Assembly: GCA_020724845.1 (NCBI GenBank)
Contig: DYGE01000005.1
Span: forward strand, 6,116 to 70,115
Reading direction: 5' to 3'
DNA length: 64,000 nucleotides
Source of the DNA: Candidatus Paceibacter sp.
GTDB lineage: Bacteria; Patescibacteriota; Minisyncoccia; UBA6257; 02-FULL-45-10c
In this document: piece after piece, positions 1-64,000 of the stretch
Layout of the letters: each line of letters starts with the position of its first letter
How positions within the stretch are numbered: position 1 is the stretch's first letter
Made by a program: the position numbers and the translations under genes
Notes under the pieces: generated by a model
Told to the model about the DNA's origin: nothing
Databases searched by the model: none
Seen by the model: the letters and a program-made list of their open reading frames with translations, nothing else

Positions 1-2149
1 GTATCGCATCACCAATACGGATACCGACTGAACCAGTAGGAGGGCTGATGACAAATACCGTGCTTCCGTTATCTTTAATTGCAAAATTGCTAGTACCGGT
101 AAGAGAAGCAAAATCCCATTTTCTTCCGGTTGAGGTATCGGTCAAGCGCAAAAATTCACCTGAAGCCCCCTCAATATCCACCTTCGCATCAGGAGAATCA
201 GTTCCAATACCGACTCTGCCACTTGAACCAACAACGGCAAATTGAGAAGAGCCAATTGCAAGTCCTTGTCCATTCGCAATAGTGGAAGTTCCAGAAGTTC
301 CGGTAAGCGATAAGGTGCCAGTCGCGGTTATACCGGCTAAACTTAAGTCGCCGGAAAATAGACCGTTACCTTGAACGGAGAATAACTTGGATGGCGAAGT
401 GGTGCCGATGCCGACGTTGCCATCACCTTGGACTTCTAAATAACTAGCCGAGCCGCTCCTATCTTGGACTAGTAAAGAGGTATCCGCTGAAGTTCCGCCA
501 GCCTTTATCACTAGTCCAAAACTTGTGCCTGCGGCGGCGCTATTAGAAATATCAGCAACATAATTACCAGCGCTGCTCGGATTTACCACCAACCCCGCAG
601 TGCCATTCGCAACTAACCCCGAGGCGGTTAAAGATCCGGTCGCGGTCAAATTAGCCAAGTTTAGATTTCCGGAAAACAACCCATCGCCGTGAACGGAAAA
701 AAGAGATGACGGAGAAGTGGTAGCAATGCCCACATTGCCTGTATTAGTAATAATCGCCCGATTGTTGCCCCTAGTGGCAAAATAGATATTACCCGAACCG
801 TTCAAGTCAGCGTCCGCCGCCACATTTACATCGCCGTCGTTGGAGACTCCGGTAGAAGTCGCCGAAGCAGTGCTTAAAATTGTCCCATCGGCAAATACGA
901 GCCCGTTCCCCACTCCGGAGATTTTAATGTTTCCTTCCACATCCAATTTTTGCGAAGGCGAAGTTGTGCCTATTCCAACATTGCCGTCAACAAAAAGCGT
1001 ACTGTAAAGCCGAGCCGCGCCGGTAACCTGCAGGGTAGAAGACGCTTGTAAGGCGCCGGCATTGCTTTGGGTTCCGTCGATTGTCACGCCGCCGTAAAAT
1101 CTCGCATCGCCAGTTGTTTGTAAAGTTGAGGAAGCGTAAATCGCTGCCGAAGAATTAGCCAGGAGGTTGCCTGACAAAGTCCCTCCGGAAAGCGGAAGAT
1201 AGTTGGAAGCGGTAATATTGTCCGGCACATCGGCATCGGTAATTGACCCGGATTCAAAAGTAGGGTTCACGATAGTAACGTTGGAAATCTGGTCAATCCT
1301 GCTATTTAAGCTCATAGCACTGAACAGGCTTTCAATATCCGCCTGCTGTTTCTGCTGAAGCTGGGTAATTAAGTTTTGTAATTCCAAAAGCCTTGTCTCA
1401 TCAAGCACTACCTGGGTCTCAACGGTCTCGACTTCTCTGACAGTCTGGGTTTCCCGAATAACTTGCTGCAGCTCCGGAAGGCGGGCAGAAATAATTTCCA
1501 CCAGGCGGTTGATAGTTTCATCGCTCAATTCCCGCGGGGCAGAAAGGCCGGCATCGCTGATCTGGCTGATTTCTTCCGGAGTAAAAATTTCCGGCAGATT
1601 GAATTCTCTAACTTTCTGGAGCAGTTCTATCGCCAACTCCTTTTGTTCAGGAGTGAGAAGCGGAGGAGAAGGCTGGGGGGCAAACAATTGCCTTGCCCTT
1701 GGCGCAATGTATTCCGGAGCAAGCTGTACGGACTGGATAATACCTTCTCCGGTCTCCCGGATAAGCCGGGTAGTTTCCAGCACTCCTTGCCCGAAAATCT
1801 GCCCGGATAGCTGGGCTAAAGCAGACACGGATTTGTAAACCCGGAAATCAGAATCGCCCGCGTTCAAATTGGGCGAAAAAGATGTCAAGAAATCAGCCAA
1901 AAATTGTTTATTTTGCCGATGAATCCCTGCGTACTTTAACAAAGAAGCTTTAGCGTTAAAGACAGCCGCGTCAAGATATTTATCCAATGAATTACGTAAA
2001 TCAAATTCCGATTCACTCTCTTTGGCGTAAACAAGCCGCAAACCGAAAGCATTTTCCTTCGCGTAAGAAACAAAAACTAGCCCAAAAGCTAGGAAAAATA
2101 GCAACAAAATTAACTTAATTTTCCTTCCGATTACGGGATTTCCAGTCAC
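1..2149 (-). CDS. Partial giant secreted repeat protein, tail-fiber-like. N-terminal signal peptide and coiled-coil region, then repeats with the motif GNVGIGTTSPSxKLxVxG. The C-terminus lies beyond the window start.
   Basis: Manual minus-strand translation runs from GTG at 2147-2149 to position 1 without stops; the track missed it because there is no in-window stop. The N-terminus VTGNPVIGRKIKLILLLFFLAFGLVFVSYA|KE is a classic signal peptide. A QLQQKQQ coiled-coil segment follows. At least four tandem copies occur of G(N/R)VGIGTTSPSxKL(D/F)V(E/Q)G...GLxFxDGT, a pattern I associate with phage tail-fiber and beta-helical surface proteins. Confidence 0.6.
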   Translation of the reverse strand, partial: MTGNPVIGRKIKLILLLFFLAFGLVFVSYAKENAFGLRLVYAKESESEFDLRNSLDKYLDAAVFNAKASLLKYAGIHRQNKQFLADFLTSFSPNLNAGDSDFRVYKSVSALAQLSGQIFGQGVLETTRLIRETGEGIIQSVQLAPEYIAPRARQLFAPQPSPPLLTPEQKELAIELLQKVREFNLPEIFTPEEISQISDAGLSAPRELSDETINRLVEIISARLPELQQVIRETQTVREVETVETQVVLDETRLLELQNLITQLQQKQQADIESLFSAMSLNSRIDQISNVTIVNPTFESGSITDADVPDNITASNYLPLSGGTLSGNLLANSSAAIYASSTLQTTGDARFYGGVTIDGTQSNAGALQASSTLQVTGAARLYSTLFVDGNVGIGTTSPSQKLDVEGNIKISGVGNGLVFADGTILSTASATSTGVSNDGDVNVAADADLNGSGNIYFATRGNNRAIITNTGNVGIATTSPSSLFSVHGDGLFSGNLNLANLTATGSLTASGLVANGTAGLVVNPSSAGNYVADISNSAAAGTSFGLVIKAGGTSADTSLLVQDRSGSASYLEVQGDGNVGIGTTSPSKLFSVQGNGLFSGDLSLAGITATGTLSLTGTSGTSTIANGQGLAIGSSQFAVVGSSGRVGIGTDSPDAKVDIEGASGEFLRLTDTSTGRKWDFASLTGTSNFAIKDNGSTVFVISPPTGSVGIRIGDAI

Positions 2150-2213
2150 TATATAATTTTATCAAATGGCCACTATATTATATATGCCAAGATGTGAATA
2201 ACTTTCCTTACGG

Positions 2214-4394
2214 CTAATCGAGTTTTAAACTTAAAACTTTCGATACGCCGTCTTCCTCCATGGTGACGCCGTAGAGAACGTCGGCGGCTTCCATAGTGGC
2301 GCGGTTATGGGTAACAATGATAAATTGGGTCTTTTTTGAAAAATTACGCACAATATCGGCAAATCTTTTAGTGTTTTTCTCGTCCAAGGCGGCGTCCACC
2401 TCGTCCAGAACTAAAAATGGCGGCGGGCTTACCGAAATCAAAGCAAAAAGAGCGGCAATGGAAACTAAGCTCTTCTCTCCCCCGGAGAGCATGTCCAAGC
2501 CGTGAATCCTTTTCCTCGGCAAACTTAAATCAATCTCAATGCCCAATTGTTTGGAAAGCTCGTCTTCTTCCATTTCTTTTTGGTGTTCTTTAATCTCCGC
2601 TTCCATCTCTTCCGAAGGCGCCTCTTTGACAACCGGCTTTTCCAAAAACATTTTTGCTTTTCCCCCGCCGAACATCAGGTTGAAGAATTTATCAAATTCA
2701 TCGTTGATCTTCTTCAGAGAATCAGTAAAGCCGGTGTGGATTTTATCCTCCAGCTCTTTAATCAGCTGTTCCAAATCCTGAAAAGCTTTTTCCAAATCCT
2801 CCAGCTGGCCGGCTAGGAAATTATGGCGCTCTTCGGTGTCTTTGGCTTCTTGAAGAAGCGCTTGGTCAATATCGCCAATGCCGGCAACTTCCGATCGCAG
2901 TTTTAAGATTCTCCGCTCCAGCGCCGGAAGATCCTCCACCGGAGGCGGTCCGCCAACCGGCGGATTCGCCAATTCTTCAAATTCCTGGATATTTCTCCCT
3001 ACTTGAGAAAGCTGCATCTCCAAATCCTGCCGGCGCAGATTAAATCTTTCAACCTCAAATAAAACTCTGTTTTTTTCGCTGTCCAGTTTGGAAATTTCAT
3101 CTTTCTTTTTTTCCACTTTATCAAAAGCCTCCCTGAATTCCTTATTGAATTGCTCCAGTTCATCAGCCGATGACTCTTCAACTTTCGCTAATCTTTCCAA
3201 CTCCTCCCGAATCGGTTGAAGTTTTTGCATCAAAGCGTCTTTAGCATTTTTTAAATCAGAAATTTCTTCCTTCTTTTTGGAAGAAGCGTCTGTCATCCCC
3301 GCAATTTTAGAAAGCAAAACCCGCAGTTCCTCATGCACCTTTCCTAAATCTTGTTCCTGCAATAATCCGGAAACTGCTTCTTTTACCTCCCCAAGGAGGG
3401 CCAGCAGCTCCCCGGAACGTAGATCCAGATTTTCGCTGGCGGCCACCGAGTGCAAAAACTCTATTTTGGCGTCCAGCTTTCCGACTTCCAGTTCTATTCT
3501 GGATCTTTCTTGAAGAAGCGCGTCCCTCTTTTTCCTGGCCTCGCTCATCTGATTTTTCTGCTTCGGCTGGCCGGATTCCACTTTATCAAGCGCGGACCTC
3601 AAATCATTCAACTCCTTTTGTTTTCCGGAAATTTCCGAATCAATCCGTTTTATTTCCGGGTCAAACTTCCGCAGGCCGTCCTGAATTTCTTTCAGTTTAT
3701 TCGCAAAGAAGATGTCTTCGCATTCCCGCAATTCTTTTTCTATATCGGAGAGCTTCTCCCATTTGGAAGTCTGGCGCTTTAAAAATCTAAGATGCGGGGC
3801 GATTTCCTCAATCATGGCCCGCACTTTTTCAATATTTATATTGGTATTTTTCAGCTTACGCTCCGCCTCGTGTTTCTTCAGCTGATATTGGCGCAAGCCC
3901 AGAATTTCTTCAATCATCGCCCGACGCTCCTGCGGCGTGGCGCGAACAAATAAATCGCTGGAACCCTGATTGATGATGGAAAGCCCGCGAGTTCCCAAGC
4001 GGACTTTCGCAAAAAAATCTATGATGTCTTTCAAGCGAACTTCCGCTTTGTTCATAAAGTATTTGGAGGTGCCGTCACGATCTATTCTTCTAATAATAGT
4101 CACCTCGTTAAAATCCACCGGAAAAAATCCGGAGCTGTTGTCAAAAGTAATAGCTACTTGGGCCATTCCCATTCTCGGACGTTTCGGGGTGCCGGCAAAA
4201 ATTAAATCCCCGGCCTTGCCGCCGCGCAAGTGCTTCGCTTCCCGCTCGCCCAAAATCCAGCGGATAGCGTCAATAACATTGCTTTTACCGCTGCCGTTCG
4301 GGCCGACAATCCCGGCGATACCGCCGGGAAAATCCAAAGTTGTTTTAGGAGCGAAAGATTTAAAACCCAATAATTCTAAACGCTTTAGATACAT
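2214..4394 (-). CDS. smc: SMC-family chromosome segregation ATPase, unusually short at 726 aa
   Basis: N-terminal Walker A GPNGSGKSNVIDAIRWILGE, central coiled-coil-rich region, C-terminal ABC signature LSGGEKSLVSIAALFA and Walker B LVLDEVDAALD. Confidence 0.75.
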   Translation of the reverse strand: MYLKRLELLGFKSFAPKTTLDFPGGIAGIVGPNGSGKSNVIDAIRWILGEREAKHLRGGKAGDLIFAGTPKRPRMGMAQVAITFDNSSGFFPVDFNEVTIIRRIDRDGTSKYFMNKAEVRLKDIIDFFAKVRLGTRGLSIINQGSSDLFVRATPQERRAMIEEILGLRQYQLKKHEAERKLKNTNINIEKVRAMIEEIAPHLRFLKRQTSKWEKLSDIEKELRECEDIFFANKLKEIQDGLRKFDPEIKRIDSEISGKQKELNDLRSALDKVESGQPKQKNQMSEARKKRDALLQERSRIELEVGKLDAKIEFLHSVAASENLDLRSGELLALLGEVKEAVSGLLQEQDLGKVHEELRVLLSKIAGMTDASSKKKEEISDLKNAKDALMQKLQPIREELERLAKVEESSADELEQFNKEFREAFDKVEKKKDEISKLDSEKNRVLFEVERFNLRRQDLEMQLSQVGRNIQEFEELANPPVGGPPPVEDLPALERRILKLRSEVAGIGDIDQALLQEAKDTEERHNFLAGQLEDLEKAFQDLEQLIKELEDKIHTGFTDSLKKINDEFDKFFNLMFGGGKAKMFLEKPVVKEAPSEEMEAEIKEHQKEMEEDELSKQLGIEIDLSLPRKRIHGLDMLSGGEKSLVSIAALFALISVSPPPFLVLDEVDAALDEKNTKRFADIVRNFSKKTQFIIVTHNRATMEAADVLYGVTMEEDGVSKVLSLKLD

Positions 4395-4440
4395 AACTAA
4401 TATAAATTATATAATTAATATAAACATTATATCCCAGCCG

Positions 4441-4469
4441 AGGAAAAAGAAAAATCCGCCCTTAGGCGG
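4441..4469 (-). terminator. Intrinsic terminator overlapping the ftsH stop codon
   Basis: Hairpin ccgcc-taa-gggcgg followed by a T-run on the minus strand. Confidence 0.55.
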
Positions 4470-6300
4470 ATCCGTTACAGATTAGATCAATCTCTTCGGA
4501 GTTAAGTTCTCCCTTTTCAAAAAGCGCCTCTGCCAACTTCTCAAGAGTTCGCTTATGCTCTTTGAGCAACGTCAGAACCTCGCTTCTGGCCTTGCTGATT
4601 ATATCCCCAACTTCGGCATTAACGTCATCCAGCATCTTTGAAGAGGGGTTGGAGGAAGCGTTCTCGTACATCATCTGGTTTCTCAATCCTTGATTTTCCG
4701 GGACAACTATCAAGTTCTTGCCCATCCCCCACTTAGCAACCATATGCCAGGCAAGCTGACTCGCTTTCCGCAAGTCGTCCGATGCCCCGTTAGTTACCTT
4801 ATTATCGTCTCCGCTAAAGAACAGCAGCTCACCGGTCCGTCCGCCCAGCAATATCTTAATGCGATTCAGGGCCGCCTCTTTGGAAGTCAGCTTTTTATCG
4901 TCATCCGGAAGCTGAAGGGTATACCCAAGGGCCTCGCCATGCGACAGCAAAGTAACCTTGTGCACCGGATCAGAGCTAAGCAGTTTTGCCACCAAGGTAT
5001 GCCCGCTCTCGTGATAAGCGACGATCTTCTTTTCCTCGCCGACAAGGATAGGCCTTTTCCGCTTCGGTCCGGCTATCACCCGCTCAATCGCCTCTTCCAA
5101 TTCCGATTGCTGAACGGTTTCTTTGTCATGCCTGGCCGCGAGCAAAGCGGCCTCATTAATCACATTCGCCAGATCGGCGCCGGTGAAGGTCGGAGTTCTT
5201 TGCGCGATAACTTTCAGATTCGCGCCAGGGTCCAACTTAACATTCGCGGCGTGAACCTGAAGAATTTCCTCTCTGTCTTTAAGAGTCGGAAGCGGAATCG
5301 GAACCTTTCGATCAAACCGCCCGGGTCGAGTCAAGGCCGGATCCAGAACTTCAGGCATGTTAGTCGCGCCAATGAGAATTATCTCGTCGCTGGCATCAAA
5401 ACCGTCCAATTCCACCAGGAGCTGGTTAAGGGTTTGTTCCCGCTCGTCATGTCCGCTGCCAATTCCGGAAAATCTTTTCCGGCCGACTGAATCCAGCTCA
5501 TCAATAAAGATGACTGCTCGGCCGGCCTGTCTGGCCTGATTGAACAAGTCTCTGACTCTGGAAGCGCCGACGCCGACAAACATCTCCACGAATTCCGAGC
5601 CGGAACCCTTGAAAAAAGCGACATTGGCTTCTCCGGCCACCGCTTTGGCAAGCAAAGTTTTACCGTTGCCGGGCGGACCAACCAGAAGGACTCCCTTTGG
5701 AACTTTTCCGCCCAGTTTTCGAAACTTCGCGGGATTTTTCAGAAACTCAACGACTTCCTGCAATTCTTCTTTGGCTTCCTCGCAACCAGCAACGTCTTTG
5801 AATGTCACGTCGCCGGCTTTTTTCTGGTGCCGCTTGGCTTTGGACTGGCCGAAAGAGAACGCGGCCTTGCCGCCTTTAGCCATCGGCCTAATCACTATAA
5901 ACCACCAAGCGCCAAAGAAAAGTGCCAGCCAAAAGAGGTTCCCGATTATTGAAGCTATCCAGCTTCTATCGGGCATTCTCTTATAAGTAACCTTGCTTTT
6001 TTCCGCCAATTTCCTAATCTCCTCAGCCTCTTCCAAAGTCGCCGGCAAAGTATAAACTTTCCGCGACCTAGCCGACGACTGATTGCCGGACTTGGCTTGC
6101 GGATCGCGCAATTCGCCGGTGATTTTCTCTCCAGAATATTCTAAATTATCAACTTTCTTCGCCGAAATATATTCTTTAAATTGCGTAGGACTAATCTCCG
6201 CCGGGGCAGTCAACCCTTTAAAAAGACTGAGAAGGAAGATAAACGCGCCAATCAAGATAAGCATCTTCCAGGGACTGCCTTGCGAAACTCGACCGCTCAT
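4462..6300 (-). CDS. ftsH: ATP-dependent zinc metalloprotease FtsH
   Basis: N-terminal TM segments, AAA Walker [22 protein letters not shown], zinc motif HESGH, length 612 aa. Confidence 0.9.
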
Positions 6301-6346
6301 CCGGATCTCCTATTCTTTTTATATCAATGCTGTATAAATAAAAACA

Positions 6347-6376
6347 TAAAAACGGCCGCGCCGCAAGCCGTTTTTA
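6347..6376 (-). terminator. Intrinsic terminator downstream of rnc (palindromic, could act bidirectionally)
   Basis: aaaaACGGCcgcgccgcaaGCCGTttttt. Confidence 0.5.
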
Positions 6377-6395
6377 ATCCGAAGCAATTTTTAAA

Positions 6396-7079
6396 TTATC
6401 CGATTTTCTCCAGAGCCAACCTGGCCGCTTCTATTTCAGCGTCTTGCTTAGACAGGCCCTTGCCTCGGGCTATTTCTTTGTCGTTGATAAACACTCCTAC
6501 CGTGAAAACTTTTTTATGATCCGGACCGCTGTCGCCAATCAGCTTATAAGCCGGAGTTTCCTTAAACTTTGCTTGCGATTCTTCCTGCAATAAACTCTTC
6601 GGATCTTTATATAGGCCCTTACTAATAACTTCTCCGATTTCCGGAAGAACAACTGCATCAACAAAATTTTGCGCCGCCGCGTATCCCCCATCCAGATAGA
6701 TCGCCCCGATTAAGGCCTCCATAGCATTGGCGAGGATAACTTCCCTGGCGCGCCCGACGTCCTTGGCCTCTCCCCTGGACATTAGAAGAAAATTTTCCAG
6801 CTTAATTTTGCGGGATAGCTTAGCCAGCATCTGATAATTGACCAGAGCGGCCCGGAAAGTAGTCAATTTGCCCTCCTGCTCTTCCGGGAATTTTTCAAAT
6901 AAGGCTTCAGTGGAAGCCAGTTCCAAAACGGCATCGCCGAGGAATTCCAATCGCTCGTTGTGAGGCAATCCCCACTTCGGATTCTCGTTTAAATAAGACC
7001 TGTGCGTCAGGGCTTCCCTTAGCAGATCTTTGTTTTTAAATTCGTAAGAGATCAGTTTCTCTAATTTTTCTGTATTCAA
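6396..7079 (-). CDS. rnc: Ribonuclease III
   Basis: RNase III signature ERLEFLGDAVLEL, C-terminal dsRBD, 227 aa. Confidence 0.9.
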   Translation of the reverse strand: MNTEKLEKLISYEFKNKDLLREALTHRSYLNENPKWGLPHNERLEFLGDAVLELASTEALFEKFPEEQEGKLTTFRAALVNYQMLAKLSRKIKLENFLLMSRGEAKDVGRAREVILANAMEALIGAIYLDGGYAAAQNFVDAVVLPEIGEVISKGLYKDPKSLLQEESQAKFKETPAYKLIGDSGPDHKKVFTVGVFINDKEIARGKGLSKQDAEIEAARLALEKIG

Positions 7080-7087
7080 ATTATTTT

Positions 7088-7168
7088 ACGAACGTACGAA
7101 AATGTACGAAAGTACGAAAGTTTTGCTATTTTTTCGTAATTTCGTATGTCTTCGTAACTTCGTACGGA
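7088..7168. repeat. Hairpin-array element A: TACGAA x4, loop, TTCGTA x4 (imperfect ~34-bp stem), filling the nusB-rnc intercistronic gap
   Basis: TACGAA at 7088, 7096, 7106, 7114; TTCGTA at 7134, 7142, 7152, 7160. Spacers are 2-4-2 nt on both arms, giving a palindromic arrangement. Confidence 0.8.
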
Positions 7169-7669
7169 TTACTTATTTTCCTCTTTCTCTTCTTGGCTGC
7201 CTGCCCGGTCAGAGGACGGGTCTTTTGGTTTGGGTTTATCATCTTTGCCCGGTTCGCCGATTTCTCTGTAAACAGTCCCTAAAACTCCGTTGATGAATTT
7301 GCCAGAATTCGGGCCGCCATAGTTTTTGGCAATTTCAATCGCCTCATTAATAGCCACCTTCGGCGGGACTTCTTCACGGTCGGCAAACAATAATTCATAA
7401 AGCCCGATTCTTAAGGCATTCCTGTCAACCGGAGCAATCTGCTCCAATGGCCAGTCGGGAGCGGCTTTAGTAATAATATCATCTATCTCTTTTTTATGCT
7501 CAATGACACCCTTCGCTAATTTCCAAGCAAATTCCGGCTCATCAATGCCGGGACCGAATTCCTGAAGATTCCTCTCCAAAATGCCGGTAAAATCGGCTTT
7601 TTGCTTATAAAAATCCCACTCGTAAAGAGATTGAAGAACTATTGATCTGCAAAGTTGTCGAGTTGCCAT
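7169..7669 (-). CDS. nusB: Transcription antitermination factor NusB
   Basis: NusB-like helical protein (LQSLYEWDF ... [13 protein letters not shown] ... [14 protein letters not shown]) with an acidic/basic C-terminal tail. Confidence 0.8.
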
Positions 7670-7670
7670 A

Positions 7671-7770
7671 TACGAAATCTAATTACGAAAGTACGAAACG
7701 GTACGAATGTACGAAATTCTTTTGACTACCCCTTTCGTACTTTAGTATATTTTCGTAATTTCGTAAGCTG
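7671..7770. repeat. Hairpin-array element B: TACGAA x5, loop, TTCGTA x3, filling the rpmF-nusB gap
   Basis: TACGAA at 7671, 7684, 7692, 7702, 7710; TTCGTA at 7734, 7752, 7760. Confidence 0.75.
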
Positions 7771-7772
7771 AT

Positions 7773-7925
7773 TTATTTCTGTTTGCAATTTGAACAAATC
7801 TTATGAGCAAGTTTCGGGGCCTGGCAATTCTGGCAAACCGCCAGCTGGACTTTTTTCAAAGCCAAATGAGATCGGCGGCGGCCAACCTTTGATCTTGTAT
7901 GATGTTTTACTGGCACTCCTCCCAT
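7773..7925 (-). CDS. rpmF: 50S ribosomal protein L32 (50 aa, below the ORF-track cutoff)
   Basis: Manual translation gives MGGVPVKHHTRSKVGRRRSHLALKKVQLAVCQNCQAPKLAHKICSNCKQK. This has the bL32 N-terminal basic motif and a CxxC...CxxC zinc ribbon. Confidence 0.85.
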   Translation of the reverse strand: MGGVPVKHHTRSKVGRRRSHLALKKVQLAVCQNCQAPKLAHKICSNCKQK

Positions 7926-8010
7926 AGTTAAAATTATACCTTAATTAAGATAAAGTTATACTCTTTCCCGCCGAATGTCAACAGATCACAGGGCACTATC
8001 TCTGAATATA

Positions 8011-8256
8011 AGGAAAACCATGCTATTTCCGGACATTCGGGCTGCGCAGTGGGGACAAAGTGTCATAACCAGAAAGTATCCTCCTACCGGCACCAGCGTA
8101 GTTCCGCTCCCGCGGCGGAACTCGCTTACAACTCCCAGCCGGAGTCGCCCATAGGCGACACCAAGCTCCGGCTGGTCCGTTAGTTGCCGCACAGAGGATA
8201 CTTTCTGGTTATGTTTATCAGGTGGAGGCGTTGTCCGGAAATAGCATGGTTTTCCT
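8011..8256. ncRNA. 246-bp structured element with nested perfect inverted repeats (25-bp outer stem, 20-bp inner stem, branched GC-rich apex). Candidate ncRNA or palindromic DNA element.
   Basis: 8011-8035 is the exact reverse complement of 8232-8256. 8064-8083 is the exact reverse complement of 8194-8213. The inner region has three further perfect hairpins (gttccgc/gcggaac, cagccggag/ctccggctg, tcgcc/ggcga). The ORF 7986..8192 inside it is probably spurious. Confidence 0.4.
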
Positions 8257-8351
8257 AAAAATCTGAAAGTTATTTCCTGCTATACGCGGATTGTACTCCC
8301 CGGATGACCTATGCTATCCTAACCCCATAGTTCTTCGACACAGGGAAAGCA

Positions 8352-9242
8352 GTGAATCCCAAAAGAGAAAAATATTTTATCTTGTCCTTATTTGTCTTGG
8401 CCGGGTCATTTTTCATAATGAATTTGCTGTTCTCCTTAGCCGGGCCCGAATTTTTTAAGGCAATAGGAGTACGAGTATACAGAAAGATGGAAAAGCGGGA
8501 AAGCCAAATCGTCAAAAACGTTCCGGGATTGAAATTCCCGCATAAAGCATATTCTAGCAATGACGGCGATCCAAGTCCGGAAGAAATCTACGAAAAAGCC
8601 GGTTATGTAACCAAGATCGAAGTTTGGCAAGACACGATCCTTCCGGGGATAAAATCTTTCGCCGGATCGGGATCGAGGTCAGTGATCAATTGCAAAACTT
8701 ATGACAAGTGCGTACTCACCGCCTGGCATGTAGTGGACCGCTCCACCTCTACTAATCTTTACTTGGCACGCTTTAAGGATGGGTCACCACCCGAAATCAT
8801 GGAGTTAGTCGGTTGGTCAGAAAAGTATGATTTCGCAGTCCTGAGATTCAGTAACGCGAAGTCAACACCAACAGCGAAGACCGCTGCCGTCATCGGGAAA
8901 TCCTCAGAACTGAAGCCCGGCTCAAAAATCATGGCCATCGGATCCAATATCTTTGGCGATTATTGGTTCAGCGTAGTTGGAAACCTATATAAAGAAGCCG
9001 GCGCCCCCAAGCCAAACTTAAAACTTCAACTTCAAGCGCATGGATTACCGAATGAAAAGGTCTTGATTTTCTCTACGCCGCTTTTCGCCGGCTTCTCCGG
9101 CGGCCCGCTGCTTAACGCAAAAGGAGAGCTGATAGGAATCAGCTCCGCCGTAATTATCATAGACGGGATTCCGACTTATCTAGGGATGCCAATTGACGAA
9201 ATTATGGAAGAGATGGAAGACATGCTTAAACCTGAAAAATAA
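8352..9242 (+). CDS. Secreted trypsin-like (S1 family) serine protease
   Basis: N-terminal TM/signal, His motif LTAWHVVD, Ser motif GFSGGPL (GDSGGP-like). Confidence 0.7.
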   Translation: MNPKREKYFILSLFVLAGSFFIMNLLFSLAGPEFFKAIGVRVYRKMEKRESQIVKNVPGLKFPHKAYSSNDGDPSPEEIYEKAGYVTKIEVWQDTILPGIKSFAGSGSRSVINCKTYDKCVLTAWHVVDRSTSTNLYLARFKDGSPPEIMELVGWSEKYDFAVLRFSNAKSTPTAKTAAVIGKSSELKPGSKIMAIGSNIFGDYWFSVVGNLYKEAGAPKPNLKLQLQAHGLPNEKVLIFSTPLFAGFSGGPLLNAKGELIGISSAVIIIDGIPTYLGMPIDEIMEEMEDMLKPEK

Positions 9243-9253
9243 TCAGATAACCA

Positions 9254-9282
9254 AACCGCCAAGCGCAACTAGGCGGTTTTTT
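9254..9282 (+). terminator. Intrinsic terminator
   Basis: aaaCCGCCaagcgcaactaGGCGGtttttt. Confidence 0.6.
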
Positions 9283-9351
9283 ATTTGAAAATACCATCTT
9301 ATCCCCAGAAATTATTGCAACCTCGGAACTCAAAAGATAAAATTACTACAT

Positions 9352-12300
9352 ATGAAAAAATTTGTTCATCTTCATACTCACTCGCACTATTCCCTGCTGG
9401 ACGGCTTAGGGAAAATAGACGCGCTAGTTGAAAGAGCGAAGGAGCTGGGGATGGACGCATTGGCAATAACTGATCACGGCAACCTCTACGGCGCCGTAGA
9501 GTTTTATAAAAAAGCCAAAAAGGCGGGCATCAAACCAATTCTCGGAATTGAAGCATACGTGGCGCCCGGCGACCACAAGCAAAAACAATCCAATACCGGG
9601 GTAAAATATTATCACCTAATACTTCTCGCTAAAAACGAAACCGGCTGGAAAAATCTAATCAAATTGGTGACCACCTCCCATCTAGAGGGATTCTATTACA
9701 AACCGAGAATCGACAAAGAACTTCTAAAAAAACATCATGACGGCCTGATCGCCCTTTCCGCTTGCATCACCGGAGAAATACCGAAATTAATTTTGGAAAA
9801 CAAATCAGAGGAAGCTAAGCGGACAGCGCTGGAATATCAGGACATCTTCGGAAAAGGCAATTTCTATCTGGAAATTGGAGAGCATCCTTACATCAAGCCA
9901 ACCTTAAAAGCTAATGAAGGGTTAAAGAAGATTTCCGCGGAAACCGGAATACCTCTGGTTGCCACCCAAGACATCCACTACGTAAAGCCGGATGACGCGG
10001 AATATCATGACATTCTTCTGGCCGTACAAACCGGCAACCGCCTAACCGACGAAGACCGCTTAACGCTCAAAGACGATAACTTTTCCATGCGATCGCCGGA
10101 AGAAATGGCGGAACTATTCAAAGACGCGCCGGAAGCGCTGGAAAACACCGTTAAAATAGCCGATGCCTGCAATCTAGACCTGGAGCTCGGGAAAATTCAG
10201 CTGCCGAGATTTGACCTTCCTGATGGCGAAAACGCCAATTCTTACCTCAAAAAACTGATCGCTGAACGAGTCACTCATCGCTATCCCGAAGTGACCGAAG
10301 AAGTGAAAAAAAGAATCAATTATGAACTCGGAGTTATTGAGAAAACCGGCTTCGCGGATTATTTTTTGATCGTCCAAGATTTCATAAACTGGGCTAAAGA
10401 CCACGGCATTGTTGTAGGCCCAGGCAGAGGCTCGGCGGCCGGCAGCATTATCTCTTACATCCTTAACATTACCGACTTAGACCCGCTGGAATACAATCTT
10501 CTTTTTGAGAGATTTTTAAATCCGGACAGAATCCAAATGCCGGATATTGACGTTGATTTTGCCGACACCCGCCGAGATGAGGTATTTGGATACTTGGAGG
10601 AAAAATACGGTAAAGATAAAGTGGCTCACATTATAACTTTCGGAACCATGGCGGCTAGAGCGGCTATCCGAGACGCCGGCAGGGCAATGGGTTTGAGTTA
10701 TGGATTCTGCGACCGCATCGCGAAACTAATACCCTTCAACGCAAAGCTGGATGAGGCTATCAATAATGTCCAAGAACTAAAAGATTTGTACCGCAACGAC
10801 GCCGACGCTAAAAGAGTTTTGGACGCCGCTAAAAATTTGGAAGGAGTGGTCAGGCACGCATCCGTGCATGCTTGCGGAACGGTTATCGCCAAAGAGCCGC
10901 TGACTAATTACATGCCGATTCAGTACGCGCCACAGGATGACAACACTATCATCACCCAATTTGAGATGCACAGCGTAGAGGCCTTGGGGCTTTTAAAGAT
11001 GGATCTTTTGGGCCTAAAGAACCTTACCATCATTGAAAACGCCCTGCGGCTCATAGAAGAAAATAACGATATCAAAATAGACATCGGGAAAATCCCGCTG
11101 AATGATCAAAAAACCTTTGAGCTTTTGCAGTCAGCCGATACCACCGGCGTATTCCAGTTGGAATCCAGCGGCATGAGACGATACCTCAAAGAGCTGAAAC
11201 CCTCCGAACTTGAGGACATCATTGCCATGGTCTCTCTATACCGGCCAGGGCCGATGGAACTTATCCCCCAGTACATCAGGAGAAAATTCGGCAACGAGCG
11301 GATTACCTATTTGCATCCGAAACTGGAACCTATCCTGAAGAAAACCTATGGGGTCGCTATCTACCAAGAGCAGCTCATGCAGATTGCCAGAGACCTGGCC
11401 GGCTTTACACTCTCCGAAGCGGATATCCTAAGAAAAGCAGTGGGCAAAAAGATAAAATCATTATTGGAAGAACAATCCAAGAAAATGATAGACGGCATGA
11501 TCGGCAATGGAATCTCCCAGAGGATCGCTGAACAGATTTGGCATTGGTTTGAGCCATTCGCCCGCTACGGGTTCAATCGCAGCCATGCCGCGTGTTACGC
11601 AATGATTGCTTATCGAACCGCTTACCTGCGCGCCCATTATCCGGTGGAATTTTATACCAGCTTGTTTAACGCTGATGCCGGAGACGTAGAAAGGATCGCC
11701 TTTCTCATTGGCGAAGCTAAAAAGGCCGGAATTGAAGTGTTCCCTCCGGATATTAATAAGAGCTTGGCGGATTTTGCCCCGGAAGAAAAAGGGGTGCGCT
11801 TCGGCCTGTTGGCAATAAAAAATGTCGGCAAGAACATAGTGGATGCCTTAGTTCAAGAACGGCGGCAGGGCGGACCGTATAAAAATCTAGTAGACTTAAT
11901 TCAAAGAGTCGGACACAAAGATCTCAACAAGAAATCACTCGAAAGCCTGCTGAAATGCGGGGCGCTGGACTCCTTGGGATTGGAAAGAAACTCCGGCTTA
12001 TTCAATATTGATGAGATTCTTAAATTTTCCAGTTCGCTTAGAAAGGCCAAATCGACTAACCAAGCTTCACTCTTCGGAGGAGCAACTGTAAGCGCGGGCG
12101 CCCTTAGATTAAAACCCTGCGAACCGGCTTCTCCGCAGGAAAGGCTCCAATGGGAAAAGGAACTGCTGGGACTATACGTGTCCGATCATCCGCTTAACCA
12201 GCACAAAGAAAAAATTAGCAAGCTGGGCACTCAAGCGATCAAATCCCTGCTCATTAAGCAAGAAGATTCGCAATACAGACAGAGATCCAAAATAGCCGGA

Positions 12301-12522
12301 ATAGTTTCCAAAGTCCATAAAATCAACACTAAACTCGGCCAGCCGATGGTTTTCGCAACCGTTGAAGATCTAAATGACTCTATGGAGGTAATAGTTTTTT
12401 CCAACACATTGGAAAAAACCATGCCATTCTGGGAAGAAAATAAAGTGGTGATGGTATCCGGGAAAATGTCCTGGCGAAACGGGGAACCCAAGCTGATTTG
12501 CGACAGCGTAAAAGAGATTTAA
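9352..12522 (+). CDS. dnaE: DNA polymerase III alpha subunit
   Basis: PHP domain HLHTHSHYSLLDG, polymerase core, OB fold; 1056 aa. Confidence 0.92.
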   Translation: MKKFVHLHTHSHYSLLDGLGKIDALVERAKELGMDALAITDHGNLYGAVEFYKKAKKAGIKPILGIEAYVAPGDHKQKQSNTGVKYYHLILLAKNETGWKNLIKLVTTSHLEGFYYKPRIDKELLKKHHDGLIALSACITGEIPKLILENKSEEAKRTALEYQDIFGKGNFYLEIGEHPYIKPTLKANEGLKKISAETGIPLVATQDIHYVKPDDAEYHDILLAVQTGNRLTDEDRLTLKDDNFSMRSPEEMAELFKDAPEALENTVKIADACNLDLELGKIQLPRFDLPDGENANSYLKKLIAERVTHRYPEVTEEVKKRINYELGVIEKTGFADYFLIVQDFINWAKDHGIVVGPGRGSAAGSIISYILNITDLDPLEYNLLFERFLNPDRIQMPDIDVDFADTRRDEVFGYLEEKYGKDKVAHIITFGTMAARAAIRDAGRAMGLSYGFCDRIAKLIPFNAKLDEAINNVQELKDLYRNDADAKRVLDAAKNLEGVVRHASVHACGTVIAKEPLTNYMPIQYAPQDDNTIITQFEMHSVEALGLLKMDLLGLKNLTIIENALRLIEENNDIKIDIGKIPLNDQKTFELLQSADTTGVFQLESSGMRRYLKELKPSELEDIIAMVSLYRPGPMELIPQYIRRKFGNERITYLHPKLEPILKKTYGVAIYQEQLMQIARDLAGFTLSEADILRKAVGKKIKSLLEEQSKKMIDGMIGNGISQRIAEQIWHWFEPFARYGFNRSHAACYAMIAYRTAYLRAHYPVEFYTSLFNADAGDVERIAFLIGEAKKAGIEVFPPDINKSLADFAPEEKGVRFGLLAIKNVGKNIVDALVQERRQGGPYKNLVDLIQRVGHKDLNKKSLESLLKCGALDSLGLERNSGLFNIDEILKFSSSLRKAKSTNQASLFGGATVSAGALRLKPCEPASPQERLQWEKELLGLYVSDHPLNQHKEKISKLGTQAIKSLLIKQEDSQYRQRSKIAGIVSKVHKINTKLGQPMVFATVEDLNDSMEVIVFSNTLEKTMPFWEENKVVMVSGKMSWRNGEPKLICDSVKEI

Positions 12523-12525
12523 AAG

Positions 12526-12547
12526 AAAAAGCCCCTAGGGGCTTTTT
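12526..12547. terminator. Bidirectional intrinsic terminator between convergent dnaE and DUF2384 genes
   Basis: aaaaaGCCCCTAGGGGCttttt, a perfect palindrome. Confidence 0.65.
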
Positions 12548-12552
12548 AAGTT

Positions 12553-12942
12553 TTATGATGTCCATATGAAAGATTTGGCCGCGTTTACTGCTGATTCAAA
12601 GTCCTTCTCTAACTTCCCATGCCTTAGAGCGTACGCCGGCGCCTTGCCGTCCAAAAAGCTATTCGTGCCCATCAGCCAAGCATAAACTGACGCGGATCGA
12701 TAATAGCTGGAAAGCAACTTGACGACGTGATAAGCGGTCCGCAGACGCGCTTCCCGCAACTCGTCCGGACCGCCCGAGCCAATAGACCAAGCATCCAGCT
12801 TATTAATATCCTTTTTCTTCAGGCCAGCCATGTAAGCAACCAATTTTTCTTCCAATTCCCTTTTTAAATAACAGATAACGGCGGCGATGTCTTTGCCCCT
12901 GGCTTCCGCGGCAATCTCCTCAATTTCTTCTTCAGAAAGCAT
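12553..12942 (-). CDS. DUF2384-like protein (Xre/MbcA/ParS antitoxin toxin-binding domain), paralog 1
   Basis: C-terminal WLMGTNSFLDGKAPAYAL fits my recollection of the WLxxPNxxLgGxxPxxLL motif of the DUF2384/PF09722 family. Start reassigned to the internal MLSEEE, making it non-overlapping with the upstream paralog. Confidence 0.5.
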   Translation of the reverse strand: MLSEEEIEEIAAEARGKDIAAVICYLKRELEEKLVAYMAGLKKKDINKLDAWSIGSGGPDELREARLRTAYHVVKLLSSYYRSASVYAWLMGTNSFLDGKAPAYALRHGKLEKDFESAVNAAKSFIWTS

Positions 12943-12943
12943 T

Positions 12944-13336
12944 TTACGCTCCCTGCCCATTAAAATTGAGCGCCGCCCCGACAACCTCTCTAAGATCCTT
13001 TTCTTCTGCGTGGTCTGCCAACCATGTAATTATCACCTTATCGCCAAGATGAGAATTTGAACTCCAAAATGCCGAAACAACTATGCTGGCGCCATAGTCA
13101 CCTTCCAGGATTTTTGCCGCAAAATAACCATAGCGGAGACGGAGCTCTTCCGTCTTAGACGGCTTAAGCGAACCATGAGCCCATTCATCAACAGACTGAG
13201 TTTCGCTCTTGCCGCTCAAAACCGCTATCATCCTGGCGCTCCCCAGCAAGCTCCTAAGCTCGTTAACAATCTTCCAGATCGGCTCAGAATTAAGGGCTTT
13301 TTGTTCCAGCTTTTTCAGCTCTTCAGCGCTCAACAT
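12944..13336 (-). CDS. DUF2384-like protein, paralog 2 (tandem duplicate of 12553..12942)
   Basis: Same length (about 130 aa) and a shared W..GS..EL..RL..Y..K.L..Y.ASV..W...NS.L pattern with paralog 1. The motif is weaker: FWSSNSHLGDKVIITWL. Confidence 0.45.
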   Translation of the reverse strand: MLSAEELKKLEQKALNSEPIWKIVNELRSLLGSARMIAVLSGKSETQSVDEWAHGSLKPSKTEELRLRYGYFAAKILEGDYGASIVVSAFWSSNSHLGDKVIITWLADHAEEKDLREVVGAALNFNGQGA

Positions 13337-13432
13337 CTTCGTCCTCTTCCGAATATTCCCAGGTTAGATTATCAGAAATCCCGCTAATCTACAAGATTGA
13401 GATATCAGAATAAATAAATTATAATCAACTAC

Positions 13433-15184
13433 ATGGCAAAGAAGGCCAATATAGACAATGAAAATCTAGACGCGGTCCGCCACTCGCTGGCCCACTTGTT
13501 AGCCGCGGCAGTGCTTAAAAAATATCCTAAAACCAAACTAGGGATAGGGCCGACAATTGAAAACGGCTTTTATTATGATTTTCAATTTCCACAGCCTATC
13601 AGCGAATTAGAACTGAAAGATTTTGAAAAAGAAATGCGCCGGCTTATAAACCAAAAACTGGATTTTAAAGGCGAGAAGCTTACTCCCGCAAAAGCTAAAA
13701 AGATGTTCCGGGGCCAGCCATTCAAGCAAGAGTTAATCAAAGAATTCACTAAAGAGAAGAAAAAACTTACCGCCTATCATACCGGGGATATTTTCACAGA
13801 CCTATGCAGGGGCGGACACGTGAAAAATACCAAAGAAATAAATCCGGAGGCGTTCAAGCTCACCCACTTGGCTGGAGCATACTGGAGAGGCAGCGAGAAA
13901 AATCCGATGCTAACCAGAATCTATGGCCTAGCTTTCCGCGCCAAGAAAGAATTAGATGACCATTTAAAAATACTGGAAGAAGCCAAAAAAAGAGATCATC
14001 GCGTATTGGGCGAACGTCTGAAAATATTCGCTTTCAGCGATCAGGTGGGCCCCGGGTTCCCCCTTTGGCTGCCTAATGGGGAATTTATAAAACATCAGCT
14101 TCAAGAATACATGCGAGAAAAAGAAGAGGCTCAAGGATATCAGTATGTTAGCACTCCAGTACTAACCCAGGAGAACCTTTATCAAAGAAGCGGCCATAAG
14201 CAGTACTTCGCCGAAGATATGTACAAGTTTGAGGATCCTGACGGAGTAGAAATGTACGTGAAGCCAATGAACTGCCCGCACACGCACATGATTTATGAAA
14301 AGCTCGTTCAAAGTTACCGCGATCTGCCTCTCCGGCTAGCAGAGCCAGGCACTATTTATAGGTTTGAACGTTCCGGAACTTTAACCGGGTTAATTAGAGT
14401 CAGAGGGGCTATAACCCAAAACGACGCCCACATCTACGTAACTCCGGAACAGTTGGCAAGAGAATTTCAGAAAGTATTGGAGCTCTTTAAAGAAGTATAC
14501 TCCGAGCTTGGCATTAAGGATTACTGGTTCCGATTGTCCCTGCCGGATTTCAAAAATAAAAAAAATAAATTCGGCGGAAATCTTAAGATGTGGAAATGGG
14601 CTTCCGAGCAAATCAGAAGGTCTCTGGAAAAAAGCGGTATGAAATTTGAAGAAGCCGTCGGAGAAGCGGCGTTCTACGGGCCGAAGCTAGACGTGCAAGC
14701 CAAGAATGTGCTCGGCAAAGAAGATACTATCGCCACTGCCCAGGTAGATATTTTAGTTCCGGAAAGAATGGGGCTCGCATACATCAACGAAGAAGGCCAG
14801 AAGGAAACGCCGATCGTGATTCATCGGGCAATTATGGGTTCTTATGAGCGGTTTATTGCTTTCTTGCTGGAACAAACCGCGGGCAACCTGCCGCTTTGGC
14901 TGTCGCCGGTTCAGATTGTAATTCTGCCGATCTCTGAAAAACAAAATTCCTACGCCGAAGAAGTAGCAAAGGAGTTAAAAGACAACGGTTTCCGAGTAAG
15001 GGTAAATATGGATAACTCTACGGTGGGAAAAAGAATCCGAGAGTCGGAAATGCAAAAAATACCTTTCATCCTGGTAGTGGGCGAAAACGAAAAAGCCAGC
15101 AAGACGGTCAGTGTTCGCCAGAGAGAAAAGGGCAACCTGGGAGAAATGATGCTGGAGAAATTTATGGATAACTTGAATTCCTAA
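13433..15184 (+). CDS. thrS: Threonyl-tRNA synthetase (lacks the N-terminal TGS domain)
   Basis: ThrRS N2/editing-domain start HSLAHLLAAAV, class II core RDHRVLG, HRAIMGSYERFIAFLLEQ, anticodon-binding C-terminus. Confidence 0.9.
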   Translation: MAKKANIDNENLDAVRHSLAHLLAAAVLKKYPKTKLGIGPTIENGFYYDFQFPQPISELELKDFEKEMRRLINQKLDFKGEKLTPAKAKKMFRGQPFKQELIKEFTKEKKKLTAYHTGDIFTDLCRGGHVKNTKEINPEAFKLTHLAGAYWRGSEKNPMLTRIYGLAFRAKKELDDHLKILEEAKKRDHRVLGERLKIFAFSDQVGPGFPLWLPNGEFIKHQLQEYMREKEEAQGYQYVSTPVLTQENLYQRSGHKQYFAEDMYKFEDPDGVEMYVKPMNCPHTHMIYEKLVQSYRDLPLRLAEPGTIYRFERSGTLTGLIRVRGAITQNDAHIYVTPEQLAREFQKVLELFKEVYSELGIKDYWFRLSLPDFKNKKNKFGGNLKMWKWASEQIRRSLEKSGMKFEEAVGEAAFYGPKLDVQAKNVLGKEDTIATAQVDILVPERMGLAYINEEGQKETPIVIHRAIMGSYERFIAFLLEQTAGNLPLWLSPVQIVILPISEKQNSYAEEVAKELKDNGFRVRVNMDNSTVGKRIRESEMQKIPFILVVGENEKASKTVSVRQREKGNLGEMMLEKFMDNLNS

Positions 15185-15186
15185 AC

Positions 15187-15220
15187 AAAAAAAGCGGCTC
15201 CTTTGGGTGGCCGCTTTTTT
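15187..15220. terminator. Bidirectional intrinsic terminator
   Basis: aaaaaaaGCGGCtcctttgggtgGCCGCtttttt. Confidence 0.65.
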
Positions 15221-15221
15221 G

Positions 15222-15524
15222 TTAGAGCTGAACGTTTTCCAAATCTTCCTTTTCCTGGCCCGCCTTAGCAGCGGCATCTCTTTCTTCCTGGGTAGTGCCC
15301 TCTTCCAGGGCTCTCTCCAAACTTTCTCTGGCTTTCCTGCTTTCTTGCTCCCTGAAATATGCCTCGCCGCGGCGCTTAAGTTCTTCTTTTTCCTCTTGCG
15401 CCTTTCTATTTCTTGCCGCCGCTTCTTCTGCCTCTTTCATAGCTTTTTTAGCAGCTTCTTTCGCGAGCGCCTGCTCTTCCGGAGTAGCTTCCGGCTGCGT
15501 TGGATTTTCGAATTTGAATCTCAT
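15222..15524 (-). CDS. Small K/E/A-rich charged hypothetical protein
   Basis: 100-aa ORF co-directional with gatB and bounded by the terminator. Low complexity, so it could be non-coding. Confidence 0.35.
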   Translation of the reverse strand: MRFKFENPTQPEATPEEQALAKEAAKKAMKEAEEAAARNRKAQEEKEELKRRGEAYFREQESRKARESLERALEEGTTQEERDAAAKAGQEKEDLENVQL

Positions 15525-15539
15525 GGCTTGATTATATAA

Positions 15540-17024
15540 TTAAGATAGCATTTTGTCAAGGAGAGTCCTTAAAACCGCCGGATTTCCCCGCCCTTTCAAT
15601 TCTTTCATAGCTTGCCCGACAAGAAATTGGATCGCGGAGCTCTTGCCGTTTTTGTAATCTTCCACAGCCTTAGGATTTGCCCCTATAACTTTCAGGACCA
15701 CTCCGCTTAACTCCCCTTCTTCAGAAACCTGCCCCAATCCTTCGTTTTCCACCAGAGTTCTCGGATCCACTCCAGATTCAAGAATCTTGACTAGCAAGTC
15801 TTTGGCTGTTCGGCTAGATATTTCTTTTTTAGAAATCATATCAATCAAGTCCGCAAAATTTTCCGGCGTAAGCTTCAAATTTGAAAAATTTAATTCTTTT
15901 TCCCTGACTAATCCCTTAAGGTCGCTGTTTAAGTAGTTAAAAAGCAATTGCAACTTGTCGGCAGGCGCGGATTCTTGATCATCAGCTTCCATTTCTGAAA
16001 CCGCCTCCTCAAAATACTCCGCCTCTTTTCTGTCTTCAACTAAAATATTCGCCTGGTCATCCGTAAGCTGAAACTGTTTCTTAAAGCGCTCCCTCTTTTC
16101 ATTAGGCAATTCCGGCACTTCTAACTTTAAAGCATCAAGATCAAAAGCGGAGCTGTCTAAAGGAGGCAAATCCGGCTCCGGGAAGTACCTGTAATCGTGG
16201 GCCTCCTCCTTAGAACGCTGGGAGGTAGTTTTCTTTTTTGCGTCATCCCAACCGCGAGTTTCCTGTTTGATATCTTTTCCATCATCCAATAGAGCAGCCT
16301 GCCTCTCAACCTCGTAATTAATGGCTTCCTCAATCGCCCTGAAAGAGTTCAGATTCTTAATTTCCACTTTTGTACCCAGCTTTCCATCTTCCATGCTCAA
16401 ACTGATATTGGCATCGCCTCTCATCTGGCCTTTTTCCAGATCAGCATCAGCCACCCCCAAATATCGCAAAATCAGCTGAAGCTCCTTGGCAAACGCCACC
16501 GCTTCCTTGACGCTATGCATATCGGGTTCCGTAACCAGCTCCATCAAAGGCAATCCGCCGCGGTTAAAGTCAACAAGCGTAGACTTCCCGTCCGGCGAGT
16601 GTACGAGCTTGCCCGCGTCCTCCTCCAAATGGACGCGATTCAATTTCACTATTTTTTTACTGCCTAACCCTTCAATAGAACTCTGGGCAAGACGCGCGGA
16701 AATATCTATAACGCCGCCCTGAACTATCGGAAGATCATATTGGGAAATCTGATAACCCTTCGGGAGGTCCGGGTAAAAGTAATTCTTTCTATCAAATTTA
16801 AAACTGTCATTGATTTTCCCTCCTACAGCCATGCCGATTTTAATCATCGCTTCTACTGCTTTTTTATTGATGACAGGAAGCGTTCCCGGGTGACCAAGGC
16901 AAATCGGGCAGACGTTGGTATTTGGATGCTTTTCTTCCGTATTATTCGGACAATCACAAAACATCTTCGTCACGGTTTTCAGCTCCGCGTGAATTTCTAA
17001 TCCAATTGTAGGTTTGTATTTCAT
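15540..17024 (-). CDS. gatB: Asp/Glu-tRNA amidotransferase subunit B
   Basis: N-terminal IGLEIHAELKT...KMFCDCPN, GatB/YqeY C-terminus. Confidence 0.92.
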   Translation of the reverse strand: MKYKPTIGLEIHAELKTVTKMFCDCPNNTEEKHPNTNVCPICLGHPGTLPVINKKAVEAMIKIGMAVGGKINDSFKFDRKNYFYPDLPKGYQISQYDLPIVQGGVIDISARLAQSSIEGLGSKKIVKLNRVHLEEDAGKLVHSPDGKSTLVDFNRGGLPLMELVTEPDMHSVKEAVAFAKELQLILRYLGVADADLEKGQMRGDANISLSMEDGKLGTKVEIKNLNSFRAIEEAINYEVERQAALLDDGKDIKQETRGWDDAKKKTTSQRSKEEAHDYRYFPEPDLPPLDSSAFDLDALKLEVPELPNEKRERFKKQFQLTDDQANILVEDRKEAEYFEEAVSEMEADDQESAPADKLQLLFNYLNSDLKGLVREKELNFSNLKLTPENFADLIDMISKKEISSRTAKDLLVKILESGVDPRTLVENEGLGQVSEEGELSGVVLKVIGANPKAVEDYKNGKSSAIQFLVGQAMKELKGRGNPAVLRTLLDKMLS

Positions 17025-17031
17025 ATTTAGA

Positions 17032-17095
17032 CCGTAGGCAGTAGCCCGCAGTCCGTAGCAATTTTTTCTACACGCTACGTACTACGATCTACGAA
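17032..17095. repeat. Hairpin-array element C (GTAG words x3, loop, CTAC words x4) between the HD-protein stop and the gatB start
   Basis: accGTAGgcaGTAGcccgcagtccGTAGcaattttttCTACacgCTACgtaCTACgatCTACg; near-identical to the element at 34557-34630. Confidence 0.75.
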
Positions 17096-18400
17096 CTATT
17101 TGGTGAATTCTAAAAGGTAATCTTTGATTTTATCCGCCTTCTTGTGAAGTTGGTCCCGATATTCGGGGAAAGCGCAAACTCGCAGCATATGGTGAGAACG
17201 CCCATATTCCACCATGGCCGCGAAATGGCTGGGGTAAAAATCGCTCAGCTTAACAATTTTCCCCTCTCTGCCGTAAACTTTCACGTCTTCCGGCACAAAT
17301 CGATGATGCGACATTGGCGGCACTACCACTATCTCGGATTCCGGGATGTCAGCTTCTTTAGCGATACCCCTCTCTAATTCGGCCAGTTTTTCCAGGGTAG
17401 AAATCGCGCCGCCGGACATGAAGCTATCCAAGACGGATTCTGACAGGCCAATCACCTGCAGAGCCTTATCTTCCCGGCGCTCATCCATCTTCACAAACTG
17501 CTCGTACTTTATCTCAATGGCTGTTTTCGGGAAATTCCCGGCCCGCAACCGGCTATTATACTTCTGAATCAGAGGATTTTGAGAAATTTCAAATCTCCCC
17601 AAAAGGCCGAAATCGGTCAATTTCCAAATGTCATGCACCGACATTCCGTCTTTGACCAGCTCATAAGCCATGTGCTGAATCAAACGCTGAATAATGGCGG
17701 ATTTTTTTCTCAAATAAACATGCTTGGACATCTTGATGTAAAAATCCTGAATCGCTTTAGCTTGGTCTATCACCTTCTCGTCCACCACCACCTGATTGTC
17801 TATAAAATAGATATAGCGGGATAAGTAAGCCACTCCGGGAACTTCCTGAATAGTATAAAATGCGTCTCGGGAGAGATAATCAAACTTTTCCATTCCCAGA
17901 TTTTTGTCGTGAATCGCGAGATAAAGCTTGTCTTCGTGCCTAAAGAACTTAAGTAAAGCTTCAAAATCCACCCCCACCTTTTCAATCGGCTCCCGCAAGT
18001 TGCTAACGATTTCAATAGCCATCGCGTCATCGGCTCGTAACCCGGATTTGCCGGCATCCGGCAGGAGATCAAACAACGGCTCGACGGTGTGCGAAAAAGG
18101 GCCATGCCCTATGTCATGATAAAGAGCATAAGCGGTCGCAAGCTTAGCCTGCTCTTTGGTAATCATGCCGCTTTCCGCCCAGCGCCTAACTAAATTCTTA
18201 GTCCTCTGGAAAGCGCCAAGACAATGCTGTTTGCGGGTGTGGGTAGCGGACGGGAAAAGCAGAAAAGCCAGCCCAAGCTGGTATTTATAAGCCAAGGATT
18301 GAAACTGCTCCACATCAATCATCGGAAGAAATTTGCTGATATCGATCAAACCGAGAATCGGATCGGAGACAATTTTCTGTTCAGGTAATTTAGCGGCCAT
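17096..18400 (-). CDS. dGTPase-family HD-domain dNTP triphosphohydrolase-like protein
   Basis: HD motif YHDIGHGPFSHTVE after HCLGAFQRT. Confidence 0.75.
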   Translation of the reverse strand: MAAKLPEQKIVSDPILGLIDISKFLPMIDVEQFQSLAYKYQLGLAFLLFPSATHTRKQHCLGAFQRTKNLVRRWAESGMITKEQAKLATAYALYHDIGHGPFSHTVEPLFDLLPDAGKSGLRADDAMAIEIVSNLREPIEKVGVDFEALLKFFRHEDKLYLAIHDKNLGMEKFDYLSRDAFYTIQEVPGVAYLSRYIYFIDNQVVVDEKVIDQAKAIQDFYIKMSKHVYLRKKSAIIQRLIQHMAYELVKDGMSVHDIWKLTDFGLLGRFEISQNPLIQKYNSRLRAGNFPKTAIEIKYEQFVKMDERREDKALQVIGLSESVLDSFMSGGAISTLEKLAELERGIAKEADIPESEIVVVPPMSHHRFVPEDVKVYGREGKIVKLSDFYPSHFAAMVEYGRSHHMLRVCAFPEYRDQLHKKADKIKDYLLEFTK

Positions 18401-18492
18401 TTACTTAAATTTAACATAAATTTAAAGAAAATAAAGCAAAAAACCGCCCTAGGGGAAATATAAAAAATACTGCCCTTAAGCGGTTTATAAAA

Positions 18493-19176
18493 TTACAGCC
18501 GACGCCTCACAACTTTCCAAACTTTCTCATGAATCTCCTCTCGACTAAGCAACTTTCCGTCTTTTACGCACTCAATTACAACAAAATGCTTCGGATCCAT
18601 CCTGGCCATCTCCAGATACACTGCTTCCGCGTGCTTGAGATGATTCAAATCATTCTCGTGGATATCGCGCTTTTTGCCCTTGAGATATTTCCGCTTCTCT
18701 TTCTGATCAACCAGCTGCTGCGCGATTTCAGCAGGCACGTGCAAAATGATACAGAAGTCGGCGCGCGGAATTCCAAGAATATCATACTCAAATTCCTGAA
18801 CCCAATTGTAAAACTTCTTTCTTGCCGCCTTACTTCTGATTTTTCCGCCCTGATGCCCCCTATTAGACTCTTCGTATCGGTTAGACACCACAATCTTTCC
18901 TTCCTTAAGGCATTTTATGATAAAAGGCGAAATATCAAATCTATCCACTCCATAAAACACAGACGCCTTGTAGGGTCCGACCTCGTCAGCCGAACCATAT
19001 TTTCCATTTAAATATTCTCTGACTAAATAGGAAGATGGTTTATTGTATTGCGGGAAATCAAAGGTAGTAGTTCGGCGACCTTCTTTCTTAAGGCGAGAAA
19101 CTAAGAGTTTAAATTGGGTTCCCTTGCCAGATCCATCGGTACCCTCAATGACTATAAATTTGCCACGCTTTTCCAT
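18493..19176 (-). CDS. tmk: Thymidylate kinase-like (dTMP / deoxynucleoside kinase family)
   Basis: P-loop FIVIEGTDGSGKGTQ, DRY-like SNRY. Confidence 0.65.
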   Translation of the reverse strand: MEKRGKFIVIEGTDGSGKGTQFKLLVSRLKKEGRRTTTFDFPQYNKPSSYLVREYLNGKYGSADEVGPYKASVFYGVDRFDISPFIIKCLKEGKIVVSNRYEESNRGHQGGKIRSKAARKKFYNWVQEFEYDILGIPRADFCIILHVPAEIAQQLVDQKEKRKYLKGKKRDIHENDLNHLKHAEAVYLEMARMDPKHFVVIECVKDGKLLSREEIHEKVWKVVRRRL

Positions 19177-19204
19177 ATTCTCATGTTAATCAAAAAGACC
19201 GCTG

Positions 19205-19495
19205 CCTTAAAGTATAGCAGACCAGGATACGAACTCAAATCAATTTAGCGGAGACAATTTTAGCTATATTCAAGGCGCGATGAGCGCGGTGTGGCAATAG
19301 CCACATAAGCGAAATCGCAACGAAGAAGATAGTTAAAATTGGCCCGCCCCTTGGGAAGCTTAAAAACCGGCCATCTTCTTTGTCGCTCCTCCTTGAAGTG
19401 CCTATTGGCACTCCTTCGTCGTCGCTTCTCGAATCTGCCTACTTTTTAAGCTTCTAAATTTGATTTAGTTCGTATTCTGGTCTGCATCAAGATAG
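19205..19495. repeat. ~290-bp imperfect palindromic element with 32-bp near-perfect terminal inverted repeats, sitting where rplA normally follows rplK. MITE-like or structured RNA.
   Basis: gcagaccaggatacgaactcaaatcaatttag (19215-) vs ctaaatttgatttagttcgtattctggtctgc (19459-). Inner mirrored hairpins tgtggcAATAgccaca / agtgccTATTggcact and gaagcttaaaaa / tttttaagcttc. Confidence 0.55.
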
Positions 19496-19525
19496 CGGTC
19501 TTTCACCAAGCAATTCTGTGGAAAA

Positions 19526-19951
19526 CTAATCCACTATTTCAATTCCCATATTTCGGGCGGTGCCGGAGATTATCTTCATCGCCGCTTCCACATCATAGGC
19601 GTTAAGATCAACCATTTTCTTTTCGGCAATCGCGCGAAGATCGGCTTTCGTAACCTTGCCAACTTTAGTTTTTAGCGCCTCGCCGGAACCCTTCTCAATG
19701 CCAGCCGCTTTTTTCAGCAAAGCGGAAGCCGGCGGGGTTTTTAATTTGAAGTCAAAGCTTCTGTCTTCATAAATAGTGATTTCCGCCGGCACAACATCGC
19801 CGATCATGTCTTTAGTGGCGTCATTGAATCGCTTGCAGAAGTCCTGAATGTTAACGCCGTGCTGGCCCAAAGCAGGGCCGATCGGCGGGGCCGGATTTGC
19901 CTGTCCGGCAGCAATTTGTAGTTTTAGAGTTGTTTTAATTGGTTTTGCCAT
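19526..19951 (-). CDS. rplK: 50S ribosomal protein L11
   Basis: [35 protein letters not shown]. Confidence 0.95.
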
Positions 19952-20027
19952 ATTATAAGCATTTAACGGTTAACGAATAACGATTAGTAGAGGCCTAAGC
20001 GCCAAAGGTCGAACGTTATAAGCTGGT

Positions 20028-20612
20028 TTATATTTTTTGTATTTGTAATGAATCTAATTCAACTGCAGTGTCTCTTCCAAAAATCGGGACGAGTACTTTC
20101 ACTTTCGCTTTTTCCTCGTCTACTTCAGACACCTTGGCATCATAGTCCTTAAACGGCCCGTCAATAATTTTCACCATATCGCCAACCTGGACTTCCACCT
20201 TGAATTTAGTTTCCTTGCCGCCCATCCTCGCCATTAGATCTTCAATTTCTTCGGTAGAAAGCGGAACCGGCGTGGTGGAATCAGGGCCGACAAAACCAGT
20301 GACTCGCGGAGTATTTCTAACTACATACCAAGAATCTTCAGTTAAAAACATATCCACTAACACATAACCGGGATAAATCTTTTCTTCCACTGTCCGCCTT
20401 TTGCCATTCTTGATCTTCACTTTGGTCTCCTTAGGAACCAAGACATTAAAAATCTTATCATTCATAGAGAGCGAATCTACGCGCTGCCTTAAATAACGGG
20501 CAACCGCGTCTTCATATCCCGAATAAGTGTGAACCGCGTACCAATGACGGTCCTTGTCTTTGATCTCTACCATCTTATTTTTTGAATCCCCCGGATTTTG
20601 CGGCTTTGCCAT
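20028..20612 (-). CDS. nusG: Transcription termination/antitermination factor NusG
   Basis: NGN domain HWYAVHTYSGYE, KOW motif VGDMVKIIDGPFKDYDAKV. Confidence 0.9.
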   Translation of the reverse strand: MAKPQNPGDSKNKMVEIKDKDRHWYAVHTYSGYEDAVARYLRQRVDSLSMNDKIFNVLVPKETKVKIKNGKRRTVEEKIYPGYVLVDMFLTEDSWYVVRNTPRVTGFVGPDSTTPVPLSTEEIEDLMARMGGKETKFKVEVQVGDMVKIIDGPFKDYDAKVSEVDEEKAKVKVLVPIFGRDTAVELDSLQIQKI

Positions 20613-20626
20613 ATAAAAATATCAGT

Positions 20627-20815
20627 TTAGTTTAATAAGAGAACCTCCAATAAATAGGTAAAAAGATAATCCAACGCCCCCAAAAATGCTGCTACCAGGA
20701 CCGATAGGGCAATAACCACCAAAGTCAAGCGGACAGTTTCCTGCTGGGTCGGCCAATTCACACGGCCAAGCTCTTGTTTTGATTCTTGTAAAAATGAGGT
20801 TAATTTATTAAGCAT
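20627..20815 (-). CDS. secE: Preprotein translocase subunit SecE
   Basis: 62 aa with a single TM segment, sitting in the conserved secE-nusG-rplK arrangement. Confidence 0.8.
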   Translation of the reverse strand: MLNKLTSFLQESKQELGRVNWPTQQETVRLTLVVIALSVLVAAFLGALDYLFTYLLEVLLLN

Positions 20816-20866
20816 TGTGTTATTATACCTGTTTGCATCGGCGCTGTCAACAAATAACCGGCGGTT

Positions 20867-22843
<1,977 letters not shown>

Positions 22844-22914
22844 TTAATTAAAAAAAGCCGGGGCTTTTTACTTATACAGTATAGCAAATTACACCCCGTA
22901 TTTCAATTAAAAAA

Positions 22915-22934
22915 GCCGCCTATTTAGGGGCGGC
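22915..22934 (-). terminator. Terminator hairpin overlapping the coaD-HD stop codon; a second hairpin follows at 22851-22869
   Basis: gccgcctatttaggggcggc followed by a T-run on the minus strand; further downstream aaaaaaGCCGGGGCttttt. Confidence 0.5.
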
Positions 22935-24050
22935 GGATAATGCTGCTAGCGACCTGCTTAGGTTTTCTCTGGCGGATTTTTCGAACTTATTCCTGAAATA
23001 TTCGGTGTGATAAATATTCGGCCTTTCTAAGAACATTCGGAGAACCGCTTCCCTCCCCCGATTAAAAGCCTCTTTAGTAACTGACCTATATTCCTTTCTG
23101 ATATTTTGTTCGTATTCATCAAATTCCCCGGGTGCGGCCCCCAGAATAGCAAGGTCAACGTCGAGCAAAAGCTTAGCATCGTCATCCTTTGGAACGCTAG
23201 TATGCCTGGTGGCTAGAATCAGCCTGACTACTTTCTCTATTAAAGCTTCCGATAGTCCATCACTCATGACTTTCTTGAAGAACTCGGCGCTTTGCGCCTC
23301 ATTATCACCTCTGTCTGGATCATAGACCGCGTCGTGGAAATAAAGAGCTAATTCCACGGCATCAAAGTTTTTCGGTAAACTTCCGGCATCAGCCAATTCT
23401 TTAGCTGCAACCAGCTCCCTGAGGCAATGGCTGATATGAGAAAAAGTGTGATAGGCCCTATGAGGTTCAGAATATTTTTCTACAAGTAAAGAATATACGC
23501 CTCGAGGATCTCCTTTGGCCCCGGTGCTATTCCACAGCCGGATCCAGGTAAGTTCAGATAGCCGGTTCATCAAAATTGCCCTATATACAGGCGCCGGAAC
23601 GTACTTTCTCACCACTTCCCTCCAACCCTGCGGACCGATCAGGCCCTTGACCAGACTAGAGCTAATTTCGGCAATTTCCCTCGGAGGCATCAAAAATACG
23701 GTAGTAACCTCTTTCTTTAGATCGGCATTAATATTTCTCATAGAATGCTCATTAAAATAATCCGCTCCATTCCTAATTCCTCTCAAAACATATTGAGCTC
23801 CTGCCTCCTTGGCATAGTCAACCAGAAACTTATTTTCAAAACTCGCAACCCGAACATTCGACATCTCAACCGTGACTTGGCGCAACATTTCTAACCTTTC
23901 ACTCAACGAAAAAGTGTATCTTTTATCGGGATTGACACCGATAGCCACTACCATCTCGTCAAATAACGCCGTACCCTGCTCAATCATCCAAAGATGCCCG
24001 TTAGTCGGGGGGTCAAAGCTTCCGGCGTAAACTCCGATTCTCTTTTCCAT
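22920..24050 (-). CDS. coaD: Fusion protein: phosphopantetheine adenylyltransferase (CoaD) N-terminal domain plus a C-terminal HD-domain hydrolase-like domain
   Basis: IGVYAGSFDPPTNGH (PPAT HxGH-type motif) at the N-terminus. C-terminal HTFSHISH ... LALYFHDAVYDP (HD motif). Start set at MEKRIGVY because a terminator lies further upstream. Confidence 0.7.
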   Translation of the reverse strand: MEKRIGVYAGSFDPPTNGHLWMIEQGTALFDEMVVAIGVNPDKRYTFSLSERLEMLRQVTVEMSNVRVASFENKFLVDYAKEAGAQYVLRGIRNGADYFNEHSMRNINADLKKEVTTVFLMPPREIAEISSSLVKGLIGPQGWREVVRKYVPAPVYRAILMNRLSELTWIRLWNSTGAKGDPRGVYSLLVEKYSEPHRAYHTFSHISHCLRELVAAKELADAGSLPKNFDAVELALYFHDAVYDPDRGDNEAQSAEFFKKVMSDGLSEALIEKVVRLILATRHTSVPKDDDAKLLLDVDLAILGAAPGEFDEYEQNIRKEYRSVTKEAFNRGREAVLRMFLERPNIYHTEYFRNKFEKSARENLSRSLAALSAAPK

Positions 24051-24130
24051 TCCTTTCTGTCTTAGTTCAATTTTCAACGATAGCCATATTCTAGTATAAA
24101 TCCTGTATAAAGTCAAAATTAACCGCCATA

Positions 24131-24163
24131 AGAAAAAACCCCGCAATGCGGGGTTATTTTTTT
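24131..24163. terminator. Intrinsic terminator with core CCCCGCAATGCGGGG (shared with 25948-25980)
   Basis: aaaaaaCCCCGCAATGCGGGGttattttttt overlapping the methyltransferase stop codon. Confidence 0.6.
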
Positions 24164-24807
24164 AGACAGCGATACAACGAAGCGCCGCCTTCCACTTTCA
24201 CATCCAATAGGAAATAAGGATTCAGCATTCTCGCCAGTCGTTCCGGAGATAGCCAGTGGAAAGAAGTTAGGTGGCAAGGCATTCCTTCTCTGACCTGCAC
24301 ATGATGCACGATATCGCCCACCAACCAGCTGACTTCCACAAAATTATCTCCATCGAGCTGATATTCTTTAACTAGCGGCTTTTCTGGCGGTCTTTTATTG
24401 AAAGTATTAAACACAAATACTCCGCCACCCCTTAGAAACGCAGCCAAGAAGCTCGCAATCTCTTCGCAAAGCCAGTAATTAACGGCTTGCTGACAAAAAA
24501 TGAAATCAAATTGCTTTTTATCTTTTACGGAAGATTTGATATAGGAATCAACCGTGTCTACCTCCACCCGAATTCTGGGATTCAATTTGGCCGGCAGGCC
24601 CATCATACGTTCTTCTCTGTCAACTAAGACTACTTCTTCGGCGCCAAGACGAGCCGCTTCAAGCGACAATCTGCCGCTCCCGCCGCAAAGATCCAGCACT
24701 CTCTTACCGGCAACCGAACCGACTAATTCAATCAAGCTTCCGGCCGGCCGGCTATAAAATCGCTTATAAAGCTTTTCGTAAGTTTGGTAATCCGGATATT
24801 GTTCCAT
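24154..24807 (-). CDS. Class I SAM-dependent methyltransferase
   Basis: Motif I VLDLCGGSGRLSLEAA, motif II VVLVD. Confidence 0.75.
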   Translation of the reverse strand: MEQYPDYQTYEKLYKRFYSRPAGSLIELVGSVAGKRVLDLCGGSGRLSLEAARLGAEEVVLVDREERMMGLPAKLNPRIRVEVDTVDSYIKSSVKDKKQFDFIFCQQAVNYWLCEEIASFLAAFLRGGGVFVFNTFNKRPPEKPLVKEYQLDGDNFVEVSWLVGDIVHHVQVREGMPCHLTSFHWLSPERLARMLNPYFLLDVKVEGGASLYRCLKK

Positions 24808-25914
24808 TTAGAGCCTCCTCCCATCCTTATCAAACAACAAGATACAGCCATGTGCCTCAATATTGTAAGAAATGTGATTCGGACGATTGGTATCTCTTAC
24901 CGTTCCTGGCGGAGCGTAAGAAAAAGTCGGCAGCGAAGGCTCTTGCTTATGATAATGAACAACGTGGTCAACTTTCGGATTCTCAAAAATTCTAGCCAAA
25001 AGAGGCGCGTTTAAGCTGGCTTTCCTGGGTCCGGAGATCACTTCCCTTTTTTTATGACTAACCCGCAAAACCCGCACTATATCATCCAACTCTTTCTTGC
25101 CCCGGCCAGTAGTCACAAAACCGCTTTTATACCTTACCGCGATTGTGCCAAACATCGTTCCATCTTCCACGGCTACAAATTTGTCGGCGAATTTGCCCAG
25201 TAGCTTCTTGATCTTGTTTACTGCGCCGGCCGGCAAAGATTGGTCCGGCATTAAGACTGTTCGGTAATATAGATCATTGATGACGTCCCATATCCATTCA
25301 GCTAAATCCCCTTGAGACAACTCATGAACTGCCCTCTCTCTGGTAACCGCGTACTTCTTCAAAAGATTTCCGGTGTCATTCGCGAAAACGGCCGTTGCCG
25401 CAGAATTCAAAACTATTTCGTAAGCAGCTCCAATGAGATCTTCATAGGAAACTCCAGACAATAATTTGAATCCGAAAAGCTGAGTATGCGGGGCCACGCC
25501 CCTGACCCGATCTATGATTCTCGGAGCAATGGTAAAATTGATCGGAATAATATCTCCAGGCCTATAATTATGGCTTGGGAATTTTCCCGTAAATGGTTCC
25601 GCCGGAATTAGGTTAGCGACTGCCGCTCCCAGAATCACCGCATCCATTTGGGGCGCTAATTCTAGAACCAGGCGCTGATAATCTTCTATGCCTTGGTGCG
25701 GCAAAAGCTTTAGGCCTTTATCGCTTTTCGGCAATTTTGTCTCCAAACGATGCGGATGCACGTAGGTTACTTCCGCGCCGAAAGAAATCAGGTTATCTGC
25801 CAACTCGGCAATCAACCCCCCCTTAAAGCGATTGGTAATAATCTTAACAGCGTCAAGATAGCAATGTACCGGCCCGCCGGTTATCAAAACTTTTTTGGAA
25901 GTTTCCATCTTCAT
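24808..25914 (-). CDS. coaB: Phosphopantothenate-cysteine ligase (CoaB/DFP-like) with an extra C-terminal region
   Basis: ITGGPVHCYLDAVKIITNRFKGGLIAELADNLISFGAEVTYV aligns with the CoaB motif ITAGPTxEPLDPVRxIxNxSSGKMG...G..VTLV. Confidence 0.6.
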   Translation of the reverse strand: MKMETSKKVLITGGPVHCYLDAVKIITNRFKGGLIAELADNLISFGAEVTYVHPHRLETKLPKSDKGLKLLPHQGIEDYQRLVLELAPQMDAVILGAAVANLIPAEPFTGKFPSHNYRPGDIIPINFTIAPRIIDRVRGVAPHTQLFGFKLLSGVSYEDLIGAAYEIVLNSAATAVFANDTGNLLKKYAVTRERAVHELSQGDLAEWIWDVINDLYYRTVLMPDQSLPAGAVNKIKKLLGKFADKFVAVEDGTMFGTIAVRYKSGFVTTGRGKKELDDIVRVLRVSHKKREVISGPRKASLNAPLLARIFENPKVDHVVHYHKQEPSLPTFSYAPPGTVRDTNRPNHISYNIEAHGCILLFDKDGRRL

Positions 25915-25947
25915 TTTTCAACCTGAAGTATAACTGGCTGTAGTTTA

Positions 25948-25980
25948 CTCTAAAAAGAAAAGCCCCGCAATGCGGGGCAA
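25948..25980 (-). terminator. Intrinsic terminator with the same CCCCGCAATGCGGGG core
   Basis: agCCCCGCAATGCGGGGc with a T-run on the minus strand after the HIT gene. Confidence 0.6.
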
Positions 25981-25991
25981 TGAATCAAGAC

Positions 25992-26912
25992 TTACAAACC
26001 GACGGTGGAGAACAGATCTTCCCTGATCTCTTGAATCGCCTTTTCCTTATTCCAGCTGTTGTCGGATGCCTTGATAATAGCTATAGCCAATTCCTCCGGC
26101 AAACCAATCTCCCGCGCGTACAACATTTCCGCTCCCGGATAGCAATGCTTCCACTTAACAAAAGCGCAAACCGCCATGATCGGATCGTAGCCCAGATTAT
26201 CAGCCGTCCGGAGATGACCCTCTTCGGTAATTTTCCAAGAATACCGAGAATTCCGCAGATTATACAAAAACTCTTCATAGGCTCTAACCATCGGATGAGA
26301 AAAATACGGGCTGAGGCGAGCAACGGTGTCTTCCCACAAAGATCTATCAATATCCCTATCCATAACCTTCCAATCGGCCCTTTCCGGACGCTTCAGGAGC
26401 TGGGCCGCTACCGTGCGAAAATACTGCTTCGGCGCGTTCGGTTCCCAGCAAGTACGGTATACCTTTTCCGGGTTCCAAAGCAGATATGGCTTTTTAAAAA
26501 CTTGGTACTTCTCACGGATATCCGTGAGAGCGCCTGATAACATCATTAAGTTGCCGGGAAAGTCATCCATCAACCTGTCGTCCAGAGATCCTAAAACAGC
26601 CGGGATCAGATGAAGATGAGCATGATTAATGGTTTGTCCGACTATTCCATGCTCAAACAAACTCACCGATTCACCATAACCCCCTGCTGCCAAACGGGAG
26701 AAAGCGACATCTTTTAAGCGCTCCATTTCTTCCAGTTCCGGAACTTTCATTTCACCAATACAAGAAACGTGCCTCTTGGGAAAGATGAGGAGATAACCGC
26801 CATCTGTTATTTGACCAAGACTCGCAACGATATTAAATCGTTCATTCTCAAAAATAAGCCTATCCTCAAATAAAGCCTGCTCGCAAAACACGCAGTCGTT
26901 TTTCATTTTCAA
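25992..26912 (-). CDS. HIT-family (histidine triad) nucleotide hydrolase/transferase with a ~170-aa C-terminal extension
   Basis: N-terminal CVFCE ... HAHLHLIP (HxHxHxx). Confidence 0.75.
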   Translation of the reverse strand: MKMKNDCVFCEQALFEDRLIFENERFNIVASLGQITDGGYLLIFPKRHVSCIGEMKVPELEEMERLKDVAFSRLAAGGYGESVSLFEHGIVGQTINHAHLHLIPAVLGSLDDRLMDDFPGNLMMLSGALTDIREKYQVFKKPYLLWNPEKVYRTCWEPNAPKQYFRTVAAQLLKRPERADWKVMDRDIDRSLWEDTVARLSPYFSHPMVRAYEEFLYNLRNSRYSWKITEEGHLRTADNLGYDPIMAVCAFVKWKHCYPGAEMLYAREIGLPEELAIAIIKASDNSWNKEKAIQEIREDLFSTVGL

Positions 26913-27023
26913 AGCTCGCCTTAATTGCTAGCTATATATTAGTTGAAAAATTGCCTAATGTCAAAACAATAAAGTAAGAAACAGGTCTATTGCCGGTTAA
27001 AAATAAAGATAAAAACTTTCCAT

Positions 27024-27048
27024 TAAAAAAACCGCCTATTTAGGCGGT
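27024..27048 (-). terminator. Intrinsic terminator (ctattta loop class)
   Basis: aaaaaaaCCGCCtatttaGGCGGtt. Confidence 0.6.
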
Positions 27049-27059
27049 TGTAATCATTA

Positions 27060-29078
27060 CTACCAAACTTTCGCCCTCTTTGATTTCGGGCGATACATTC
27101 TGTCTTTCGGCCTACAACCAAACGCTTTATGGAAGGCTTCCATGTTGGCCAGGGGCTCTAAGACCCTCAATTTGCAAGGCGCGTGAGGGTCAATTACAAG
27201 ATGCTGCCTAGCCAATTCATCGTTAATATTTATCCTCCAAATCTGCGCCCAGTTAATGAAGAATCTTTGTTCAGGCGTAAAACCATCAATCAGACCAGGG
27301 CGGCCCTTTTCTTTTAGAGCTTTTTGCAAAGCATCAAAAGCGATCGATAACCCGCCAAGATCAGCAATGTTTTCTCCCAAAGTTAGTTTGCCGTTTACTT
27401 TCTTTCCGTCGATTACCACGCGATTTTCGAACTGTCTCACCAGCTTTTTGGTTCTTTTTTCAAAGTTATCCCTATCTCTCTTGGTCCACCAGTCTTTCAA
27501 GTTACCCTTAGCGTCATACTTACTGCCTTTATCATCAAACCCGTGAGTCAGCTCATGACCGATCACTGCCCCAATACCGGCATAGTTGACCGCGTCATCA
27601 GCATCGGGATCAAAAAATGGCGACTGCATAATACCGGCAGGGAACAGAATCTCGTTCATCTGAGGCAAGTAGCCAGCGTTAATAGTCGGAGGGTTCAAGA
27701 ACCACTCACTCCTATCAACCGGCTTACCCAGCTTTTTCAGCATCCGACGGAACCAGAATTCATTTGCTCTCAAGCAATTAAGAATGTAGGCATCAGGCCG
27801 AATATCCATATCCCCATAATCTTCCCAAACATCCGGATAACCCAATTTCCTAGCTACCCTATCCAGCTTTTCGAGCGCCTTTGCCTTGGTTTTTCCCGTC
27901 ATCCAGTCCAGGTTTTTGATTCTTTCCCCATACGCCGCAATAAGGTGATCTACTAATTCATTAACTATCTTTTTAGCCTTAGGCGGGAAATAGAAGGCAA
28001 CGTAATCCTTGCTGATAGCGTGACCGATGAATTTATCCAACACTCCGATACACCTCTCCCATCTAGGCTTCATCTTTTTTGCCCCGCTAAGCTTCTTCCC
28101 ATAAAAGGAGAAACTATGCCTTACAAATTTATCTCCCAGGCGGCTGAAAGATTGATTCAATAAGCACCAGGAAAGATAGACCCTCCACTCTTCAATGCTG
28201 ATTTGTCCCAACAAGGAACTGGTTCCTTCAAAAAATTTCAATTGCTCAACAACAAGCGTTCGCAACTTCGGAATCTTTACCTCATCAAAATATTTTTGCC
28301 ACGGAACATTTGGAGCTAATTTTCTCAGTTGAGAGAAAGTCATTTTATTGTACCGAGAAACCGGATCGCGCCTCTCAACCCTTGTCATAGAAACCCGGGC
28401 AAGAGAAGCCTCGATTTTAAGCACAATCTTTGCTGACCGATTCGGGTTCTTGTTCCCTAATAGAGCAAATGACCTCGCAATGTAGTCGAGGTATTGCTCA
28501 AGAAGCTCTTTGGCCTTTCCTTCCTTACTGACATAATAATCTTGATCTGGAAGGCCGAGCCCTCCTTGACAGAGCTTCAAAGCCATCAGCTCATTATCCT
28601 TAGCATCTTGATCAACATATATGTTCCATAGGCTGTTAATGCCAATTCTATGGAGATGAGCGACAACTGCCATTAGATCCTCTAAGGTCTTTACCGACGA
28701 AATGCGATCAAGCTCTCCTTGAAGAGAGACAATGCCTTGCCTATTAAGCTTCTTACTATCCATGCCGGTCAAATAGAAATCTTTCACTTTCTGACGCTCG
28801 CTTCCCTTTGGATGTTCCTTAGAAACAATTTTCTCAACGATAGCTCTCAATCTCCTGGCACTCTGGCGATCAAGGACATCAAACGTCCCCCAACGACTTT
28901 TGGATGGCGGAATCGGATTACTTTTCAACCAGCCGCCATTTACATACTGATAAAAGTCGTCTCGAGGATCAGCGCTTAAATCAAAATTCTTTCGATCGAT
29001 GATCTTCTTTTCCATATTTGTTTCCATATATCTAAACAATGCTGACAATATTTTAGCTAAAAAATAGACCCAGGTCAA
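27060..29078 (-). CDS. pepO: M13-family zinc metallopeptidase (PepO/neprilysin-like)
   Basis: HExxH VIGHELTHGFDD, GENIADLGG (ENIAD motif), 672 aa. Confidence 0.85.
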   Translation of the reverse strand: MTWVYFLAKILSALFRYMETNMEKKIIDRKNFDLSADPRDDFYQYVNGGWLKSNPIPPSKSRWGTFDVLDRQSARRLRAIVEKIVSKEHPKGSERQKVKDFYLTGMDSKKLNRQGIVSLQGELDRISSVKTLEDLMAVVAHLHRIGINSLWNIYVDQDAKDNELMALKLCQGGLGLPDQDYYVSKEGKAKELLEQYLDYIARSFALLGNKNPNRSAKIVLKIEASLARVSMTRVERRDPVSRYNKMTFSQLRKLAPNVPWQKYFDEVKIPKLRTLVVEQLKFFEGTSSLLGQISIEEWRVYLSWCLLNQSFSRLGDKFVRHSFSFYGKKLSGAKKMKPRWERCIGVLDKFIGHAISKDYVAFYFPPKAKKIVNELVDHLIAAYGERIKNLDWMTGKTKAKALEKLDRVARKLGYPDVWEDYGDMDIRPDAYILNCLRANEFWFRRMLKKLGKPVDRSEWFLNPPTINAGYLPQMNEILFPAGIMQSPFFDPDADDAVNYAGIGAVIGHELTHGFDDKGSKYDAKGNLKDWWTKRDRDNFEKRTKKLVRQFENRVVIDGKKVNGKLTLGENIADLGGLSIAFDALQKALKEKGRPGLIDGFTPEQRFFINWAQIWRININDELARQHLVIDPHAPCKLRVLEPLANMEAFHKAFGCRPKDRMYRPKSKRAKVW

Positions 29079-29164
29079 ATGGAGCCCCCAACAGAATTTA
29101 TTGCGCTATAATCTCGAATAAAACATCTGGGAAAATTTACCGCGGGATAAATCGCGTAGAGTGT

Positions 29165-31018
29165 TTATTGCCGATTTCTAAATAACGTTTTCGCAAAATC
29201 CCAGAACTCTTCTCGTCCTTGCAGTTTTTCCCAATACCACCACTCTACGCCCCACAAGTAGGCCTCGCGAAATCCTACTTCCCGCGCGTACTCAATATTT
29301 TCCTGAAATTGCTCAAAACTCAAAGACTTGTCTCGCTCTTCAGCTGACATATGCGAAGTCGGCGCCGGCCCCCAGGGCTCGGCCTGAAGTTCTACTACGA
29401 CTATATCTTCAGTATCCGCAAAATATTTAATCAGGTTCGCCTTCCAATGGAAAAAACTCGGCGGAAGGGGGTAGCGCCAGTAGCCATCCCCGGGAATCAT
29501 ATCGCTCCAGATAACTCGATACATGGTAGTCCCGAAAACATCAGCTCGCCTGGCCGCTTGAATCCACAAGCTCAACTCCCCACTGTCGGTTACAATCACC
29601 GGGCGAGCATCCAACGATCGAACTAATTCCAGCTCTTCATCCAAAAAACCCTTATCAAACTCCGGACAAATCCCAAAACCAATCAAGAATGGCTCGTTTT
29701 CCACCTGCCAATATTTGATGCTCGGGTTGTCCTTATATCTGTTAACTGTTTCGGATATCAACTCCAAAAGATTATCTTCCCGCTCCTCCTTCTCAAATTG
29801 CATAGCCCAATCGGGTATGTGGCACTCCGGCCACCTTGGAACCCTTTGCCCAACAGCCAAAATAATTTCCGCGCCTCGCGCCCCGGCTTCACTTACCTGC
29901 CAGTCCAGATTGGAAAAATCCAACTCGCCCTCTTTTTGTTCGATGTCAGTCCAATAAGCAGAAATCCTGACCTTTCTTACCCTCAACTCATCTAGCATCG
30001 CGGCGTAGGCTGCTTGCCAATCTAAGCCAAGCTCTTCGGCCCGGAACTGGCTGAAAGTCACGCCAAAATCCTTCAAACCAGGCGCCAGATCTTCCGGCCT
30101 CTCGCGAAAAGCGAGAATTGCTAGCCCCAAGAAAATGAGCAAAATCGCGATAATCTTAGTGATAATAATTTTTCTGGAAGTTATTTCTTTGAAGAGAGCC
30201 GGGTAATACCTGGAAACCCCGGCCGCCAAGATCAGCACAAAAACATATTGCACTCCGGACAACGCCTGCACCAAGGCCACGCTACCAAGAAAAATCGCGT
30301 AATTCTGCAGTAAAAAGAAAACCCCAGCCAAAGATTTATTCAAAACAAACAGGCCGGCAGCTTTCCCGGAAATTCCCCTTAAATAATCTTTTAAAGTTTG
30401 ATGGCCGCCTATCCGCGATAAATATAAAAATGCTAATCCGGCAATAAGTTCCCCCATCCTGCCAACGACAAAACCATTTACAAAACTGGTTTCCGTATAG
30501 ACATGCTTTATCAAGACAAGCGAAACGGCGAGGAGTAAAGAGCTGGCTAATACAAATACCACTGATTCTAATGTGTGGAGCAAAACATCGGATATTTTAG
30601 TAGAGATCACGATGCCACCCGCTAACAAGACTAAAAACGCAAGAAGCTGGACACTATCCAGCTTCTCAACCAGAAACCAGCTACCGACCGCCAATGTAAA
30701 AATGGCGGTTAACGAGCCGGAGAGCGGAGTCACGCGGGAGATATCGCTTATCTGGATCGCCGAATAAAGAAAAAACAGCCCAATAACATAAATCGCTCCA
30801 CTGGCAAGAGCTAGCCAAACTAGACTCGGATTCTGTACCAGCGGTCCAAGCTCAAACCCGAAAGGGACCAAAATCAGTCCGTATATTCCAAAAACCCCAA
30901 CCCAGGCGGCATAAGTGATCGGCCGCGGAATGGCGGCTTTCAAAATAACCTTATCTAAAATCGCCACCAACGCGGCGACGAAGTAAGCAAGTATCGCGAA
31001 AAATAGCCAAGAAGACAT
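29165..31018 (-). CDS. Polytopic membrane protein (~10 TM) fused to a C-terminal clan GH-A (GH5-like TIM-barrel) glycoside hydrolase domain
   Basis: N-terminal 330 aa hydrophobic; the C-terminal domain has the YWQVENEPF (NEP acid/base) motif. Confidence 0.6.
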   Translation of the reverse strand: MSSWLFFAILAYFVAALVAILDKVILKAAIPRPITYAAWVGVFGIYGLILVPFGFELGPLVQNPSLVWLALASGAIYVIGLFFLYSAIQISDISRVTPLSGSLTAIFTLAVGSWFLVEKLDSVQLLAFLVLLAGGIVISTKISDVLLHTLESVVFVLASSLLLAVSLVLIKHVYTETSFVNGFVVGRMGELIAGLAFLYLSRIGGHQTLKDYLRGISGKAAGLFVLNKSLAGVFFLLQNYAIFLGSVALVQALSGVQYVFVLILAAGVSRYYPALFKEITSRKIIITKIIAILLIFLGLAILAFRERPEDLAPGLKDFGVTFSQFRAEELGLDWQAAYAAMLDELRVRKVRISAYWTDIEQKEGELDFSNLDWQVSEAGARGAEIILAVGQRVPRWPECHIPDWAMQFEKEEREDNLLELISETVNRYKDNPSIKYWQVENEPFLIGFGICPEFDKGFLDEELELVRSLDARPVIVTDSGELSLWIQAARRADVFGTTMYRVIWSDMIPGDGYWRYPLPPSFFHWKANLIKYFADTEDIVVVELQAEPWGPAPTSHMSAEERDKSLSFEQFQENIEYAREVGFREAYLWGVEWWYWEKLQGREEFWDFAKTLFRNRQ

Positions 31019-31024
31019 AAAATT

Positions 31025-32182
31025 CTAATTTCTGATTCCTGATTCAATAATATCACGATAAACCACAACACTCCGCCTAACTTTTCTTTCCATTGTTTTG
31101 TAATCCACCTCAATTAGGCCAAACCTTGGCCCGAAGCCCTTGTCCCACTCAAAGTTATCTATCAGCGACCAATGGAGGTATCCCCGCACGTCCACGCCTT
31201 CATCTTTTGCCTTTTTCATCCATGCAACATGTTCCTTTATGAATTGGGCGCGTTTTTCATCTTTGGCGTCGGCAAGGCCGTTTTCGGTGATGTAAATCGG
31301 CTTGTTGTATTTTCTTAGGTCTTTTAGAACGCGGCATAACCCCTCCGGATAAATCTCCCAGCCGAGGTCAGAAACATTCCGGTTTTCATTTTGGTTAAAC
31401 TTGAATCCCTTGATTCGATTATGAAAATAGTAATTAAAGCCGACAAAATCTTGATAATTCCGTATCTTGTTCAAAAACCTCTTATTCCACCACCAGTCGG
31501 CGCCCCATTTCAACAAAAAATTCCACGGATTATAGCCGGCCGCTTCAAAGTAAGTGTTATTTTTCGCGACTCCGACTTGCGCGGAAGAGATATTGCTATG
31601 GATTATTTTGTAAGCCAGCTTATGAGCTTTGGCCAAATTGCGGATGGCTCCTAAATAGCCCAAAAAAGATCTTTTCTGCGGGGGCCACAAACCTCTCAAA
31701 TAGGCGTTCATCGCATAAATCATAGGCTCATTTATAGTCACCCAGTATTTTATTTCGGGAAAGCTTCTGGAAAGGACTTCTGAATATCTCTCAAAGTATT
31801 TTAAATTTTCTTTATTCTCAAAACCGCCAAGTTTGGAGAACCAGATCGGATTAGTAAAGTGCCAAAGAGTTACAAACGGCTCTAAGCCGTTTTCCCGAAG
31901 GGAAGCAAAGACTTTTTTATAATGCTCGATTTCCTTTATATCAAACTTCCCCTCCTCCGGCTCTACCCGCGCCCACTCAATGGAAAGGCGATGCGCATTA
32001 TGGCCAAGTTTTTTTGCTAAATCAAAATCTTCTTTGAACCGATTATGATGATCAGAAGCTTCGCCGGCGTCAAAGCCCGCGGCGGACCAATCATTTTTAA
32101 TTCCACCCTCAACTTGATAGGCGGAAGTGGCCGCGCCCCAAAAGAAATTATTATCGTTCTTCATCCAGATTTTTTCTTTCAT
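31025..32182 (-). CDS. GH1 beta-glucosidase
   Basis: FFWGAATSAYQVEGG (GH1 N-terminal signature), TINEP, IYITENG (nucleophile motif). Start trimmed to MKEKIW/MKNDNN to limit overlap with the upstream gene. Confidence 0.85.
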   Translation of the reverse strand: MKEKIWMKNDNNFFWGAATSAYQVEGGIKNDWSAAGFDAGEASDHHNRFKEDFDLAKKLGHNAHRLSIEWARVEPEEGKFDIKEIEHYKKVFASLRENGLEPFVTLWHFTNPIWFSKLGGFENKENLKYFERYSEVLSRSFPEIKYWVTINEPMIYAMNAYLRGLWPPQKRSFLGYLGAIRNLAKAHKLAYKIIHSNISSAQVGVAKNNTYFEAAGYNPWNFLLKWGADWWWNKRFLNKIRNYQDFVGFNYYFHNRIKGFKFNQNENRNVSDLGWEIYPEGLCRVLKDLRKYNKPIYITENGLADAKDEKRAQFIKEHVAWMKKAKDEGVDVRGYLHWSLIDNFEWDKGFGPRFGLIEVDYKTMERKVRRSVVVYRDIIESGIRN

Positions 32183-32603
32183 CAACCTCCGCCGCCACAG
32201 AATCCAAAAAAGCGCCAACTTTAGCCCTGTCCATTCCTGATAAAATTCCTTTCATCTTATTAATCTGGCCTTCTATCTCCCCAATCTGTTTCTTATATGC
32301 CAAGGCTCTGTTCGGATCCGAATCTTTAATCTTCTCCAAGATGGCTGCTTTACTATCTCTCATTGCCAAAGCATGTTCAAGCAACCCCCTAAGGCGCGTT
32401 TCAAATTCTGCTTCCGGCAGATACGCCATGCCTTTATCTCGCGCTTTTTCGGCCGAGGGGTAAACTTCTTCTGGTGAAAGCTTGCCTTCCTTGGCGAGCT
32501 TTCTGCGCATAGCCAAAGCGGCAGCCATCTTTTCTTCCATATCCTTAAGCTCGCCCGAGGAAAGATTGTTCTCCTTATTCGGTTTCTCTTTTCCGAAAGC
32601 CAT
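32151..32603 (-). CDS. Hypothetical coiled-coil protein
   Basis: 150-aa ORF with charged, helical character, tightly packed after pheT. Confidence 0.5.
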   Translation of the reverse strand: MAFGKEKPNKENNLSSGELKDMEEKMAAALAMRRKLAKEGKLSPEEVYPSAEKARDKGMAYLPEAEFETRLRGLLEHALAMRDSKAAILEKIKDSDPNRALAYKKQIGEIEGQINKMKGILSGMDRAKVGAFLDSVAAEVDERKNLDEER

Positions 32604-34549
32604 TACCTTAGCTCAACGTTAAGCTTATCAATTAATGTTTTAGTTATGACTGACATTTCTTTATCAACCTCGGAATCTTTCAAAGTGCGGTCCTCCGCCT
32701 GAAAGACTATTCTGAAAGTTAAACTCTTCCTTCGCGCATCAGGCCGCGCGCCGCGCTCCAGAGTGGTATGCTTGGCTGGCGGCGCTTCGTAGTAATCCAG
32801 CAAATCAACATCTCTGACCAGTTTTAGGCTGGTTCGCTGAATCAAAGAAAGAATGTCCCCGACGCGCGCTTTTTGAGGGACAAAAAGAGAGATGTCTCGA
32901 ACAACCGCCGGATACTTGGGGATCGCCTTGAATTCTCTGTCTTCCAGCTCGGCTCCTAGCAATTCACCTAAATCCAATTCCAGAACCGAGGCGTCTTTTG
33001 GATCTTGGGAAATCGCCAATCGTCCGACTACCTTAGTTCCAATTTCAAAACGCAACCCGCCCCCTTCATCAGCGGCCCGGTAATCGGTGATGCCTAAATT
33101 GCCAAAAATCATATCGGCCAATCCCTTGAGTTCCAAGGGCGAATCTTTAGCGGCAATACCCACGCCGAGCATCAGCCGCTCATTCAAAGAACCATCCCGA
33201 ACGGAAAATACTTTTCCGATTTCAAAAATCCGCACGGCGTCAAAAAATCTTAGATTGTCCCGTAAATTTTTAAAGAGATTCGGCGCCAGACTGTCTCGCA
33301 AATGACTGAACTGGCCGCTAATCGGATTCAGGATTTCCTGGGCGCCTTCGCCAACTTCTTCCTTAGAAAGAAATGAATAATTATATACCTCGCTAATGCC
33401 GGCGCCAGTTAATAAAGAGCGAACCCTATCTTTTAGGGTGACCTGCTCCTCTTCTTGGGCGAAGCCCATCGAAACAGTAGGCGCTTGGGCGGTTAAATTA
33501 TCAAATCCGTAAATCCTGGCCACCTCCTCTGCTAAATCCTCAATATTATTTATATCCGATCGTAAAGCCGGCACTTCTACTCTGCTACCAACCTTCTTAA
33601 AGCCAAGTGACTGCAGAGTTTGAAAAACTTCTTTAGCGGCAAATTGGCGCCCGATCATACTGTCAATCTTTTTAATGTCCACTTTCAGTAATTTTCTCGG
33701 TTGTTTTTTTGGATAAACATCAGCTGTTTTATAAACTTTGGCGCCGGCGATTTCCCGCAGGAGCTGAAGCGCCCGCTTCATACCCAATTCCGATAATTCC
33801 GGGCTTAGCTGATGAGAAAACCTGACCGAAGAATCCGTAATCAGTCCCAATTTTCTGGAAGACTGATATATACTCACGCCGTCAAAATTAGCAGCTTCCA
33901 CCAAGATGTGCTTGGTGGAATTTTTAACCTCGCTAAACTTCCCGCCCTTAATGCCGGCAACGGCAAGCGCGGAATCAGAATCGGCAATGACTAAATTGTC
34001 AGGCATTAAGCTTATTTTTTGTTCATCAATAGTTTCAATCTTCTCCCCTTTTTTGGCCGGCCTGACAATAATGCCTCCATTAACTTTATCGGCATCAAAA
34101 GCATGCAACGGCTGACCGACTTCCAGCATCACGTAATTCATAATGTCCACTACGTTATTAATGGAACGCAAACCGCAGGATTCTAAGACCTCTTTCATCC
34201 AGACCGGAGACGGCCCGACTTTGATATTAGAAACATAGGTTGCCATATAACGACGGCACAACTTCTTATCCTTGATGTTCACTGTAAACATGCCGCGCTG
34301 CCTTACATCCGGCTTCAAAGCTTTAACTGTCGGGTCGGCTAATTTAGTGCTCATGACCGCCGACACCTCCCTGGCAATGCCAAGGTGGGACGCCGCGTCA
34401 CTGTATCGGTTGGGAGAAATGGAAATGTCTAAAATATCACCACCGACATCGTCCGTTTCAAAAATATAAAGATTCAGCTTTTCTAGAAGCTGTGATTTGG
34501 TGTACATGCCTGGGGCTAGTTTTTTTATGAGATTATATGAAAATTTCAT
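32603..34549 (-). CDS. pheT: Phenylalanyl-tRNA synthetase beta subunit (short form)
   Basis: B3/4 domain, B5 and the FDAVRIFEIGKVF class II-like core. Confidence 0.85.
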   Translation of the reverse strand: MKFSYNLIKKLAPGMYTKSQLLEKLNLYIFETDDVGGDILDISISPNRYSDAASHLGIAREVSAVMSTKLADPTVKALKPDVRQRGMFTVNIKDKKLCRRYMATYVSNIKVGPSPVWMKEVLESCGLRSINNVVDIMNYVMLEVGQPLHAFDADKVNGGIIVRPAKKGEKIETIDEQKISLMPDNLVIADSDSALAVAGIKGGKFSEVKNSTKHILVEAANFDGVSIYQSSRKLGLITDSSVRFSHQLSPELSELGMKRALQLLREIAGAKVYKTADVYPKKQPRKLLKVDIKKIDSMIGRQFAAKEVFQTLQSLGFKKVGSRVEVPALRSDINNIEDLAEEVARIYGFDNLTAQAPTVSMGFAQEEEQVTLKDRVRSLLTGAGISEVYNYSFLSKEEVGEGAQEILNPISGQFSHLRDSLAPNLFKNLRDNLRFFDAVRIFEIGKVFSVRDGSLNERLMLGVGIAAKDSPLELKGLADMIFGNLGITDYRAADEGGGLRFEIGTKVVGRLAISQDPKDASVLELDLGELLGAELEDREFKAIPKYPAVVRDISLFVPQKARVGDILSLIQRTSLKLVRDVDLLDYYEAPPAKHTTLERGARPDARRKSLTFRIVFQAEDRTLKDSEVDKEMSVITKTLIDKLNVELR

Positions 34550-34556
34550 TTTTTAG

Positions 34557-34630
34557 ATCGTAGGCAGTAGCCCGTAGTTCGTAGAAATCATATTTTTATT
34601 CTACGCCCTACGCTCTACGTACTACACGCT
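34557..34630. repeat. Hairpin-array element D (GTAG x4, loop, CTAC x4) between the pheS stop and the pheT start; a copy of element C
   Basis: atcGTAGgcaGTAGcccGTAGttcGTAGaaatcatatttttattCTACgccCTACgctCTACgtaCTACa. The first 30 nt are near-identical to 17032-17060, including the junction with the start codon. Confidence 0.75.
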
Positions 34631-34633
34631 ATT

Positions 34634-35713
34634 TCAGAATTGTTTAATAAACCTCAAATCTCCCGAATAAAATAAACGGATATCCGGAATATTATATTTA
34701 ATCATTGCAATTCGTTCCAGGCCTAGGCCGAAAGCGAAACCTTGCAAATCGCGGGGATTGTAGCCAGCCGCCTCAAAAACCCGCGGATGCACCATGCCCG
34801 CTCCCATAACCTCAAGCCAACCGGAATTCTTGCAGATATTACAGCCATTGCCGCCGCACTTCACGCACTGAATATCAACTTCCAACCCAGGCTCAACGAA
34901 AGGAAAATAACTCGGTCGGAGCCGAATGGAAAGTTTTCTTTTAAATAACCTCTGGAAAAATTCTCGAATGACGAACTTGAAATTCGCCAGATTCGCGTCT
35001 TTGCCGACCATGAGCCCCTCAACCTGATGGAAATTAGTTTCATGGGAAGCGTCAGTCGCCTCATAGCGGAATACTCTTCCAGGAACAATAATCTGAAACG
35101 GAGGCTTGTGCTGCTCCATATACCGCACTTGCACTGGACTCGTGTGAGTCCGAAGTAACAACCTTTCGCCGCCGCCTTGCCGTTTTGTTCTTTTGTTCTT
35201 TTGTTCTTTTGTTCTTCCGTCATTTTGGCGTAGCCAAAATGTATCCCACATATCCCGAGCCGGATGGTCTTTGGGTATGTTAAGAGCGTCAAAATTATAA
35301 TAATCGCTCTCCGCCTCCGGGCCTTCTACCACCGAGAAATTCAAAGATTTAAAAATTTCCCTTATCTCCTTTTCTACTGACGTCAGCGGATGCAGACTGC
35401 CGCGCTGAACCTTTCTGCCGGGCCTAGTTAAATCAATATCAGCTTGTAGCTTGTGGCTTGCAGCTTGCAGAGACTTCAACTTTTCGCTAAGGGCAGATTC
35501 TATTTCTTGGCGAAGAGCGTTAGCGAGCGGGCCAATCTTCTTTTTTTCAGCGATGCTAAAATCTTTTAAAGAACGCAAAATCTTGGTGAGTTCTCCTTCT
35601 TTCCTGCCTAGGAACTTAACCCTCAAAGATTCTAAAGAAGCGGCATCCGCCGCGGCTTTAATGCTCTTAAGCGCATCCTCTCTCAACCTTTTTATATCAA
35701 TATCCTTAGTCAT
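34634..35713 (-). CDS. pheS: Phenylalanyl-tRNA synthetase alpha subunit
   Basis: Class II motifs FPFVEPGLEVDI, GAGMVHPRV. Contains an internal (TTTTGTTC)x4 microsatellite at 35170-35215. Confidence 0.9.
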   Translation of the reverse strand: MTKDIDIKRLREDALKSIKAAADAASLESLRVKFLGRKEGELTKILRSLKDFSIAEKKKIGPLANALRQEIESALSEKLKSLQAASHKLQADIDLTRPGRKVQRGSLHPLTSVEKEIREIFKSLNFSVVEGPEAESDYYNFDALNIPKDHPARDMWDTFWLRQNDGRTKEQKNKRTKRQGGGERLLLRTHTSPVQVRYMEQHKPPFQIIVPGRVFRYEATDASHETNFHQVEGLMVGKDANLANFKFVIREFFQRLFKRKLSIRLRPSYFPFVEPGLEVDIQCVKCGGNGCNICKNSGWLEVMGAGMVHPRVFEAAGYNPRDLQGFAFGLGLERIAMIKYNIPDIRLFYSGDLRFIKQF

Positions 35714-35725
35714 AGTTTCCTATGT

Positions 35726-36322
35726 TTAAAATATACTTAAAACAATTTGATAATCCTTAACTTTATCTCCGGAAGTTATTTTAAATTTAATTTCGTAGTC
35801 GCCTCCCCTCTTCCAGCTGTGCGAAACTACTAGTTCTTTGCCGACGCCCAAATTGCCTTTATCTTTTTCTCCATCCCGCCAATCAATTTCATACGAAGCG
35901 CTTTGAAGTTCTCGGTTCTTAATTGAGAAATATGCCGGCGTATCGGCCGGAATGGCAAAGATCACCGGCGAAGCTTCCTCTGTTTTCGGCGGAACTCCAT
36001 GAATGTCCACCCCCAAGCTTTCTCCGAAATTTTCTAGCTTTGTATTTAATGAGTTCTTTAAAAATTCAAAGGTGCTCTCTTTCAGTTTATTCTCCAGTTT
36101 GGCGGCCGCCTCTTCTCCTTTCTGCGCCGCCGAGCCGATTATTTTCGGAATCACGGCTTTTATTCCGTCTACCGCCGCGCTTAATGACCCAGTAAGCGCC
36201 TCCCGCTCTTCATGGCGCATATCCGGGAAAGTATAGCTGGAAGTATTGTCTTTTGAAAAAAGATAGTACGAGGCCCCAGCTATCAAAAAAATCCAAAATA
36301 GAATACGGAATAGCTTTGCCAT
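35726..36322 (-). CDS. Hypothetical secreted/membrane-anchored protein
   Basis: N-terminal TM MAKLFRILFWIFLIAGASYYLF. Confidence 0.5.
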   Translation of the reverse strand: MAKLFRILFWIFLIAGASYYLFSKDNTSSYTFPDMRHEEREALTGSLSAAVDGIKAVIPKIIGSAAQKGEEAAAKLENKLKESTFEFLKNSLNTKLENFGESLGVDIHGVPPKTEEASPVIFAIPADTPAYFSIKNRELQSASYEIDWRDGEKDKGNLGVGKELVVSHSWKRGGDYEIKFKITSGDKVKDYQIVLSIF

Positions 36323-36362
36323 CTATAACTTATTATAAAAGATTTTTGCTTTCTTTTAAATG

Positions 36363-36434
36363 TGCCTGTGGGAGGGATCGAACCTCCGACCTCGGCCTTA
36401 TGAAGACCTCGCTCTACCACTGAGCTACACAGGC
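36363..36434 (-). tRNA. tRNA-Met (CAT) elongator type (or tRNA-Ile2/lysidine)
   Basis: Cloverleaf GCCTGTG-TA-GCTC-AGTGGTA-GAGC-G-AGGTC-TTCATAA-GGCCG-AGGTC-GGAGG-TTCGATC-CCTCC-CACAGGC-A. G1:C72 paired. CCA not encoded. Confidence 0.8.
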
Positions 36435-36517
36435 ATAGGTATTTTCTTAATTTAAATTAAATTTTAAAATAATATGCCATTTTTTACAACTACTTATAGT
36501 TTATCACGGCGCCGAAT

Positions 36518-36553
36518 TAAAAATCCCGCTCCGTTATTTAACGGAGCGGGATT
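36518..36553 (-). terminator. Intrinsic terminator after the GLUG protein gene
   Basis: aaaaATCCCGCTCCGTTAtttAACGGAGCGGGATttt. Confidence 0.65.
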
Positions 36554-36565
36554 TCGCGACAAACC

Positions 36566-39106
36566 TTATTTTTTGAAAGAGGAAATTGCGCCTCCTATCA
36601 ATAATAACAGTCCGCCTATCAGATAAGGCAAGTTGCCATTAACCGCGTACAGCAATCCCAAAAGGTTGTTTGACCTTATAAATTTATCCATGGTTTCTTT
36701 GGTGCAGCCAAACTTAACTTGACCCTTTTCCTTTCCGGGAGCTTCCTCTAAGATTTGTCCGCAAGTACAGCCCTTAGTTTCGGTCATCCTGTATTTGCTA
36801 TTTACCAATTCTTTTGTTTTCGGATCCCTAGTCTTGAAAAACTCCCCTCCCAACCAAGCATAATGGTTTTCTCTTGGCTCTTCATCCAAAACCGAATTCG
36901 GACACCTATCAAAGAATTTTTCTTTAGCGGAAAGATTCAGCGTCGCTCCTTCTACCTCAAAAGTCACGATATTATTGCTTAAGTTGGTTAAAACAACCTC
37001 TTCTTCCTCTCCTTGAAATTCAACATCTAAAGTTTGACCAGGTTCTAGACTCCCGCCTCCAATTGTCGCACCGGATTCGTCTAAGATCTCGACTTCTACC
37101 GACCCAGGATTATCAAATGGTACGCTCACCGGACTGCCTAAAGTAACGGTCTGGCCCGCGGCAAGATTTACTTTAGTGGCCTTTCCTTTCACAGTAGAGT
37201 TCGGATCTCTTACTTCAATTTTAGGAAATGCCTGTAAGGCGGTCACTGTTATGGAGCCACAGGTTATTATAGCTGATTCACCAGCAGAATCCAACGTGAC
37301 CTCCGCGTTATTTGAGCAACTGATTATGCTCACAGCCGAGGTTCCAGAGCCATTAACAGTTACTAGAACGCCATCGGGAGAAACCGCGTCTTCAACTATT
37401 ACATTCCAGCCGCCACGGTCGGCAATGGCGCCATAGGTAGTTCCGTCATTAAAGTCATTTGAAGCGAACAAGCTCTCATCCGCGCCGGAAGTTTTATTTT
37501 TATCCACACTGTTTGCTATGCCATCGTTATCCGCGTCAGAATCGCAAGCGTCGCCTAATCCGTCAGCATCCTGATCGGCTTGATCGGCATTAGAAATCAA
37601 TGGGCAGTTGTCAGAAGAATCGCCTAGTCCGTCTTCGTCAGAATCGCCAGCGACCCAATTGTGCTCTGCCGGAGTCACATCAACGTTACCAACAGCATCA
37701 GTCGCTCTTACCGAGAAAGAGTGCGGCCCTTCGGAAAGCCCGCTATATGATTGGGGGCTTGCGCAAGAAGAAAATGGACTCAAATCCAGAGAACATTCGA
37801 AGGTCGCTTCCTCATCCGCGGAAAATTCAAAAGTGGCATCTAAGCTTGCAGTAATAGCTGGAGGAGCGGAAGTTATGGTAGTTTCCGGGGCGATAGTGTC
37901 CGCTGGAGTTTCCCAAGAAAGGATGGGAAAGCCGGAACCGCCAGAATTCCAGGCAGCCCCCCAGCTTGCCATTGGTTGATTATTCCCATCATAGAAATAA
38001 CTTTCATTATTCGGAATGGCCGAGCACCCATCTAAAGAAAAGCCATGTCCGGCGCATGCTGCTGGATTGCCGGAGTGGTCATTCCAATAAGAATTGACTA
38101 TTTGTCCTCCACCATTCCAGCCAACGCCAGCCAACCCACCGGCATAGCTGCCTCCAGAAACATTTCCGGTGGCGAAAGAATTTATTATTTTAGAAGTGCC
38201 ATAATAATTATTCGCCTCACCGACTATGCCGCCTCCGGCATAAGCTCCGTTAACATTTCCAGTAGCGAAGGAATCCTCTATAGAGATTAAGCTTACGCCC
38301 ACCAATCCCCCAGCCCTTCCACCTGAAATATTCGCGCTTGAATAAGAATTGGCTATTGATCCGCCGGAGCCATATCCCACCAAGCCGCCTGCGTAAGCTC
38401 CGGAAACATCTCCGGAAGAATTAGAGCTCGATACGCTGCCGCCGCCGAGATAACCGGTTAACCCGCCAACGTATCCGCCAGCCCTAACATTTGTTGACGC
38501 ATAAGAGTTCGTTATTGTCCCGCTGTTTGTTCCAACCAATCCCCCGGCCATATATTGGCTTCCGCTGGTAGCGCCGCTAATGTTTCCAGTAACGTAAGAA
38601 TTGGTTATCGTACCGGCGTTATTTCCCACCAGGCCGCCGACTTCGGTATTGCCGGCAACCTGCGCGTTCTCTAGGCCGACATTTTTTATCTGGGCGCTGC
38701 CGGTAGTGTACCCAAATAATCCAAACCTTTTCCTCTCTCCAACATTGGTTTCCATTCTATAAATGTACAGATTAGTTATTTTATAACCCTGACCATCAAG
38801 AGTGCCGCTAAAGGGAGTGGCCCCCCTGCCAACCGGATCAAAACCGGTATTTCCAACCCATCTTTCAGGATTCCAATTCACTGTATCAGAGCAGTCTATA
38901 TCATTGACTAGAATATAATTAGCGCTTGGGTCATTTTTCATTTCCTGAAGCTCCAAGCAAGTGGAGATCTGGTAAGGATTCCCCGCGCTTCCATCTCCGC
39001 CCGCGAAAGCGCCGACAAAAGCTGGATTTAATAATAAAACCGCAATAGAAGCGGCTGCAAAAACATAAAAAACGACTCTTGAATTAAGCTGATAATTTTT
39101 AAACAT
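36566..39106 (-). CDS. Large surface protein with a GLUG-repeat domain, thrombospondin type-3 calcium-binding repeats and a C-terminal hydrophobic anchor
   Basis: Signal peptide. Repeats of the form (Y/R)AGGLVG ... NSYA(S/T)GNV(S/N)G (GLUG-like). D-rich DxDxDGxxDxxD repeats (DSDEDGLGDSSDNC ... DQDADGLGDACDSDADNDG). C-terminal LIGGLLLLIGGAISSFKK. Confidence 0.65.
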   Translation of the reverse strand: MFKNYQLNSRVVFYVFAAASIAVLLLNPAFVGAFAGGDGSAGNPYQISTCLELQEMKNDPSANYILVNDIDCSDTVNWNPERWVGNTGFDPVGRGATPFSGTLDGQGYKITNLYIYRMETNVGERKRFGLFGYTTGSAQIKNVGLENAQVAGNTEVGGLVGNNAGTITNSYVTGNISGATSGSQYMAGGLVGTNSGTITNSYASTNVRAGGYVGGLTGYLGGGSVSSSNSSGDVSGAYAGGLVGYGSGGSIANSYSSANISGGRAGGLVGVSLISIEDSFATGNVNGAYAGGGIVGEANNYYGTSKIINSFATGNVSGGSYAGGLAGVGWNGGGQIVNSYWNDHSGNPAACAGHGFSLDGCSAIPNNESYFYDGNNQPMASWGAAWNSGGSGFPILSWETPADTIAPETTITSAPPAITASLDATFEFSADEEATFECSLDLSPFSSCASPQSYSGLSEGPHSFSVRATDAVGNVDVTPAEHNWVAGDSDEDGLGDSSDNCPLISNADQADQDADGLGDACDSDADNDGIANSVDKNKTSGADESLFASNDFNDGTTYGAIADRGGWNVIVEDAVSPDGVLVTVNGSGTSAVSIISCSNNAEVTLDSAGESAIITCGSITVTALQAFPKIEVRDPNSTVKGKATKVNLAAGQTVTLGSPVSVPFDNPGSVEVEILDESGATIGGGSLEPGQTLDVEFQGEEEEVVLTNLSNNIVTFEVEGATLNLSAKEKFFDRCPNSVLDEEPRENHYAWLGGEFFKTRDPKTKELVNSKYRMTETKGCTCGQILEEAPGKEKGQVKFGCTKETMDKFIRSNNLLGLLYAVNGNLPYLIGGLLLLIGGAISSFKK

Positions 39107-39240
39107 ATTTTTTATTTAATTATTAATAAATTTAAAGAAAGCGACTTGGAGTTTAATTCTAACATTTTGCTATAAAACTTAAAATGTAAAAGTGTGTATA
39201 AAGTAGGGCGCCTTTCCCAATCTAACCCTCCTCACAAATT

Positions 39241-39265
39241 AAAAAACGGCCAAAGCCGTTTTTTA
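39241..39265 (-). terminator. Intrinsic terminator immediately 3' of tRNA-fMet
   Basis: aaaaaACGGCcaaaGCCGTtttttt. Confidence 0.6.
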
Positions 39266-39270
39266 ATTTG

Positions 39271-39343
39271 TTGCGGGGGTTGGATTCGAACCAACGATCT
39301 TTTGGTTATGAGCCAAACGAGATAACCACTTCTCCACCCCGCG
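39271..39343 (-). tRNA. Initiator tRNA-fMet (CAT)
   Basis: CGCGGGGTGGAGAAGTGGTTATCTCGTTTGGCTCATAACCAAAAGATCGTTGGTTCGAATCCAACCCCCGCAA. Near-identical at both ends to E. coli tRNA-fMet, with a C1xA72 mismatch, the CUCAUAA loop and an A73 discriminator. Confidence 0.85.
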
Positions 39344-39367
39344 ATTATATTATATTGTAAATATAAT

Positions 39368-39814
39368 ATGAACGCAACCCAAACTAAGCTGCTGGGAATC
39401 GCCCGATCCCATCTGGGCGCTCCCTATGTGTATGGAGCCAAACCGGAAGAAATCCCTCAAAAAATGGATTGCTCATCTTTTACTCAATATATTTACAAGC
39501 AAATTGGCATAGATCTGGAAAGAAGCACCATCCTGCAGGCGGCCCATACGGGAGCAGAGATTAAACTTACAACTGACAACTTACAACTGACAACCGCACT
39601 AAGAACCGGCGACCTCTTGTTTTTCCGAGGAACTAGAGGGCATTACAACGATGAATTATTCCCCAACAGGGAAATTTATATAGGCCACGTTGCCATGTAC
39701 ACAGAAGACGAAAAGGCAATCCACGCGAGTTACCCGGAGGGAGTAATTGAACAATCACTCGCTGATATCATTAAAAAAAGAGGTCCGATTGTAATGGCGA
39801 AGAGAGTAATATGA
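39368..39814 (+). CDS. NlpC/P60-family cell-wall peptidase
   Basis: YVYGA...DCSSF (catalytic Cys), GDLLFF...GHVAMY (His). Confidence 0.75.
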   Translation: MNATQTKLLGIARSHLGAPYVYGAKPEEIPQKMDCSSFTQYIYKQIGIDLERSTILQAAHTGAEIKLTTDNLQLTTALRTGDLLFFRGTRGHYNDELFPNREIYIGHVAMYTEDEKAIHASYPEGVIEQSLADIIKKRGPIVMAKRVI

Positions 39815-40362
39815 AAATAAGCCACCTTGTTCCTGCTTATTCCCAAAGAATCCATATTAAAGACCGAAAATGGCAAAATCGGTCTTGCGGTATAGTTTCT
39901 CTGGCAATGGTTCTAAATAGTCTAGGAGGAAATACCACCCTCGGTAAACTGTTAAACATTGGACAAAATCTGAAGTTTACTTATAAGGATAAAAGTTATT
40001 CCGCTTATTCAAAAAAGGGCGGTTGGAATCATTGGGGACTAGTTCGGCTTGCGGAAAAACAGGGTTTTGAGGGGGTGGTGTACGATTGGAATGTTGACAA
40101 TGATGTGTGTAAAAAAATTTCTAAAGCGGAGGCTTTCAAAAAAACCATTCAACACCTGCGGAGATTTCCATTACTCGCCTCGGTGCATAACAGCTTTGAT
40201 AAGGCGCGAGGCGGACACCTCATCGTGCTTATCGGCGCCGATGGCGATAAGCTGCTCTTTAATGATCCTGACGCTAAGACCACAGGCGAAGTGAAAAAAG
40301 AAGTTGCGGTTAATAAGTTTCTTAATGGCTGGAAAAAGAGGATAATTATATTAAAAGCGTGA
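39811..40362 (+). CDS. Peptidase C39-like (papain-fold) domain protein
   Basis: WQNRSCGIVSLAMVLN (Cys) ... GGHLIVLIGADGDKLLFNDP (His). Overlaps nlpC by 4 nt, so it is translationally coupled. Confidence 0.55.
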   Translation: MKISHLVPAYSQRIHIKDRKWQNRSCGIVSLAMVLNSLGGNTTLGKLLNIGQNLKFTYKDKSYSAYSKKGGWNHWGLVRLAEKQGFEGVVYDWNVDNDVCKKISKAEAFKKTIQHLRRFPLLASVHNSFDKARGGHLIVLIGADGDKLLFNDPDAKTTGEVKKEVAVNKFLNGWKKRIIILKA

Positions 40363-40976
40363 ATTGGAAAAAATTTATAAAACTTACCGTTGTAATCTAT
40401 ATAGCTGTCGGCTTCTTTCTAATCTTCGGGAAAACATCCTGGTTCCCGGAGTTTTATAATCCCCGCTTTATGGGCGGACTGGCTTTTGTCTCCGTTTTGC
40501 TTATGTTAGCGCCGCACTTTGTCTTTAATTCCAACGGGGAGCAAAGGCAGCAATCTGTTTTTCTCCTCCAAAAGGTAGTCACGGTAACAATGATACTGAA
40601 CGGGCTCGGCGGGCTAGGCCTCTATCAGCTTTATAGATTCGGATTTGAATATGATAAACTGATGCATTTCGTGGGCCCTATGCTTTTCACTGTCAGCGCC
40701 AGCTATCTATTGCACAGTTGGTACGCGACCGACATCAAAAAGTCGCTCGGGGCCGCAGTCATCATAGTCATGCTATTTGGCATTGGCTGGGAATTTTTTG
40801 AACTTTTCGCCGACCTATGGTTCGGTACGGAAACCTTAGGCCAGTACGGCCAGGGCATTCCTGAAGATACGGTTGTTGATATTATTATGAATTCCTTCGG
40901 AACTTTATCCGGAGCGCTTTGGATAATGTCAAAAAAAGAATTTTGGCATGACTCGGAAAATTCTCACAAAATTTGA
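40359..40976 (+). CDS. Hypothetical polytopic membrane protein (third gene of the nlpC module)
   Basis: 5-6 predicted TM helices; 4-nt overlap with the upstream gene. Confidence 0.5.
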   Translation: MNWKKFIKLTVVIYIAVGFFLIFGKTSWFPEFYNPRFMGGLAFVSVLLMLAPHFVFNSNGEQRQQSVFLLQKVVTVTMILNGLGGLGLYQLYRFGFEYDKLMHFVGPMLFTVSASYLLHSWYATDIKKSLGAAVIIVMLFGIGWEFFELFADLWFGTETLGQYGQGIPEDTVVDIIMNSFGTLSGALWIMSKKEFWHDSENSHKI

Positions 40977-41033
40977 TTTTTTAGAGAGAAAAATCTATAA
41001 TCTAGCAAATCCTTTTAAGCCCAATAAGGGTTA

Positions 41034-41345
41034 ATGAGAAAGCACGGGCGTCGAACTTATATTGCAACCTATTGGCTGAAAACAACCATCCAGATCGCTC
41101 CTGGAATCGGCAGCGGAGACGAATGCCACAAACTGCCGGAGGAAGAAATAGCGGCCATTAGCGATGATAAGGCAATTGAGGGCGCTGAAACTAAAAGACA
41201 AGCGCTAGAAATCCTGGAAAACGCCGGAGAAAATCCTTATAACCTGGAAAAAAATGTGCTTTTGGTGAGTATCAAAGATAAGAGAAGCGGCCTAGAAATA
41301 TACAGCCGATTCACCGATCCGACCATAAACAAAACTTCGCGTTAG
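41034..41345 (+). CDS. Hypothetical small protein
   Basis: 103-aa ORF; no recognised motifs. Confidence 0.35.
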   Translation: MRKHGRRTYIATYWLKTTIQIAPGIGSGDECHKLPEEEIAAISDDKAIEGAETKRQALEILENAGENPYNLEKNVLLVSIKDKRSGLEIYSRFTDPTINKTSR

Positions 41346-41362
41346 CGAAGTTTTTTAATGAA

Positions 41363-42553
41363 CTAAAACATGAAAAGATACGGTTGAAAGAAGTCCGGGT
41401 AGGCCTTCACATAAGCACAAAAACAATAGATAAGACCGGAAACTATCAGGCCCAGCACCGCGTAAGCTCTAGCGCTTTTAATCGGGATCTCCCAGGGCTT
41501 AGTTAAGAGGTAGAGGACAAAGAAAGTCCCTCCGATTTTCTGCAGTTCGCCGATCCCGTAAACTGATCCGACAAAGAGCGCGGTAATGCCAGCGACGATG
41601 GTAACTATCTGTGAGAACACGTAATTCCGGCTTCCATCGTACCAGCGAGTAGAGCTGATGAGCAGCCCCAAATATCCGACAAAACTACCGAGGAAAAGCC
41701 CGCCATAACGGAATGATTCCAATGGACCAACTACCACTCCGGAAATCTGAAGCGCAACATAAACCGCCAGCACGGCAAAAGCCGCTATGGTGCCACGACC
41801 TAGCGCCGCCTCATCCTGGAATCCAATAAACGCGCAAAGCGGCAGCACCAACACGCTGAACCCCAGCGCGCACATCAGAGCAAGCACTCCGATAAAACCG
41901 ATTAGAGCGCTGTTATACCAGATAGCTACACCGCTCCAAACAACGAAAAGAATTGACCAGAAACTGACATAATTCTCTTTTAATTTATGGATCTCTCCGC
42001 TTAACAACAGCGAGGCGGCAAGAAGAATACAACCGGTAAAACCTACGTAGGGGGCCGTACCCGGGCCAAATTCATAACCTTGGAAAATCAAGCCAAAGCT
42101 TAGCACATAAAGCATAACCTCCCAGACCTCTTTAGGAATGGCCGTAAGCATATTAACTATAAAATCTCCTATCAAATATACTCCGCAGCCGACAACTCCA
42201 AAAATTGCCAACACCCAAAGAATGTTAGTAAAGGTAATAAAACCAGCAGCCTTCTGAAGAAGAGTGAGCTGATTAGCAGTTTGGGAGTCGGCATCCTGGC
42301 CGGCAAGAAGATCCTGTAAGCTGATTGGCTTGCCAGCTACCTTCGACGCTTGCTTAAGATATCGCTCTGTCCCCTGCTCCGCCTGCATGGATGAAACAAC
42401 CCCGTCCTTTACAAGCTCATGCAGAGCCGAAACTTTTGTCCTGATAGCAGCAAGATCATTTGTTTGCTTAGCAGAAAATTCCGTCGTATTGGCAAAAGCC
42501 AAACCAACGGTCAAAGACCAAAGCGCCGCGGCAATTACTAGCGCCCGTTTCAT
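41363..42553 (-). CDS. Hypothetical membrane protein with signal peptide and ~8 TM segments
   Basis: N-terminal MKRALVIAAALWSLTVGLAFA; C-terminal half strongly hydrophobic. Confidence 0.55.
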   Translation of the reverse strand: MKRALVIAAALWSLTVGLAFANTTEFSAKQTNDLAAIRTKVSALHELVKDGVVSSMQAEQGTERYLKQASKVAGKPISLQDLLAGQDADSQTANQLTLLQKAAGFITFTNILWVLAIFGVVGCGVYLIGDFIVNMLTAIPKEVWEVMLYVLSFGLIFQGYEFGPGTAPYVGFTGCILLAASLLLSGEIHKLKENYVSFWSILFVVWSGVAIWYNSALIGFIGVLALMCALGFSVLVLPLCAFIGFQDEAALGRGTIAAFAVLAVYVALQISGVVVGPLESFRYGGLFLGSFVGYLGLLISSTRWYDGSRNYVFSQIVTIVAGITALFVGSVYGIGELQKIGGTFFVLYLLTKPWEIPIKSARAYAVLGLIVSGLIYCFCAYVKAYPDFFQPYLFMF

Positions 42554-42640
42554 TTCTCTTACTCCTGTCCCGAGATTTCAATGTGCATCTGCGTTATATA
42601 ATATCCAAGAACAAGCAAAAGTCAACCCTGGATAAAATAT

Positions 42641-42682
42641 GTTTTAAAAATAAAAAGGCGCCCCAACACGTTGTTGGGGCGC
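42641..42682 (-). terminator. Intrinsic terminator of the GC-rich cassette
   Basis: Perfect 11-bp stem gcgccccaaca / tgttggggcgc followed by TTTTTATTTTT on the minus strand. Confidence 0.7.
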
Positions 42683-42704
42683 TGCTGGCCTTGGACCAGC
42701 CGGG

Positions 42705-42971
42705 CTACGGGAGAACGAACCCTTCCATCTCCTGCTTGATCAGCGAGGGGATGGATTGCTTCATCCTCTCCTCGTAGTGCTTCGTGATCTGGTCGTTCTT
42801 CTCGGGGTAGCCGTTGGTGTACCAGCGATCTCCCTTACGGACCAGGTGCGCCGTGACCGTCTGGGAGTTGCCCTTGAACCGGAACGTCACCTGCGCCCGG
42901 CGACCGTTCCGAGAACGGCTGATCACCTGCGCGACTTCCAACACCGGCACTTCCGCGGTTTGGCCTTTCAT
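42705..42971 (-). CDS. Foreign high-GC small protein (88 aa), unknown function
   Basis: About 60% GC with GC3-rich codons (GGC, CGG, CTG, ACG) against a ~48% host. Perfect SD GGAGGG 7 nt upstream, whereas host genes lack SD. Has its own promoter and terminator. Confidence 0.65.
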   Translation of the reverse strand: MKGQTAEVPVLEVAQVISRSRNGRRAQVTFRFKGNSQTVTAHLVRKGDRWYTNGYPEKNDQITKHYEERMKQSIPSLIKQEMEGFVLP

Positions 42972-43019
42972 CTTTCATCCCTCCTTGGGGTTTACAGATT
43001 GCACCGGTACATCATGGTG

Positions 43020-43056
43020 CTGACTAAATGCTAGCACATTTTATTGCTTTTGTCAA
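43020..43056 (-). promoter_or_regulatory. Consensus-like sigma70 promoter for the GC-rich cassette
   Basis: On the minus strand: TTGACA (43056-43051), 17 nt spacer, TAGCAT preceded by TG (43033-43028). Confidence 0.5.
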
Positions 43057-43394
43057 GAAGGAGGATTCCTATACAAAAGGTCGAAGCAAAATGATCCGGT
43101 TAAATGGCGCAGCAAACAGTGATGAAAGGCATCTGATAAGATCAAAGCCCATCCAATACAAGATAGCGCCATGCCGGCAATACCGCCAATCCCCAGATAA
43201 TAACAAAGCAGTAATATCACCGCGCCAACGTAACCATGATGAATTCTTACGCCAAAAGTATACTCGCCAATGAACGTAGTATCTTTCGCGCTTTCCTTGC
43301 CCAGCACGAAACGGAGAAAGCAAGTTGCCAATTCAATGATTATGGCCAAAAGGAAAGTTGCGACAACAATAACTCCGGCGGTCAGCTCTACCAC
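43053..43394 (-). CDS. Hypothetical small membrane protein
   Basis: 113 aa with three hydrophobic helices. Confidence 0.45.
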   Translation of the reverse strand: MVELTAGVIVVATFLLAIIIELATCFLRFVLGKESAKDTTFIGEYTFGVRIHHGYVGAVILLLCYYLGIGGIAGMALSCIGWALILSDAFHHCLLRHLTGSFCFDLLYRNPPS

Positions 43395-43513
43395 GGCAGG
43401 CTCCTAGATCAACTTTTGAACAAGCTTATTATATTTTAAAATATAATTGCAGCATTGTGAACCTTTTCGGGAAAGCTTTAGTTTTCCTGACTCACTTTTT
43501 GTTCAAATCCGGT

Positions 43514-43539
43514 CGCAAAAATAAAAATTGGACTTAAGT
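43514..43539. terminator. Palindromic terminator 3' of tRNA-Asp
   Basis: aaaaATTGGACTTAAGTCCAATttttt. Confidence 0.6.
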
Positions 43540-43545
43540 CCAATT

Positions 43546-43620
43546 TTTATTTTTGCGGGCGCGACCGGATTTGAACCGGCGGTCTCCTCCGTGACAGGGA
43601 GGCGTGTTAACCAGGCTACA
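43546..43620 (-). tRNA. tRNA-Asp (GTC)
   Basis: GGGCGCG-TG-GTGT-AGCCTGGTTA-ACAC-G-CCTCC-CTGTCAC-GGAGG-AGAC-CGCCGG-TTCAAAT-CCGGT-CGCGCCC-G. Discriminator G73. Confidence 0.85.
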
Positions 43621-43667
43621 CCACGCGCCCATATTTAAAAAAGCATAAGCTAAACCGAAGCCAATGT

Positions 43668-44198
43668 CTACTCCCTAATCAGGTTCAACTCCTTGAAAGA
43701 CTGCTGATAAATACTTATCACCTCTTTAGCTTCCTCGTGAGTGATTTCATAAGTCGGGTCTTTAGCAATCCGGTCGCGGACCACATGGGCGTTTTTCACG
43801 TCGTCAACATTCGCTAATTGCGCCGGCGTTATTAATTCCAGCTTTTCCTCCATTCTAATCCCGAGGTAACCGGACATTTTGAGAATTTCATCCAGAATAT
43901 GATCAGCTTCCAAGATGGCGAGCTTCCATTGGCTTTGTTCCTCGGATTCCATTCTCTTTTGTATTTGCTTCCAGGCGCGGAGCGATCGCCTGCGAGAAAC
44001 GCGCCCCCCTCCGAGCACATCCAAGAATTGCTCCCGCTTTGTCTCTAAATAATTGGTTTTATTGATTATATAGACTATCCCCCACAAAAAAAGGGCTGAC
44101 AAAAGCAGCGAGACTATCTCCAGCCACCAAAGGTTGGGCTCAAGATAGCCGCCAAAAAAATCTCTGATCGGATAGATAATATCCAAAAGGAGCTCCAT
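43668..44198 (-). CDS. Hypothetical membrane-anchored protein
   Basis: 176-aa ORF with N-terminal TM, immediately upstream of gatA. Confidence 0.45.
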   Translation of the reverse strand: MELLLDIIYPIRDFFGGYLEPNLWWLEIVSLLLSALFLWGIVYIINKTNYLETKREQFLDVLGGGRVSRRRSLRAWKQIQKRMESEEQSQWKLAILEADHILDEILKMSGYLGIRMEEKLELITPAQLANVDDVKNAHVVRDRIAKDPTYEITHEEAKEVISIYQQSFKELNLIRE

Positions 44199-44201
44199 AA
44201 A

Positions 44202-45641
44202 CTAATTATACAGCTTTTCGTAGAATTGGCCGATGCCCAAAATGTCCGCCTCTCGGAAACGGCGGCCGATGAGCTGAAAACCGACCGGCAACCCAGTCCG
44301 CTTTTTCACCGGTATAGAAAGGGCCGGCAAGCCGGCAAGATTAACCGGTATAGTAAAAATATCGGAAAGATACATCTCTAGAGGATCGGCTGATTTTTCT
44401 CCTATTTTAAAGGCGCGAGTCGGGGTAACCGGAGTCGCAATCACATCTACCTCTTTAAAGGCCTCGTCAAAATCCCTCTTGATGAGCTGTCGCACCTTTT
44501 GAGCTTTGGAATAATAGGCGTCATAGTAACCGGAAGAGAGAACAAAATTGCCCAATAATATTCTCCTCTTCGGCTCCGCGCCGAAACCAGCCTCCCGATT
44601 TTTACGATACAAATCCAGAAGACTGCCGGCTTTGTGCCTAGTGCCGTATCTTATGCCATCAAACCTCTCCAGGTTGGAGCTGGCCTCCGCGGGCATAATT
44701 ATGTAATAACAAGAGAGAGCGTATTTTGTGTGAGGCAATCGAATTTTCTTAATTTCCAAACCCAAGCTTTTTATATCATTTATAACCCTTTCCACTTCCG
44801 CAGAAACTCCCTTATCAAGGCCTTCAATAAAGTATTCTTCAGGAATTCCGATTTTCAATTTTTTAATATTTTCCAGTTTTGGATTGAGCAAATCTTCCAA
44901 AGAATAATCAACATCGGCGCTAGTGGCATCAAGATCATCTTTCCCACGTATCTCATTAAATAAAATTGCAGCATCCTCAACCGTCTTGGTTAACGGCCCG
45001 ATCTGATCCAAACTGGAAGCCAAAGCAATCAGCCCATGCCGGGAAACCGATCCATAAGTAGGCTTTAATCCAACTACCCCGCAAAAAGCTGCCGGCTGGC
45101 GGATTGAGCCTCCCGTATCGGACCCCAAAGCCGCGACCGCCATATGATCCGCCACTGCCGCAGTTGATCCGCTGGAAGATCCGCCCGGAACTCTCTCCAA
45201 GTCTTTAGGATTCTTGGTAATCTTAAATCCGGAATTTTCTCCGGATGATCCCATTGCAAACTCATCCAGATTGGTTTTGCCCAAAATAACCGCGCCGGCA
45301 TCCTTTAATCTTTTGGATACCGTTGAGTCATAGCTCGCCGTGTAATCTTTCAAAATTTTTGACCCAGCGGTGGCCGGCAGTCCCTCAACAAGAATATTGT
45401 CTTTCAGGGCTATAGGTATTCCCGTCAATTTAGTCACTTTCTCATTCTTGGCTATTTTGATATCCGCCGCCTCTGCCTGCTTAATTGCAAAATCTTTATT
45501 TAAACTCAAATAAGCGCCAATTTCGGAATCCCTTTTTTCTATCCAGTCATATGTAGCTTGAGTTATTTCAAGCGCCGAAAAATCTTTTTTTAGCAACCCT
45601 TCGTGGAATTTTTTGATTGTTAGATCGTGTAAGTGTGCCAT
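44202..45641 (-). CDS. gatA: Glu-tRNA(Gln) amidotransferase subunit A
   Basis: Amidase signature GGSSSGSTAAVA, Ser-cisSer-Lys triad region. Confidence 0.9.
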   Translation of the reverse strand: MAHLHDLTIKKFHEGLLKKDFSALEITQATYDWIEKRDSEIGAYLSLNKDFAIKQAEAADIKIAKNEKVTKLTGIPIALKDNILVEGLPATAGSKILKDYTASYDSTVSKRLKDAGAVILGKTNLDEFAMGSSGENSGFKITKNPKDLERVPGGSSSGSTAAVADHMAVAALGSDTGGSIRQPAAFCGVVGLKPTYGSVSRHGLIALASSLDQIGPLTKTVEDAAILFNEIRGKDDLDATSADVDYSLEDLLNPKLENIKKLKIGIPEEYFIEGLDKGVSAEVERVINDIKSLGLEIKKIRLPHTKYALSCYYIIMPAEASSNLERFDGIRYGTRHKAGSLLDLYRKNREAGFGAEPKRRILLGNFVLSSGYYDAYYSKAQKVRQLIKRDFDEAFKEVDVIATPVTPTRAFKIGEKSADPLEMYLSDIFTIPVNLAGLPALSIPVKKRTGLPVGFQLIGRRFREADILGIGQFYEKLYN

Positions 45642-45726
45642 GTTTATCTAAATTTTTAAGCTCATGCGTAACGAAGAAAATTTAGCTACAAACATGAGCA
45701 TCCCGCCGTAGCGAGGCTCCTTTAAC

Positions 45727-46026
45727 TCAAAAAACTGGGGGAACTTTTAAATAGCCGCCTTTATTTTCCGGAAATTGCCCGGGTCCCCTGGCCGGGTAGG
45801 CTTTTCCGGTATCATCGGTTTTTCCCGGCATATCTTCTCTTACGACATTTTTATTATCGGTTCCTCCTGTCATTGGCTCAACATTCTCCGTATCCAATTC
45901 TTGCAGTTCTTTAAAATAATTCAGGATTTCCTCCAAGTCTTTTAAGAGCTTAGCCTCTTCGCTCTCCTTAAGCTCTATACGGGACAGCTCGGCCAAATGC
46001 TCCAAGTCTTTTTTATTAATATCCGC
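45727..46026 (-). CDS. gatC: Asp/Glu-tRNA amidotransferase subunit C
   Basis: MADINKKDLEHLAELSRIEL..., about 100 aa. Start reassigned to the internal Met. Confidence 0.7.
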   Translation of the reverse strand, partial: ADINKKDLEHLAELSRIELKESEEAKLLKDLEEILNYFKELQELDTENVEPMTGGTDNKNVVREDMPGKTDDTGKAYPARGPGQFPENKGGYLKVPPVF

Positions 46027-46087
46027 CATACGTATAGTATAAATTAATTTAAACAAAAAAAAAGATCCACGAAGGGATCTTGGTGGC

Positions 46088-46600
46088 TTAGAAAGCCAAA
46101 TGGGCCTGCTCCTCTTTTCTCAATTCCATTTTCATATAAGCAAGATCGTTAAGTCCTACAAAAAGAAGATCTTCAACCAAAATTTGATATAAGCCCATTC
46201 TGCTCCTCAAATTAAAATCACTATCCGCACTGCCCATCTGATATCCTAATTCCTTGCCAACTTCTCTCAATATCTTCTTAGAAAATTTATTTCTCTTCAA
46301 TAACCAGGTGGTCTCCGTCATTTGCTTCATCAATCTCTCACATCGGTCATTGGAAATTTCCAATTCCACAGAACTCAATCTGCCACCCCTCCGCAAAATA
46401 TCAACGTTATCTTTTACGTATCTGTAATCATCAATTTGAAGAAGAATCTTCCTGGAAAGATCAGGGGTTAGCTTGGGATTCTTGGAATGAATCTTTTCTT
46501 CTATATCTTTAACCAATAGGCCGGCAACCCTGGAATAATCCAGAGAATGACCGAGGGAAGGGATAATAGTTATCGCGAAAATAAGCAATGCCTTTTTCAT
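46088..46600 (-). CDS. Hypothetical secreted protein
   Basis: Signal peptide MKKALLIFAITIIPSLGHS. Confidence 0.45.
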   Translation of the reverse strand: MKKALLIFAITIIPSLGHSLDYSRVAGLLVKDIEEKIHSKNPKLTPDLSRKILLQIDDYRYVKDNVDILRRGGRLSSVELEISNDRCERLMKQMTETTWLLKRNKFSKKILREVGKELGYQMGSADSDFNLRSRMGLYQILVEDLLFVGLNDLAYMKMELRKEEQAHLAF

Positions 46601-46694
46601 GCTACCCTCCTTTTTTGACTTTACAAGGTTGTCAGGCCGAGTTGCTGACCATAAATTAACACAAAATTAAATAATTTACAAATCTAACGCGCTA

Positions 46695-48758
<2,064 letters not shown>

Positions 48759-48808
48759 TCAAATATCGAAACCCGAAACAATGACTAAATCCAAAAATTT
48801 AAGGATTT

Positions 48809-49180
48809 CTAATCTAGGGTGATTTCAAACGCTCTCGCGTTTTGCAGAGATTGTCCGGTTGATTTGATTACGACGCGCGAAGCCCCGCCTCCCAAATCTT
48901 CAAGCGTGCAGGTAGTTTGAAATGAAGAATTATTCTGCATAGAAGGCTCGGGGCAAGCAACACCGTCAGGGCAATCATTGCATATCTGGTCATCACTATA
49001 AAATTTATAAAGCCGCCACTCCAATCCGGAATCAGCCGCATAAATTGCCTTGGTGGAATTTACGATATCGGTTGACTGCCTGATTTGGTAAAGCATCAAA
49101 AGCCCGGCGATGGTTGTTGCGCCAAGTATAGTCCCTGACAAAGCTAAAACTGTTATAAGCATTACTTGCCCACTTCTCAT
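48809..49180 (-). CDS. PilX/ComGG-like minor pilus protein (hydrophobic N-terminal helix, no canonical prepilin cleavage motif)
   Basis: MRSGQVMLITVLALSGTILGATTIAGLLMLYQIRQSTD ... Confidence 0.4.
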   Translation of the reverse strand: MRSGQVMLITVLALSGTILGATTIAGLLMLYQIRQSTDIVNSTKAIYAADSGLEWRLYKFYSDDQICNDCPDGVACPEPSMQNNSSFQTTCTLEDLGGGASRVVIKSTGQSLQNARAFEITLD

Positions 49181-49205
49181 ATATATAAATGATAGCAAAA
49201 AACGC

Positions 49206-50471
49206 TTACGGCCTCACTTCTTCAATTCCTCCGGGAGTGGTAGTTGCCTGGAAATTCTTTTTATTGAAAGTAGCTGTGGCTGTTTTCGGAGCATCCATAT
49301 TCAGGATACATTGGCTGGTTCCCGCGCAAGATCCAGTCCATCCGGCGAATTCTGAATCTCCGCTTGGGCTGGCAGTTAAAGTCACGATTGTCCCGGTTGA
49401 ATAATCTTCTGTACAATCCGATCCGCAATTAATGCCTGTGGGATTGGATGTTACCGTGCCGGTGCCATCTCCAGTTTTCGTAACCTGCAAAGCCGCTGTT
49501 TCCGGATCAAATACTGCCGTGACAGATTTAGGAGAGCTCATATCCAAATCGCAAGATGGATTAGTCCCATAGCCGCTGCAATCCCCGAGCCAACCGCCAA
49601 AAACCGACCCGCTAAATGACGAGGCGGTTAAGGTAATAGTTCCCGTCAATTCCGACTCAAAACAATCAAGTCCGCAATTAATGCCGGGACCGGTTACTAC
49701 ACCATCTCCGATTCCGGTGCGCGCAACATTAAGGGTTACCGGATCAAAATGCGCTTCAACCGATTTAGATTCGTCCATGGTCAGCGTACATGGTTCGGTT
49801 CCCGTGCATGCGCCCGACCAACTATTGCCAAACCAGGATCCCGGAGCCGGGTTGGCAAATAAAGTATAAGTATCGCCGGTAACATAATTTGTTGTAGCGG
49901 ATGGACAAGTTAAACCGCAGTTAATTCCAGTACCGGTTACGGTTCCATTACCGTTTCCGGTTTTAGCTATATTAATTGATGGACCGTTACCAACTAAAGA
50001 TTGAGTAGAATATATTACTCCACCATAACCAACATCGCTACTCACCGGATATTTATTTCCATCTTTAATATTGTTCAAGTAATAAGATACGGACTTTACC
50101 CAATAACCATTATATATGTAACCATTGTTAACTACATATGCACACTTAGATTCTTCTAATGGATTGCCGTTACCCATGACCCTCGTTCGTTTCCCTAATT
50201 GACCAGTTCTTGATAACCATTCATTACAGGATTCTCCAAAATTACCTTCCCCAGCAGTATCAGTCCAAGTTCCTGAAAGATGCGGCGGCACAACACCAAC
50301 CTCTTCACTAAAAGCGCTATCTCCCGCAGAATTTTCTGCCACTATCTTAAAATTCCAAGTTCCTGGGGGATTTAATTGATCGCTATAAAAATACTGATTG
50401 TATGAAAACACAATCCCATGATTTCCAGCCCATTCTCCATTGCGATAAAGCTTATAGTTCGTAATCGCCAA
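49206..50471 (-). CDS. Secreted protein: C-terminal part of an FN3 plus three divergent InlB-B-repeat-like (GINCG...C) modules, ending in EVRP. In frame with 50511..52466 across a single TAG.
   Basis: Three repeats of the form GINCG(L/S)DC...TLTASP..GS.F.GW.G.C.GT..C.L.MD..K(S/T)..A.F. The codons after the upstream TAG, ITVTWEAPADNGGLAITNYKLYR, are a canonical FN3 start. The ORF-track start is TTG. Confidence 0.6.
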   Translation of the reverse strand: MAITNYKLYRNGEWAGNHGIVFSYNQYFYSDQLNPPGTWNFKIVAENSAGDSAFSEEVGVVPPHLSGTWTDTAGEGNFGESCNEWLSRTGQLGKRTRVMGNGNPLEESKCAYVVNNGYIYNGYWVKSVSYYLNNIKDGNKYPVSSDVGYGGVIYSTQSLVGNGPSINIAKTGNGNGTVTGTGINCGLTCPSATTNYVTGDTYTLFANPAPGSWFGNSWSGACTGTEPCTLTMDESKSVEAHFDPVTLNVARTGIGDGVVTGPGINCGLDCFESELTGTITLTASSFSGSVFGGWLGDCSGYGTNPSCDLDMSSPKSVTAVFDPETAALQVTKTGDGTGTVTSNPTGINCGSDCTEDYSTGTIVTLTASPSGDSEFAGWTGSCAGTSQCILNMDAPKTATATFNKKNFQATTTPGGIEEVRP

Positions 50472-50510
50472 TCCGCCATTATCCGCCGGCGCTTCCCAGG
50501 TTACCGTAAT

Positions 50511-52466
50511 CTAGCCCTGATTTGGTCCCGGCACCGCGCTTACATTTCTCGGAACATCTGGCACTGTATTCGGCATCGCGCTCGCTTCATTACTCAAAGG
50601 ACTTTCCCCGCTTGCGGTTACTGCGGAAATTTTATAGTAAAAATTTTTCCTATTGGAATAAGCGGATCCGATATTATCCGCATAGGACGTAGTATTTCCT
50701 ACAGTTGTTAATAATGTTTCCTGCCCCGAAACTTCGCTCCTGTAAATTTTATAGTTCGTAACTTCAGATCCTACGGAGTTCCAATTCAAAATCACTTGAC
50801 CATTTCCAGGAGAAGCGCTAAGTGTCGGGGCAGATGGAATAGCAACTTTTACCTCATTACTAAAACCGCTTTCCTCATCGGGATTAGAACCTCTTACTTT
50901 ATAATAGTATGTGTTCCCGCTTGCTATCGTGCTATCGCTATAACTATACGTACTGCCGCTGATAGTCTCTAAAAGAGTTTCGCCGCTAGTAATAGTATCC
51001 CTATATATTTTATAATCGGCCACGGGCGCGCCTGAGGGCTGCCAATTTAACACCACGACTCCATCCACGAACGAAGAAGAAAGGTTTTTAGGAGAATCTA
51101 ATCCTATCTCTACACAATAAAGCCGATTTGAGTTATCACAACCATTAGAGTCTGAATAATGCGACCACCTACTGTCTTGGAAATTAATACCTCCTTTAAT
51201 GGGCTTATAGCTGAGCCATCCATGATAATAAAATGAATTAGAGGTCCAATTTGAACAATGACCTCGAGAATTGATAGAGGCAATACTGCCATTTGAGTTT
51301 GTGTTAGTAAAAGCTAATCCACTAGAAATTTCATTTCCAATTTCATCCCTATTAATAGGAGAATTTAACGAACCATCAAGCAAATCATTCCAATTTTCAG
51401 CAACAAGTAAGCCATTTGTTAAATTATAAGATTTTTGAGATTCAGAGTTTGGAATTCTTGAAGCGGCCGAAATCGAACCGTCGCTAAGCCATGCCCTGAA
51501 AAAGCCGTTCATTCCAGCGGAATTGGCTCTTTGTTGACATATCGCGTCAGCGCCATCTAAACCGCCAAGATTGCCATTATGTGAAGTGCTCGTAACAAAT
51601 ACCCTAAAAGAATTAGCAGTGCTTATCGCTGCGACTTCGTTGCTAAGGTCGCTTTCACCAACACTATTTACAGCAGACACTTTGTAATAATAATTTTTAT
51701 TTGGGTCTAAATTGATGTCGGTATAGCTTAAATTATCCCCTACAGTCGTTAATAATGTTTCCTGTTCTGAGACTTCGCTTCTGTAAATTTTGTAATTGGT
51801 AATTTCTAACCCGCCATCAAAATCCGGCATATCCCAGCTTAAAAATAATTGTAAGTCAGTTCTATTAATAGATAAGTTTAATGGTGCGTTTGGTTTAACT
51901 GGGGGCTGTTCGAAGCAATACAATGGCAATGTAGCTCCGCAATAATAATTAGCACCATAACTCCAAGCATTGGGATAAGTAGTATTGAAAAATCCTACAT
52001 TTTCCCTTTCCCACCAGCTATTTGAAGTCCAGTTATTACAGAAGCTGGTTGCAAAAGCATTTTTTTCTCCGTTTGCAAGGGTATTTGTTCTAACTCTAGG
52101 TCCATAAGGTGTACCTGAAATTAGGCTACCAAATTCAGTTATATTAATAGGTGAATTAATTGTTCCATCGGTTAGATCTTGCCAATCATTAGCAATAATA
52201 GTCCCATCCAACAACGTATAAGGAATGCTCTGTTTTATGAATCTTTCACTAACAGAAAAGCTGGAATTACTTAACCACGCCTTCCACGAACCTCCTATTT
52301 CGGCCACATCAGCGCGGGATTGACATTTAGCATCGGCCCCAGACAAATCACCTAAATTACCATCGTAAAATGTACTAGTAATAAAAACTCTATTCGCTTC
52401 CTGCGCATGGGCAGTCCCGAACAAGAGTGTCGCCGCAAAAATAATTAAAATATAAAATTTTTTCAT
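50511..52466 (-). CDS. Secreted giant protein with two DGNLG..ADA.CQ..A.....FKAWLSD modules and at least three FN3 domains. It terminates at an in-frame TAG inside the fourth FN3.
   Basis: Signal peptide MKKFYILIIFAATLLFGTAHA. FN3 hallmarks ITNYKIYRSEVS ... YYYKVSAVNSVGES. The C-terminus PDVPRNVSAVPGPNQG* matches A-strand PSAPTLSASPGNGQVILNW of the preceding FN3 repeat. Confidence 0.65.
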   Translation of the reverse strand: MKKFYILIIFAATLLFGTAHAQEANRVFITSTFYDGNLGDLSGADAKCQSRADVAEIGGSWKAWLSNSSFSVSERFIKQSIPYTLLDGTIIANDWQDLTDGTINSPINITEFGSLISGTPYGPRVRTNTLANGEKNAFATSFCNNWTSNSWWERENVGFFNTTYPNAWSYGANYYCGATLPLYCFEQPPVKPNAPLNLSINRTDLQLFLSWDMPDFDGGLEITNYKIYRSEVSEQETLLTTVGDNLSYTDINLDPNKNYYYKVSAVNSVGESDLSNEVAAISTANSFRVFVTSTSHNGNLGGLDGADAICQQRANSAGMNGFFRAWLSDGSISAASRIPNSESQKSYNLTNGLLVAENWNDLLDGSLNSPINRDEIGNEISSGLAFTNTNSNGSIASINSRGHCSNWTSNSFYYHGWLSYKPIKGGINFQDSRWSHYSDSNGCDNSNRLYCVEIGLDSPKNLSSSFVDGVVVLNWQPSGAPVADYKIYRDTITSGETLLETISGSTYSYSDSTIASGNTYYYKVRGSNPDEESGFSNEVKVAIPSAPTLSASPGNGQVILNWNSVGSEVTNYKIYRSEVSGQETLLTTVGNTTSYADNIGSAYSNRKNFYYKISAVTASGESPLSNEASAMPNTVPDVPRNVSAVPGPNQG

Positions 52467-52467
52467 C

Positions 52468-52746
52468 TTATAAATTACATCTTTCCCTTAATTGCACATA
52501 CTCTTCATCATTTTCCAAATCAATGACCTCGGGGCTATGCAGCAAATTCATCAATCGCGGACTGGCATTAGTATCAAAACATTCTTTCCTTCTTTCTATA
52601 ATTTGATTCATTATTCCACCGATAATTCTTCCGGGCCGAATCCCCTCATCGGATTGCCGAAGATTGATAAACCAATAAAGCCAAGCCGTCAATAAAAAAA
52701 TAGTGATTAGCAAAGTCGCGGATATTAACAAAAGCTTTTTGCTCAT
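52468..52746 (-). CDS. Hypothetical small membrane protein
   Basis: 92 aa with N-terminal TM LLLISATLLITIFLLTAWLYWFI. Confidence 0.4.
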   Translation of the reverse strand: MSKKLLLISATLLITIFLLTAWLYWFINLRQSDEGIRPGRIIGGIMNQIIERRKECFDTNASPRLMNLLHSPEVIDLENDEEYVQLRERCNL

Positions 52747-52790
52747 TACTAAAATAATATCATAAAAAATACCCTGTTTACAGGGTATTT

Positions 52791-53849
52791 TTACGGCCTT
52801 ACTTCTCTCGGGGTTCCGGTAGCTGTTCCATTTCCCCCGGATCCTCCGCCAGTTCCATTGCCATTAGTTCCATTTACCGGTACCGGCTCCAGTGATTCGC
52901 TGACCATAATCAATGTTTGCGCCTGGGCTGCCGGCTCTTCGCCTCTCTGCAAGATTACTTTGGCGGTATACAAACCGGGATTTTCATAGGTGCAAAGATT
53001 TTGCGCGGTTCTTGTATCTTCGGCAGTGGTAAATTGCGCGTCTATCGGAGTGGTTATATTGGTCCCAGGGTCTTCTCGGTGGCAATAAAAAGTGTAAGTA
53101 AACTGCATAGGCAGGTCAGGATTAGCCGATGCATCAGCAATTAAATTTACCCCGAAAAGAGGCGCTCCGTTTGAAGACGGTTCCGCGCTCAATGAAACTT
53201 GCAACGGCTCATTCAAATTTTCCCACCACAGCTGCAGTCGCGGCTGTTCTCCTGGCCATGGCTTATCCGGATATGTCGGAGTATTGAAATAATGAGCAAC
53301 ATATATTTGCGTATAGCCGCCGGGCAAAGTATAAATATTAGAGCTTGCCAACCTGCCATCGTTAGTACCCACGGTCTTCTTGAAATAAGGCCAAACTTGG
53401 AGCTCAACACTATCATTAGTAAATAGATGGAACCGATACTGCCCCGGTTTAAGATTAACTAATCCCCTGATTTCAGATCTTACATATACCCCGCTGTCAC
53501 ATGTATACAATATACTTCCTTCTATAGCAGACCAGCGGCTGCGAGCGCAACGCTCTCTTCCAAGCACATAACTTGAAGCAAACATTGTTCCTTGCAAATT
53601 AAAAGTGTTTTCAAAATTAACAAAATGAGAACCAACCTGGCCGGATGGCAAAGATAAATTATGCTGTTGAGTCAAATAAGAATCCAAGGATCCTCCACGC
53701 CATCCATTAAATTCTGCCTTCCAATCATAAAAACATAGACGAAATACATCGCTTGGATAATTATGGCATTGCGAGTGAGTAGCGTTTGCAACATACGCCC
53801 CGCCTATTGCAATAAAAAATATAATTAAAATCAAAAACTTATTTTTCAT
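52791..53849 (-). CDS. Secreted protein with PA14-like and PKD-like domains and a Gly/Asn/Thr-rich linker ending in EVRP
   Basis: Signal peptide. GQYRFHLFTNDSVELQVW (PA14-like). FTYTFYCHREDPG...YENPGLYTAKVIL (PKD-like). C-terminal ...NGTATGTPREVRP. Confidence 0.5.
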   Translation of the reverse strand: MKNKFLILIIFFIAIGGAYVANATHSQCHNYPSDVFRLCFYDWKAEFNGWRGGSLDSYLTQQHNLSLPSGQVGSHFVNFENTFNLQGTMFASSYVLGRERCARSRWSAIEGSILYTCDSGVYVRSEIRGLVNLKPGQYRFHLFTNDSVELQVWPYFKKTVGTNDGRLASSNIYTLPGGYTQIYVAHYFNTPTYPDKPWPGEQPRLQLWWENLNEPLQVSLSAEPSSNGAPLFGVNLIADASANPDLPMQFTYTFYCHREDPGTNITTPIDAQFTTAEDTRTAQNLCTYENPGLYTAKVILQRGEEPAAQAQTLIMVSESLEPVPVNGTNGNGTGGGSGGNGTATGTPREVRP

Positions 53850-53856
53850 ATGAATT

Positions 53857-54027
53857 TTATGGGAGTGGGTCTGTGGGCAATAGAACGCTCTCTGCTTCTC
53901 CGGTAGCTTCTATGGGCGGATTAGGCGGAATTAATTTAACTTGCTGCCTAAAATACCAAAAATAAATGCCTATGCCGACAAGAATCAACAAGGCTAAAAT
54001 TTCAATTGTCAGTATTTTTTTACTCAT
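53857..54027 (-). CDS. Possible 56-aa single-TM protein (below the ORF-track cutoff)
   Basis: Manual translation MSKKILTIEILALLILVGIGIYFWYFRQQVKLIPPNPP... Confidence 0.25.
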   Translation of the reverse strand: MSKKILTIEILALLILVGIGIYFWYFRQQVKLIPPNPPIEATGEAESVLLPTDPLP

Positions 54028-54042
54028 CCCGTTAAATAACTA

Positions 54043-54240
54043 CTATTGAGTTTGCACTAATAAAGAAAGCACCAGGATAGTCCAAAGGAGCGCAAAAACA
54101 GTTATCGCCCAGCCTTCTTTCCTGAATTGGGGTTCAGCAATCAGCGCCAAGCCGTAAACTATCCCCGCAGGGCCGCTTAAAATTGAGATAACAATGCCGA
54201 CCCAAAACCACTTTTGCCAAAATTTAAATTTATTTTCCAT
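54043..54240 (-). CDS. Small two-TM membrane protein
   Basis: MENKFKFWQKWFWVGIVISILSGPAGIVYGLALIAEPQ... The 5' end and promoter region are duplicated at 54405-54580. Confidence 0.4.
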   Translation of the reverse strand: MENKFKFWQKWFWVGIVISILSGPAGIVYGLALIAEPQFRKEGWAITVFALLWTILVLSLLVQTQ

Positions 54241-54286
54241 ATTTATATTATAACAAATTATCCATCTTATACTATAATTAGTATAG

Positions 54287-54484
54287 ATGAAGACGCGCAA
54301 TCAAAAAGGTTTTTCTTTGGTGGAAATGCTGGTGATAGTAATGACTTTCGGATTGATTTCCGGGATTCTGATTGTTTACAGCCGGACCGCTGATTACGCT
54401 CACAACTACGCCGACCCAAAACCACTTTTTCCAGAATTTAAATTTATCCATAGAGTATTCGCGAATATGGCAAATTTATTTTAA
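54287..54484 (+). pseudogene. Truncated type IV pilin paralog (remnant of a segmental duplication)
   Basis: MKTRNQKG|FSLVEMLVIVMTFGLISGILIVYSRT parallels the downstream pilin MNSKG|FTIVEVLVVISVTALLTGVSIFYNRT for about 36 aa, then diverges and stops. Its 3' part is antisense to a second copy of the MDKFKFWKKWFWVG N-terminus. Confidence 0.5.
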
Positions 54485-54579
54485 TAACGCAAATATTATT
54501 CGCATCATTTTGCTAAATTCGCATTGTTAGCGATTACTCTCATTATAACAAATTAGGCAACTTATACTATAATTAATGT

Positions 54580-55128
54580 ATGAATAGCAAAGGATTTACG
54601 ATTGTGGAAGTGTTAGTAGTCATCAGCGTAACCGCTCTTTTGACCGGAGTATCTATTTTTTACAACCGCACCAGCCAAAAACAGATAACCCTTTTTAAGG
54701 AACAGGCCAAAATAATCAATACCGTCTTGCGCGCTAAATCTTTGGCGCTTACAACCTACACCAAGGAAGGCGCGCCTTGCGCTTACGGTATTCATTTTAA
54801 TAAAGATGCTAGAGAAATGAGAATTTTCCGCGATCTGGACGCTAGCGGAACAACTGACGATTGTGCAACCGCGGATAATCAATATGAAGCAACGCCTCCG
54901 CCAAACGCGGAAGATCTTGATCCTCCTGCCGTTGAGATATTAAGCGGCGAAATCAGCTTTATAGAACCTTTTAACCTGACCGATATCGTTTTCATACCGC
55001 CGCAGCCGGAAGTCGTTATTATCCCAGATCCGTCCCCGGCCACCGACGTTGCCATAGAAATAGGAACCGCTGACGGCGTTTCGAAATTAATAAAAATAAA
55101 CAGTTTCGGCCAAGTGACCGCGCAATAA
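54580..55128 (+). CDS. Type IV pilin / pseudopilin
   Basis: Class III signal MNSKG|FTIVEVLVVISV with Glu+5. Preceded by the promoter-like repeat tataacaaatta..cttatactataatta also found upstream of the truncated copy. Confidence 0.8.
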   Translation: MNSKGFTIVEVLVVISVTALLTGVSIFYNRTSQKQITLFKEQAKIINTVLRAKSLALTTYTKEGAPCAYGIHFNKDAREMRIFRDLDASGTTDDCATADNQYEATPPPNAEDLDPPAVEILSGEISFIEPFNLTDIVFIPPQPEVVIIPDPSPATDVAIEIGTADGVSKLIKINSFGQVTAQ

Positions 55129-55129
55129 T

Positions 55130-55672
55130 ATGGATAACAAAGGGCAAGTCTTAGTTGAAGCAATAGTTGCCATTACCATAGCAACCGTCGGGTTATTGGG
55201 TATTTTCGGTTTAATGAACCGATCCCTAAGCTTAAACCGCCAGACCGGAGACCAGTATGTCGCCGCCAACCTGGCCATGGAAGGAGTGGAAGTGATAAAA
55301 AATATGATTGACAACAATATCATCCAAGGGCTTCCTTGGAATAACGGCATTTCTGACGGGATATATGAAGTTATGTATAATGACGCGGGGCTAAGCAGAA
55401 AAATACTAGGCGCGGATCCGGTTGCGGACTGCAATTCCGCCTTCATATTACAAGATGAAAATACCGACTACCTGGACTTTGACCCAATAACCGGAATCTA
55501 TGGATACGGCTTTTCAGAGCAAACTAGGTATAAGCGGGGTGTCTGCGTAAGAAATCTCCTCGGCGGGAACGAAATACAGGTTAACGCGATAATAGTTTGG
55601 ACCACCAGAGGCCAGGCAGTCTTTGATATCAATCTGGAAGATCATTTCTATAATTGGAGACCGGAACTATAA
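55130..55672 (+). CDS. Minor pilin (PilV/GspH-like)
   Basis: MDNKG|QVLVEAIVAITIATVGLLGIF, a prepilin-type N-terminus with Glu+5. Confidence 0.7.
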   Translation: MDNKGQVLVEAIVAITIATVGLLGIFGLMNRSLSLNRQTGDQYVAANLAMEGVEVIKNMIDNNIIQGLPWNNGISDGIYEVMYNDAGLSRKILGADPVADCNSAFILQDENTDYLDFDPITGIYGYGFSEQTRYKRGVCVRNLLGGNEIQVNAIIVWTTRGQAVFDINLEDHFYNWRPEL

Positions 55673-55703
55673 AACGTCTAGCGTTTAGAATTGAAATAGG
55701 ATT

Positions 55704-56294
55704 ATGAAAAATATTTTTAATATATCAAATTTGCGAAGCGAGCTGAGCGCTGAAAAAGGTTTCACTGTCGTGGAGCTAATCGTCGCCTTTGGGCTATTTG
55801 CCATCGTACTTTCCATAGTCACCGGAACTTTTATAAAATCCCTGCGCACCCAGCAGCAAATCACGGCTTTCATCGCCGCCAACAGCAATGCCAGCCTGAC
55901 CATCGAGCAGATAGCAAGAGAGATAAGAACCGGACAAGATTTCTGCGTAGACCCGAACGCCGTCTGCGAGTTGGATAACGGAGACATATATAATGACATA
56001 GTCTTTACCAATGCCAGAGGACAGCAAGTAAAATACAGTCTTGCCGAACGGACTATCGGCTCCAATGTCATTCAATCTATCATGCGCAGCGTGGATGGCG
56101 GCCAAGCTATTCCGGTAACAGCCGATAACGTCAATATCCAAAGATTGAAATTCTACCTTAGCGGCCAGGAAACCGCGGACGGCCAAAATCCGAAAATAAC
56201 TATCGTGCTTGGCGCCGGATCTCCCAGTATTTCTTTCGCGGACCTGCTGATAAACTTGCAGACTACTATCAGCTCGCGTATATTGCAGACCTAA
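55704..56294 (+). CDS. Minor pilin with a long leader (PilW-like)
   Basis: ...LSAEKG|FTVVELIVAFGLFAIVLSIV. Confidence 0.7.
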   Translation: MKNIFNISNLRSELSAEKGFTVVELIVAFGLFAIVLSIVTGTFIKSLRTQQQITAFIAANSNASLTIEQIAREIRTGQDFCVDPNAVCELDNGDIYNDIVFTNARGQQVKYSLAERTIGSNVIQSIMRSVDGGQAIPVTADNVNIQRLKFYLSGQETADGQNPKITIVLGAGSPSISFADLLINLQTTISSRILQT

Positions 56295-57157
56295 TACAAA
56301 TTGAAGAAGCTAAAATAGGCGCGAAGCAGATTTTCACCGAAGAAAAAGAGCGTTAGCGTCCCAGCTATTAGAAATGGCCCGAACGGCACTTGGCTCTTCA
56401 TATTCTTTTTTTGGAAGAGAATCAGCGCCAAACTCACAATCGCGCCTATAAAAGTTCCAAATATGAAAAGGAATAAGGTATCCGGCCAGCCGAATAAAAC
56501 CCCAAGCGCCGCCATTAATTTCAAGTCACCCATGCCCATTCCCCTTCCTTTAGTAATAAGAATTATCAAACCGACGATCGACGCGCCGATTAAGGCGCCG
56601 AATAGATGATTCAGAATCACGCTTTCGCGCAAACCAAACAGTGCCGCGTAACTTCCTATGAAAGATCCTTGGAATTCCCCGAATTGCGCGTAAAAAGTGG
56701 TTGACGCAATCCTAAAAAAACCAAGAAGGGCCAAGCTAATATTCAATTCGTCCGGGATCAGGTACAAGCGATAATCAATCGTCCCGATTAGAATAAAGGT
56801 CAAAAAAACGGCAATCCAGACGGCACTTTCTATAAGGGTCTGGGGTAGAGGGTAGAGGGTATAGTTAGAAAAATATAATGGGAGTAAAAATACAAAACCG
56901 CTCGCCAGCTCCACCAACGGATACTGCCAGGAAATTTTCTTACCGCAGGTCATGCATTTTCCGCGCTGAATCAAAAAACTCAAAACCGGCACCAACTCAA
57001 ACCAGCTTAAAGTGGCGCCGCAAGACGGGCAATGCGATCTGCCGAGCAAATTTCTAAAATCAAAAACGTTCTTTTCTGGGTCATAGCGAAGGGAAACAAC
57101 ATTGAGGAAACTCCCAACTATAAGACCGAAAAGAAAAAGAAAAAAGTAGGTCATAGC
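56291..57157 (-). CDS. pilD: Prepilin peptidase (A24 family)
   Basis: Zinc-binding CPSCG...CMTCG, multiple TM segments, catalytic Asp region DYRLYLIPDEL. Confidence 0.85.
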   Translation of the reverse strand, partial: AMTYFFLFLFGLIVGSFLNVVSLRYDPEKNVFDFRNLLGRSHCPSCGATLSWFELVPVLSFLIQRGKCMTCGKKISWQYPLVELASGFVFLLPLYFSNYTLYPLPQTLIESAVWIAVFLTFILIGTIDYRLYLIPDELNISLALLGFFRIASTTFYAQFGEFQGSFIGSYAALFGLRESVILNHLFGALIGASIVGLIILITKGRGMGMGDLKLMAALGVLFGWPDTLFLFIFGTFIGAIVSLALILFQKKNMKSQVPFGPFLIAGTLTLFFFGENLLRAYFSFFNLY

Positions 57158-57243
57158 CAATACCACTATAATATCAATTATAAAACGCAAACGCCACGAA
57201 AGTTCGCGGCGTTTGTACTTCTATAAGAAGCGCTGCTGACGGC

Positions 57244-57720
57244 TTAGAATTGTACGCAATAAACCGGATTCGGGGTATCACTGCAATCAATACCGAATAC
57301 AGTACCATCCACGTCATCATCTAGAGAACGGTCGCCTACGTTTTCCAAGACGGCGCCGATAATATAGCTCTGGCCATCACCAGACACTCCGTAGCGATAA
57401 TCATTGGTTCCCAATGGATCAGTTGGAACCTTGGTAATTCCCAATCCGCTAGTGCCGGTAAGCGCAGTTGATAGCGCTGACCAAGTCTTTGCTCCGGCAG
57501 TGCCGGCATCGCAGTCCGCGGCACCCGGGTATCGTCCGCAACGTGTATAATAAATCTCCACGCCCTGCTGAACACTCTTGATGTCAGCCAACCTTCGCGC
57601 GTCCCTGCCTCGGGAGCGAAAACCAGCCAAACCAACCAAGAAGACAGAGGACAGTAAGCCGACGATGGAAATAACCACCAAAATTTCAATCAAAGTAAAG
57701 CCCTTTTTAGATGCTGTCAT
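57244..57720 (-). CDS. pilA: Major type IV pilin
   Basis: MTASKKG|FTLIEILVVISIVGLLSSV. Upstream is the tandem palindromic AT element TGATTAATTAAT x2. Confidence 0.85.
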   Translation of the reverse strand: MTASKKGFTLIEILVVISIVGLLSSVFLVGLAGFRSRGRDARRLADIKSVQQGVEIYYTRCGRYPGAADCDAGTAGAKTWSALSTALTGTSGLGITKVPTDPLGTNDYRYGVSGDGQSYIIGAVLENVGDRSLDDDVDGTVFGIDCSDTPNPVYCVQF

Positions 57721-57789
57721 TGATTAATTAATTGATTAATTAATTTTTTCGACTTTTTTTAAGTATAACATATTCATATAGCGGAATAG

Positions 57790-58998
57790 TTAGAATGCCC
57801 GGGTCAAGTTGAATATCGGCAGCAAAATGGCAACGAAAAGAACTCCAACTGCTATACCGATGAATACCATTAAGGCGGGCTGGATCAGCTCAACTAGCCG
57901 TCCGATTAAATCATCAACTTCTCTGGAGTAAAACGAAGAGACTCTGGACAGGAGAGCTTCCAGCTTGCCGGTAGATTCTCCTACCGACACCATTTGGCTC
58001 ACCAACGGAGGGAAAAACTCATCGTGCTCCTGAAGCGCTTGAGACATTAATTCGCCGCCCCTTACCGATTCGGCAATCTTATGCAGAATATCGCTGTAAA
58101 TAGGACTCCCAATAGTGCGTCCGGAAATTTCTATAGCTTGCGCCACCGGCAAACCGCCCCGAATCAGCACGGCCACAGATTCCGCGAAGCGCGCTACATA
58201 CAATTTTTTGTAAAGATTCCCAAGAATAGGCACTCGCAGCCGCACTTCATCCAGTATGATTTTCCCCTCTTCCGTTCTCAAATAATCGTAGATGACAAAT
58301 ACGATCACTCCCAAGGTTATCGCTATTGCCAGCCACCAGTTAGTAAGAAAATCCCCGCTTCCAAGCAAAATTCTGGTTATCAAAGGAAGCTCCACTCCGG
58401 ATTCCTGAAAAACCGGAGCCAGCTGCGGGAAAACAAAGCCAATTAACACTCCGCCAACCACGCCAAAAAGAATGATGACAATTATCGGATAGATTAAGGC
58501 ATTCCTTATACGCGACACTAAACCCGCCTCCTTTTCCAAATATTCAGCTAAAAAGCCGATAACTTCTTCCAAACGCCCGGTTATCTCCGCGGAGCTAACC
58601 ATGCTCACATAAAATTCAGAGAAGGCTCCCGGATGTTTTTTCAACGCTTGAGAAAGCGACAGGCCGGCGTCTATATCCGAAGAAACTTCCGAAATAATTT
58701 CCTTCAGAATCGGATTTTTAGTTTGCTTGTAAAGATTGCGCAGGGCATCGCCTAAAGAAATTTTGGCTTCCAAAAAAGTGGCGAATTGCCTAGTGAACAC
58801 CATCACGTCCGCCGACTTCACTCGCTCAAAGATATTAACCAACCGCTTATACCAAGGGAGAGCTTCGGCGGAAACTAGGCTGAGCAGAACCAGATCGTGG
58901 CCGGTTAAAACATTAATGGCCGCTTCTCGGTTAGCCGCCTCCACAAAACCAGTCTGAAGCTCCCCTTGTTTAGTTCTGGCATTATAACGAAATTTCAT
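57790..58998 (-). CDS. pilC: Type IV pilus assembly platform protein (GspF family)
   Basis: Two T2SSF repeats, 3 TM, 402 aa. Confidence 0.85.
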   Translation of the reverse strand: MKFRYNARTKQGELQTGFVEAANREAAINVLTGHDLVLLSLVSAEALPWYKRLVNIFERVKSADVMVFTRQFATFLEAKISLGDALRNLYKQTKNPILKEIISEVSSDIDAGLSLSQALKKHPGAFSEFYVSMVSSAEITGRLEEVIGFLAEYLEKEAGLVSRIRNALIYPIIVIILFGVVGGVLIGFVFPQLAPVFQESGVELPLITRILLGSGDFLTNWWLAIAITLGVIVFVIYDYLRTEEGKIILDEVRLRVPILGNLYKKLYVARFAESVAVLIRGGLPVAQAIEISGRTIGSPIYSDILHKIAESVRGGELMSQALQEHDEFFPPLVSQMVSVGESTGKLEALLSRVSSFYSREVDDLIGRLVELIQPALMVFIGIAVGVLFVAILLPIFNLTRAF

Positions 58999-59006
58999 CC
59001 TTTCTT

Positions 59007-60098
59007 TTATTTAATCTGCCCGCTTTCCAGCAGAACCCGCAATTCCGCCGGGTTCAAAGAATAAAGCTCGGCGCTTTCCAAAGAAATTTCCCTGTTGAGA
59101 ACCAGTTTAGCCAGCGAGCGATTAAGAGAAATCATCCCGTCTTTAACGCTGGTTTCAATGACTAAGTCTATTTGATGAGTTTTCCTCTCGCGAATCAGGT
59201 TTCTGATGGCCGGATTCACAAGCATAACCTCTACCGCCGGGATGCGGCCGCCGTCGATTCTCGGAACCAGCCGCTCTGAAATTATCCCGACCAAAGTGGA
59301 AGAAAGCTGGGTAATAATTTGGGACTGCTGTTCTGGCGGAAAGCTGTCTATTATTCTATCAATAGTTTGCGCGGCGGAATTGGTGTGGAGAGTGGAAAAA
59401 ACCAAGTGCCCGGTTTCAGCGGCAGTCATAGCGGTGGAAATTGAACCTTGATCGCGCATTTCTCCGATCATGACCACGTCCGGATCCTGCCTAAGCAGAG
59501 TGCGCAGGCCGTCATGAAAACTCAAAGCATCTGCCCCAACCTCTCTTTGAGATACTATGCAGCGATCTTGTGTGAATAGATATTCAATCGGATCCTCAAT
59601 GGTAATAATGTGATCAGTTCGCTGATGATTAATTTGATCTAGAATAGCCGCCACCGTTGTTGATTTTCCATGGCCGGCAGGACCCACCACCAAAACAAAA
59701 CCTTGAGAGAGACGGGAAAAATTTTGAATAATCGGCGGCAAACCCAACTCTTCAAGAGACTGCACTTTGCCTGGGATGAGGCGAAGAGCGGCTGCCATAT
59801 CTCCACGCTGAAAAAATACGTTGACTCGGAACCTTGCCTTATCTTCATAGGAGTACGCAAGGTCAATCTGCTTTTCCTGCAATAATTTTTCTTTTTGTTC
59901 AGGAGTCAGCAAGGCGCTCACTAATCCTTCCGCTGATTCGGAAGTTAAAACTTCCTCCTGCTGTAGCGGCGCCAAAACCCCATCTAATCTTAGAGTGGGC
60001 TTTCGGCCAACCGATAAATGGAGATCAGAAGCGTTTTGCTTTACCGCCGTTGATAAATACGATTCCAGTAATTGTTTGTATTTGTTATTAGTAGGCAT
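59007..60098 (-). CDS. pilT: Twitching motility ATPase PilT
   Basis: Walker A VLVVGPAGHGKSTT, Asp box, His box; 363 aa. Confidence 0.9.
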   Translation of the reverse strand: MPTNNKYKQLLESYLSTAVKQNASDLHLSVGRKPTLRLDGVLAPLQQEEVLTSESAEGLVSALLTPEQKEKLLQEKQIDLAYSYEDKARFRVNVFFQRGDMAAALRLIPGKVQSLEELGLPPIIQNFSRLSQGFVLVVGPAGHGKSTTVAAILDQINHQRTDHIITIEDPIEYLFTQDRCIVSQREVGADALSFHDGLRTLLRQDPDVVMIGEMRDQGSISTAMTAAETGHLVFSTLHTNSAAQTIDRIIDSFPPEQQSQIITQLSSTLVGIISERLVPRIDGGRIPAVEVMLVNPAIRNLIRERKTHQIDLVIETSVKDGMISLNRSLAKLVLNREISLESAELYSLNPAELRVLLESGQIK

Positions 60099-60134
60099 AC
60101 ATTTATTATATTCTTTAGCGGGAGATACTAAAAG

Positions 60135-61865
60135 TTATAGCTCCTCCGTTTCTCTTAAAACCTCTTCCAGGCTCACCAAGCCATCCAAGGCCTTCAGAAT
60201 GCCATCTTGCCGCATTGCTATCATACCCTGCCTTCGCGCCTCTTCCAAAAGCTTAGCTTCGCTGAATCCGGAATTTATTACCTCCTGCAATTGAGGGGTC
60301 ATGATTAAGGCCTCAAAAATCGCAACCCTGCCGACAGTGCCTTTCTCATTGCATTCTTTGCAGCCGGCCGCTCTGTAAATTTTGACATCTTTTATTTTTT
60401 TTCTGGTTTCCGCCGGCATCTTTTCCAATTCCCTGTTAAGAATTTCCCCCAACTTTCCGGACGGGACTTCGGCTTTCTTGCAATTCTGGCAAAGCCGGCC
60501 CAACAACCGCTGAGCCATCATCAAATTTAAAGAAGACGGGAGCAGAAAGCTGTCAACTTGCATATCAATCAAGCGAGGGATGACTCCAAGCGCGTTATTA
60601 GTGTGGAGAGTAGAAAGCACAATATGCCCGGTAAGGGCGGCATTAATGGTAAGTTGGGCGGTTTCTTTATCCCGCACCTCTCCCACCATAATAACATCCG
60701 GGTCTTGCCTCAAAATCTGCCTCAATCCGGAAGCAAAAGTATAGCCGATCTCCGGCTTCACTTGCGATTGGTTGACGCCTTCAAGGTAATATTCAACCGG
60801 ATCCTCCAAGCTGACTATATTCACATCCGGAGTATTTAAAATCTGGAAAATAGCGTAAAGCGTGGTGCTCTTTCCGGAACCGGTCGGACCAGTAACTAGA
60901 ATTAAGCCGTACGGCTTATCAATCGCCTCTCTGACTATTTCCGCGTTCCTGCCAATCAGCCCCAGCCCCTCTAAATCCTTCAGGCCGACAGTCGGGTCAA
61001 GAATTCGGAGAGCCACCTTTTCCCCATTGGGCGTCGGGAAGGTCGCAACACGAAAATCAATATCTCTTCCGAAAATAATGGAGCGAAATCGGCCGTCCTG
61101 CGGCACCCTAGTCTCATCCAATTTCAAGCTGGCCAGAACTTTAATTCTTGAAATAAATGGCTGATGAATTTCCGGCGGCATCTTGCTGACCTCTATAAGA
61201 TCGCCGTTAACTCGGAACCGAACCCGGAAGCTGGAGCGCTGCGGCTCAAGGTGTATGTCTGAAGCTCCCACGTTAATCGCCTCTTTCAAAGTAGAGGCTA
61301 CAAGCTTGATAACCGGAGCCTCCTCGGCTGTCTTTGCTCCTTCTTCTATTCCGACAATCTTCCCGCCGGCCGCGGTAAACTTTGAAGACTTCAGATTCAG
61401 CGACTGCAGAGCCTCCTCCACTTCATCTTTATAGGGAGAATACTTCCGCATCACCAAGTCAAAATCTCCCGGAGTAATAAGATAAACTCCGAGGTTAATC
61501 TTTTGCTGCTTAGCCACGAAACGCAAAGCTTCTTGGGCTTGGGCATTGGTCGGTTCCAGCATCCCGACCACTAGCATATCCTTGGTTTTGGACAGCGGCA
61601 CAACTTTATAAGTTCGGGCGACTTCCTCGCTGATGCTGGAAAGCAATTCCTTAGTTATGGTATCTAAATTAATTTTCCGAAAAGGAATACTTAAAATCTT
61701 GCTTTTTACTTTTGCCACCTCCTCTTCATCTATCAAATTGCGATCATAAATAAGCTGTTCGGCAGTTCTTCCAATAGCCGCAGCTTCTCCCTGTATTTTA
61801 TTAGCCGCGTCCTGCGCCAACAGGCCGGCAGCAACCAAATTTTCTAAAAGTTTTTTATCGTCCAC
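60135..61865 (-). CDS. pilB: Type IV pilus assembly ATPase PilB (GspE family)
   Basis: N-terminal GSPII_E_N domain, Walker A ILVTGPTGSGKSTT, tetracysteine CQNC...CKEC. Confidence 0.9.
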   Translation of the reverse strand: MDDKKLLENLVAAGLLAQDAANKIQGEAAAIGRTAEQLIYDRNLIDEEEVAKVKSKILSIPFRKINLDTITKELLSSISEEVARTYKVVPLSKTKDMLVVGMLEPTNAQAQEALRFVAKQQKINLGVYLITPGDFDLVMRKYSPYKDEVEEALQSLNLKSSKFTAAGGKIVGIEEGAKTAEEAPVIKLVASTLKEAINVGASDIHLEPQRSSFRVRFRVNGDLIEVSKMPPEIHQPFISRIKVLASLKLDETRVPQDGRFRSIIFGRDIDFRVATFPTPNGEKVALRILDPTVGLKDLEGLGLIGRNAEIVREAIDKPYGLILVTGPTGSGKSTTLYAIFQILNTPDVNIVSLEDPVEYYLEGVNQSQVKPEIGYTFASGLRQILRQDPDVIMVGEVRDKETAQLTINAALTGHIVLSTLHTNNALGVIPRLIDMQVDSFLLPSSLNLMMAQRLLGRLCQNCKKAEVPSGKLGEILNRELEKMPAETRKKIKDVKIYRAAGCKECNEKGTVGRVAIFEALIMTPQLQEVINSGFSEAKLLEEARRQGMIAMRQDGILKALDGLVSLEEVLRETEEL

Positions 61866-61868
61866 AAC

Positions 61869-62159
61869 CTAAAAACTAATAAATGGATTCGCCCTCCCCG
61901 CTTCTCCGACCGATGGCCTGTCTATGTAACGGCGCAGCGACTTGAATGAATCGCTGTTAACTACCCCCGCAGGATCGAAGCGAATGCCGGAGAGCTCCGA
62001 AGTAGAGCGCACAGCCGGAGGAGCTATAACCTCTATGACCGGAGTCGGGGCAAAAAACAAAAAGTAGATGCCCCCGCCGATAACAATCAGGGCCGCCAGG
62101 ATCCCTGCCAATATTTTCCAATTTATTTGCCTTTCTTCTCCGCCTAGAACTATTGCCAT
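61869..62159 (-). CDS. Hypothetical single-TM protein in the pilus operon (possible PilP-like component)
   Basis: 96 aa with TM ILAGILAALIVIGGGIYFLFF, lying between pilO and pilB. Confidence 0.4.
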   Translation of the reverse strand: MAIVLGGEERQINWKILAGILAALIVIGGGIYFLFFAPTPVIEVIAPPAVRSTSELSGIRFDPAGVVNSDSFKSLRRYIDRPSVGEAGRANPFISF

Positions 62160-62162
62160 AAA

Positions 62163-62732
62163 TTATTGGGGTTGATAATAAGTATCGACTGTTAAGGTGT
62201 AGAGATATATGTCCTGATCCGGCCGGCCGGCCAAGCCGATAGTCAGAGATCGAACATCCATGATCCTGATATTTGTTTCCAGCAGCTGCAAAAACCTCTT
62301 GATTCCAGAATAGCTTCCAGCCAAATCCAGTTGTAGCCTCAAAGTACCCAGGCCGCGAGCCGAAGATAATCTGGAAACTGGCGGCTTGATAGGAAGATTA
62401 TTTATGCCTACCGACTGCACTAGAACACCGCTGGAGCCGGCCATAGCATTTATCTGAGCAATAACTGAAGAAACGGATTCCTCGTTCGGCAGAGCAAGGG
62501 ACAAAGACTCCCCCAACCGGGAAACGCTCTGGTACTGCGCGATCAAGTTTTGCACTTGCGTAATTGCCGTACGCTCTTCTTCCAGGAAAAGAGTTTTGGA
62601 CTCCAATTCTCCACGCAACTGATTAACCCTCTCATATTCCGGACTAATTAGAGTCGCGTAAATAACCAAAGAGGTTATCAACAAAGCCGCTGAAAGAAGT
62701 ATGCTAAGCGCTCTTTTGGCTGATGGTTGCAT
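62163..62732 (-). CDS. pilO: Pilus assembly protein PilO
   Basis: N-terminal TM then a coiled coil, 189 aa, in the position after pilN. Confidence 0.65.
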   Translation of the reverse strand: MQPSAKRALSILLSAALLITSLVIYATLISPEYERVNQLRGELESKTLFLEEERTAITQVQNLIAQYQSVSRLGESLSLALPNEESVSSVIAQINAMAGSSGVLVQSVGINNLPIKPPVSRLSSARGLGTLRLQLDLAGSYSGIKRFLQLLETNIRIMDVRSLTIGLAGRPDQDIYLYTLTVDTYYQPQ

Positions 62733-62751
62733 TGATAAATATTGACTTAAA

Positions 62752-63297
62752 TTATTTTAATAGGTCAGCGCGCAAATTCAGAACTACCCTGAATTCAACA
62801 AGGTCTCCGCTTGTTTCCGACCTGCTTAAGCTATAACGATTCACCTCTTCAGATTGGTCGAAAATTTCCAGCTGCTCGGATAAAGCCGTAAGATCCCCGG
62901 CAAACCCAGTCAGCTCTAGCTCGCTCCCGGAAACTCCCAAGCTGGCGTTAGTGTAATAAACCTGCTGATGAGTTGTCTGCTCAAGCAGCGGAAAAAGATT
63001 GGAAACAAGCGCGTGATCGTTTAAGAGACCCTCTAAATTCACCAACTGCGAATAAAATTTTACGAATTGCTCCTGATCCTCCCTGGGCACGCTGGCGGCC
63101 AGTTGGTCAATCTCGTTTTCTACTTCCCTTAACTGCGAGGCAAGATATGGGCCGTAGCCGAAAGCCAAGCCCGCGTAAACCAAAACCGCGAATAAGAATA
63201 TGGCGGATACAATAGAAAGAAGGCGCCAGGGCCAGCCGACAGGTATCTTTTCCGGCTCAAATTGCTCTAAAGGATTCTGATTATATTCTTGCGCCAT
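62752..63297 (-). CDS. pilN: Pilus assembly protein PilN
   Basis: Short cytoplasmic N-terminus, TM, periplasmic coiled coil; 181 aa. Confidence 0.65.
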   Translation of the reverse strand: MAQEYNQNPLEQFEPEKIPVGWPWRLLSIVSAIFLFAVLVYAGLAFGYGPYLASQLREVENEIDQLAASVPREDQEQFVKFYSQLVNLEGLLNDHALVSNLFPLLEQTTHQQVYYTNASLGVSGSELELTGFAGDLTALSEQLEIFDQSEEVNRYSLSRSETSGDLVEFRVVLNLRADLLK

Positions 63298-63331
63298 AAA
63301 ATATTCTTTTATAAAACAAATATTAAAATGC

Positions 63332-64000
63332 TTATTTAAATCTTCTCAATCCCAGGCCGATCGCTACCGCGAATTCCGGACCGAGATCGTTCGCGAGCGG
63401 ATCCAACTTAGCGCCATACTTGACCCGAGAGAATGGATTTGCTTTTTTGGTAGGTAATCCCATTTCGCCTTGAATATAGTCGGATATACCCAACAAATTT
63501 GCCCCCCCTCCGGCGAGAATAACTTGTTTTAAGGGTTCGCCGTATTTACTTTCATAACCTTCCTTCACTCGCCTCGCCTCCTTTATTATAACATCCAGAA
63601 TAGGCAGCATTAAAGTGGATAACTCATATTCTCCGCCCACCCCCTTCAGGCCTCTTTGTTTTTTAAGATCCTCCGCCTTGGCAAGCGGAATATTAAGCCC
63701 CGATGAAATGGTTTGAGTAAAAGAGCTTCCAGCGAAGTCTATTTGTCCGGCAATCTTTAAGCCTCCCTTTTTTGCTACGGAAAAAGCCGTAGACCTGGCT
63801 CCAATATCAATAATTAAAAGCGGCTCCTCAATATCCCTAGTTAAAGCCCTGGCAATACTAAGGCCCTCAATCTCTAAAGCTGTAAGATTCAGGCCCGCGC
63901 CCTGAAAAATGTTCTTGTATTTTTGTATATATTCGTTGGGAACGGAAATAAGAAGAATCTGCTGGGTTACATTTCCCTTCTCATCTCTCCGCTCTCCCGC
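63332..64000 (-). CDS. pilM: Pilus assembly ATPase-like protein PilM (partial; N-terminus beyond the window end)
   Basis: Actin-like fold C-terminus ...VILAGGGANLLGISDYIQGEMGLPTKKANPFSRV... The frame stays open to 64000. Confidence 0.7.
   Translation of the reverse strand, partial: AGERRDEKGNVTQQILLISVPNEYIQKYKNIFQGAGLNLTALEIEGLSIARALTRDIEEPLLIIDIGARSTAFSVAKKGGLKIAGQIDFAGSSFTQTISSGLNIPLAKAEDLKKQRGLKGVGGEYELSTLMLPILDVIIKEARRVKEGYESKYGEPLKQVILAGGGANLLGISDYIQGEMGLPTKKANPFSRVKYGAKLDPLANDLGPEFAVAIGLGLRRFK

Follow-up and report, generated by a model that had tools for sequence, protein, structure and literature searches.

REP/BIME elements are found in Proteobacteria, where they are mobilised by RAYT transposases, and REPs have known effects on the stability and the translation of mRNA. 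The Correia/NEMIS elements of Neisseria and the ERIC sequences are co-transcribed with their neighbours as long hairpins, and processing of these hairpins by RNase III or RNase E changes the expression of the adjoining genes. Irregular hairpins that serve as RNase III sites are also known from the intercistronic regions of the phage T7 early mRNA and from the leader of the E. coli rnc gene.

Repeats with a unit of seven nucleotides have been described as well. The cyanobacterial STRR, an account of which is attributed to Mazel and colleagues in 1990, reportedly consist of tandem heptanucleotide units. Direct repeats of the heptamer TAACTGA occupy intergenic regions in Beggiatoaceae, some Cyanobacteria and Bacteroidetes, in arrays of 2-6 tandem copies (MacGregor 2015, PMC4679880). 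These repeats all run in one orientation, reach to within a few nucleotides of start codons that lack a Shine-Dalgarno (SD) sequence and differ between relatives by indels of 7 nt; the authors proposed that they are bound by proteins such as S1, Csp or those of the CsrA type (PMC4679880). For part of the design described below, the TAACTGA repeats are the closest published analogue. A preliminary description of the present locus had not recognised the design of its hairpin elements as a described one, which agrees with the result for Patescibacteria, in that the literature consulted (mostly open-access, on repeats, hairpins and SD sequences) holds no account of such elements in Patescibacteria, Parcubacteria or CPR, but does not hold in general, given the partial analogue provided by heptamer repeats at SD-less starts.

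Elements in the window and their predicted folds

The window, that is the whole 64-kb stretch of DNA that was analysed, carries four hairpin elements, A-D, and two solo heptad arrays (Table 1). The sequence of NusB places the genome in the Paceibacteria (Patescibacteria/CPR), near Candidatus Harrisonbacteria. The elements are 65-100 nt in size with 3-5 tandem words in each arm, and they alternate with genes in the orders rpmF-(B)-nusB-(A)-rnc, HD-domain gene-(C)-gatB and pheS-(D)-pheT, each of the gaps being co-directional. Identical elements are present in four independent assemblies of the same contig, and A-D are therefore not assembly artefacts.

A and B are built from the word TACGAA, which occurs 14 times in the 64-kb window, nine of these occurrences lying inside the two elements. 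In A, four copies of (G)TACGAA(A) spaced at 8-10-8 nt are followed by a loop of 14 nt and by four copies of TTCGTA, likewise spaced at 8-10-8 nt, and the base of the hairpin lies 4 nt past the nusB stop codon and 7 nt ahead of the TTG start of rnc. B has five direct words and four inverted ones, one of them degenerate, around a core with the same 8-10-8 spacing. B is a paralogue of A, and a comparison of the two finds their words 47/48 identical and their spacers 8/16. C and D are composed of four (C)GTAG words and then four CTAC(G) words at an exact spacing of 7 nt, so that the sense strand of C reads as four CGUAG-N2 units, a loop and four CUAC-N3 units. The 3' arm of C stops 3 nt short of the gatB ATG and that of D, which is a paralogue of C, 4 nt short of the pheT ATG; the start-proximal arms of the two are identical at 28/32 positions.

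Table 1. Hairpin elements, solo heptad arrays and neighbouring genes in the window
Feature	Positions	Strand	Context	Repeat words
Element A	7087..7164	(-)	rpmF-nusB-rnc string; fills the nusB-rnc gap (7080-7168)	direct TACGAA at 7087, 7095, 7105, 7113; inverted TTCGTA at 7133, 7141, 7151, 7159
Element B	7671..7766	(-)	fills the rpmF-nusB gap (7670-7772)	direct TACGAA at 7671, 7684, 7692, 7702, 7710; inverted TTCGTA at 7734, 7752, 7760; degenerate TTAGTA at 7742
Element C	17028..17095	(-)	heptad hairpin; fills the HD-domain gene-gatB gap (17025-17095)	
Element D	34554..34631	(-)	heptad hairpin; fills the pheS-pheT gap (34550-34633)	
Solo heptad array	19956-19987	(-)	nusG-rplK gap; ends about 11 nt ahead of the rplK ATG	sense UCGUUAU, UCGUUAA, CCGUUAA; inverted partner absent
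Solo heptad array	31017-31051	(-)	overlaps the end of a GH1 gene; abuts the start of ORF 29165-31018	sense GAAUCAG, GAAUCAG, AAAUUAG, AAUUUU, then AUG
rnc (RNase III)	6396..7079	(-)	TTG start directly after A	
nusB	7169..7669	(-)	B upstream, A downstream	
rpmF (ribosomal protein L32, 50 aa)	7773..7925	(-)	upstream of B; PF01783 in the orthologous locus	
gatB	15540..17024	(-)	downstream of C	
pheT	32603..34549	(-)	downstream of D	
pheS	34634-35713	(-)	upstream of D	

Each of A-D folds on the transcribed (minus) strand as a single long interrupted hairpin, with energies of -29.6 kcal/mol for A (z-score -6.9), -27.7 kcal/mol for B (-4.3), -26.5 kcal/mol for C (-3.7) and -27.8 kcal/mol for D (-4.1), and in 0/200 shuffles was the fold energy of any of the four matched. 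The predicted stems comprise 22-31 bp with internal loops, and the transcript as modelled is a modular hairpin in which helices of 4-7 bp are separated by small internal loops. Folding was also computed under the constraint of a ribosome footprint on the stop codon. In D the freed leader grew from 4 to 17 nt; the same constraint had little effect in A and C, and in B the arms re-paired in a shifted register. Across about 31 elements the sense and antisense folds are approximately equal in stability (17 favour sense and 14 antisense), so that G-U wobble does not prove that the sense strand is selected as RNA and the G-U/A-C test, without a strand preference, does not decide between RNA and DNA. 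An Rfam scan of the window returned three tRNAs only at the gathering score, and no match at the elements with E<=1. A T-run is missing from all of A-D, while other parts of the window contain ordinary terminators with a GC stem and a T-run, which marks A-D as another kind of hairpin.

Several statements of the preliminary description are borne out by these results: A-D are real long imperfect hairpins that fill co-directional gaps (z-scores from -3.7 to -6.9 for the minus-strand folds), the near-identical arm of C and D exists and lies on the start side, and a T-run terminator is indeed missing at all four. Others had to be revised. The words had been placed at helical-turn spacing, and the spacing found is 7 nt in C and D or 8-10-8 nt in A and B; the gene upstream of gatB had been taken for gatA and encodes an HD-domain protein; and the count of four copies is exceeded by the two solo arrays of the window as well as by the lineage-wide class to which all of them belong.

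A lineage-wide class of heptad arrays

The relatives were sampled as 80 nusB loci from different species, 1.18 Mb in all. Dozens of these 80 genomes have the same design, made of other words, at the rpmF-nusB, nusB-rnc and other junctions, where the arm word pairs include GCGACTAG/CTAGTGGC, GGTAATT/AATTACT and GGAACTAG/CTAGTTCC, as well as TAGAAT/ATTCTA, GAAATTAG/CTAATTTC and TTGAAAA/TTTTCAA. An exact-word detector, which called for at least three direct and at least three inverted identical 4-mers, gave 20 hits and missed B and C; because it was too strict, a gapless palindrome scan and autocorrelation were used. Over the 1.18 Mb the palindrome scan found 286 hairpins, compared with 40 in shuffled sequence. 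The arms are periodic in 26 of the 286, here called strict array-hairpins, and the period is 7 in 23/26. Autocorrelation of intergenic sequence at periods 2-15 picked out period 7 in 26/793 gaps and period 14 in 13/779, and every other period in this range in 0-2 gaps. Heptad arrays number 160 in the 1.18 Mb against 7 after shuffling, the corresponding searches with periods 8 and 9 giving 7-10, and their density of 13.6 per 100 kb compares with 2 per 100 kb in an E. coli sample of 100 kb. Many of the arrays are solo, without an inverted partner, like the two in the window. Co-directional and divergent gaps hold 0.5-0.84 arrays per kb, convergent gaps 0.22 and coding sequence 0.065 per kb, and intergenic arrays are about 8-13 times denser than coding ones.

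A-D are thus members of a Paceibacteria-wide conserved class and not chance low-complexity sequence; that they form a family, as the preliminary description had held, is upheld by further copies and by conserved orthologues in many related genomes. The class is a lineage-wide heptad-array phenomenon with paired and solo forms, of which the TACGAA family is an 8-10-8 variant.

Other readings of the repeats were considered and rejected. Stop codons in all frames cannot be the general cause of the heptads, since a stop codon is absent from the words TACGAA, GUAC and CUAC. Integron attC sites and CRISPR arrays do not correspond to elements that are flanked by housekeeping genes and built of 7-10 nt words with no guide-length spacers, and the repeat-spacer guide-array features of TIGR-Tas arrays, which came up among the literature matches, are absent from these elements.

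Position between stop and start codons

For rpmF, nusB and rnc the starts could be verified by homology, and of 229 such starts 57 are preceded within 45 nt by a trinucleotide that occurs at least three times at exactly 7 nt, whereas other periods in the same test yield 3-15 starts. The distance from the end of an array to a verified start is 0-23 nt and mostly 5-14 nt. The rpmF-nusB and nusB-rnc gaps are bimodal in length: 57 measure 30 nt or less (median 9) and 37 are filled by one hairpin, nusB-rnc accounting for 24/37 of the latter. In the filled junctions (n=37) the stop codon lies a median of 4 nt from the base of the hairpin, and the base a median of 9 nt from the start codon (IQR 7-12), which leaves about nine unpaired, A/U-rich nucleotides between hairpin and start. 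Taken together, the two unpaired flanks have a median length of 14 nt, so that in effect a hairpin-filled gap equals a short junction.

The absence of SD sequences is not gene-specific. SD-like motifs are found at 14.7% of the genes of the clade, compared with a background of 11.9%, and since they are at background clade-wide their absence is a lineage trait and nothing special to these genes.

The arrays have a polarity. On the sense strand of start-proximal arrays CTA outnumbers TAG by 16 to 5 and TTC outnumbers GAA by 9 to 0, and 37 arrays are pyrimidine-rich vs 18 purine-rich (p=0.014, for modest numbers sorted with a simple classifier). In 18/26 array-hairpins the richer arm in purines is the 5' arm, and in 16/19 of those with a clear difference between the arms, which are again modest numbers; hairpins without arrays have no arm bias (127 vs 111). 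A minority has the reversed polarity, with the purine-rich arm at the start side (L024, L054, L019-B and L050-B). The choice between the two forms varies with the gene. Upstream of rpmF there are 11 solo arrays and 5 hairpins, and upstream of nusB and rnc 11 solo arrays and 30 hairpins (Fisher p=0.006, with assignments by a simple classifier). Across genomes, a hairpin is found most regularly upstream of rnc, with 14 hairpins against 5 solo arrays.

Conservation, turnover and dispersal

An orthologue of A with the same words and spacing is found at the nusB-rnc junction in L205-L210. Between A of the window and its counterpart in L205 (nusB-rnc, same words, 8-10-8) the arms are 56/64 identical, compared with 41% at 4-fold sites (p 6e-10). 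L005 and L008 share 65/66 positions in the arms around a loop that has been replaced, with 50% identity at 4-fold sites (p 1e-13), and the whole element is 61/69 identical between L055 and L069, with 39% at 4-fold sites (p 2e-12). Identity between orthologous elements is thus 88-98%, against saturation at 4-fold sites (39-50%), so the elements are under selection. A comparison of strains, L002-L004, found no substitutions within the elements and is hence uninformative on microdiversity.

This conservation is accompanied by fast turnover. The close relatives L205 and L211 have 65-80% 4-fold identity, yet different word families at nusB-rnc, and in L005, L011 and L013 an element is absent and the genes overlap or are adjacent; a comparison of orthologous junctions in relatives, for which the preliminary description had called, therefore reveals filled, empty and replaced junctions. 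Word families are specific to genomes, as with AGAATCT, which is used four times in L056, and ACGAATT, used several times in L029, but a few recur in different genomes, namely TACGAA, CTAGTGG/GCGACTAG, TAGAAT, GAAATTAG and TTGAAAA. A metagenome scan for (GTACGAA)x3 gave, among the matches listed, mostly unrelated tandem repeats and about eight sequences of the hairpin design; among the same matches listed, TACGAA elements with 8-10-8 spacing stand at the starts of other genes in the metagenome contigs L109, L118, L135, L139 and L203. The elements share traits with MITEs, in that they have terminal inverted repeats, come as paralogues (A/B and C/D) and sit at junctions that are filled, empty or replaced in relatives. 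Taken together, these features suggest a dispersed family that spreads by copying and whose members, once established, are retained by selection. Compensatory changes of base pairs were not seen in the elements, and the identity of the words in all units exceeds what pairing in register needs; invariant words without compensatory changes could be indicative of a sequence-specific trans factor instead.

A proposed leader and coupling model and its alternatives

RNase III processing, translational coupling or attenuation and a REP/MITE-like mobile family had been put forward as candidate roles, and this is still the right list; the data favour a start-linked RNA role together with dispersal as a repeat family. 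The account towards which we lean, with a confidence that falls a little short of even, is that A-D and their relatives are dispersed intercistronic leader hairpins under purifying selection, which mask a heptad leader, couple the translation of the downstream gene to that of the upstream gene and are possibly processed by RNase III. The start-proximal heptad array would act as an SD-independent translation leader, probably as a platform on which OB-fold proteins (S1, Csp) or the 30S subunit would bind, and the purine-rich upstream arm would hide this pyrimidine-rich array. A ribosome that terminates about 4 nt from the base of the hairpin could open the outer module and reinitiate at the nearby start; with the leader masked and the ribosome handed over in this manner, downstream translation would be tied to that of the preceding cistron and damped in comparison with it. 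RNase III may in addition cut the long interrupted duplex, and A directly precedes the gene for this enzyme; such processing is compatible with the coupling model and is an attractive possibility for A ahead of rnc. New elements would originate when an element is copied from one junction to another and through slippage of the heptads, two processes that would give genome-specific words and fast gain, loss and replacement.

A dispersed family of this kind could also consist of selfish or mutational palindromic repeats, REP/BIME- or MITE-like, which spread from junction to junction, grow through slippage of the heptads, persist only where the hairpin folds aside and leaves stop-start coupling intact, and have no function of their own for the host. 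Such repeats would accommodate the genome-specific word families (A/B, C/D, AGAATCT in L056 and ACGAATT in L029), the presence, absence and replacement of elements at orthologous junctions (L205 vs L211; L005, L011 and L013 empty), the recurrence of TACGAA 8-10-8 elements at unrelated loci of other genomes among the matches listed, folds without strand preference and an effective stop-to-start distance that is the same with or without an element. We nevertheless consider a purely selfish origin unlikely, because orthologues that are 88-98% identical while synonymous sites are saturated are unlike neutral junk, because words are kept (47/48) and spacers drift (8/16) between A and B, and because neither the polarity of the arms nor the gene-wise choice between solo array and hairpin is expected of selfish DNA. 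The flanks of A, B and the filled and empty nusB-rnc junctions have no clear target-site duplication, as judged without an exact empty site, and no transposase, RAYT included, was identified in the part of the window ORFs that was scanned. It is a good deal harder to believe that the elements are in essence RNase III processing or stability sites, which would separate cistrons and bring about their differential decay, with autoregulation of rnc through A. Interrupted duplexes with 22-31 predicted bp and small internal loops, a strictly intercistronic location and the prominence of rnc (14 hairpins vs 5 solo arrays; 24/37 filled junctions at nusB-rnc) fit such sites, but solo arrays, which have no duplex, hold the same place before starts, mismatches every 6-7 bp may hinder cleavage as readily as aid it, and both the 7-nt periodicity and the arm polarity are left unexplained. 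RNase III processing and the leader and coupling explanation are not mutually exclusive.

The repeated words themselves, with the hairpin as a secondary feature, could be binding-site arrays for a sequence-specific protein, such as a TRAP/HutP-like oligomer on UAG-N4 or a DNA regulator that recognises direct plus inverted words, to which we give a small chance. The words are identical within an element and between paralogues and orthologues where the spacers vary, a few of the same word families recur in different genomes, and many arms are exact arrays of UAG-N4, the format bound by HutP of B. subtilis. However, the occurrence of unrelated words in one genome (TACGAA and GTAG in the window) would require several factors, no candidate protein was identified, a spacing of 7 bp puts neighbouring sites on different faces of B-DNA, and a role in the mRNA accounts better than that of a DNA operator for a placement so tight between stop and start and for the depletion of the elements in convergent gaps. 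The same depletion weighs against factor-independent terminators or attenuators without a U-tract, since convergent gaps are where terminators are expected. Stable hairpins within operons might suggest them, but ordinary terminators with GC stems and T-runs exist elsewhere in the genome, the stems of the elements are A/U-rich and modular without T-runs, and one of the elements separates pheS from pheT, two genes that need to be co-expressed; termination is accordingly a most improbable function.

The leader and coupling model fits the finding that junctions bridged by a hairpin are equivalent to short ones, the use of hairpins before low-abundance enzymes and that of open arrays before ribosomal-protein genes. 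It can be taken further, to a possible but rather doubtful generalisation in which a pyrimidine-rich heptad repeat (approximately CUR-N4) would be the general leader of Paceibacteria and would be paired with an inverted anti-leader to form coupling hairpins that are opened by the ribosome. In a leader of this type the repetition of the words would allow one module of the stem after another to open and close again. If true, the CUR-N4 leader would amount to a lineage-wide code for initiation and coupling with no described counterpart, mechanistically related to the TAACTGA repeats of other bacteria poor in SD sequences. Bacteria of the candidate phyla radiation are uncultured, and a conserved class that is easy to recognise between stop and start is a testable handle on initiation, coupling and operon stoichiometry in CPR. 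The arrays mark true starts and operon junctions and could help gene calling in Patescibacteria MAGs, and owing to their fast turnover the elements are strain markers.

Comparison with known systems

REP/BIME sequences resemble the elements as small, dispersed, intergenic imperfect palindromes that often lie within operons and whose sequence is species-specific. REPs have a conserved GTAG/CTAC head, and GTAG/CTAC are the words of C and D, whereas A, B and the elements of most relatives are made of different ones. REPs are single palindromes of 20-40 nt, whereas the arms here consist of 3-5 tandem words in elements of 65-100 nt, and they lie mainly after genes, whereas the elements described here lie before starts and are under-represented between convergent genes. 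The Correia/NEMIS and ERIC sequences likewise are dispersed inverted repeats with presence/absence at orthologous sites. They measure 100-150 bp and have TIRs of unique sequence and TA duplications, in contrast to the periodic arms and the exact stop-to-start placement seen here. The hairpins of the T7 early mRNA and of the E. coli rnc leader are irregular, with internal loops, and intercistronic as well, and the latter precedes rnc just as A does; their sequence is unique and devoid of tandem periodicity, and for the elements a role of RNase III is a prediction. The cyanobacterial STRR share with the class heptanucleotide units that are concentrated in the intergenic DNA of one lineage, but form longer arrays and are not described as paired hairpins that abut starts.

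The likeness to the TAACTGA repeats extends to both the unit and its position: tandem 7-nt units are found here too (in C, D and 23/26 array-hairpins), and the arrays end near starts without an SD sequence in both cases. Whereas a single fixed heptamer is used there, many word families are used here (TACGAA, GTAG, CTAGTGG and others), and whereas an inverted partner is present in one case there, most of the nusB and rnc arrays here are paired. The phylum here is Patescibacteria, and the spacing in A and B is 8-10-8. The class may also account for the heptamer repeats of Beggiatoaceae, cyanobacteria and Bacteroidetes.

Repeat arrays at gene boundaries

Two arrays in the window, in which a short word recurs at 7-nt spacing, lack an inverted partner, and these solo heptad arrays fall into one class with the start-proximal arms of A–D, the repeat-built hairpins that fill minus-strand stop-to-start gaps. 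In some cases an array extends into the 3' end of the preceding ORF and provides the stop codon of that ORF, as seen for rpmF in two relatives (Table), and array gain or loss therefore alters protein C-termini. Among relatives, NusB is between 140 and 209 aa long. Upstream of gatB lies a gene (window 17096-18400) for an HD-domain protein (PF01966) and not gatA, the neighbour that might be assumed from the operon.

Across all gene starts of the window and the related nusB loci (L005-L084), the leaders are A/U-rich and 14.7% of genes carry a Shine-Dalgarno-like motif versus an 11.9% background; the Shine-Dalgarno signal is essentially absent clade-wide.

Coordinates of arrays, trailer palindromes and the post-rplK gap
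Feature	Sequence	Position	Context
Solo heptad array	window	19956-19987	adjoins rplK start codon
Solo heptad array	window	31017-31051	adjoins start codon of ORF 29165-31018
Stop-providing array	L212	~1400-1500	rpmF 3' end
Stop-providing array	L005	9918-9930	rpmF 3' end
Non-coding gap, 349 nt	window, minus strand	19177-19525	after rplK
Trailer palindrome region	window	39219-39286	tRNA-Met (39270-39343)
Trailer palindrome region	window	43510-43561	tRNA-Asp (43555-43630)

Other palindromic and periodic sequences

The position after rplK, usually occupied by rplA, holds a non-coding gap with a predicted fold of -134.5 kcal/mol (z = -9.4), closed by its inverted ends (~30 bp), whose sequence includes TACGAA/TTCGTA, the words of elements A and B. 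An Rfam search of this gap gave no match at E<=1; the gap may hold an unknown structured RNA or represent a larger palindromic insertion.

The trailers that follow tRNA-Met and tRNA-Asp each have a distal arm complementary to the tRNA's 3' portion, resulting in near-perfect palindromes of 25-32 bp that overlap the tRNA end.

Marine or salt-marsh metagenomes contain a family of 8-nt periodic GTAC-N4 words (GTACGAAA, GTACTTTC, GTACACGT) spanning hundreds of bases in both orientations, carried, among the matches listed, by L106, L107, L113, L142 and other metagenome loci. This family is unrelated to the hairpin elements of the window.

Follow-up and report, generated by a model that had tools for sequence, protein, structure and literature searches.

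The question raised by this locus is what an intergenic element of 246 nt, built of nested perfect inverted repeats, represents, and whether it works as an RNA or as DNA. The window, that is the whole stretch of 64,000 nucleotides analysed, comes from an uncultivated Patescibacteria/Parcubacteria bacterium, whose closest named relatives by DnaE are Candidatus Harrisonbacteria (75-78% identity). The element (8011-8256) is located between rpmF (7773-7925, minus strand) and the gene of a trypsin-like protease (8352-9242, plus strand), a location already given by the first-pass annotation and confirmed from the gene calls. The next gene after the protease is dnaE, and on the far side of rpmF are found nusB, rnc and ftsH. 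The rnc gene (6396-7079), about 1 kb from the element, encodes an RNase III with Ribonuclease_3 and dsrm domains. For the protease only four homologues were found.

Read on the plus strand, the element is composed of an outer closing stem of 25 perfect base pairs (8011-8035 with 8232-8256), an internal loop with a 5' strand of 28 nt (8036-8063) and a 3' strand of 18 nt (8214-8231), an inner stem P1 of 20 perfect base pairs (8064-8083 with 8194-8213), and a GC-rich core or apex (8084-8193), which is predicted to be Y-shaped. Both stems had been described beforehand and stand exactly as described in the sequence; of the loop sizes proposed with them, 27 and 18 nt, the second is right and the first is to be corrected to 28 nt. 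The outline of a rod, a bubble and a second rod ending in a branched GC-rich apex agrees with the predicted fold, in which the apex is formed by the 5-bp helix P2 (8088-8092 with 8185-8189) opening into hairpin A (8095-8126; 4+9 bp) and hairpin B (8135-8175; 10 bp plus a nested 5-bp hairpin, with the asymmetric loop CACCAAG). The junction strands of the core are CTAC, TCCGTTAGT and CACA. By chance, a stretch of 64 kb should hold 2.8e-8 perfect repeats of 25 bp and 2.9e-5 of 20 bp lying within 500 nt of each other.

Folded as RNA, the plus strand reaches -138.6 to -140.1 kcal/mol (z = -11.5) and the minus strand -139.6 to -143.5 kcal/mol (z = -12.1), and none of 200 shuffled sequences folded as well as the element. 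Both strands of the whole element fold equally well, and for the core alone the minus strand folds better than the plus strand. The GC content of the core is 60-64%, against 45% in the window and 28-38% in ordinary intergenic regions; structured RNAs are enriched in long GC-rich intergenic regions (PMC8723152). An artefact of assembly is effectively ruled out by the homologues from other samples, described below. Furthermore, the JGI contig Ga0246236_1000243 (L007) carries an element identical to that of the window, and the Logan assembly of SRR5011275 (contig L001/L008) reproduces positions 8202-8266 exactly, including an independently assembled 3' arm of the closing stem; this contig ends at 8202, inside the 3' arm of P1.

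Neither end of the element showed an intrinsic terminator in a scan of both strands, and the strict promoter scan gave no consensus promoter at the element; no convincing promoter was seen inside the segment. Likely promoters are found outside the element, one on each side. The likely promoter of rpmF, read from the sequence (7955-7981, minus strand, with TTGACA at 7981-7976 and TATAAC at 7960-7955), stands between the element and rpmF; it has a spacer of 15 nt, for which reason the strict scan missed it, and its GTCAA occurs at the same place in the related loci L004, L005 and L015. On the other side the extended -10 box TGCTATCCT (8312-8320, plus strand), 3' of the element, is likely to be the promoter of the protease gene, and in L002, L004, L005, L012, L015 and L017 the start of the protease gene is preceded, at a similar distance, by the same TGnTAnnnT box. 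Because this likely promoter box is downstream of the element, the element would lie outside the 5' untranslated region of the protease gene. A direct repeat, TCTGAA, occurs at 8001-8006 and 8262-8267, which is 4 and 5 nt outside the element and may be there by chance; no direct repeat abuts the 25-bp arms in the manner of a target-site duplication.

The Rfam scan, a match in which would have named the RNA, gave no family of Rfam 15 on either strand. At gathering thresholds only three tRNAs were recovered in the window, at E<=10 the region 7700-8500 yielded on both strands only noise and no 6S-type match, and the elements of the relatives also yielded only noise. Candidates for SRP RNA, RNase P RNA, tmRNA, T-box and riboswitch were discarded, as their signature sequences are missing by eye and no model matched; the absence of motifs of the first three had been remarked on from the sequence at the outset. 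The motif GGUAGUG together with GUAGGGAAC is similar to the loop E region of 5S rRNA, but no 5S model matched at E<=10 and the similarity was put down to coincidence. A replication origin was rejected as well, the GC skew of the window being monotonic and DnaA-box-like sites showing no enrichment, and so was the idea that GTAG(T)GGGAA is a repeated protein site, since it is not enriched in the window.

Additional copies, which would be expected of a MITE, were found neither within the 64-kb window nor in the loci of relatives nor in public collections. The element, its arms and its core are present in one copy each in the window, as determined by pattern search, blastn, repeat search and covariance model, and about 60 kb of loci from relatives contained no copy besides the syntenic one. 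Exact patterns of the arms and the core junction are absent from 185,579 GTDB species genomes, in scans that did not return the window's own contig; a core 19-mer and a 46-nt module flanking one of the homologues (see below) are absent from IMG/VR, and blastn against phage and plasmid collections gave no match. In JGI metagenomes the outer-arm 21-mer/20-mer had a single match, a chance 20-mer in an unrelated fungal-like contig (L006). No transposase or recombinase lies beside the element at any locus seen. Nor is there a reverse transcriptase, the sign of a retron, among the neighbours, which at every locus are rpmF, nusB, rnc, the protease gene and dnaE. Nothing relevant was found in the literature on CPR non-coding RNAs or on 6S RNA in Patescibacteria, and to our knowledge the non-coding RNAs of CPR bacteria are almost uncharted.

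Homologues were reached from the neighbouring proteins, of which DnaE gave a graded series of relatives. A related element is present in the three closest lineages (DnaE 80-81% identical), always on the strand of dnaE and upstream of this gene, and is absent from the same locus in the next lineages (L012, L013, L017 and L002-L005). The loci L009, L010, L011 and L016 (proteins P0006 and P0008) carry a homologue of the core, in which CAGGAAAGTATCCTCTTATCGGCACCGGCGT and CCGTAGTTGCCGCACAGAGGATACTTTCCTG are near-identical to the window and the hairpins A and B are wholly different in sequence. A covariance model made from the core of the window alone scored 94 bits on L009 and 91 bits on L016 (E ~1e-20) and found nothing further in the window or in nine other loci. 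The 25-mer TAGTTGCCGCACAGAGGATACTTTC of the core is identical in L009/L016, the core 25-mer and 28-mer are identical or nearly so between the window and L016, and the upper 12 bp of P1 (GAAAGTATCCTC) are identical in L016/L009. In L011 and L016 the 5' loop strand is retained (CTCGGGCTGGCGGTGGG), the closing stem is missing, and a different 3' hairpin followed by T8 is found. L009 has neither the closing stem nor the 5' loop strand; it does contain the loop-strand 10-mer GTAGTGGGAA in reverse orientation, for which a rough estimate, made without computation, gives a chance of ~0.006. The homologue in L015 (P0007) is a short version of ~105 nt without the Y-shaped core. In it the closing stem is imperfect, and a plain hairpin of 9-10 bp stands between the 5' loop strand CATTCGGGCTGGTAGTGGG and the 3' loop strand GATGGAGGCGG. 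This closing stem (TTTCC-GCCA) aligns with the top ~10 bp of the closing stem in the window (TTTCCGGACA). A conjecture that the 5' outer arm is derived from the protease promoter region, drawn from the 8-mers CACTATCT and CCATGCTA shared with L015, has no statistical support (p=0.74) and stays a conjecture.

The strands of the internal loop are the parts kept most widely. All three homologous lineages keep the 5' loop block CATTCGGGCTG..AGTGGG (8034-8053). In local alignments against shuffled targets the 5' half matches L015 with p<=0.0005 and the 3' half with p=0.017, collinear with the 5' match, and the window matches L016 with p=0.001. The 3' loop strand contains a Shine-Dalgarno-like block, TGGAGGCG (8223-8230), which is conserved in L015 and has a related sequence, GGAGGTGAGGAGG, in L016. 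A Shine-Dalgarno-like GGAGG is present in the 3' loop strand of all lineages and is followed by no conserved small ORF; on inspection the small ORFs behind the block lack conservation between lineages and were rejected as its explanation. As judged from these sequences the element is modular, with loop strands that are kept, a Y-shaped core that one lineage shares and another has deleted, and an outer stem that is imperfect or missing in the relatives.

The genomic context of the element is variable. Its upstream neighbour may be the rpmF promoter, the protease gene or a PD-(D/E)XK-like gene, the side of the protease gene on which it lies differs between lineages, and in each of the four configurations it points the same way relative to dnaE. 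A terminator of the upstream gene precedes the element in L009 and L015; in L016 there is none between the upstream gene and the element, and the downstream gene has a promoter (TTGAAA-17-TAAAAT) 3' of it. With a terminator before it in L009 and L015 and, in L016 and the window, a promoter of the downstream gene after it, the element probably constitutes a separate unit. A module of 46 nt beside the L016 copy recurs inverted 3.4 kb away, and at the same place upstream of dnaE L002 carries an unrelated element with a perfect closing stem of 20 bp.

To judge whether this conservation reflects selection the four-fold degenerate sites of dnaE can be taken as a measure. They are 34-37% identical among the lineages of the window, L015 and L016, against 27% at random, so that neutral sequence is saturated, and the identical 25-mers and conserved loop blocks must therefore be put down to purifying selection or to recent transfer, the latter being unlikely in view of the unrelated sequences of the hairpins that separate the conserved blocks. 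Between the window and L016, P1 has 14 pairs that are the same, 2 that are changed on both sides and none changed on one side; in hairpin B 9 of the 10 outer pairs and 1 inner pair are changed on both sides, all of them to Watson-Crick pairs. Together this amounts to 12 two-sided changes, no one-sided change and no broken pair, and in hairpin A the pairing is kept in L016 despite an entirely different sequence. Most of the conserved nucleotides are predicted to be unpaired; they lie in the two strands of the internal loop, in the loop ACCRAG and in the junction strands YUAY, UCCGU(U)AGU and CACA. Variation is found in the peripheral hairpins. Compensatory stem replacement and selection on the unpaired blocks are demonstrated by these data, and conserved residues, predicted to be unpaired, between variable stems are the usual pattern of a functional folded nucleic acid. 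The comparative evidence comprises two or three independent sequences. The element belongs to a small, previously undescribed and clade-restricted family of conserved structured elements. CPR genomes are very small, which makes it unlikely that a non-coding element of 246 nt under selection is idle.

Less typical of an RNA is the quality of the helices. Neighbouring RNA hairpins of these genomes have 15.5% G·U pairs; the window copy has 1 in 78 pairs (p = 3e-5) and the L016 core 0 in 50 (p = 2e-4), a scarcity that selection acting on the RNA alone would not typically produce. The remark in the first-pass annotation that such perfect stems are unusual for an RNA was justified, as the helices contain hardly anything but Watson-Crick pairs and the fold is equally good on both strands. 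The hairpin directly 3' of the core in L016/L009 has 6 G·U pairs, folds in its plus strand only (-51.8 vs -35.3 kcal/mol) and is followed by T8; together these features argue for transcription of the plus strand in L016/L009.

Several further signs point to events at the DNA level. L009 and L016/L011 have a dnaE that is 100% identical, yet their sequences part exactly at the base of P1, and the contigs L010 and L001/L008 end, independently, inside the arms of P1. L015 looks like the product of a palindrome deletion which removed the centre and one arm. The arm differences between homologues are all symmetric. A second palindrome of the window (43497-43580; perfect, 22+22 bp), downstream of a tRNA gene (43556-43630), is extended by an inverted copy of the 3' end of this same tRNA. 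Template switching during replication is a documented process by which inverted repeats become perfect and longer and by which RNA hairpins arise and persist, showing changes that look compensatory (PMC7202029, PMC3820800, PMC8794818), and long palindromes are known fragile sites (PMC7999016). The RNA-side and DNA-side arguments are mutually compatible. When template switching and structural selection act on the same hairpins, perfect stems or compensatory changes prove no single functional level.

The explanation we prefer, to which we give a probability of about 0.45, is that of a structured RNA which is confined to one clade, functions through its conserved internal loop and has stems that are kept perfect by template switching in the DNA. 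The element would most likely act as an RNA transcribed from the plus strand, the strand of dnaE. This is favoured by the orientation to dnaE, constant with differing upstream neighbours, by the place between an upstream terminator and a promoter of the downstream gene, by the high GC content and by the plus-strand hairpin with T8 in L016/L009. Its ancestral unit may have been a rod made of a closing stem, a large internal loop and a distal arm, the loop consisting of two purine-rich conserved strands, CAUUCGGGCUG-N3-4-RGUGGG on the 5' side and UGGAGGCG on the 3' side, the latter resembling a Shine-Dalgarno sequence. In the window and in L016/L009 the distal arm would have become a Y-shaped domain with a three-way junction, in which the junction is conserved and the hairpins vary freely, and this domain may be regarded as an accessory module. 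The internal loop could be the place where a protein or a ribonucleoprotein binds. With helices of at least 20 bp any transcript would be a substrate of RNase III, and because there are two such helices and the enzyme is encoded, the RNA is predicted to be processed and not to persist as a species of 246 nt. Intrastrand template switching (quasi-palindrome correction) would copy one arm onto the other, leading to symmetric changes and the lack of G·U pairs and leaving the palindrome liable to deletion and rearrangement. Points against this RNA reading are the equal folding of both strands, the scarcity of G·U pairs, the lack of a consensus promoter or terminator at the element, the unstable architecture, with L015 lacking the core, L016 the closing stem and L009 the 5' loop strand as well, and an occurrence seen in three lineages only, L012, L013 and L017 being devoid of the element at the locus. 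A bolder proposal, possible but on balance doubtful, is that the family represents a new class of bacterial structured RNA of the Harrisonbacteria-related CPR clade. Its purine-rich loop would bind a core machine, be it RNA polymerase, the 30S subunit via the Shine-Dalgarno-like strand, or an RNA-binding protein, and its Watson-Crick-only Y-domain would be shaped jointly by RNA selection and DNA template switching or would alternatively be folded single-stranded DNA in recombination or priming.

The main rival, itself rather unlikely, is a palindrome acting at the DNA level. When single-stranded or supercoiled, the DNA would form a hairpin or a cruciform, any transcript being incidental, and either its conserved unpaired nucleotides would be recognised by a DNA-processing protein (a recombinase, an HUH-type nuclease, a priming or replication factor) or it would be selfish, a non-autonomous mobile element of the MITE or REPIN-like kind. 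This reading would account for helices that are Watson-Crick only in both lineages and fold equally on both strands, for the symmetric arm differences, for the break between L009 and L016/L011 at the base of P1, for the deletion-like form of L015 and the contig ends of L010 and L001/L008 in the P1 arms, and for the variable side of the protease gene, the TCTGAA near both ends and the inverted second 46-nt module. The element also shares with extragenic palindromes and MITEs (REP/REPIN, ERIC, Correia, BIME) the nested intergenic palindrome, perfect terminal inverted repeats (here of 25 bp), the rearrangements at the borders and the variable position relative to genes. Those, however, occur in many copies, often in association with a transposase (RAYT, IS), whereas this element occurs in one copy per locus, once in the 64-kb window and not elsewhere in the loci examined, with nothing in the 185,579 species genomes, IMG/VR, phages and plasmids, no adjoining transposase or recombinase and no clean target-site duplication. 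Of the suggestion of a MITE, the part that survives is the DNA-level behaviour of a palindrome; the multicopy state has no support in the 64 kb of the source genome that were covered. In addition, with 110 nt between them the arms of P1 are too distant for extrusion of a simple cruciform, neither the high GC content nor the constant orientation is explained, and the conservation of unpaired blocks at saturation requires a selective agent. A related possibility, which we consider highly improbable, is an inverton, whose 25- or 20-bp inverted repeats would be recombination sites for flipping a segment between the divergent promoters of rpmF and the protease gene. The perfect repeats are of the usual size and enclose ~200 bp between divergent genes, L009 carries GTAGTGGGAA in reverse and contigs break inside the arms, but the core has the same orientation in all assemblies seen, there is no invertase nearby and no convincing internal promoter, and the copies of the relatives lack such flanking repeats.

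Among the RNA-level alternatives, a cis-acting element is quite unlikely. It would separate the upstream unit from the protease/dnaE unit, either as a signal for RNase III processing or for RNA stability or by insulating transcription, and would lack a role of its own as an RNA. RNase III signals include sites of the phage T7 R1.1 type and the stems of rRNA precursors. The element is similar to these classical signals in that duplexes of at least 20 bp, here perfect helices of 25 and 20 bp, flank an internal loop in a genome encoding RNase III. The L016 copy, with no terminator before it and a hairpin with T8 after it, fits such a role, and the unrelated element with a 20-bp stem at the same position in L002 suggests that the position matters. 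Cleavage of the element is a prediction only, however, and RNase III sites need neither conserved loops nor a conserved three-way junction and do not have them; the window copy lies between divergent promoters with no evident upstream unit on the plus strand, the upstream gene has its own terminator in L009 and L015, and many relatives are without the element. Distinctly improbable is also a 6S-type RNA, that is a mimic of an open promoter sequestering the RNA polymerase holoenzyme, in which the closing stem would take the place of the duplex DNA downstream of the transcription bubble, P1 that of the duplex upstream of it, and the internal loop that of the bubble itself. Like 6S RNA (RF00013 and lineage-specific families of Rfam), the window copy is a rod with two long helices and a large two-sided loop, its geometry (25 bp, a 28/18-nt loop, 20 bp) is near that of 6S RNAs as we know them from general knowledge, and it is apparently a stand-alone intergenic unit in a single copy as far as visible. 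As the searchable literature holds no canonical 6S RNA of Patescibacteria, the niche may be open. The resemblance seen in the first-pass annotation is thus upheld for the geometry of the window copy and not for membership, since no 6S-type Rfam model matches at E<=10, the homologues lose the geometry and the next-nearest lineages are without the element at this locus. The window copy might conceivably work in a 6S-like way. The element differs besides in its 246 nt with a branched apex, in perfect, unbulged helices where those of 6S are regularly bulged, in its narrow distribution in few lineages against the near-universal one of 6S RNA, and in purine-rich loop strands conserved to a degree untypical of 6S bubbles.

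Two other known systems are worth comparing with the structured RNA shaped by template switching that we prefer. The hairpins made by template switches (quasi-palindrome mutations) have in common with the element the perfect arms, the symmetric differences between homologues and, in this window, a second extended palindrome. Unlike a functional class, template switching is a mutational mechanism and accounts for the perfection of the stems but not for the conservation of the loops. The Y-domain, a long perfect stem with two smaller, likewise perfect palindromes as its cap and with Watson-Crick pairs only, resembles in shape the parvovirus ITRs and the telomere foldbacks of Streptomyces; those, however, form the termini of linear replicons and have their role in replication, whereas the element is internal to the chromosome, between housekeeping genes. 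In its form the element looks most like a bubbled rod of the 6S or RNase III type and in its evolution most like an extragenic palindrome. It is at present an unclassified structured intergenic element, the family of which is real, under selection and tiny (three lineages).

A different structure was noticed near a protease gene in related lineages. This is hp115, a protease-leader hairpin located before an HtrA-like protease gene, which is a better-sampled candidate for a regulatory RNA. The element is not derived from it, as the hp115 covariance model R1 has no match at E<=10 in the window region 7900-8400. A pattern search for hp115 gave one chance match, inside a coding region (L019), and R1, made from five copies, scores 109-123 bits on its own five members.

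Four contigs of related genomes (L009, L010, L011 and L016) carry a homologue of the core of the 246-bp nested inverted repeat. The genes upstream of this homologue differ between assemblies whose dnaE genes are 100% identical in nucleotides: in one, the upstream position is taken by the protease gene, in the other by a PD-(D/E)XK-like gene together with a phosphoglycerate mutase fragment (L009:2585-2640 versus L016:1020-1085 and L011:1280-1345). The point of divergence is the exact base of P1, the inner stem (20 bp and perfect in the window), and the end of contig L010 also falls within that P1 arm. The palindrome has thus been the site of a recent rearrangement.

The flanks of the 246-bp element (window 8001-8030 and 8262-8284) have the sequence TCTGAA...TGCTAT in common, in direct orientation. 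Promoter-like boxes of the ATGCTAT type are found three times on the plus strand (8020, 8279 and 8312), and a single inverted one lies in the 3' arm of the element. Together the shared flank sequences and the boxes suggest a local duplication around the insertion of the element, but similarity to the promoter region of L015, the lineage with a shorter version of the element, had no statistical support (p=0.74). A perfect palindrome of 22+22 bp is located at window 43497-43580, downstream of a tRNA gene (43556-43630, minus strand), and its far side is lengthened by the 3' end of that same tRNA, copied in inverted orientation (GTTCAAATCCGGTCGC / GCGACCGGATTTGAAC). It provides a second instance, within one genome, of a palindrome grown via inverted duplication of adjoining sequence. 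In a more distant relative, the spacer between the protease gene and dnaE holds an unrelated structured element (L002:1807-1944), with three hairpins within a 20-bp perfect closing stem (CCCCGCACCTTTGGAAGAT...; z = -8.7), no sequence similarity to the 246-bp element and no match in Rfam.

In L016, and likewise in L009, L010 and L011, dnaE is flanked by two mutually inverted copies of a 46-nt module, GTAGGGAACTT.A.C.TGGCCTAGCGGCC.TGAGCGGGTTCCC (L016:1238-1283, plus strand, and L016:4610-4655, minus strand). Each copy is enclosed by its own, different closing stem of 16-17 bp with three G·U pairs, which pairs on the module-carrying strand only. Its appearance is that of a small hairpin RNA present in repeated copies, or of a mobile module.

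In several relatives, hp115, a rod-shaped RNA of roughly 115 nt, is found in the 5' UTR of the gene for the trypsin-like/HtrA-type protease (L002:775-890; L004:606-724, equal to L003:60-180; L009:1641-1757; L012:1530-1644; L017:2013-2144); a TGnTAnnnT promoter box immediately precedes this RNA. Its 5' strand is almost without variation (AAAGGAAAGGGCAArGACTC...CGACTCTATCCCTAmGGAT), the 3' strand varies and has 5-7 G·U pairs; the plus strand folds far better than the minus strand. It is absent in the window, L005 and L015, and no Rfam family matches it. This candidate for a new cis-regulatory leader is more richly sampled than the 246-bp element.

In several lineages the motif TT(A/T)TCCCCA(A/G)AA(A/T)TTATTG lies directly upstream of the -35 hexamer of the probable dnaE promoter and extends into it (window 9298-9320; L016:1325-1376; L013:2945-2965). 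It resembles a DnaA box (TTATCCACA, 8 of 9 positions), and in L002 and L017 this place is taken by TTATCCAC. The motif at this putative promoter may reflect control of dnaE by DnaA; DnaA-box-like sites show no overall enrichment in the window.

Several intergenic spacers of the window are filled with short degenerate repeats, TACGAA/TTCGTA around nusB (7080-7165 and 7680-7770) and CGTAG/CTACG at two distant sites (17026-17098 and 34552-34624; 78% identity over 73 nt). The nusB-rpmF spacer of relatives contains analogous yet different repeats, namely TAGCG (L012), TACTAAT (L004) and TTTTAGC (L015).

Follow-up and report, generated by a model that had tools for sequence, protein, structure and literature searches.

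Several described systems resemble parts of the locus that we analyzed. The NlpC/P60 enzymes (MEROPS family C40) include γ-D-Glu-diamino-acid endopeptidases such as YkfC, CwlT, SagA, and MepS, which share a Cys-His-His triad. YkfC is cytoplasmic and has no export signal. The C39 and C39-like peptidases, such as ComA, LahT, PCAT1, and the YvpB-like B. anthracis protein 3ERV (PF13529), have a papain-like fold and a Gln-Cys-His-Asn/Asp catalytic set. In E. coli, the thrU-tyrU-glyT-thrT-tufB operon has a protein-coding gene embedded among tRNA genes. Finally, the Lipocone family is predicted to act on the head groups of lipids, including lipid II, and passages of the same paper describe a patescibacterial operon with VanZ-2 and papain-like peptidases that is predicted to modify peptidoglycan (Burroughs et al. 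2025, PMC12419801).

We studied the interval between the initiator tRNA-Met and tRNA-Asp in a 64,000-nucleotide stretch of a Candidatus Paceibacter contig (the window). The initial annotation viewed this interval as an accessory block that had integrated at a tRNA gene. Instead, it seems to be largely an old, conserved neighborhood of the Parcubacteria, and not an inserted mobile island. The interval holds just seven ORFs, A to G, with intergenic gaps of at most 161 bp (Table 1). As the annotation had it, genes A, B, and C form a translationally coupled trio on the plus strand, with 4-nt overlaps (ATGA at the A/B junction and GTGA at the B/C junction), and the A/B overlap recurs in relatives. 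The large multi-pass membrane protein, the GC-rich cassette, and the small membrane protein that it listed are all present as well.

Table 1. Features of the interval and its borders, with positions in the window
Feature	Position	Strand	Basis or remark
tRNA-Met(CAT), elongator-type	36362-36434	-	
tRNA-fMet terminator hairpin	39219-39286	.	fold -26.9 kcal/mol, z -4.3
tRNA-Met(CAT), initiator-like	39270/1-39343	-	ARAGORN and Rfam (66.1 bits in Rfam)
Gene A, NlpC/P60 (C40) cysteine hydrolase, 148 aa, stand-alone	39368-39814	+	Pfam PF00877
Gene B, C39-like papain-fold cysteine peptidase, 183 aa, stand-alone	39811-40362	+	Pfam PF13529
Gene C, multi-pass membrane protein, 205 aa, Wok/DUF2238-like (Lipocone superfamily)	40359-40976	+	PF09997 below cut-off
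Gene D, soluble protein, 103 aa, family not recognized	41034-41345	+	native codon usage
Bidirectional terminator hairpin between convergent D and E	41331-41354	.	-13.6 kcal/mol, z -5.9
Gene E, membrane protein, 396 aa	41363-42553	-	signal/anchor, ~90-aa soluble region, ~8 transmembrane segments
GC-rich cassette with gene F	42645-42990	-	gene F at 42705-42971, 88 aa
Gene G, small membrane protein, 113 aa	43053-43394	-	ORF and hydrophobic segments (2-3 transmembrane)
Near-perfect palindrome, 76 nt	43501-43576	.	inverted repeats I2 and I12; -46 kcal/mol, z -11
tRNA-Asp(GTC)	43555/6-43630	-	ARAGORN and Rfam

Both bordering tRNAs are on the minus strand, as proposed, and the tRNA-fMet was placed correctly, but the tRNA-Asp had been placed at 43546-43620, which is off by about 10 nt, so the end given there cuts the gene (it is really at 43555-43630). 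The tRNA-Met that borders gene A is initiator-like: the alignment shows a C1xA72 mismatch, and the base of the anticodon stem has two G:C pairs, not three. It is divergent from gene A and 24 nt away; in four related loci (L086, L087, L091, and L110), the same tRNA-fMet lies 21-26 nt upstream of the start of the NlpC/P60 gene. The tRNA-Asp is directly downstream of the conserved h176-gatA-gatC-ligA block. The elongator-type tRNA-Met is a member of the same ancestral tRNA cluster.

Each tRNA does have its own terminator, given the fold energies and z scores of the strong hairpins at their 3' sides (Table 1). The far arm of the tRNA-fMet terminator is a degenerate inverted copy of the tRNA's 3' end (inverted repeat I1, 32 nt, 84% complementary), and this element is conserved, with 13 exact nt in L086 and 11 nt in L087. 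At the other border, 43501-43516 is an exact 16-nt inverted copy of the T-arm/acceptor of tRNA-Asp, which pairs with the 3' part of that tRNA across an AT-rich hairpin; there are two matches versus 0.03 expected. In related loci, this type of element was found downstream of 13/69 tRNAs, upstream of 1/69, and for 0/69 in shuffled sequences.

Gene A matches NLPC_P60 at 58 bits (versus a cut-off of 23; E = 9e-16), and its catalytic residues are intact (C35/H107/H119). Its best PDB matches by sequence are peptidoglycan endopeptidases, and it also matches the NlpC/P60 domains of phage tail-lysin and endolysin type. Like YkfC, it lacks an export signal: it has no signal peptide, and a hydrophobic N-terminus was found in 0 of the 91 clusters of homologs (~146 aa). 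Unlike the well-studied C40 endopeptidases, it is a bare catalytic domain without SH3b, LysM, or lipobox, and it belongs to a Patescibacteria-specific subfamily that is always encoded beside tRNA or aminoacyl-tRNA synthetase genes and a C39-like partner.

Gene B matches Peptidase_C39_2 at 36 bits (versus a cut-off of 24; E = 1.3e-8). The columns of its catalytic set (Q12, C26, H136, and N151) are invariant in the alignment. It has no signal peptide either, and the catalytic cysteine is already at residue 26. The AlphaFold2 model (pLDDT 95.3) has the C39 domains of ComA, LahT, and PCAT1, 3ERV, and phytochelatin-synthase-like proteins as its top Foldseek matches, and its structural neighbors include a γ-Glu-Cys transpeptidase and a pseudomurein isopeptidase. 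There is also a weak match to TIGR01193. Unlike the C39 domains of PCATs, B has no fused or adjacent ABC transporter and no leader-peptide substrate, and it is recurrently paired with an amidase of the NlpC/P60 or CHAP type, sometimes in the same protein. About 50 of the best 150 representatives of the family have an N-terminal extension, and most of these have a hydrophobic segment near the N-terminus, which suggests that they are anchored or secreted. A single relative (P0182) is fused to a sugar-nucleotidyltransferase. Given their conserved catalytic residues and the lack of signal peptides, A and B themselves look like active enzymes that lack export signals. The insertion of an NlpC/P60 domain in a cytoplasmic protein, the β subunit of PheRS, in L114 and L115 points the same way.

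A and B are anciently linked and seem to be functionally coupled, as seen from both synteny and fusion proteins. NlpC/P60-C39 fusion proteins such as P0009, P0105, P0114, P0126, P0143, and P0150 occur, with 6 among the best 150 family representatives, and there are further fusions with the reverse domain order or with CHAP.

Gene C resembles the Wok family of Lipocone proteins (DUF2238), with two N-terminal transmembrane segments, a four-helix core, and a His/Glu(xxGlu)/Asp pattern. It has a precomputed match to DUF2238, and its score against PF09997 (20.7 bits, E = 4e-4) is under Pfam's threshold of 26.4. The only homolog of C, which is in L087, does not match the DUF2238 profile. The two proteins are 42% identical and share the motifs DKxxH, WExFE...D, and DTxVDxIxNxxG, which fit the H/E/D active-site pattern as given in passages of PMC12419801. 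(The AlphaFold2 model of C is of low confidence, with a pLDDT of 57.) The third gene of the trio had been described as encoding a 5-TM protein; it is indeed a multi-pass membrane protein, but it looks like two plus four helices instead of five segments. Like the VanZ-2 operon as presented in passages of PMC12419801, the locus couples a Lipocone gene to papain-fold peptidase genes in Patescibacteria; unlike that operon, the Lipocone protein is Wok-like (with a Pfam score below the threshold), there is no ABC system, and the peptidases do not have a coiled-coil membrane anchor. The keyword-matched passages of that paper do not mention a neighborhood of Wok, NlpC/P60, and C39.

Contrary to what had been thought, gene D is not an orphan: in L091, the C39 gene is immediately followed by a homolog (35% identity; E = 2e-12 in a pairwise comparison), and D is part of the conserved neighborhood. 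It has its own promoter-like site (40973-41001) and its own terminator. The lineage-specific part of the interval appears to be E, F, and G only (41363-43394). Gene E is native in composition; it has no match in Pfam, NCBIfam, PHROG, or PADLOC, no tblastn match in the related loci that we searched, and no viral relative. Gene G likewise has no family match in these four databases and no homolog in the related loci that we searched. The cassette with gene F combines a strong Shine-Dalgarno site with a terminator of two hairpins (-32.7 kcal/mol). F is 60% GC (0.60), with GC1/2/3 of 0.56/0.38/0.85, versus a reference GC3 of 0.476 ± 0.050. The claim that F is foreign holds for its composition (GC3 of 0.85 vs. 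0.48), but we found no donor and no homolog except F itself, which also occurs in another sample, on a contig with 99.5% identity. F is thus an ORFan that is clearly foreign by composition.

The backbone ligA-gatC-gatA-h176-[tRNA-Asp/Met/fMet]-pheS-pheT recurs across the Parcubacteria. We found the backbone with the tRNA cluster in L005-L017, L027, and L045, and a syntenic tRNA-Asp after gatA/h176 in L005, L006, L008, L011, L012, L016, L017, L027, L045, L102, and L103. Syntenic homologs of A are present in L011, L017, L027, L045, L086, L087, L091, L093, L094, L103, and L110. In L011, L045, and L027, the NlpC/P60 gene is between tRNA-Met and tRNA-Asp; the A-B pair is present in L017, L086, L093, L094, and L103; and L087, which is the only other contig in which C accompanies the pair, has all three genes, joined by the same 4-nt overlaps. 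The relatives with NlpC/P60 (and C39) in this slot have GatA proteins that are 53-75% identical to the window's, and the orientation relative to gatA and pheS is unchanged. Identity values for A go along with those of the core genes beside it, in keeping with vertical descent: A is 59% identical in L086 (GatA 75%), 62% in L087 (PheS 74%), 42% in L011 (GatA 63%), and 40% in L103 (GatA 57%). The pair is not universal: the slot of the closest GTDB relative by GatA (L005, 71%) lacks both A and B. In L011, L027, L045, L093, L094, and L103, the peptidase genes are co-directional with the tRNA genes that surround them, as in the tufB operon of E. coli. The gaps between peptidase genes and tRNAs are 11-69 nt in at least six lineages, which is too short for separate promoters or terminators, so co-transcription with the tRNAs is most likely. 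Where E. coli has a translation factor as the embedded gene, the cargo here is a peptidase pair. The window itself has its tRNAs and peptidase genes on opposite strands, so co-transcription would have been lost.

Could the entire block, from tRNA-fMet to tRNA-Asp, be a horizontally acquired island at a tRNA gene? As in tRNA-targeted islands, tRNAs bound the block, its content varies among relatives (the tRNA-Met...tRNA-Asp interval ranges from 2-3 bp to over 4 kb, as the initial annotation suspected), and one gene is compositionally foreign. Inverted copies of tRNA 3' ends adjoin both tRNAs, and the syntenic tRNA-Asp of L086 carries a group I intron beside a LAGLIDADG gene, so the site does receive mobile elements. 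Unlike in such islands, none of the three tRNA 3' ends has a direct repeat anywhere in the 64 kb window; the copies are inverted, are adjacent to tRNAs, and recur at unrelated tRNAs in relatives. Nor is there an integrase, recombinase, or transposase within 10 kb on either side (according to the gene and Pfam table of an identical contig) or any room for a remnant of one, and we found no viral, plasmid, or defense-system relatives. The codon usage of every gene in the block except F is native, and the synteny of A, B, C, and D extends to relatives whose GatA is only about 53% identical. The orientation of the genes had been taken to set the block apart from the flanking core genes, but many relatives, including distant ones, show the same orientation with respect to gatA and pheS, so it is ancestral and not a sign of insertion. 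We consider an island very unlikely, and for A to D, the idea is already largely refuted.

What might A, B, and C do? Canonical peptidoglycan hydrolases are exported, while A and B lack signal peptides, and neighbors from translation (tRNAs, pheST, and leuS) recur at least as often as wall-related neighbors, which are counterpoints to a role with wall precursors. (A MurD-like neighbor belongs to this persistent block of synteny too, and its presence may therefore be without functional meaning.) The pair might instead act with the translation apparatus, on aminoacyl-tRNA or on the products of aminoacyl-tRNA-dependent transfer, as in trans-editing, the cross-bridge aminoacylation of wall precursors, or the modification of protein N-termini. 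Besides the position of the pair among tRNAs, this would fit with an NlpC/P60 domain that is inserted in the B5 domain of PheRS β (PheT) in L114, L115, and L117, with a C39 gene directly downstream; with a separate clade of B that overlaps the start of leuS in L107, L109, L112, and L121 or immediately precedes it in L108 and L113; and with L089, where the order is NlpC-C39-monomeric PheRS and the next protein weakly matches ATE_C/GNAT. But translation genes are abundant in small genomes such as these, and the contexts amount to only two or three independent events; the ATE-like neighbor is a single case; and secreted members of the family cannot be using tRNA. No NlpC/P60 or C39 enzyme is known to us to act on aminoacyl-tRNA, and we think that this role is quite unlikely. 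Alternatively, A and B might be exported without signal peptides, with C as a holin-like or export partner, and remodel the cell's own wall or, in epibiotic attachment, attack that of the host. The lysin-type and endopeptidase matches of A, the translational coupling of two signal-less hydrolases to a membrane protein, the anchored or secreted relatives of B, and the large surface protein next to the interval (Glug/TSP3, 36566-39106) agree with this. However, the conserved polar motifs of C are enzyme-like (Lipocone-type) and not holin features, most genomes with the pair lack C, the domain within PheRS β must work in the cytoplasm, the ancestral position in a tRNA operon suggests growth-coupled housekeeping expression, and we found no phage genes or viral relatives. 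Export seems unlikely. The initial annotation had proposed either a wall-related module, which is the most plausible type of role, or the processing of a secreted peptide, which did not hold up. For B to be a bacteriocin-type leader peptidase, with the locus processing a double-glycine peptide, is highly improbable: its closest solved folds are indeed the peptidase domains of ComA, LahT, and PCAT1, and it has the weak TIGR01193 match, but the TM-scores to C39 domains are just 0.55-0.66, B is free-standing with a constant NlpC/P60 partner, none of the seven ORFs is a candidate for a double-glycine precursor, and the Pfam table for 10 kb on either side has no ABC-transporter family. Across about 40 loci, we found no conserved GG-leader peptide gene and exporter linked to homologs of B.

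We give slightly better than even chances to a slot in an ancestral tRNA cluster whose genes A, B, and C turn over wall precursors. From the synteny, the fusions, the intact catalytic residues, the lack of signal peptides, and the composition, all of which were observed directly, we infer the substrate, the cellular site of action, and the co-transcription. The slot would be of long standing, inside a cluster of tRNA-Met, tRNA-fMet, and tRNA-Asp that in the Parcubacteria is found between ligA-gatC-gatA-h176 and pheS-pheT, with A and B, two papain-fold cysteine hydrolases, as its core. In the window's own clade, the tRNAs would have turned around, and the pair would have gained downstream partners (C, as in L087, and D, as in L091). 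E, F, and G would be lineage-specific additions, with F probably a recent acquisition from a high-GC donor that has not ameliorated. Family membership and context suggest that A and B might act jointly on a single peptidoglycan-derived substrate with a peptide or isopeptide bond. This might be a stem peptide, either in muropeptides or in precursors linked to a lipid or a nucleotide, and the enzymes would encounter it at the membrane or on its cytoplasmic face. In favor of a link to peptidoglycan are the endopeptidases closest to A, the anchored or secreted relatives of B, the fusion to a sugar-nucleotidyltransferase, and the transpeptidase and isopeptidase among the structural neighbors of B. 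C may act on that precursor's lipid head group, which contains phosphate, in line with its Lipocone motifs and the predicted activity of that family. In other words, the reading that we favor is a module with a housekeeping role close to the membrane that handles peptides or precursors of peptidoglycan and would serve in the turnover, salvage, or editing of wall precursors.

ARAGORN, Rfam, ORF and Pfam results confirm the features that the initial annotation described around tRNA-fMet and tRNA-Asp (the tRNAs, a gene trio with 4-nt overlaps, further ORFs, and terminators), with small corrections. For example, tRNA-Asp is present, but it had been placed about 10 nt too low. We call the tRNA at 39270 initiator-like because it has a C1xA72 mismatch; its orthologues share the mismatch. 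Seven genes, A to G, nearly fill the space between the two tRNAs, and the widest intergenic gap is 161 bp. A and B overlap at ATGA, and B and C overlap at GTGA. Hairpin terminators lie 3' of tRNA-fMet, tRNA-Asp, F, and the convergent pair D/E. The only RNA families in the interval are the tRNAs (the long hairpins explain the sub-threshold "miRNA" matches). D, E, F, and G have no matches in Pfam, NCBIfam, PHROGs, or PADLOC. D had been considered an orphan; instead, it has a homologue immediately after the C39-like gene of a related locus (L091).

Features of the tRNA cluster in the window
Feature	Position	Strand	Length or source
tRNA-Met(CAT), elongator-type	36362-36434	-	ARAGORN + Rfam
Surface protein	36566-39106	-	846 aa
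Trailer element of tRNA-fMet	39219-39286		
tRNA-Met(CAT), initiator-like (tRNA-fMet)	39270-39343	-	ARAGORN + Rfam
A, NlpC/P60	39368-39814	+	148 aa
B, Peptidase_C39_2	39811-40362	+	183 aa
C, membrane protein	40359-40976	+	205 aa
D	41034-41345	+	103 aa
E	41363-42553	-	396 aa
F cassette	42645-42990		
F	42705-42971	-	88 aa
G	43053-43394	-	113 aa
Trailer element of tRNA-Asp	43501-43576		
tRNA-Asp(GTC)	43555-43630	-	ARAGORN + Rfam

Many tRNA genes of the window and its relatives have, at a distance of 39-69 nt on the downstream side, an inverted exact copy (at least 10 nt) of their own T-arm/acceptor 3' part. We found such copies downstream of 13 of 69 tRNAs; on the upstream side the count was 1 of 69, and shuffles gave 0 of 69. 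Besides the two in the window, they occur in L007, L008, L010, L011, L017, L086, L087, L088, and L093, and the element of tRNA-fMet is conserved in the window, L086, and L087. Because the copy is inverted, the trailer can pair with the 3' portion of the tRNA across the terminator hairpin, which for tRNA-Asp of the window has a 34-bp stem (-46 kcal/mol). The copies could be functional or else a mutational by-product.

The window is from a genome of the Patescibacteria (Parcubacteria), and the same contig is found in JGI metagenome and Logan assemblies. GatA identity is 75% with a Candidatus Harrisonbacteria MAG (L086) and 63-71% with Jorgensenbacteria, Colwellbacteria, and other relatives. Using tblastn of the window's proteins against related loci, along with ARAGORN, we identified a recurrent backbone: ligA-gatC-gatA-(h176)-[tRNA-Asp, tRNA-Met, tRNA-Met]-pheS-pheT. 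The tRNAs may be just 2-3 bp apart (L006, L012, L013) or a few hundred bp apart (L008, L016). In three loci (L011, L027, L045), one NlpC/P60 gene (38-43% identity to A) lies between tRNA-Met and tRNA-Asp. Another four (L017, L093, L094, L103) have NlpC/P60 and C39-like genes at the same place; these are separate genes except in L103, where they form a single fused ORF. The order in L086 is ligA-gatC-gatA-h176-...-C39<-NlpC-tRNA-fMet. In L087 it is pheT-pheS-tRNA-Met-large surface protein-tRNA-fMet-NlpC-C39-C homologue, with identical 4-nt overlaps. A is 59-62% identical where the core genes (GatA, PheS) are 74-75% identical, and about 40% identical where the core is at 57-63%, so its identity falls in step with theirs, as expected for vertical descent. 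These comparisons show A, B, and C as apparently vertically inherited at the tRNA cluster.

The rest of the slot among the tRNAs is more changeable. The window has C, D, E, F, and G there, L086 has an 838-aa protein, and L005, L092, and L102 have a MurD-like ligase; in other loci the slot is empty. (The MurD-like neighbour is weak as functional evidence: it is part of the same shuffled synteny block, and it also lies beside gatC in L007, L009, and L010.) The initiator tRNA and the NlpC/P60 gene share a strand in L110 (5206-5279) and are on opposite strands in the window, L086 (790-863), L087, and L091, at the same distance throughout (21-26 nt); the strand of tRNA-Asp and of the second tRNA-Met varies among relatives as well. 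Strand differences at a constant distance imply that the tRNA genes of the cluster flip in place. Also, in L086 (JACROC010000003, 4627-4935), the anticodon loop of the syntenic tRNA-Asp is interrupted by an intron of about 220 nt, which scores just below the gathering score of the group I model RF00028 (44.7 bits, E = 7.7e-10) and is abutted by a LAGLIDADG_3 ORF; ARAGORN misses this tRNA. Between the two tRNA-Met genes of the window is a surface protein that combines GLUG repeats with thrombospondin type 3 repeats and is anchored by a C-terminal transmembrane segment. Homologous large surface proteins (41-49% identity) are at the same place in L087 and L091, and the internal repeats of the window's gene account for most direct repeats of the region.

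The initial annotation proposed that the interval is an accessory island targeted to a tRNA gene. We reject this for A to D. None of the genes called within 10 kb on either side encodes an integrase, recombinase, or transposase. The 20-22-nt 3' ends of the three tRNAs, with up to 3 mismatches, match only their own genes in the 64-kb window, so there are no att-type direct repeats there; a single further copy of a tRNA 3' end exists, in inverted orientation and at a distance of 44 nt. A general repeat search of 35.5-44.5 kb found short repeats at chance level and repeats within the Glug surface-protein gene, and nothing else. B, E, and F have no viral relatives in IMG/VR, and PADLOC found no defence system. 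The composition is native except for F: GC3 is 0.40-0.52 for A-E and G, versus a reference of 0.476 ± 0.050, and codon usage is native too. The content of the slot does vary among relatives, as an island would predict, but relatives carry A, B, C, and D at the syntenic position, and just E, F, and G are missing from all the related loci compared. Nor does the plus-strand orientation set the block apart: in all of the peptidase-bearing loci that we compared, the peptidase genes keep the same orientation relative to gatA and pheS, so this orientation is ancestral. E to G might still be an island, but only as an integrase-independent insertion. We also considered a phage lysis cassette (endolysin and holin) and rejected it, because there are no phage genes near the interval, B lacks relatives in IMG/VR, and the PHROG matches of A are restricted to lysin domains of tail proteins. 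Setting the tRNA-integrated island aside removes a false lead.

F alone in the interval is compositionally foreign, as the initial annotation recognized. Its GC content at the three codon positions is 0.56/0.38/0.85, with GC3 lying 7.5 SD above the reference, and this periodicity indicates that F is a real coding sequence. The cassette has sharp GC boundaries and comprises a Shine-Dalgarno sequence, 88 codons, two GC-rich hairpins, and a U-run. F is already in a contig of another sample (L085) that is 99.5% identical. We found no homologue or donor in an index of 5.8 billion proteins (by a word-limited search) or in plasmids or phages. We dropped the idea that the hairpin is an integron attC site, as its core sites are off consensus by eye and there is no intI. 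E is not similar to other proteins from this region of the window (blastp), and neither E nor G is similar to neighbouring ORFs of related loci (phmmer).

A matches PF00877 (C40) at 58.2 bits (cut-off 23; E = 9e-16), and its triad can be read from the sequence as C35 (DCSSF), H107 (GHVAMY), and H119 (IHAS). The Cys motif is kept in 86 of 91 homologues (as clusters). Nearly all of these are bare catalytic domains of about 146 aa from Patescibacteria, and none of the 91 has a hydrophobic N-terminus. A has the profile and triad of NlpC/P60 and is a candidate hydrolase of gamma-D-Glu-diamino-acid bonds in peptidoglycan peptides.

B matches PF13529 (clan CA) at 36 bits (cut-off 24), and its AF2 model (pLDDT 95.3) has the C39-type papain fold. 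By Foldseek, the model matches ComA, LahT, PCAT1, and 3ERV with probability 1.0 and TM-scores of 0.55-0.66. The nearest solved structures are the peptidase domains of ComA, LahT, and PCAT1, the uncharacterised 3ERV, and the phytochelatin-synthase-like Alr0975; pseudomurein isopeptidase is more distant. The catalytic residues Q12, C26, H136, and N151 (Gln oxyanion, Cys, His, Asn/Asp) are invariant in alignment A1. An exhaustive profile search gave 544 representatives of the family (E < 1e-10), and we describe the architectures of the best 150. Of these, 85 are short and stand-alone, like B. About 50 are extended at the N-terminus, and in most of them a hydrophobic stretch close to the start suggests that they are anchored or carry a signal. 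NlpC/P60-C39 fusions number six, and the 150 also include C39-NlpC/P60 fusions, C39-CHAP fusions, and fusion to a nucleotidyltransferase.

The C39 fold raises the question of whether B processes a secreted peptide, as the initial annotation had suggested. C39 peptidases that process bacteriocins (PCAT type, PF03412/TIGR01193) are fused or linked to an exporter and act at a double-glycine leader, and B has neither. It scores just 16 bits against TIGR01193 (cut-off 524), the Pfam table for 10 kb on either side includes no ABC-transporter families, and the interval contains only A-G, with no candidate gene for a double-glycine precursor. Processing of a bacteriocin-type leader is unsupported.

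C is a membrane protein whose gene is coupled to B, as had been noted, but instead of five TM segments it seems to have two N-terminal TM segments and then four helices, in an AF2 model with a pLDDT of 57. The helices (3-23, 35-55, 60-93, 98-123, 126-155, 157-164, and 169-202) fit the two-TM extension, four-helix core, H3-H4 handle, and cytoplasmic tail of Wok; just three segments survive a strict hydrophobicity cut. The DUF2238 model covers part of the "Wok" family of the Lipocone superfamily, according to PMC12419801, which predicts that Wok proteins are integral-membrane enzymes for phosphate-containing head groups of phospholipids or of polyisoprenoid carriers such as lipid II, and which gives the ancestral active site as His(H2)/Glu(H3)/Asp(H4). 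Precomputed tables assign DUF2238 to both C and its homologue in L087. In our search, C matched PF09997 at 20.7 bits (below the cut-off of 26.4; E = 4e-4), and the L087 homologue was unmatched at 1e-3. That homologue (42% identity), the sole one available, keeps the motifs DKLMH, WEFFELFAD, and DTVVDIIMNSFG. As judged by eye on these two sequences, C fits the Lipocone pattern, with His in H2, Glu and a second Glu at +3 in H3, an acidic end of H3, and Asp in H4 followed by a downstream polar residue and Gly. A PDB sequence search found nothing, and we dropped a fold search because the single-sequence model was too poor. With a score below the cut-off, one homologue, and a low pLDDT, there is a weak indication that C is a Wok/DUF2238-like Lipocone protein. 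PMC12419801 describes a different patescibacterial operon, in which a VanZ-2 Lipocone is with an ABC system and a papain-like peptidase and is predicted to modify peptidoglycan; in contrast, the trio in the window has a Wok-like Lipocone with NlpC/P60 and C39-like proteins, and a keyword search of that paper turned up no mention of such a trio.

Because of the NlpC/P60-C39 fusions and the conserved overlapping gene pair, we think that A and B work together. Their retained residues and their arrangement show both as evidently catalytically intact, signal-less papain-fold hydrolases whose linkage looks obligate; in the clade of the window, translational coupling also appears to join them to a membrane protein that has a putative Lipocone-type active site. 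We propose that A and B would share one substrate, a peptide or isopeptide derived from peptidoglycan, which they would meet at the membrane or on its cytoplasmic side. Candidate substrates are stem peptides of muropeptides or nucleotide-linked or lipid-linked precursors. C would then act on the lipid head group of these same intermediates, and the three together may salvage, turn over, or edit wall precursors. A rival explanation is that the peptidases are exported by a non-classical route and attack or remodel the wall.

Another rival is that A and B have a role tied to aminoacyl-tRNA or to aminoacyl-tRNA synthetases, and several arrangements speak for it. The pair is embedded in the tRNA-fMet/Met/Asp operon: in at least six lineages it is flanked by tRNA genes that run in its own direction and are 11-69 nt away, which implies co-transcription with the tRNAs. 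In one lineage (L114, 464-2965; L115, 5337-7856; and L117, which is partial), an intact NlpC/P60 domain (Cys/His/His) lies inside the B5 domain of PheRS-beta, in place of about 5 residues; directly downstream come the C39-like gene and then gyrB. Such contigs are from four different metagenome samples, and we found no description of the insertion in the literature we searched. In another lineage, the C39-like gene is translationally coupled to leuS: a separate clade of B (168 aa) overlaps the start of leuS in L107 (3654-6568), L109, L112, and L121 (by 4 nt in L107, L109, and L121), and in L108 and L113 the C39-like gene is adjacent, directly upstream of leuS. This gene is often preceded by tRNA-Ala. 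Also, in L089 (818-2695), NlpC-C39 is followed by a single-chain (mitochondrial-type) PheRS of 375 aa and a 246-aa protein with weak matches to Acetyltransf_6 (GNAT) and ATE_C (the C-terminal domain of Arg-tRNA-protein transferase). None of the other loci compared has this arrangement (the near-identical contig L090 ends before the 246-aa gene), so we set aside an ATE/Fem-like transferase beside PheRS as a single occurrence. We consider the tie to aminoacyl-tRNA to be improbable. Similarly, it is a long shot that A and B are a not-yet-described housekeeping system of Patescibacteria whose ties to the aminoacyl-tRNA machinery are both physical and functional. If they are, then these papain-fold thiol enzymes might, for instance, draw on aminoacyl-tRNA or police it so as to aminoacylate or edit the precursors of peptidoglycan (or the N-termini of proteins), and the Lipocone enzyme would handle the lipid-linked substrate.

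Although the families are already known, the neighbourhood of NlpC/P60 with C39-like (and Wok-like) proteins, its embedding in a tRNA operon, and the links to PheRS and LeuRS seem to be new; our literature searches found no description of the NlpC/P60 and C39-like module. The neighbourhood is also a new context for the recently defined Wok family. This widespread, signal-less pair has kept its place in the tRNA cluster by pheST and gatCA over deep divergence, which makes it a testable lead. Little is known of how the ultra-small, host-dependent cells of the candidate phyla make their walls and recycle them. A conserved cytoplasmic peptidase pair, coupled in the window to a predicted enzyme for lipid head groups, offers a concrete candidate for the salvage or editing of wall precursors.

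Follow-up and report, generated by a model that had tools for sequence, protein, structure and literature searches.

The stretch of DNA analyzed here (64 kb, referred to as the window) averages 45% GC, and not about 48%, the value given in an earlier note for the surroundings of the gene described below. This gene, p88, lies among the following features.

39270-39343, minus strand: tRNA-Met(CAT), one boundary of a variable interval
41363-42553, minus strand: p396, the downstream neighbour, a membrane protein conserved in Patescibacteria (89 homologs, at most 52% identity)
42646-42682, minus strand: predicted intrinsic terminator, an 11-bp perfect stem (GCGCCCCAACA/TGTTGGGGCGC) with the loop ACG, followed by CTTTTTATTTTT
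42684-42700, minus strand: 7-bp hairpin between the p88 stop codon and the terminator
42705-42971, minus strand: p88 ORF, 88 aa, GC3 0.85, an orphan; the product is basic and lacks a signal peptide and transmembrane segments
42979-42984, minus strand: Shine-Dalgarno (SD) sequence GGAGGG, 7 nt before the p88 ATG
43001-43020, minus strand: 5-bp hairpin (GCACC/GGTGC) with a 10-nt loop, at the predicted 5' end of the mRNA
43028-43036, minus strand: extended -10 element TGcTAGCAT (TG at 43036-43035, TAGCAT at 43033-43028), 17-nt spacer from the -35 hexamer
43051-43056, minus strand: -35 hexamer TTGACA, overlapping the TGA stop codon of the upstream ORF
43053-43394, minus strand: p113, the upstream neighbour (113 aa), a predicted multi-pass membrane protein of host-like composition
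43555-43630, minus strand: tRNA-Asp(GTC), the other boundary of the variable interval

Both strands were read, and p88 extends from an ATG at 42971 to a TAG at 42707-42705. Its basic 88-residue product and the strong GC3 bias at about 60% GC, both described in the earlier note, are confirmed (GC 0.60; GC1 0.56, GC2 0.38, GC3 0.85). For reference, the 55 other non-overlapping ORFs of the window were taken as genes. They have a GC1 of 0.512 +/- 0.040, a GC2 of 0.374 +/- 0.051 and a GC3 of 0.477 +/- 0.050, with a GC3 maximum of 0.568. The corresponding z-scores of p88 are +1.2, +0.2 and +7.5, so that p88 departs from the host at the synonymous position alone. Among 13,758 in-frame 88-codon windows of host genes, not one has a GC3 above 0.674. 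A synonymous-codon score derived from the host places p88 5.8 standard deviations below the other genes (z = -5.8). The period-3 spread between its codon positions was matched by none of 100,000 shuffles of the ORF and therefore reflects genuine coding periodicity in the p88 frame. ORFs of 92, 69 and 47 aa overlap p88 in other frames; the antisense ORF of 92 aa (42756-43034, plus strand) was rejected as not credible because it would have a GC1 of 0.85.

A maximal-segment analysis identified 42657-42965 (309 nt, 63% GC) as the top GC-rich segment of the 64 kb, with twice the score of the runner-up. The GC island thus consists of the p88 ORF body and the terminator. Its compositional edges are abrupt. 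The promoter and 5' untranslated region (UTR) (42972-43056, 85 nt) have a host-like GC content of 42%, and the spacer downstream of the cassette has 32%. Describing the entire cassette as GC-rich is thus correct for the ORF body and the terminator but not for the promoter and 5' UTR. A second copy of the cassette was found neither in the window nor in any fetched locus.

The near-consensus sigma70 promoter that had been reported is present at 43056-43028 and is properly spaced from the gene. No other site on either strand of the 64 kb combines a perfect -35 hexamer with an extended -10 element (0.07 expected). Promoter-like sites matching at 10 of 12 positions are not rare (24 in the window versus 13.3 +/- 4.2 in first-order Markov simulations). 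Judged from the position of the -10 element, transcription would start near 43021. The hairpin at 43001-43020 is no more stable than shuffles (z -0.9), and any role that it might have for the p88 mRNA is conjectural.

The perfect GGAGGG is found 7 nt from the ATG, as had been described. Its duplex with the anti-SD sequence CACCUCCUUU has a dG of -11.7 kcal/mol, the third strongest among 56 genes. Only 8 of these 56 genes reach a dG of -6 or below, and the median is -1.3; the host is therefore SD-poor. The statement that the surrounding genes essentially lack SD sequences holds for the window overall but not for the two direct neighbours of p88, which both carry AGGAG. Just two other genes in the window have SD sequences as strong as that of p88, and both have a host-like GC3. 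One encodes a 170-aa protein without a Pfam family (46088-46600, minus strand, SD AAGGAGGG) and the other a methyltransferase (24154-24807, minus strand, SD GGGAGGAGG).

The perfect 11-bp stem of the terminator, also recognized earlier, spans 42682-42658. It has 8 G-C pairs, a 3-nt loop and a subsequent T run, and no other of the window's 11 terminator-like hairpins has a perfect stem that is as long or as GC-rich. Upstream, p113 has a promoter (TTCACA-17-TAAAAT, 43461-43433), and no terminator was found between p113 and p88; read-through from the p113 promoter into p88 is therefore probable. By its predicted signals, p88 is self-sufficient for expression, yet it is not isolated from p113. The downstream gene p396 has a promoter of its own (TTGACT-16-TATTAT, 42625-42598). 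A 10-nt imperfect inverted repeat that brackets the cassette (42632-42641 and 43035-43044) was taken as a chance occurrence because 900 nt of sequence contain nine pairs of this kind.

A 61.9-kb JGI contig (3300029893) and a 23.7-kb Logan contig (SRR5011275) encode the exact 88-aa protein as well, with identical gene order, and an NCBI assembly records it on a 91-kb contig. No publication was found to name the sample accessions. A 1.8-kb Logan contig from an independent population (ERR15087765) covers p113, p88, p396 and both junctions at 99.5% identity. This allele differs by six SNPs and one in-frame 3-nt deletion. Four SNPs are in p113 and all of these are synonymous, so that the two populations have no non-synonymous difference in this gene (the second population is represented by locus L001). 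The others are in the promoter spacer (43037) and upstream of the SD sequence (42988); the -35, TG, -10 and SD elements of p88 are unchanged. The deletion removes one GAG from a GAGGAG repeat in p88, which results in an 87-aa variant. Triplet-repeat slippage makes this in-frame indel weak evidence for coding.

The host is a Parcubacteria-type member of the Patescibacteria without a close sequenced relative. This follows from GatA (44202-45641), whose closest counterpart in 185,579 species genomes is 71% identical and which shares 67% identity with Candidatus Jorgensenbacteria, and from p396, which is 51% identical to its best named homolog, from Yanofskybacteria. The p88 region is flanked by the housekeeping genes ligA, gatC, gatA, pheS and pheT (gatCAB, ligA, pheST and tRNAs). 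The same tRNA-Asp/tRNA-Met pair follows gatA in relatives, with a spacing from 3 nt to 4.2 kb.

3 nt between the tRNAs (L007): no gene
about 0.5 kb (L012, L028, L046): an NlpC/P60 gene alone
1.9 kb (L006): a MurD-like gene and a membrane protein
2.4 kb (L018): a C39-like peptidase and NlpC/P60
4.2 kb (window): p113, p88, p396, p103, DUF2238, C39-like and NlpC/P60

The differing distances and contents mark this interval as a variable spot, consistent with the tRNA-flanked accessory stretch that had been proposed. The interval downstream of gatA (39270-43630 in the window) is a gene-content hot spot across Parcubacteria-type genomes, with NlpC/P60 as its commonest occupant. Among its seven genes in the window, p88 is the only one that is compositionally foreign. 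In the NlpC/P60 gene of the window (39368-39814), a perfect 14-nt tandem duplication (AACTTACAACTGAC x2) was observed at 39564-39591. Besides this internal tandem repeat, 39200-43700 contains no direct repeats of at least 14 nt. No integrase was detected by Pfam in the 20 kb around p88, and the interval has no tRNA-derived repeat or duplicated tRNA 3' end. A PHROGs scan of nine neighbours of p88 for phage genes returned only the generic NlpC/P60 domain. The synteny of p113 and p396 is absent from the GatA-anchored loci of 80 genomes; the best p396 homologs (at most 52% identity) lie in unrelated contexts. A search for p113 homologs among 5.8 billion proteins returned only its own allele, so that p113 is an orphan, too. 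An empty site lacking p88 was not found among these relatives because even the nearest available ones are so distant.

The p88 protein has a mass of 10.2 kDa, a pI of 9.99, a net charge of +5.7, a GRAVY score of -0.83 and no hydrophobic N-terminus. Outside the locus, no homologs were found in about 15 billion proteins, in phages, in plasmids or in IMG/VR. A word-indexed search of 5.8 billion clustered proteins returned the allelic 87-aa variant only. An exhaustive phmmer (HMMER) scan of 1.84 billion representatives returned only the locus itself and two long tandem-repeat surface proteins (P0002, P0003). Both were rejected; their scores are inflated by repeats, with a chance match of 18-36 residues to p88 counted 6 to more than 20 times. 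The other Patescibacteria genomes contain no homolog. The Pfam family WYL (PF13280) has an E-value of 0.084 and scores 13.3 bits, below the gathering threshold of 21.8. There was no significant match in PHROGs, NCBIfam, PADLOC or PDB sequences, none at the protein or DNA level in phages and plasmids (tblastn and blastn), and none in a peptide-pattern scan of IMG/VR. Two metagenome-contig scans were also empty, with a collection that apparently lacks the source contig itself. Closest matches in high-GC taxa or phages had been named as support for horizontal transfer, a check that could not succeed because p88 has no matches at all.

An AlphaFold2 model computed without an alignment is of low confidence (pLDDT 65, pTM 0.55). 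It has strands at residues 11-19, 25-32, 38-46 and 49-54, followed by a helix at 61-84. This C-terminal helix is the least confident part of the model and holds a proline as well as the one-residue deletion of the variant allele. Foldseek searches with the model against PDB and BFVD returned nothing at E <= 0.001. The small, basic protein is predicted to be soluble and cytoplasmic, and is possibly nucleic-acid-binding, which its basic charge would fit. A small module that binds nucleic acid or protein would agree with the modeled fold class and the charge, while membership in any specific family is unsupported. In a comparison with small basic beta-rich nucleic-acid binders (WYL/Sm-like small beta-barrels, SpoVG, PC4/YdbC-like), all p88 matches are below significance or threshold.

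The organization of p88 resembles that of phage morons such as HK97 gene 15 (Cumby, Davidson and Maxwell 2012, PMC3594210), which are single genes between two others, with their own promoter and terminator and with a GC content unlike that of their neighbours, implying horizontal transfer. A predicted promoter and a predicted terminator enclose the single gene p88, and its composition is unlike that of its flanks (GC3 0.85 versus 0.48 +/- 0.05). Morons are, however, defined inside phage or prophage genomes, between conserved phage genes, whereas p88 resides in a housekeeping chromosomal region without phage genes (flanked by gatCA, ligA, pheST and tRNAs). It is likely an orphan acquired by horizontal transfer, or a moron-like islet. 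As in tRNA-associated genomic islands and islets, accessory genes are found beside tRNAs, and the interval content differs between these distant relatives. Unlike in such islands, there is no integrase or recombinase, no duplicated tRNA 3' end and no tRNA-3'-derived direct repeat; also, the compositional island is one 309-nt gene, and its neighbours in the interval do not differ from the host in composition. Like the species-specific orphan genes described by Vakirlis and Kupczok 2024 (PMC11293555), p88 is short, is located in a variable region and has no homologs outside the species. According to that study, orphan genes generally match the GC content of their host, and virus-like ones are lower in GC. 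p88 is far above its host (GC3 +0.38) and is thus atypical for an orphan as characterized there.

The compositional anomaly, the coding periodicity and the sequence signals are observed directly, as are the real junctions, the variability of the interval and the orphan character of p88; its foreign origin, expression and function are inferred. We consider it likely that p88 is a single-gene accessory unit which was laterally acquired by a Parcubacteria-type chromosome of about 45% GC, where it is an autonomously expressed orphan. "Laterally acquired, autonomously expressed orphan gene" is also the safest label. The idea of an acquired gene thus persists in that a foreign origin is likely, given the unique synonymous composition, the variable interval and the absence of homologs from other Patescibacteria. 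Horizontal gene transfer and genomic islands have been documented in Patescibacteria (PMC12455944).

The genome in which the coding sequence evolved would have had roughly 60-65% GC, and the GC-rich terminator may have come along with it. The coding sequence would then have landed between the lineage-specific p113 and the conserved p396, within an interval that gains and loses genes. There, it would be transcribed from the near-consensus sigma-70-type promoter, which is located in host-like AT-rich sequence abutting the p113 stop codon; read-through from p113 would probably add to this transcription, which is predicted to end at the strongest intrinsic terminator of the window. Most genes of this genome lack an SD sequence; translation of p88, with GGAGGG at optimal spacing, should start efficiently. 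The product would be a soluble cytoplasmic protein of 10 kDa and pI 10, modeled as four strands in a beta-meander or small beta-barrel, with a helix at the C-terminus. We tentatively suggest that, rather than being a catalyst, it might bind nucleic acid or a protein partner stoichiometrically and serve as a small regulator or as a nucleoid- or RNA-binding accessory protein. An import leaves two observations unexplained: there is no donor in about 15 billion proteins, and GC1 and GC2 look host-like.

If p88 is a recent import from a high-GC organism, it preserves, without amelioration, a rare trace of gene flow between phyla into a streamlined CPR genome, and its donor signature could give a clue to the physical host of this uncultured episymbiont. 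p88 also illustrates that a canonical set of promoter, SD sequence and terminator is kept where most other genes of the genome do without SD sequences. Beyond the import signature, p88 is one more orphan gene, and its function is a guess.

Several alternatives to lateral acquisition of a binding protein were considered. p88 might be part of a conflict system (an anti-defence gene, an immunity protein or a solitary toxin or antitoxin) that originates from a phage or mobile element and is kept since it protects the episymbiont or manipulates its host. We regard this as unlikely. The earlier note had raised phage or plasmid derivation, which gains no support from phages, plasmids, IMG/VR or PHROGs, nor from the neighbours, apart from the generic NlpC/P60 domain. 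It had also raised an anti-defence or toxin/antitoxin function. PADLOC returned nothing for p88 or its neighbours, and Pfam, NCBIfam and PADLOC assign none of them to a toxin or antitoxin family. p88 is single and lacks a partner gene as expected for a type II toxin-antitoxin system; its neighbours are membrane proteins of 113 and 396 aa. It shows no similarity to known Acr or anti-defence families, has no adjacent HTH gene of the aca type and is not in the context of a phage or mobile element. Structural scores are at noise level for the model with a pLDDT of 65. DNA-mimic anti-CRISPRs and many immunity proteins are acidic, while p88 is strongly basic.

A further reading relates to additional cassettes of this type. 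In 24 other Patescibacteria loci, originally retrieved for synteny, a scan identified two of these.

L021 (CAZEXD010000016.1), 5442-5890: GC-rich cassette with TTGACT-17-TGcCATAAT, AAGGAG, a 114-aa ORF and a hairpin followed by a T run
L023 (JBAZEY010000005.1), 18090-18990: AGGAGG SD sequence, a 276-aa ORF with a GC3 of 0.74 in a Patescibacteria genome of 42% GC, and its own terminator

The 114-aa protein is hydrophobic and rich in Arg, Leu and Ala. Its ORF has a GC3 of 0.79 in a Patescibacteria MAG of 35% GC (host GC3 0.29). The cassette is located downstream of gatA, 400 nt after tRNA-Gly/tRNA-Thr, and three copies of the palindrome CAGAGATCGTATCTCTG (5268-5360) lie ahead of it. Neither of the two proteins has a Pfam or PHROGs match, the 276-aa protein has none in phages or plasmids either, and both are unrelated to each other and to p88. 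Counting 42657-43056 of the window, about 0.45 Mb of Patescibacteria sequence thus holds three orphan cassettes that are GC-rich, carry an SD sequence and have a terminator of their own. This fits a recurrent, ordinary import from higher-GC, SD-using donors, and no new kind of element is indicated. It is tempting to speculate that such cassettes are recurrently captured from the high-GC host cells of the episymbionts (or from their phages), with p88 as a small host-derived nucleic-acid-binding or anti-defence effector in the symbiosis; we consider this quite improbable. If true, the codon signature of p88 would point to the identity of the host.

Instead of being imported, p88 could be a native, lineage-specific gene, with synonymous sites pushed toward GC by selection, e.g., for mRNA stability or structure. 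A native origin would agree with GC1 and GC2 being host-like while only GC3 deviates, with the host-like promoter and 5' UTR (42% GC), with the lack of a donor and with the neighbouring p113 being likewise an orphan, albeit with host composition. The RNA also folds better than shuffles (z -2.9 for the ORF, z -4.0 for the whole transcript). This excess is, however, equal on the antisense strand (z -3.4 for the ORF) and thus is a DNA-level property, without a directional RNA signal. Such a GC3 is approached by none of the 55 other genes and none of the 13,758 in-frame windows, and we know of no mechanism which raises GC3 by 0.38 in a single gene. We therefore consider a native origin very unlikely.

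The functional product could instead be a structured non-coding RNA, with the p88 ORF being fortuitous, since stop codons are scarce in GC-rich sequence. RNA genes typically stand out in an AT-richer genome as GC-rich islands between a promoter and a terminator, which is what is found here; the folding of the whole transcript and the absence of protein homologs point the same way. Much of the fold excess of the transcript, though, comes from two 3' hairpins. Against an RNA gene stand the strong period-3 composition (GC3 0.85 versus GC2 0.38; 0 of 100,000 shuffles), the optimal SD-ATG geometry and the sole indel between alleles being in frame. Rfam 15 contains no family matching at its gathering threshold and none even at E <= 1, except for a sub-threshold match to NiCo-AnGGAG over the terminator (25.4 versus 64.5 bits). 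Given the periodicity, the SD-ATG geometry and the fold data, a non-coding product is unlikely, and we attach very little probability to an RNA as the functional product.

Finally, the assembly chimera suggested in the earlier note, or a contamination, either of which would have placed DNA of a high-GC organism inside a CPR contig, would account for the abrupt compositional boundaries but is excluded, and the cassette is real sequence, because the same junctions occur in three assemblies (JGI 3300029893, Logan SRR5011275 and, with six SNPs and an indel, the independent Logan ERR15087765); moreover, the 309-nt island is shorter than a typical read pair, and the junctions coincide exactly with functional signals.

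Two further observations concern possible RNA elements in these loci. GC-rich stretches without coding periodicity were observed in two of the other Patescibacteria loci (L011, 9379-9685; L022, 2551-3641), one of them abutting tRNA-Asp; they may be structured RNA genes. In the window, gatB (15540-17024) and pheT (32603-34549) share a conserved leader of about 75 nt just before their ATG (17025-17100 and 34550-34625, minus strand). It forms a long hairpin with nested CGTAG...CTACG repeats, includes a 22-nt identical core (0 expected by chance), folds with z-scores of -3.3 and -5.3, respectively, and belongs to no Rfam family. This may be a cis-regulatory leader of tRNA-charging genes.
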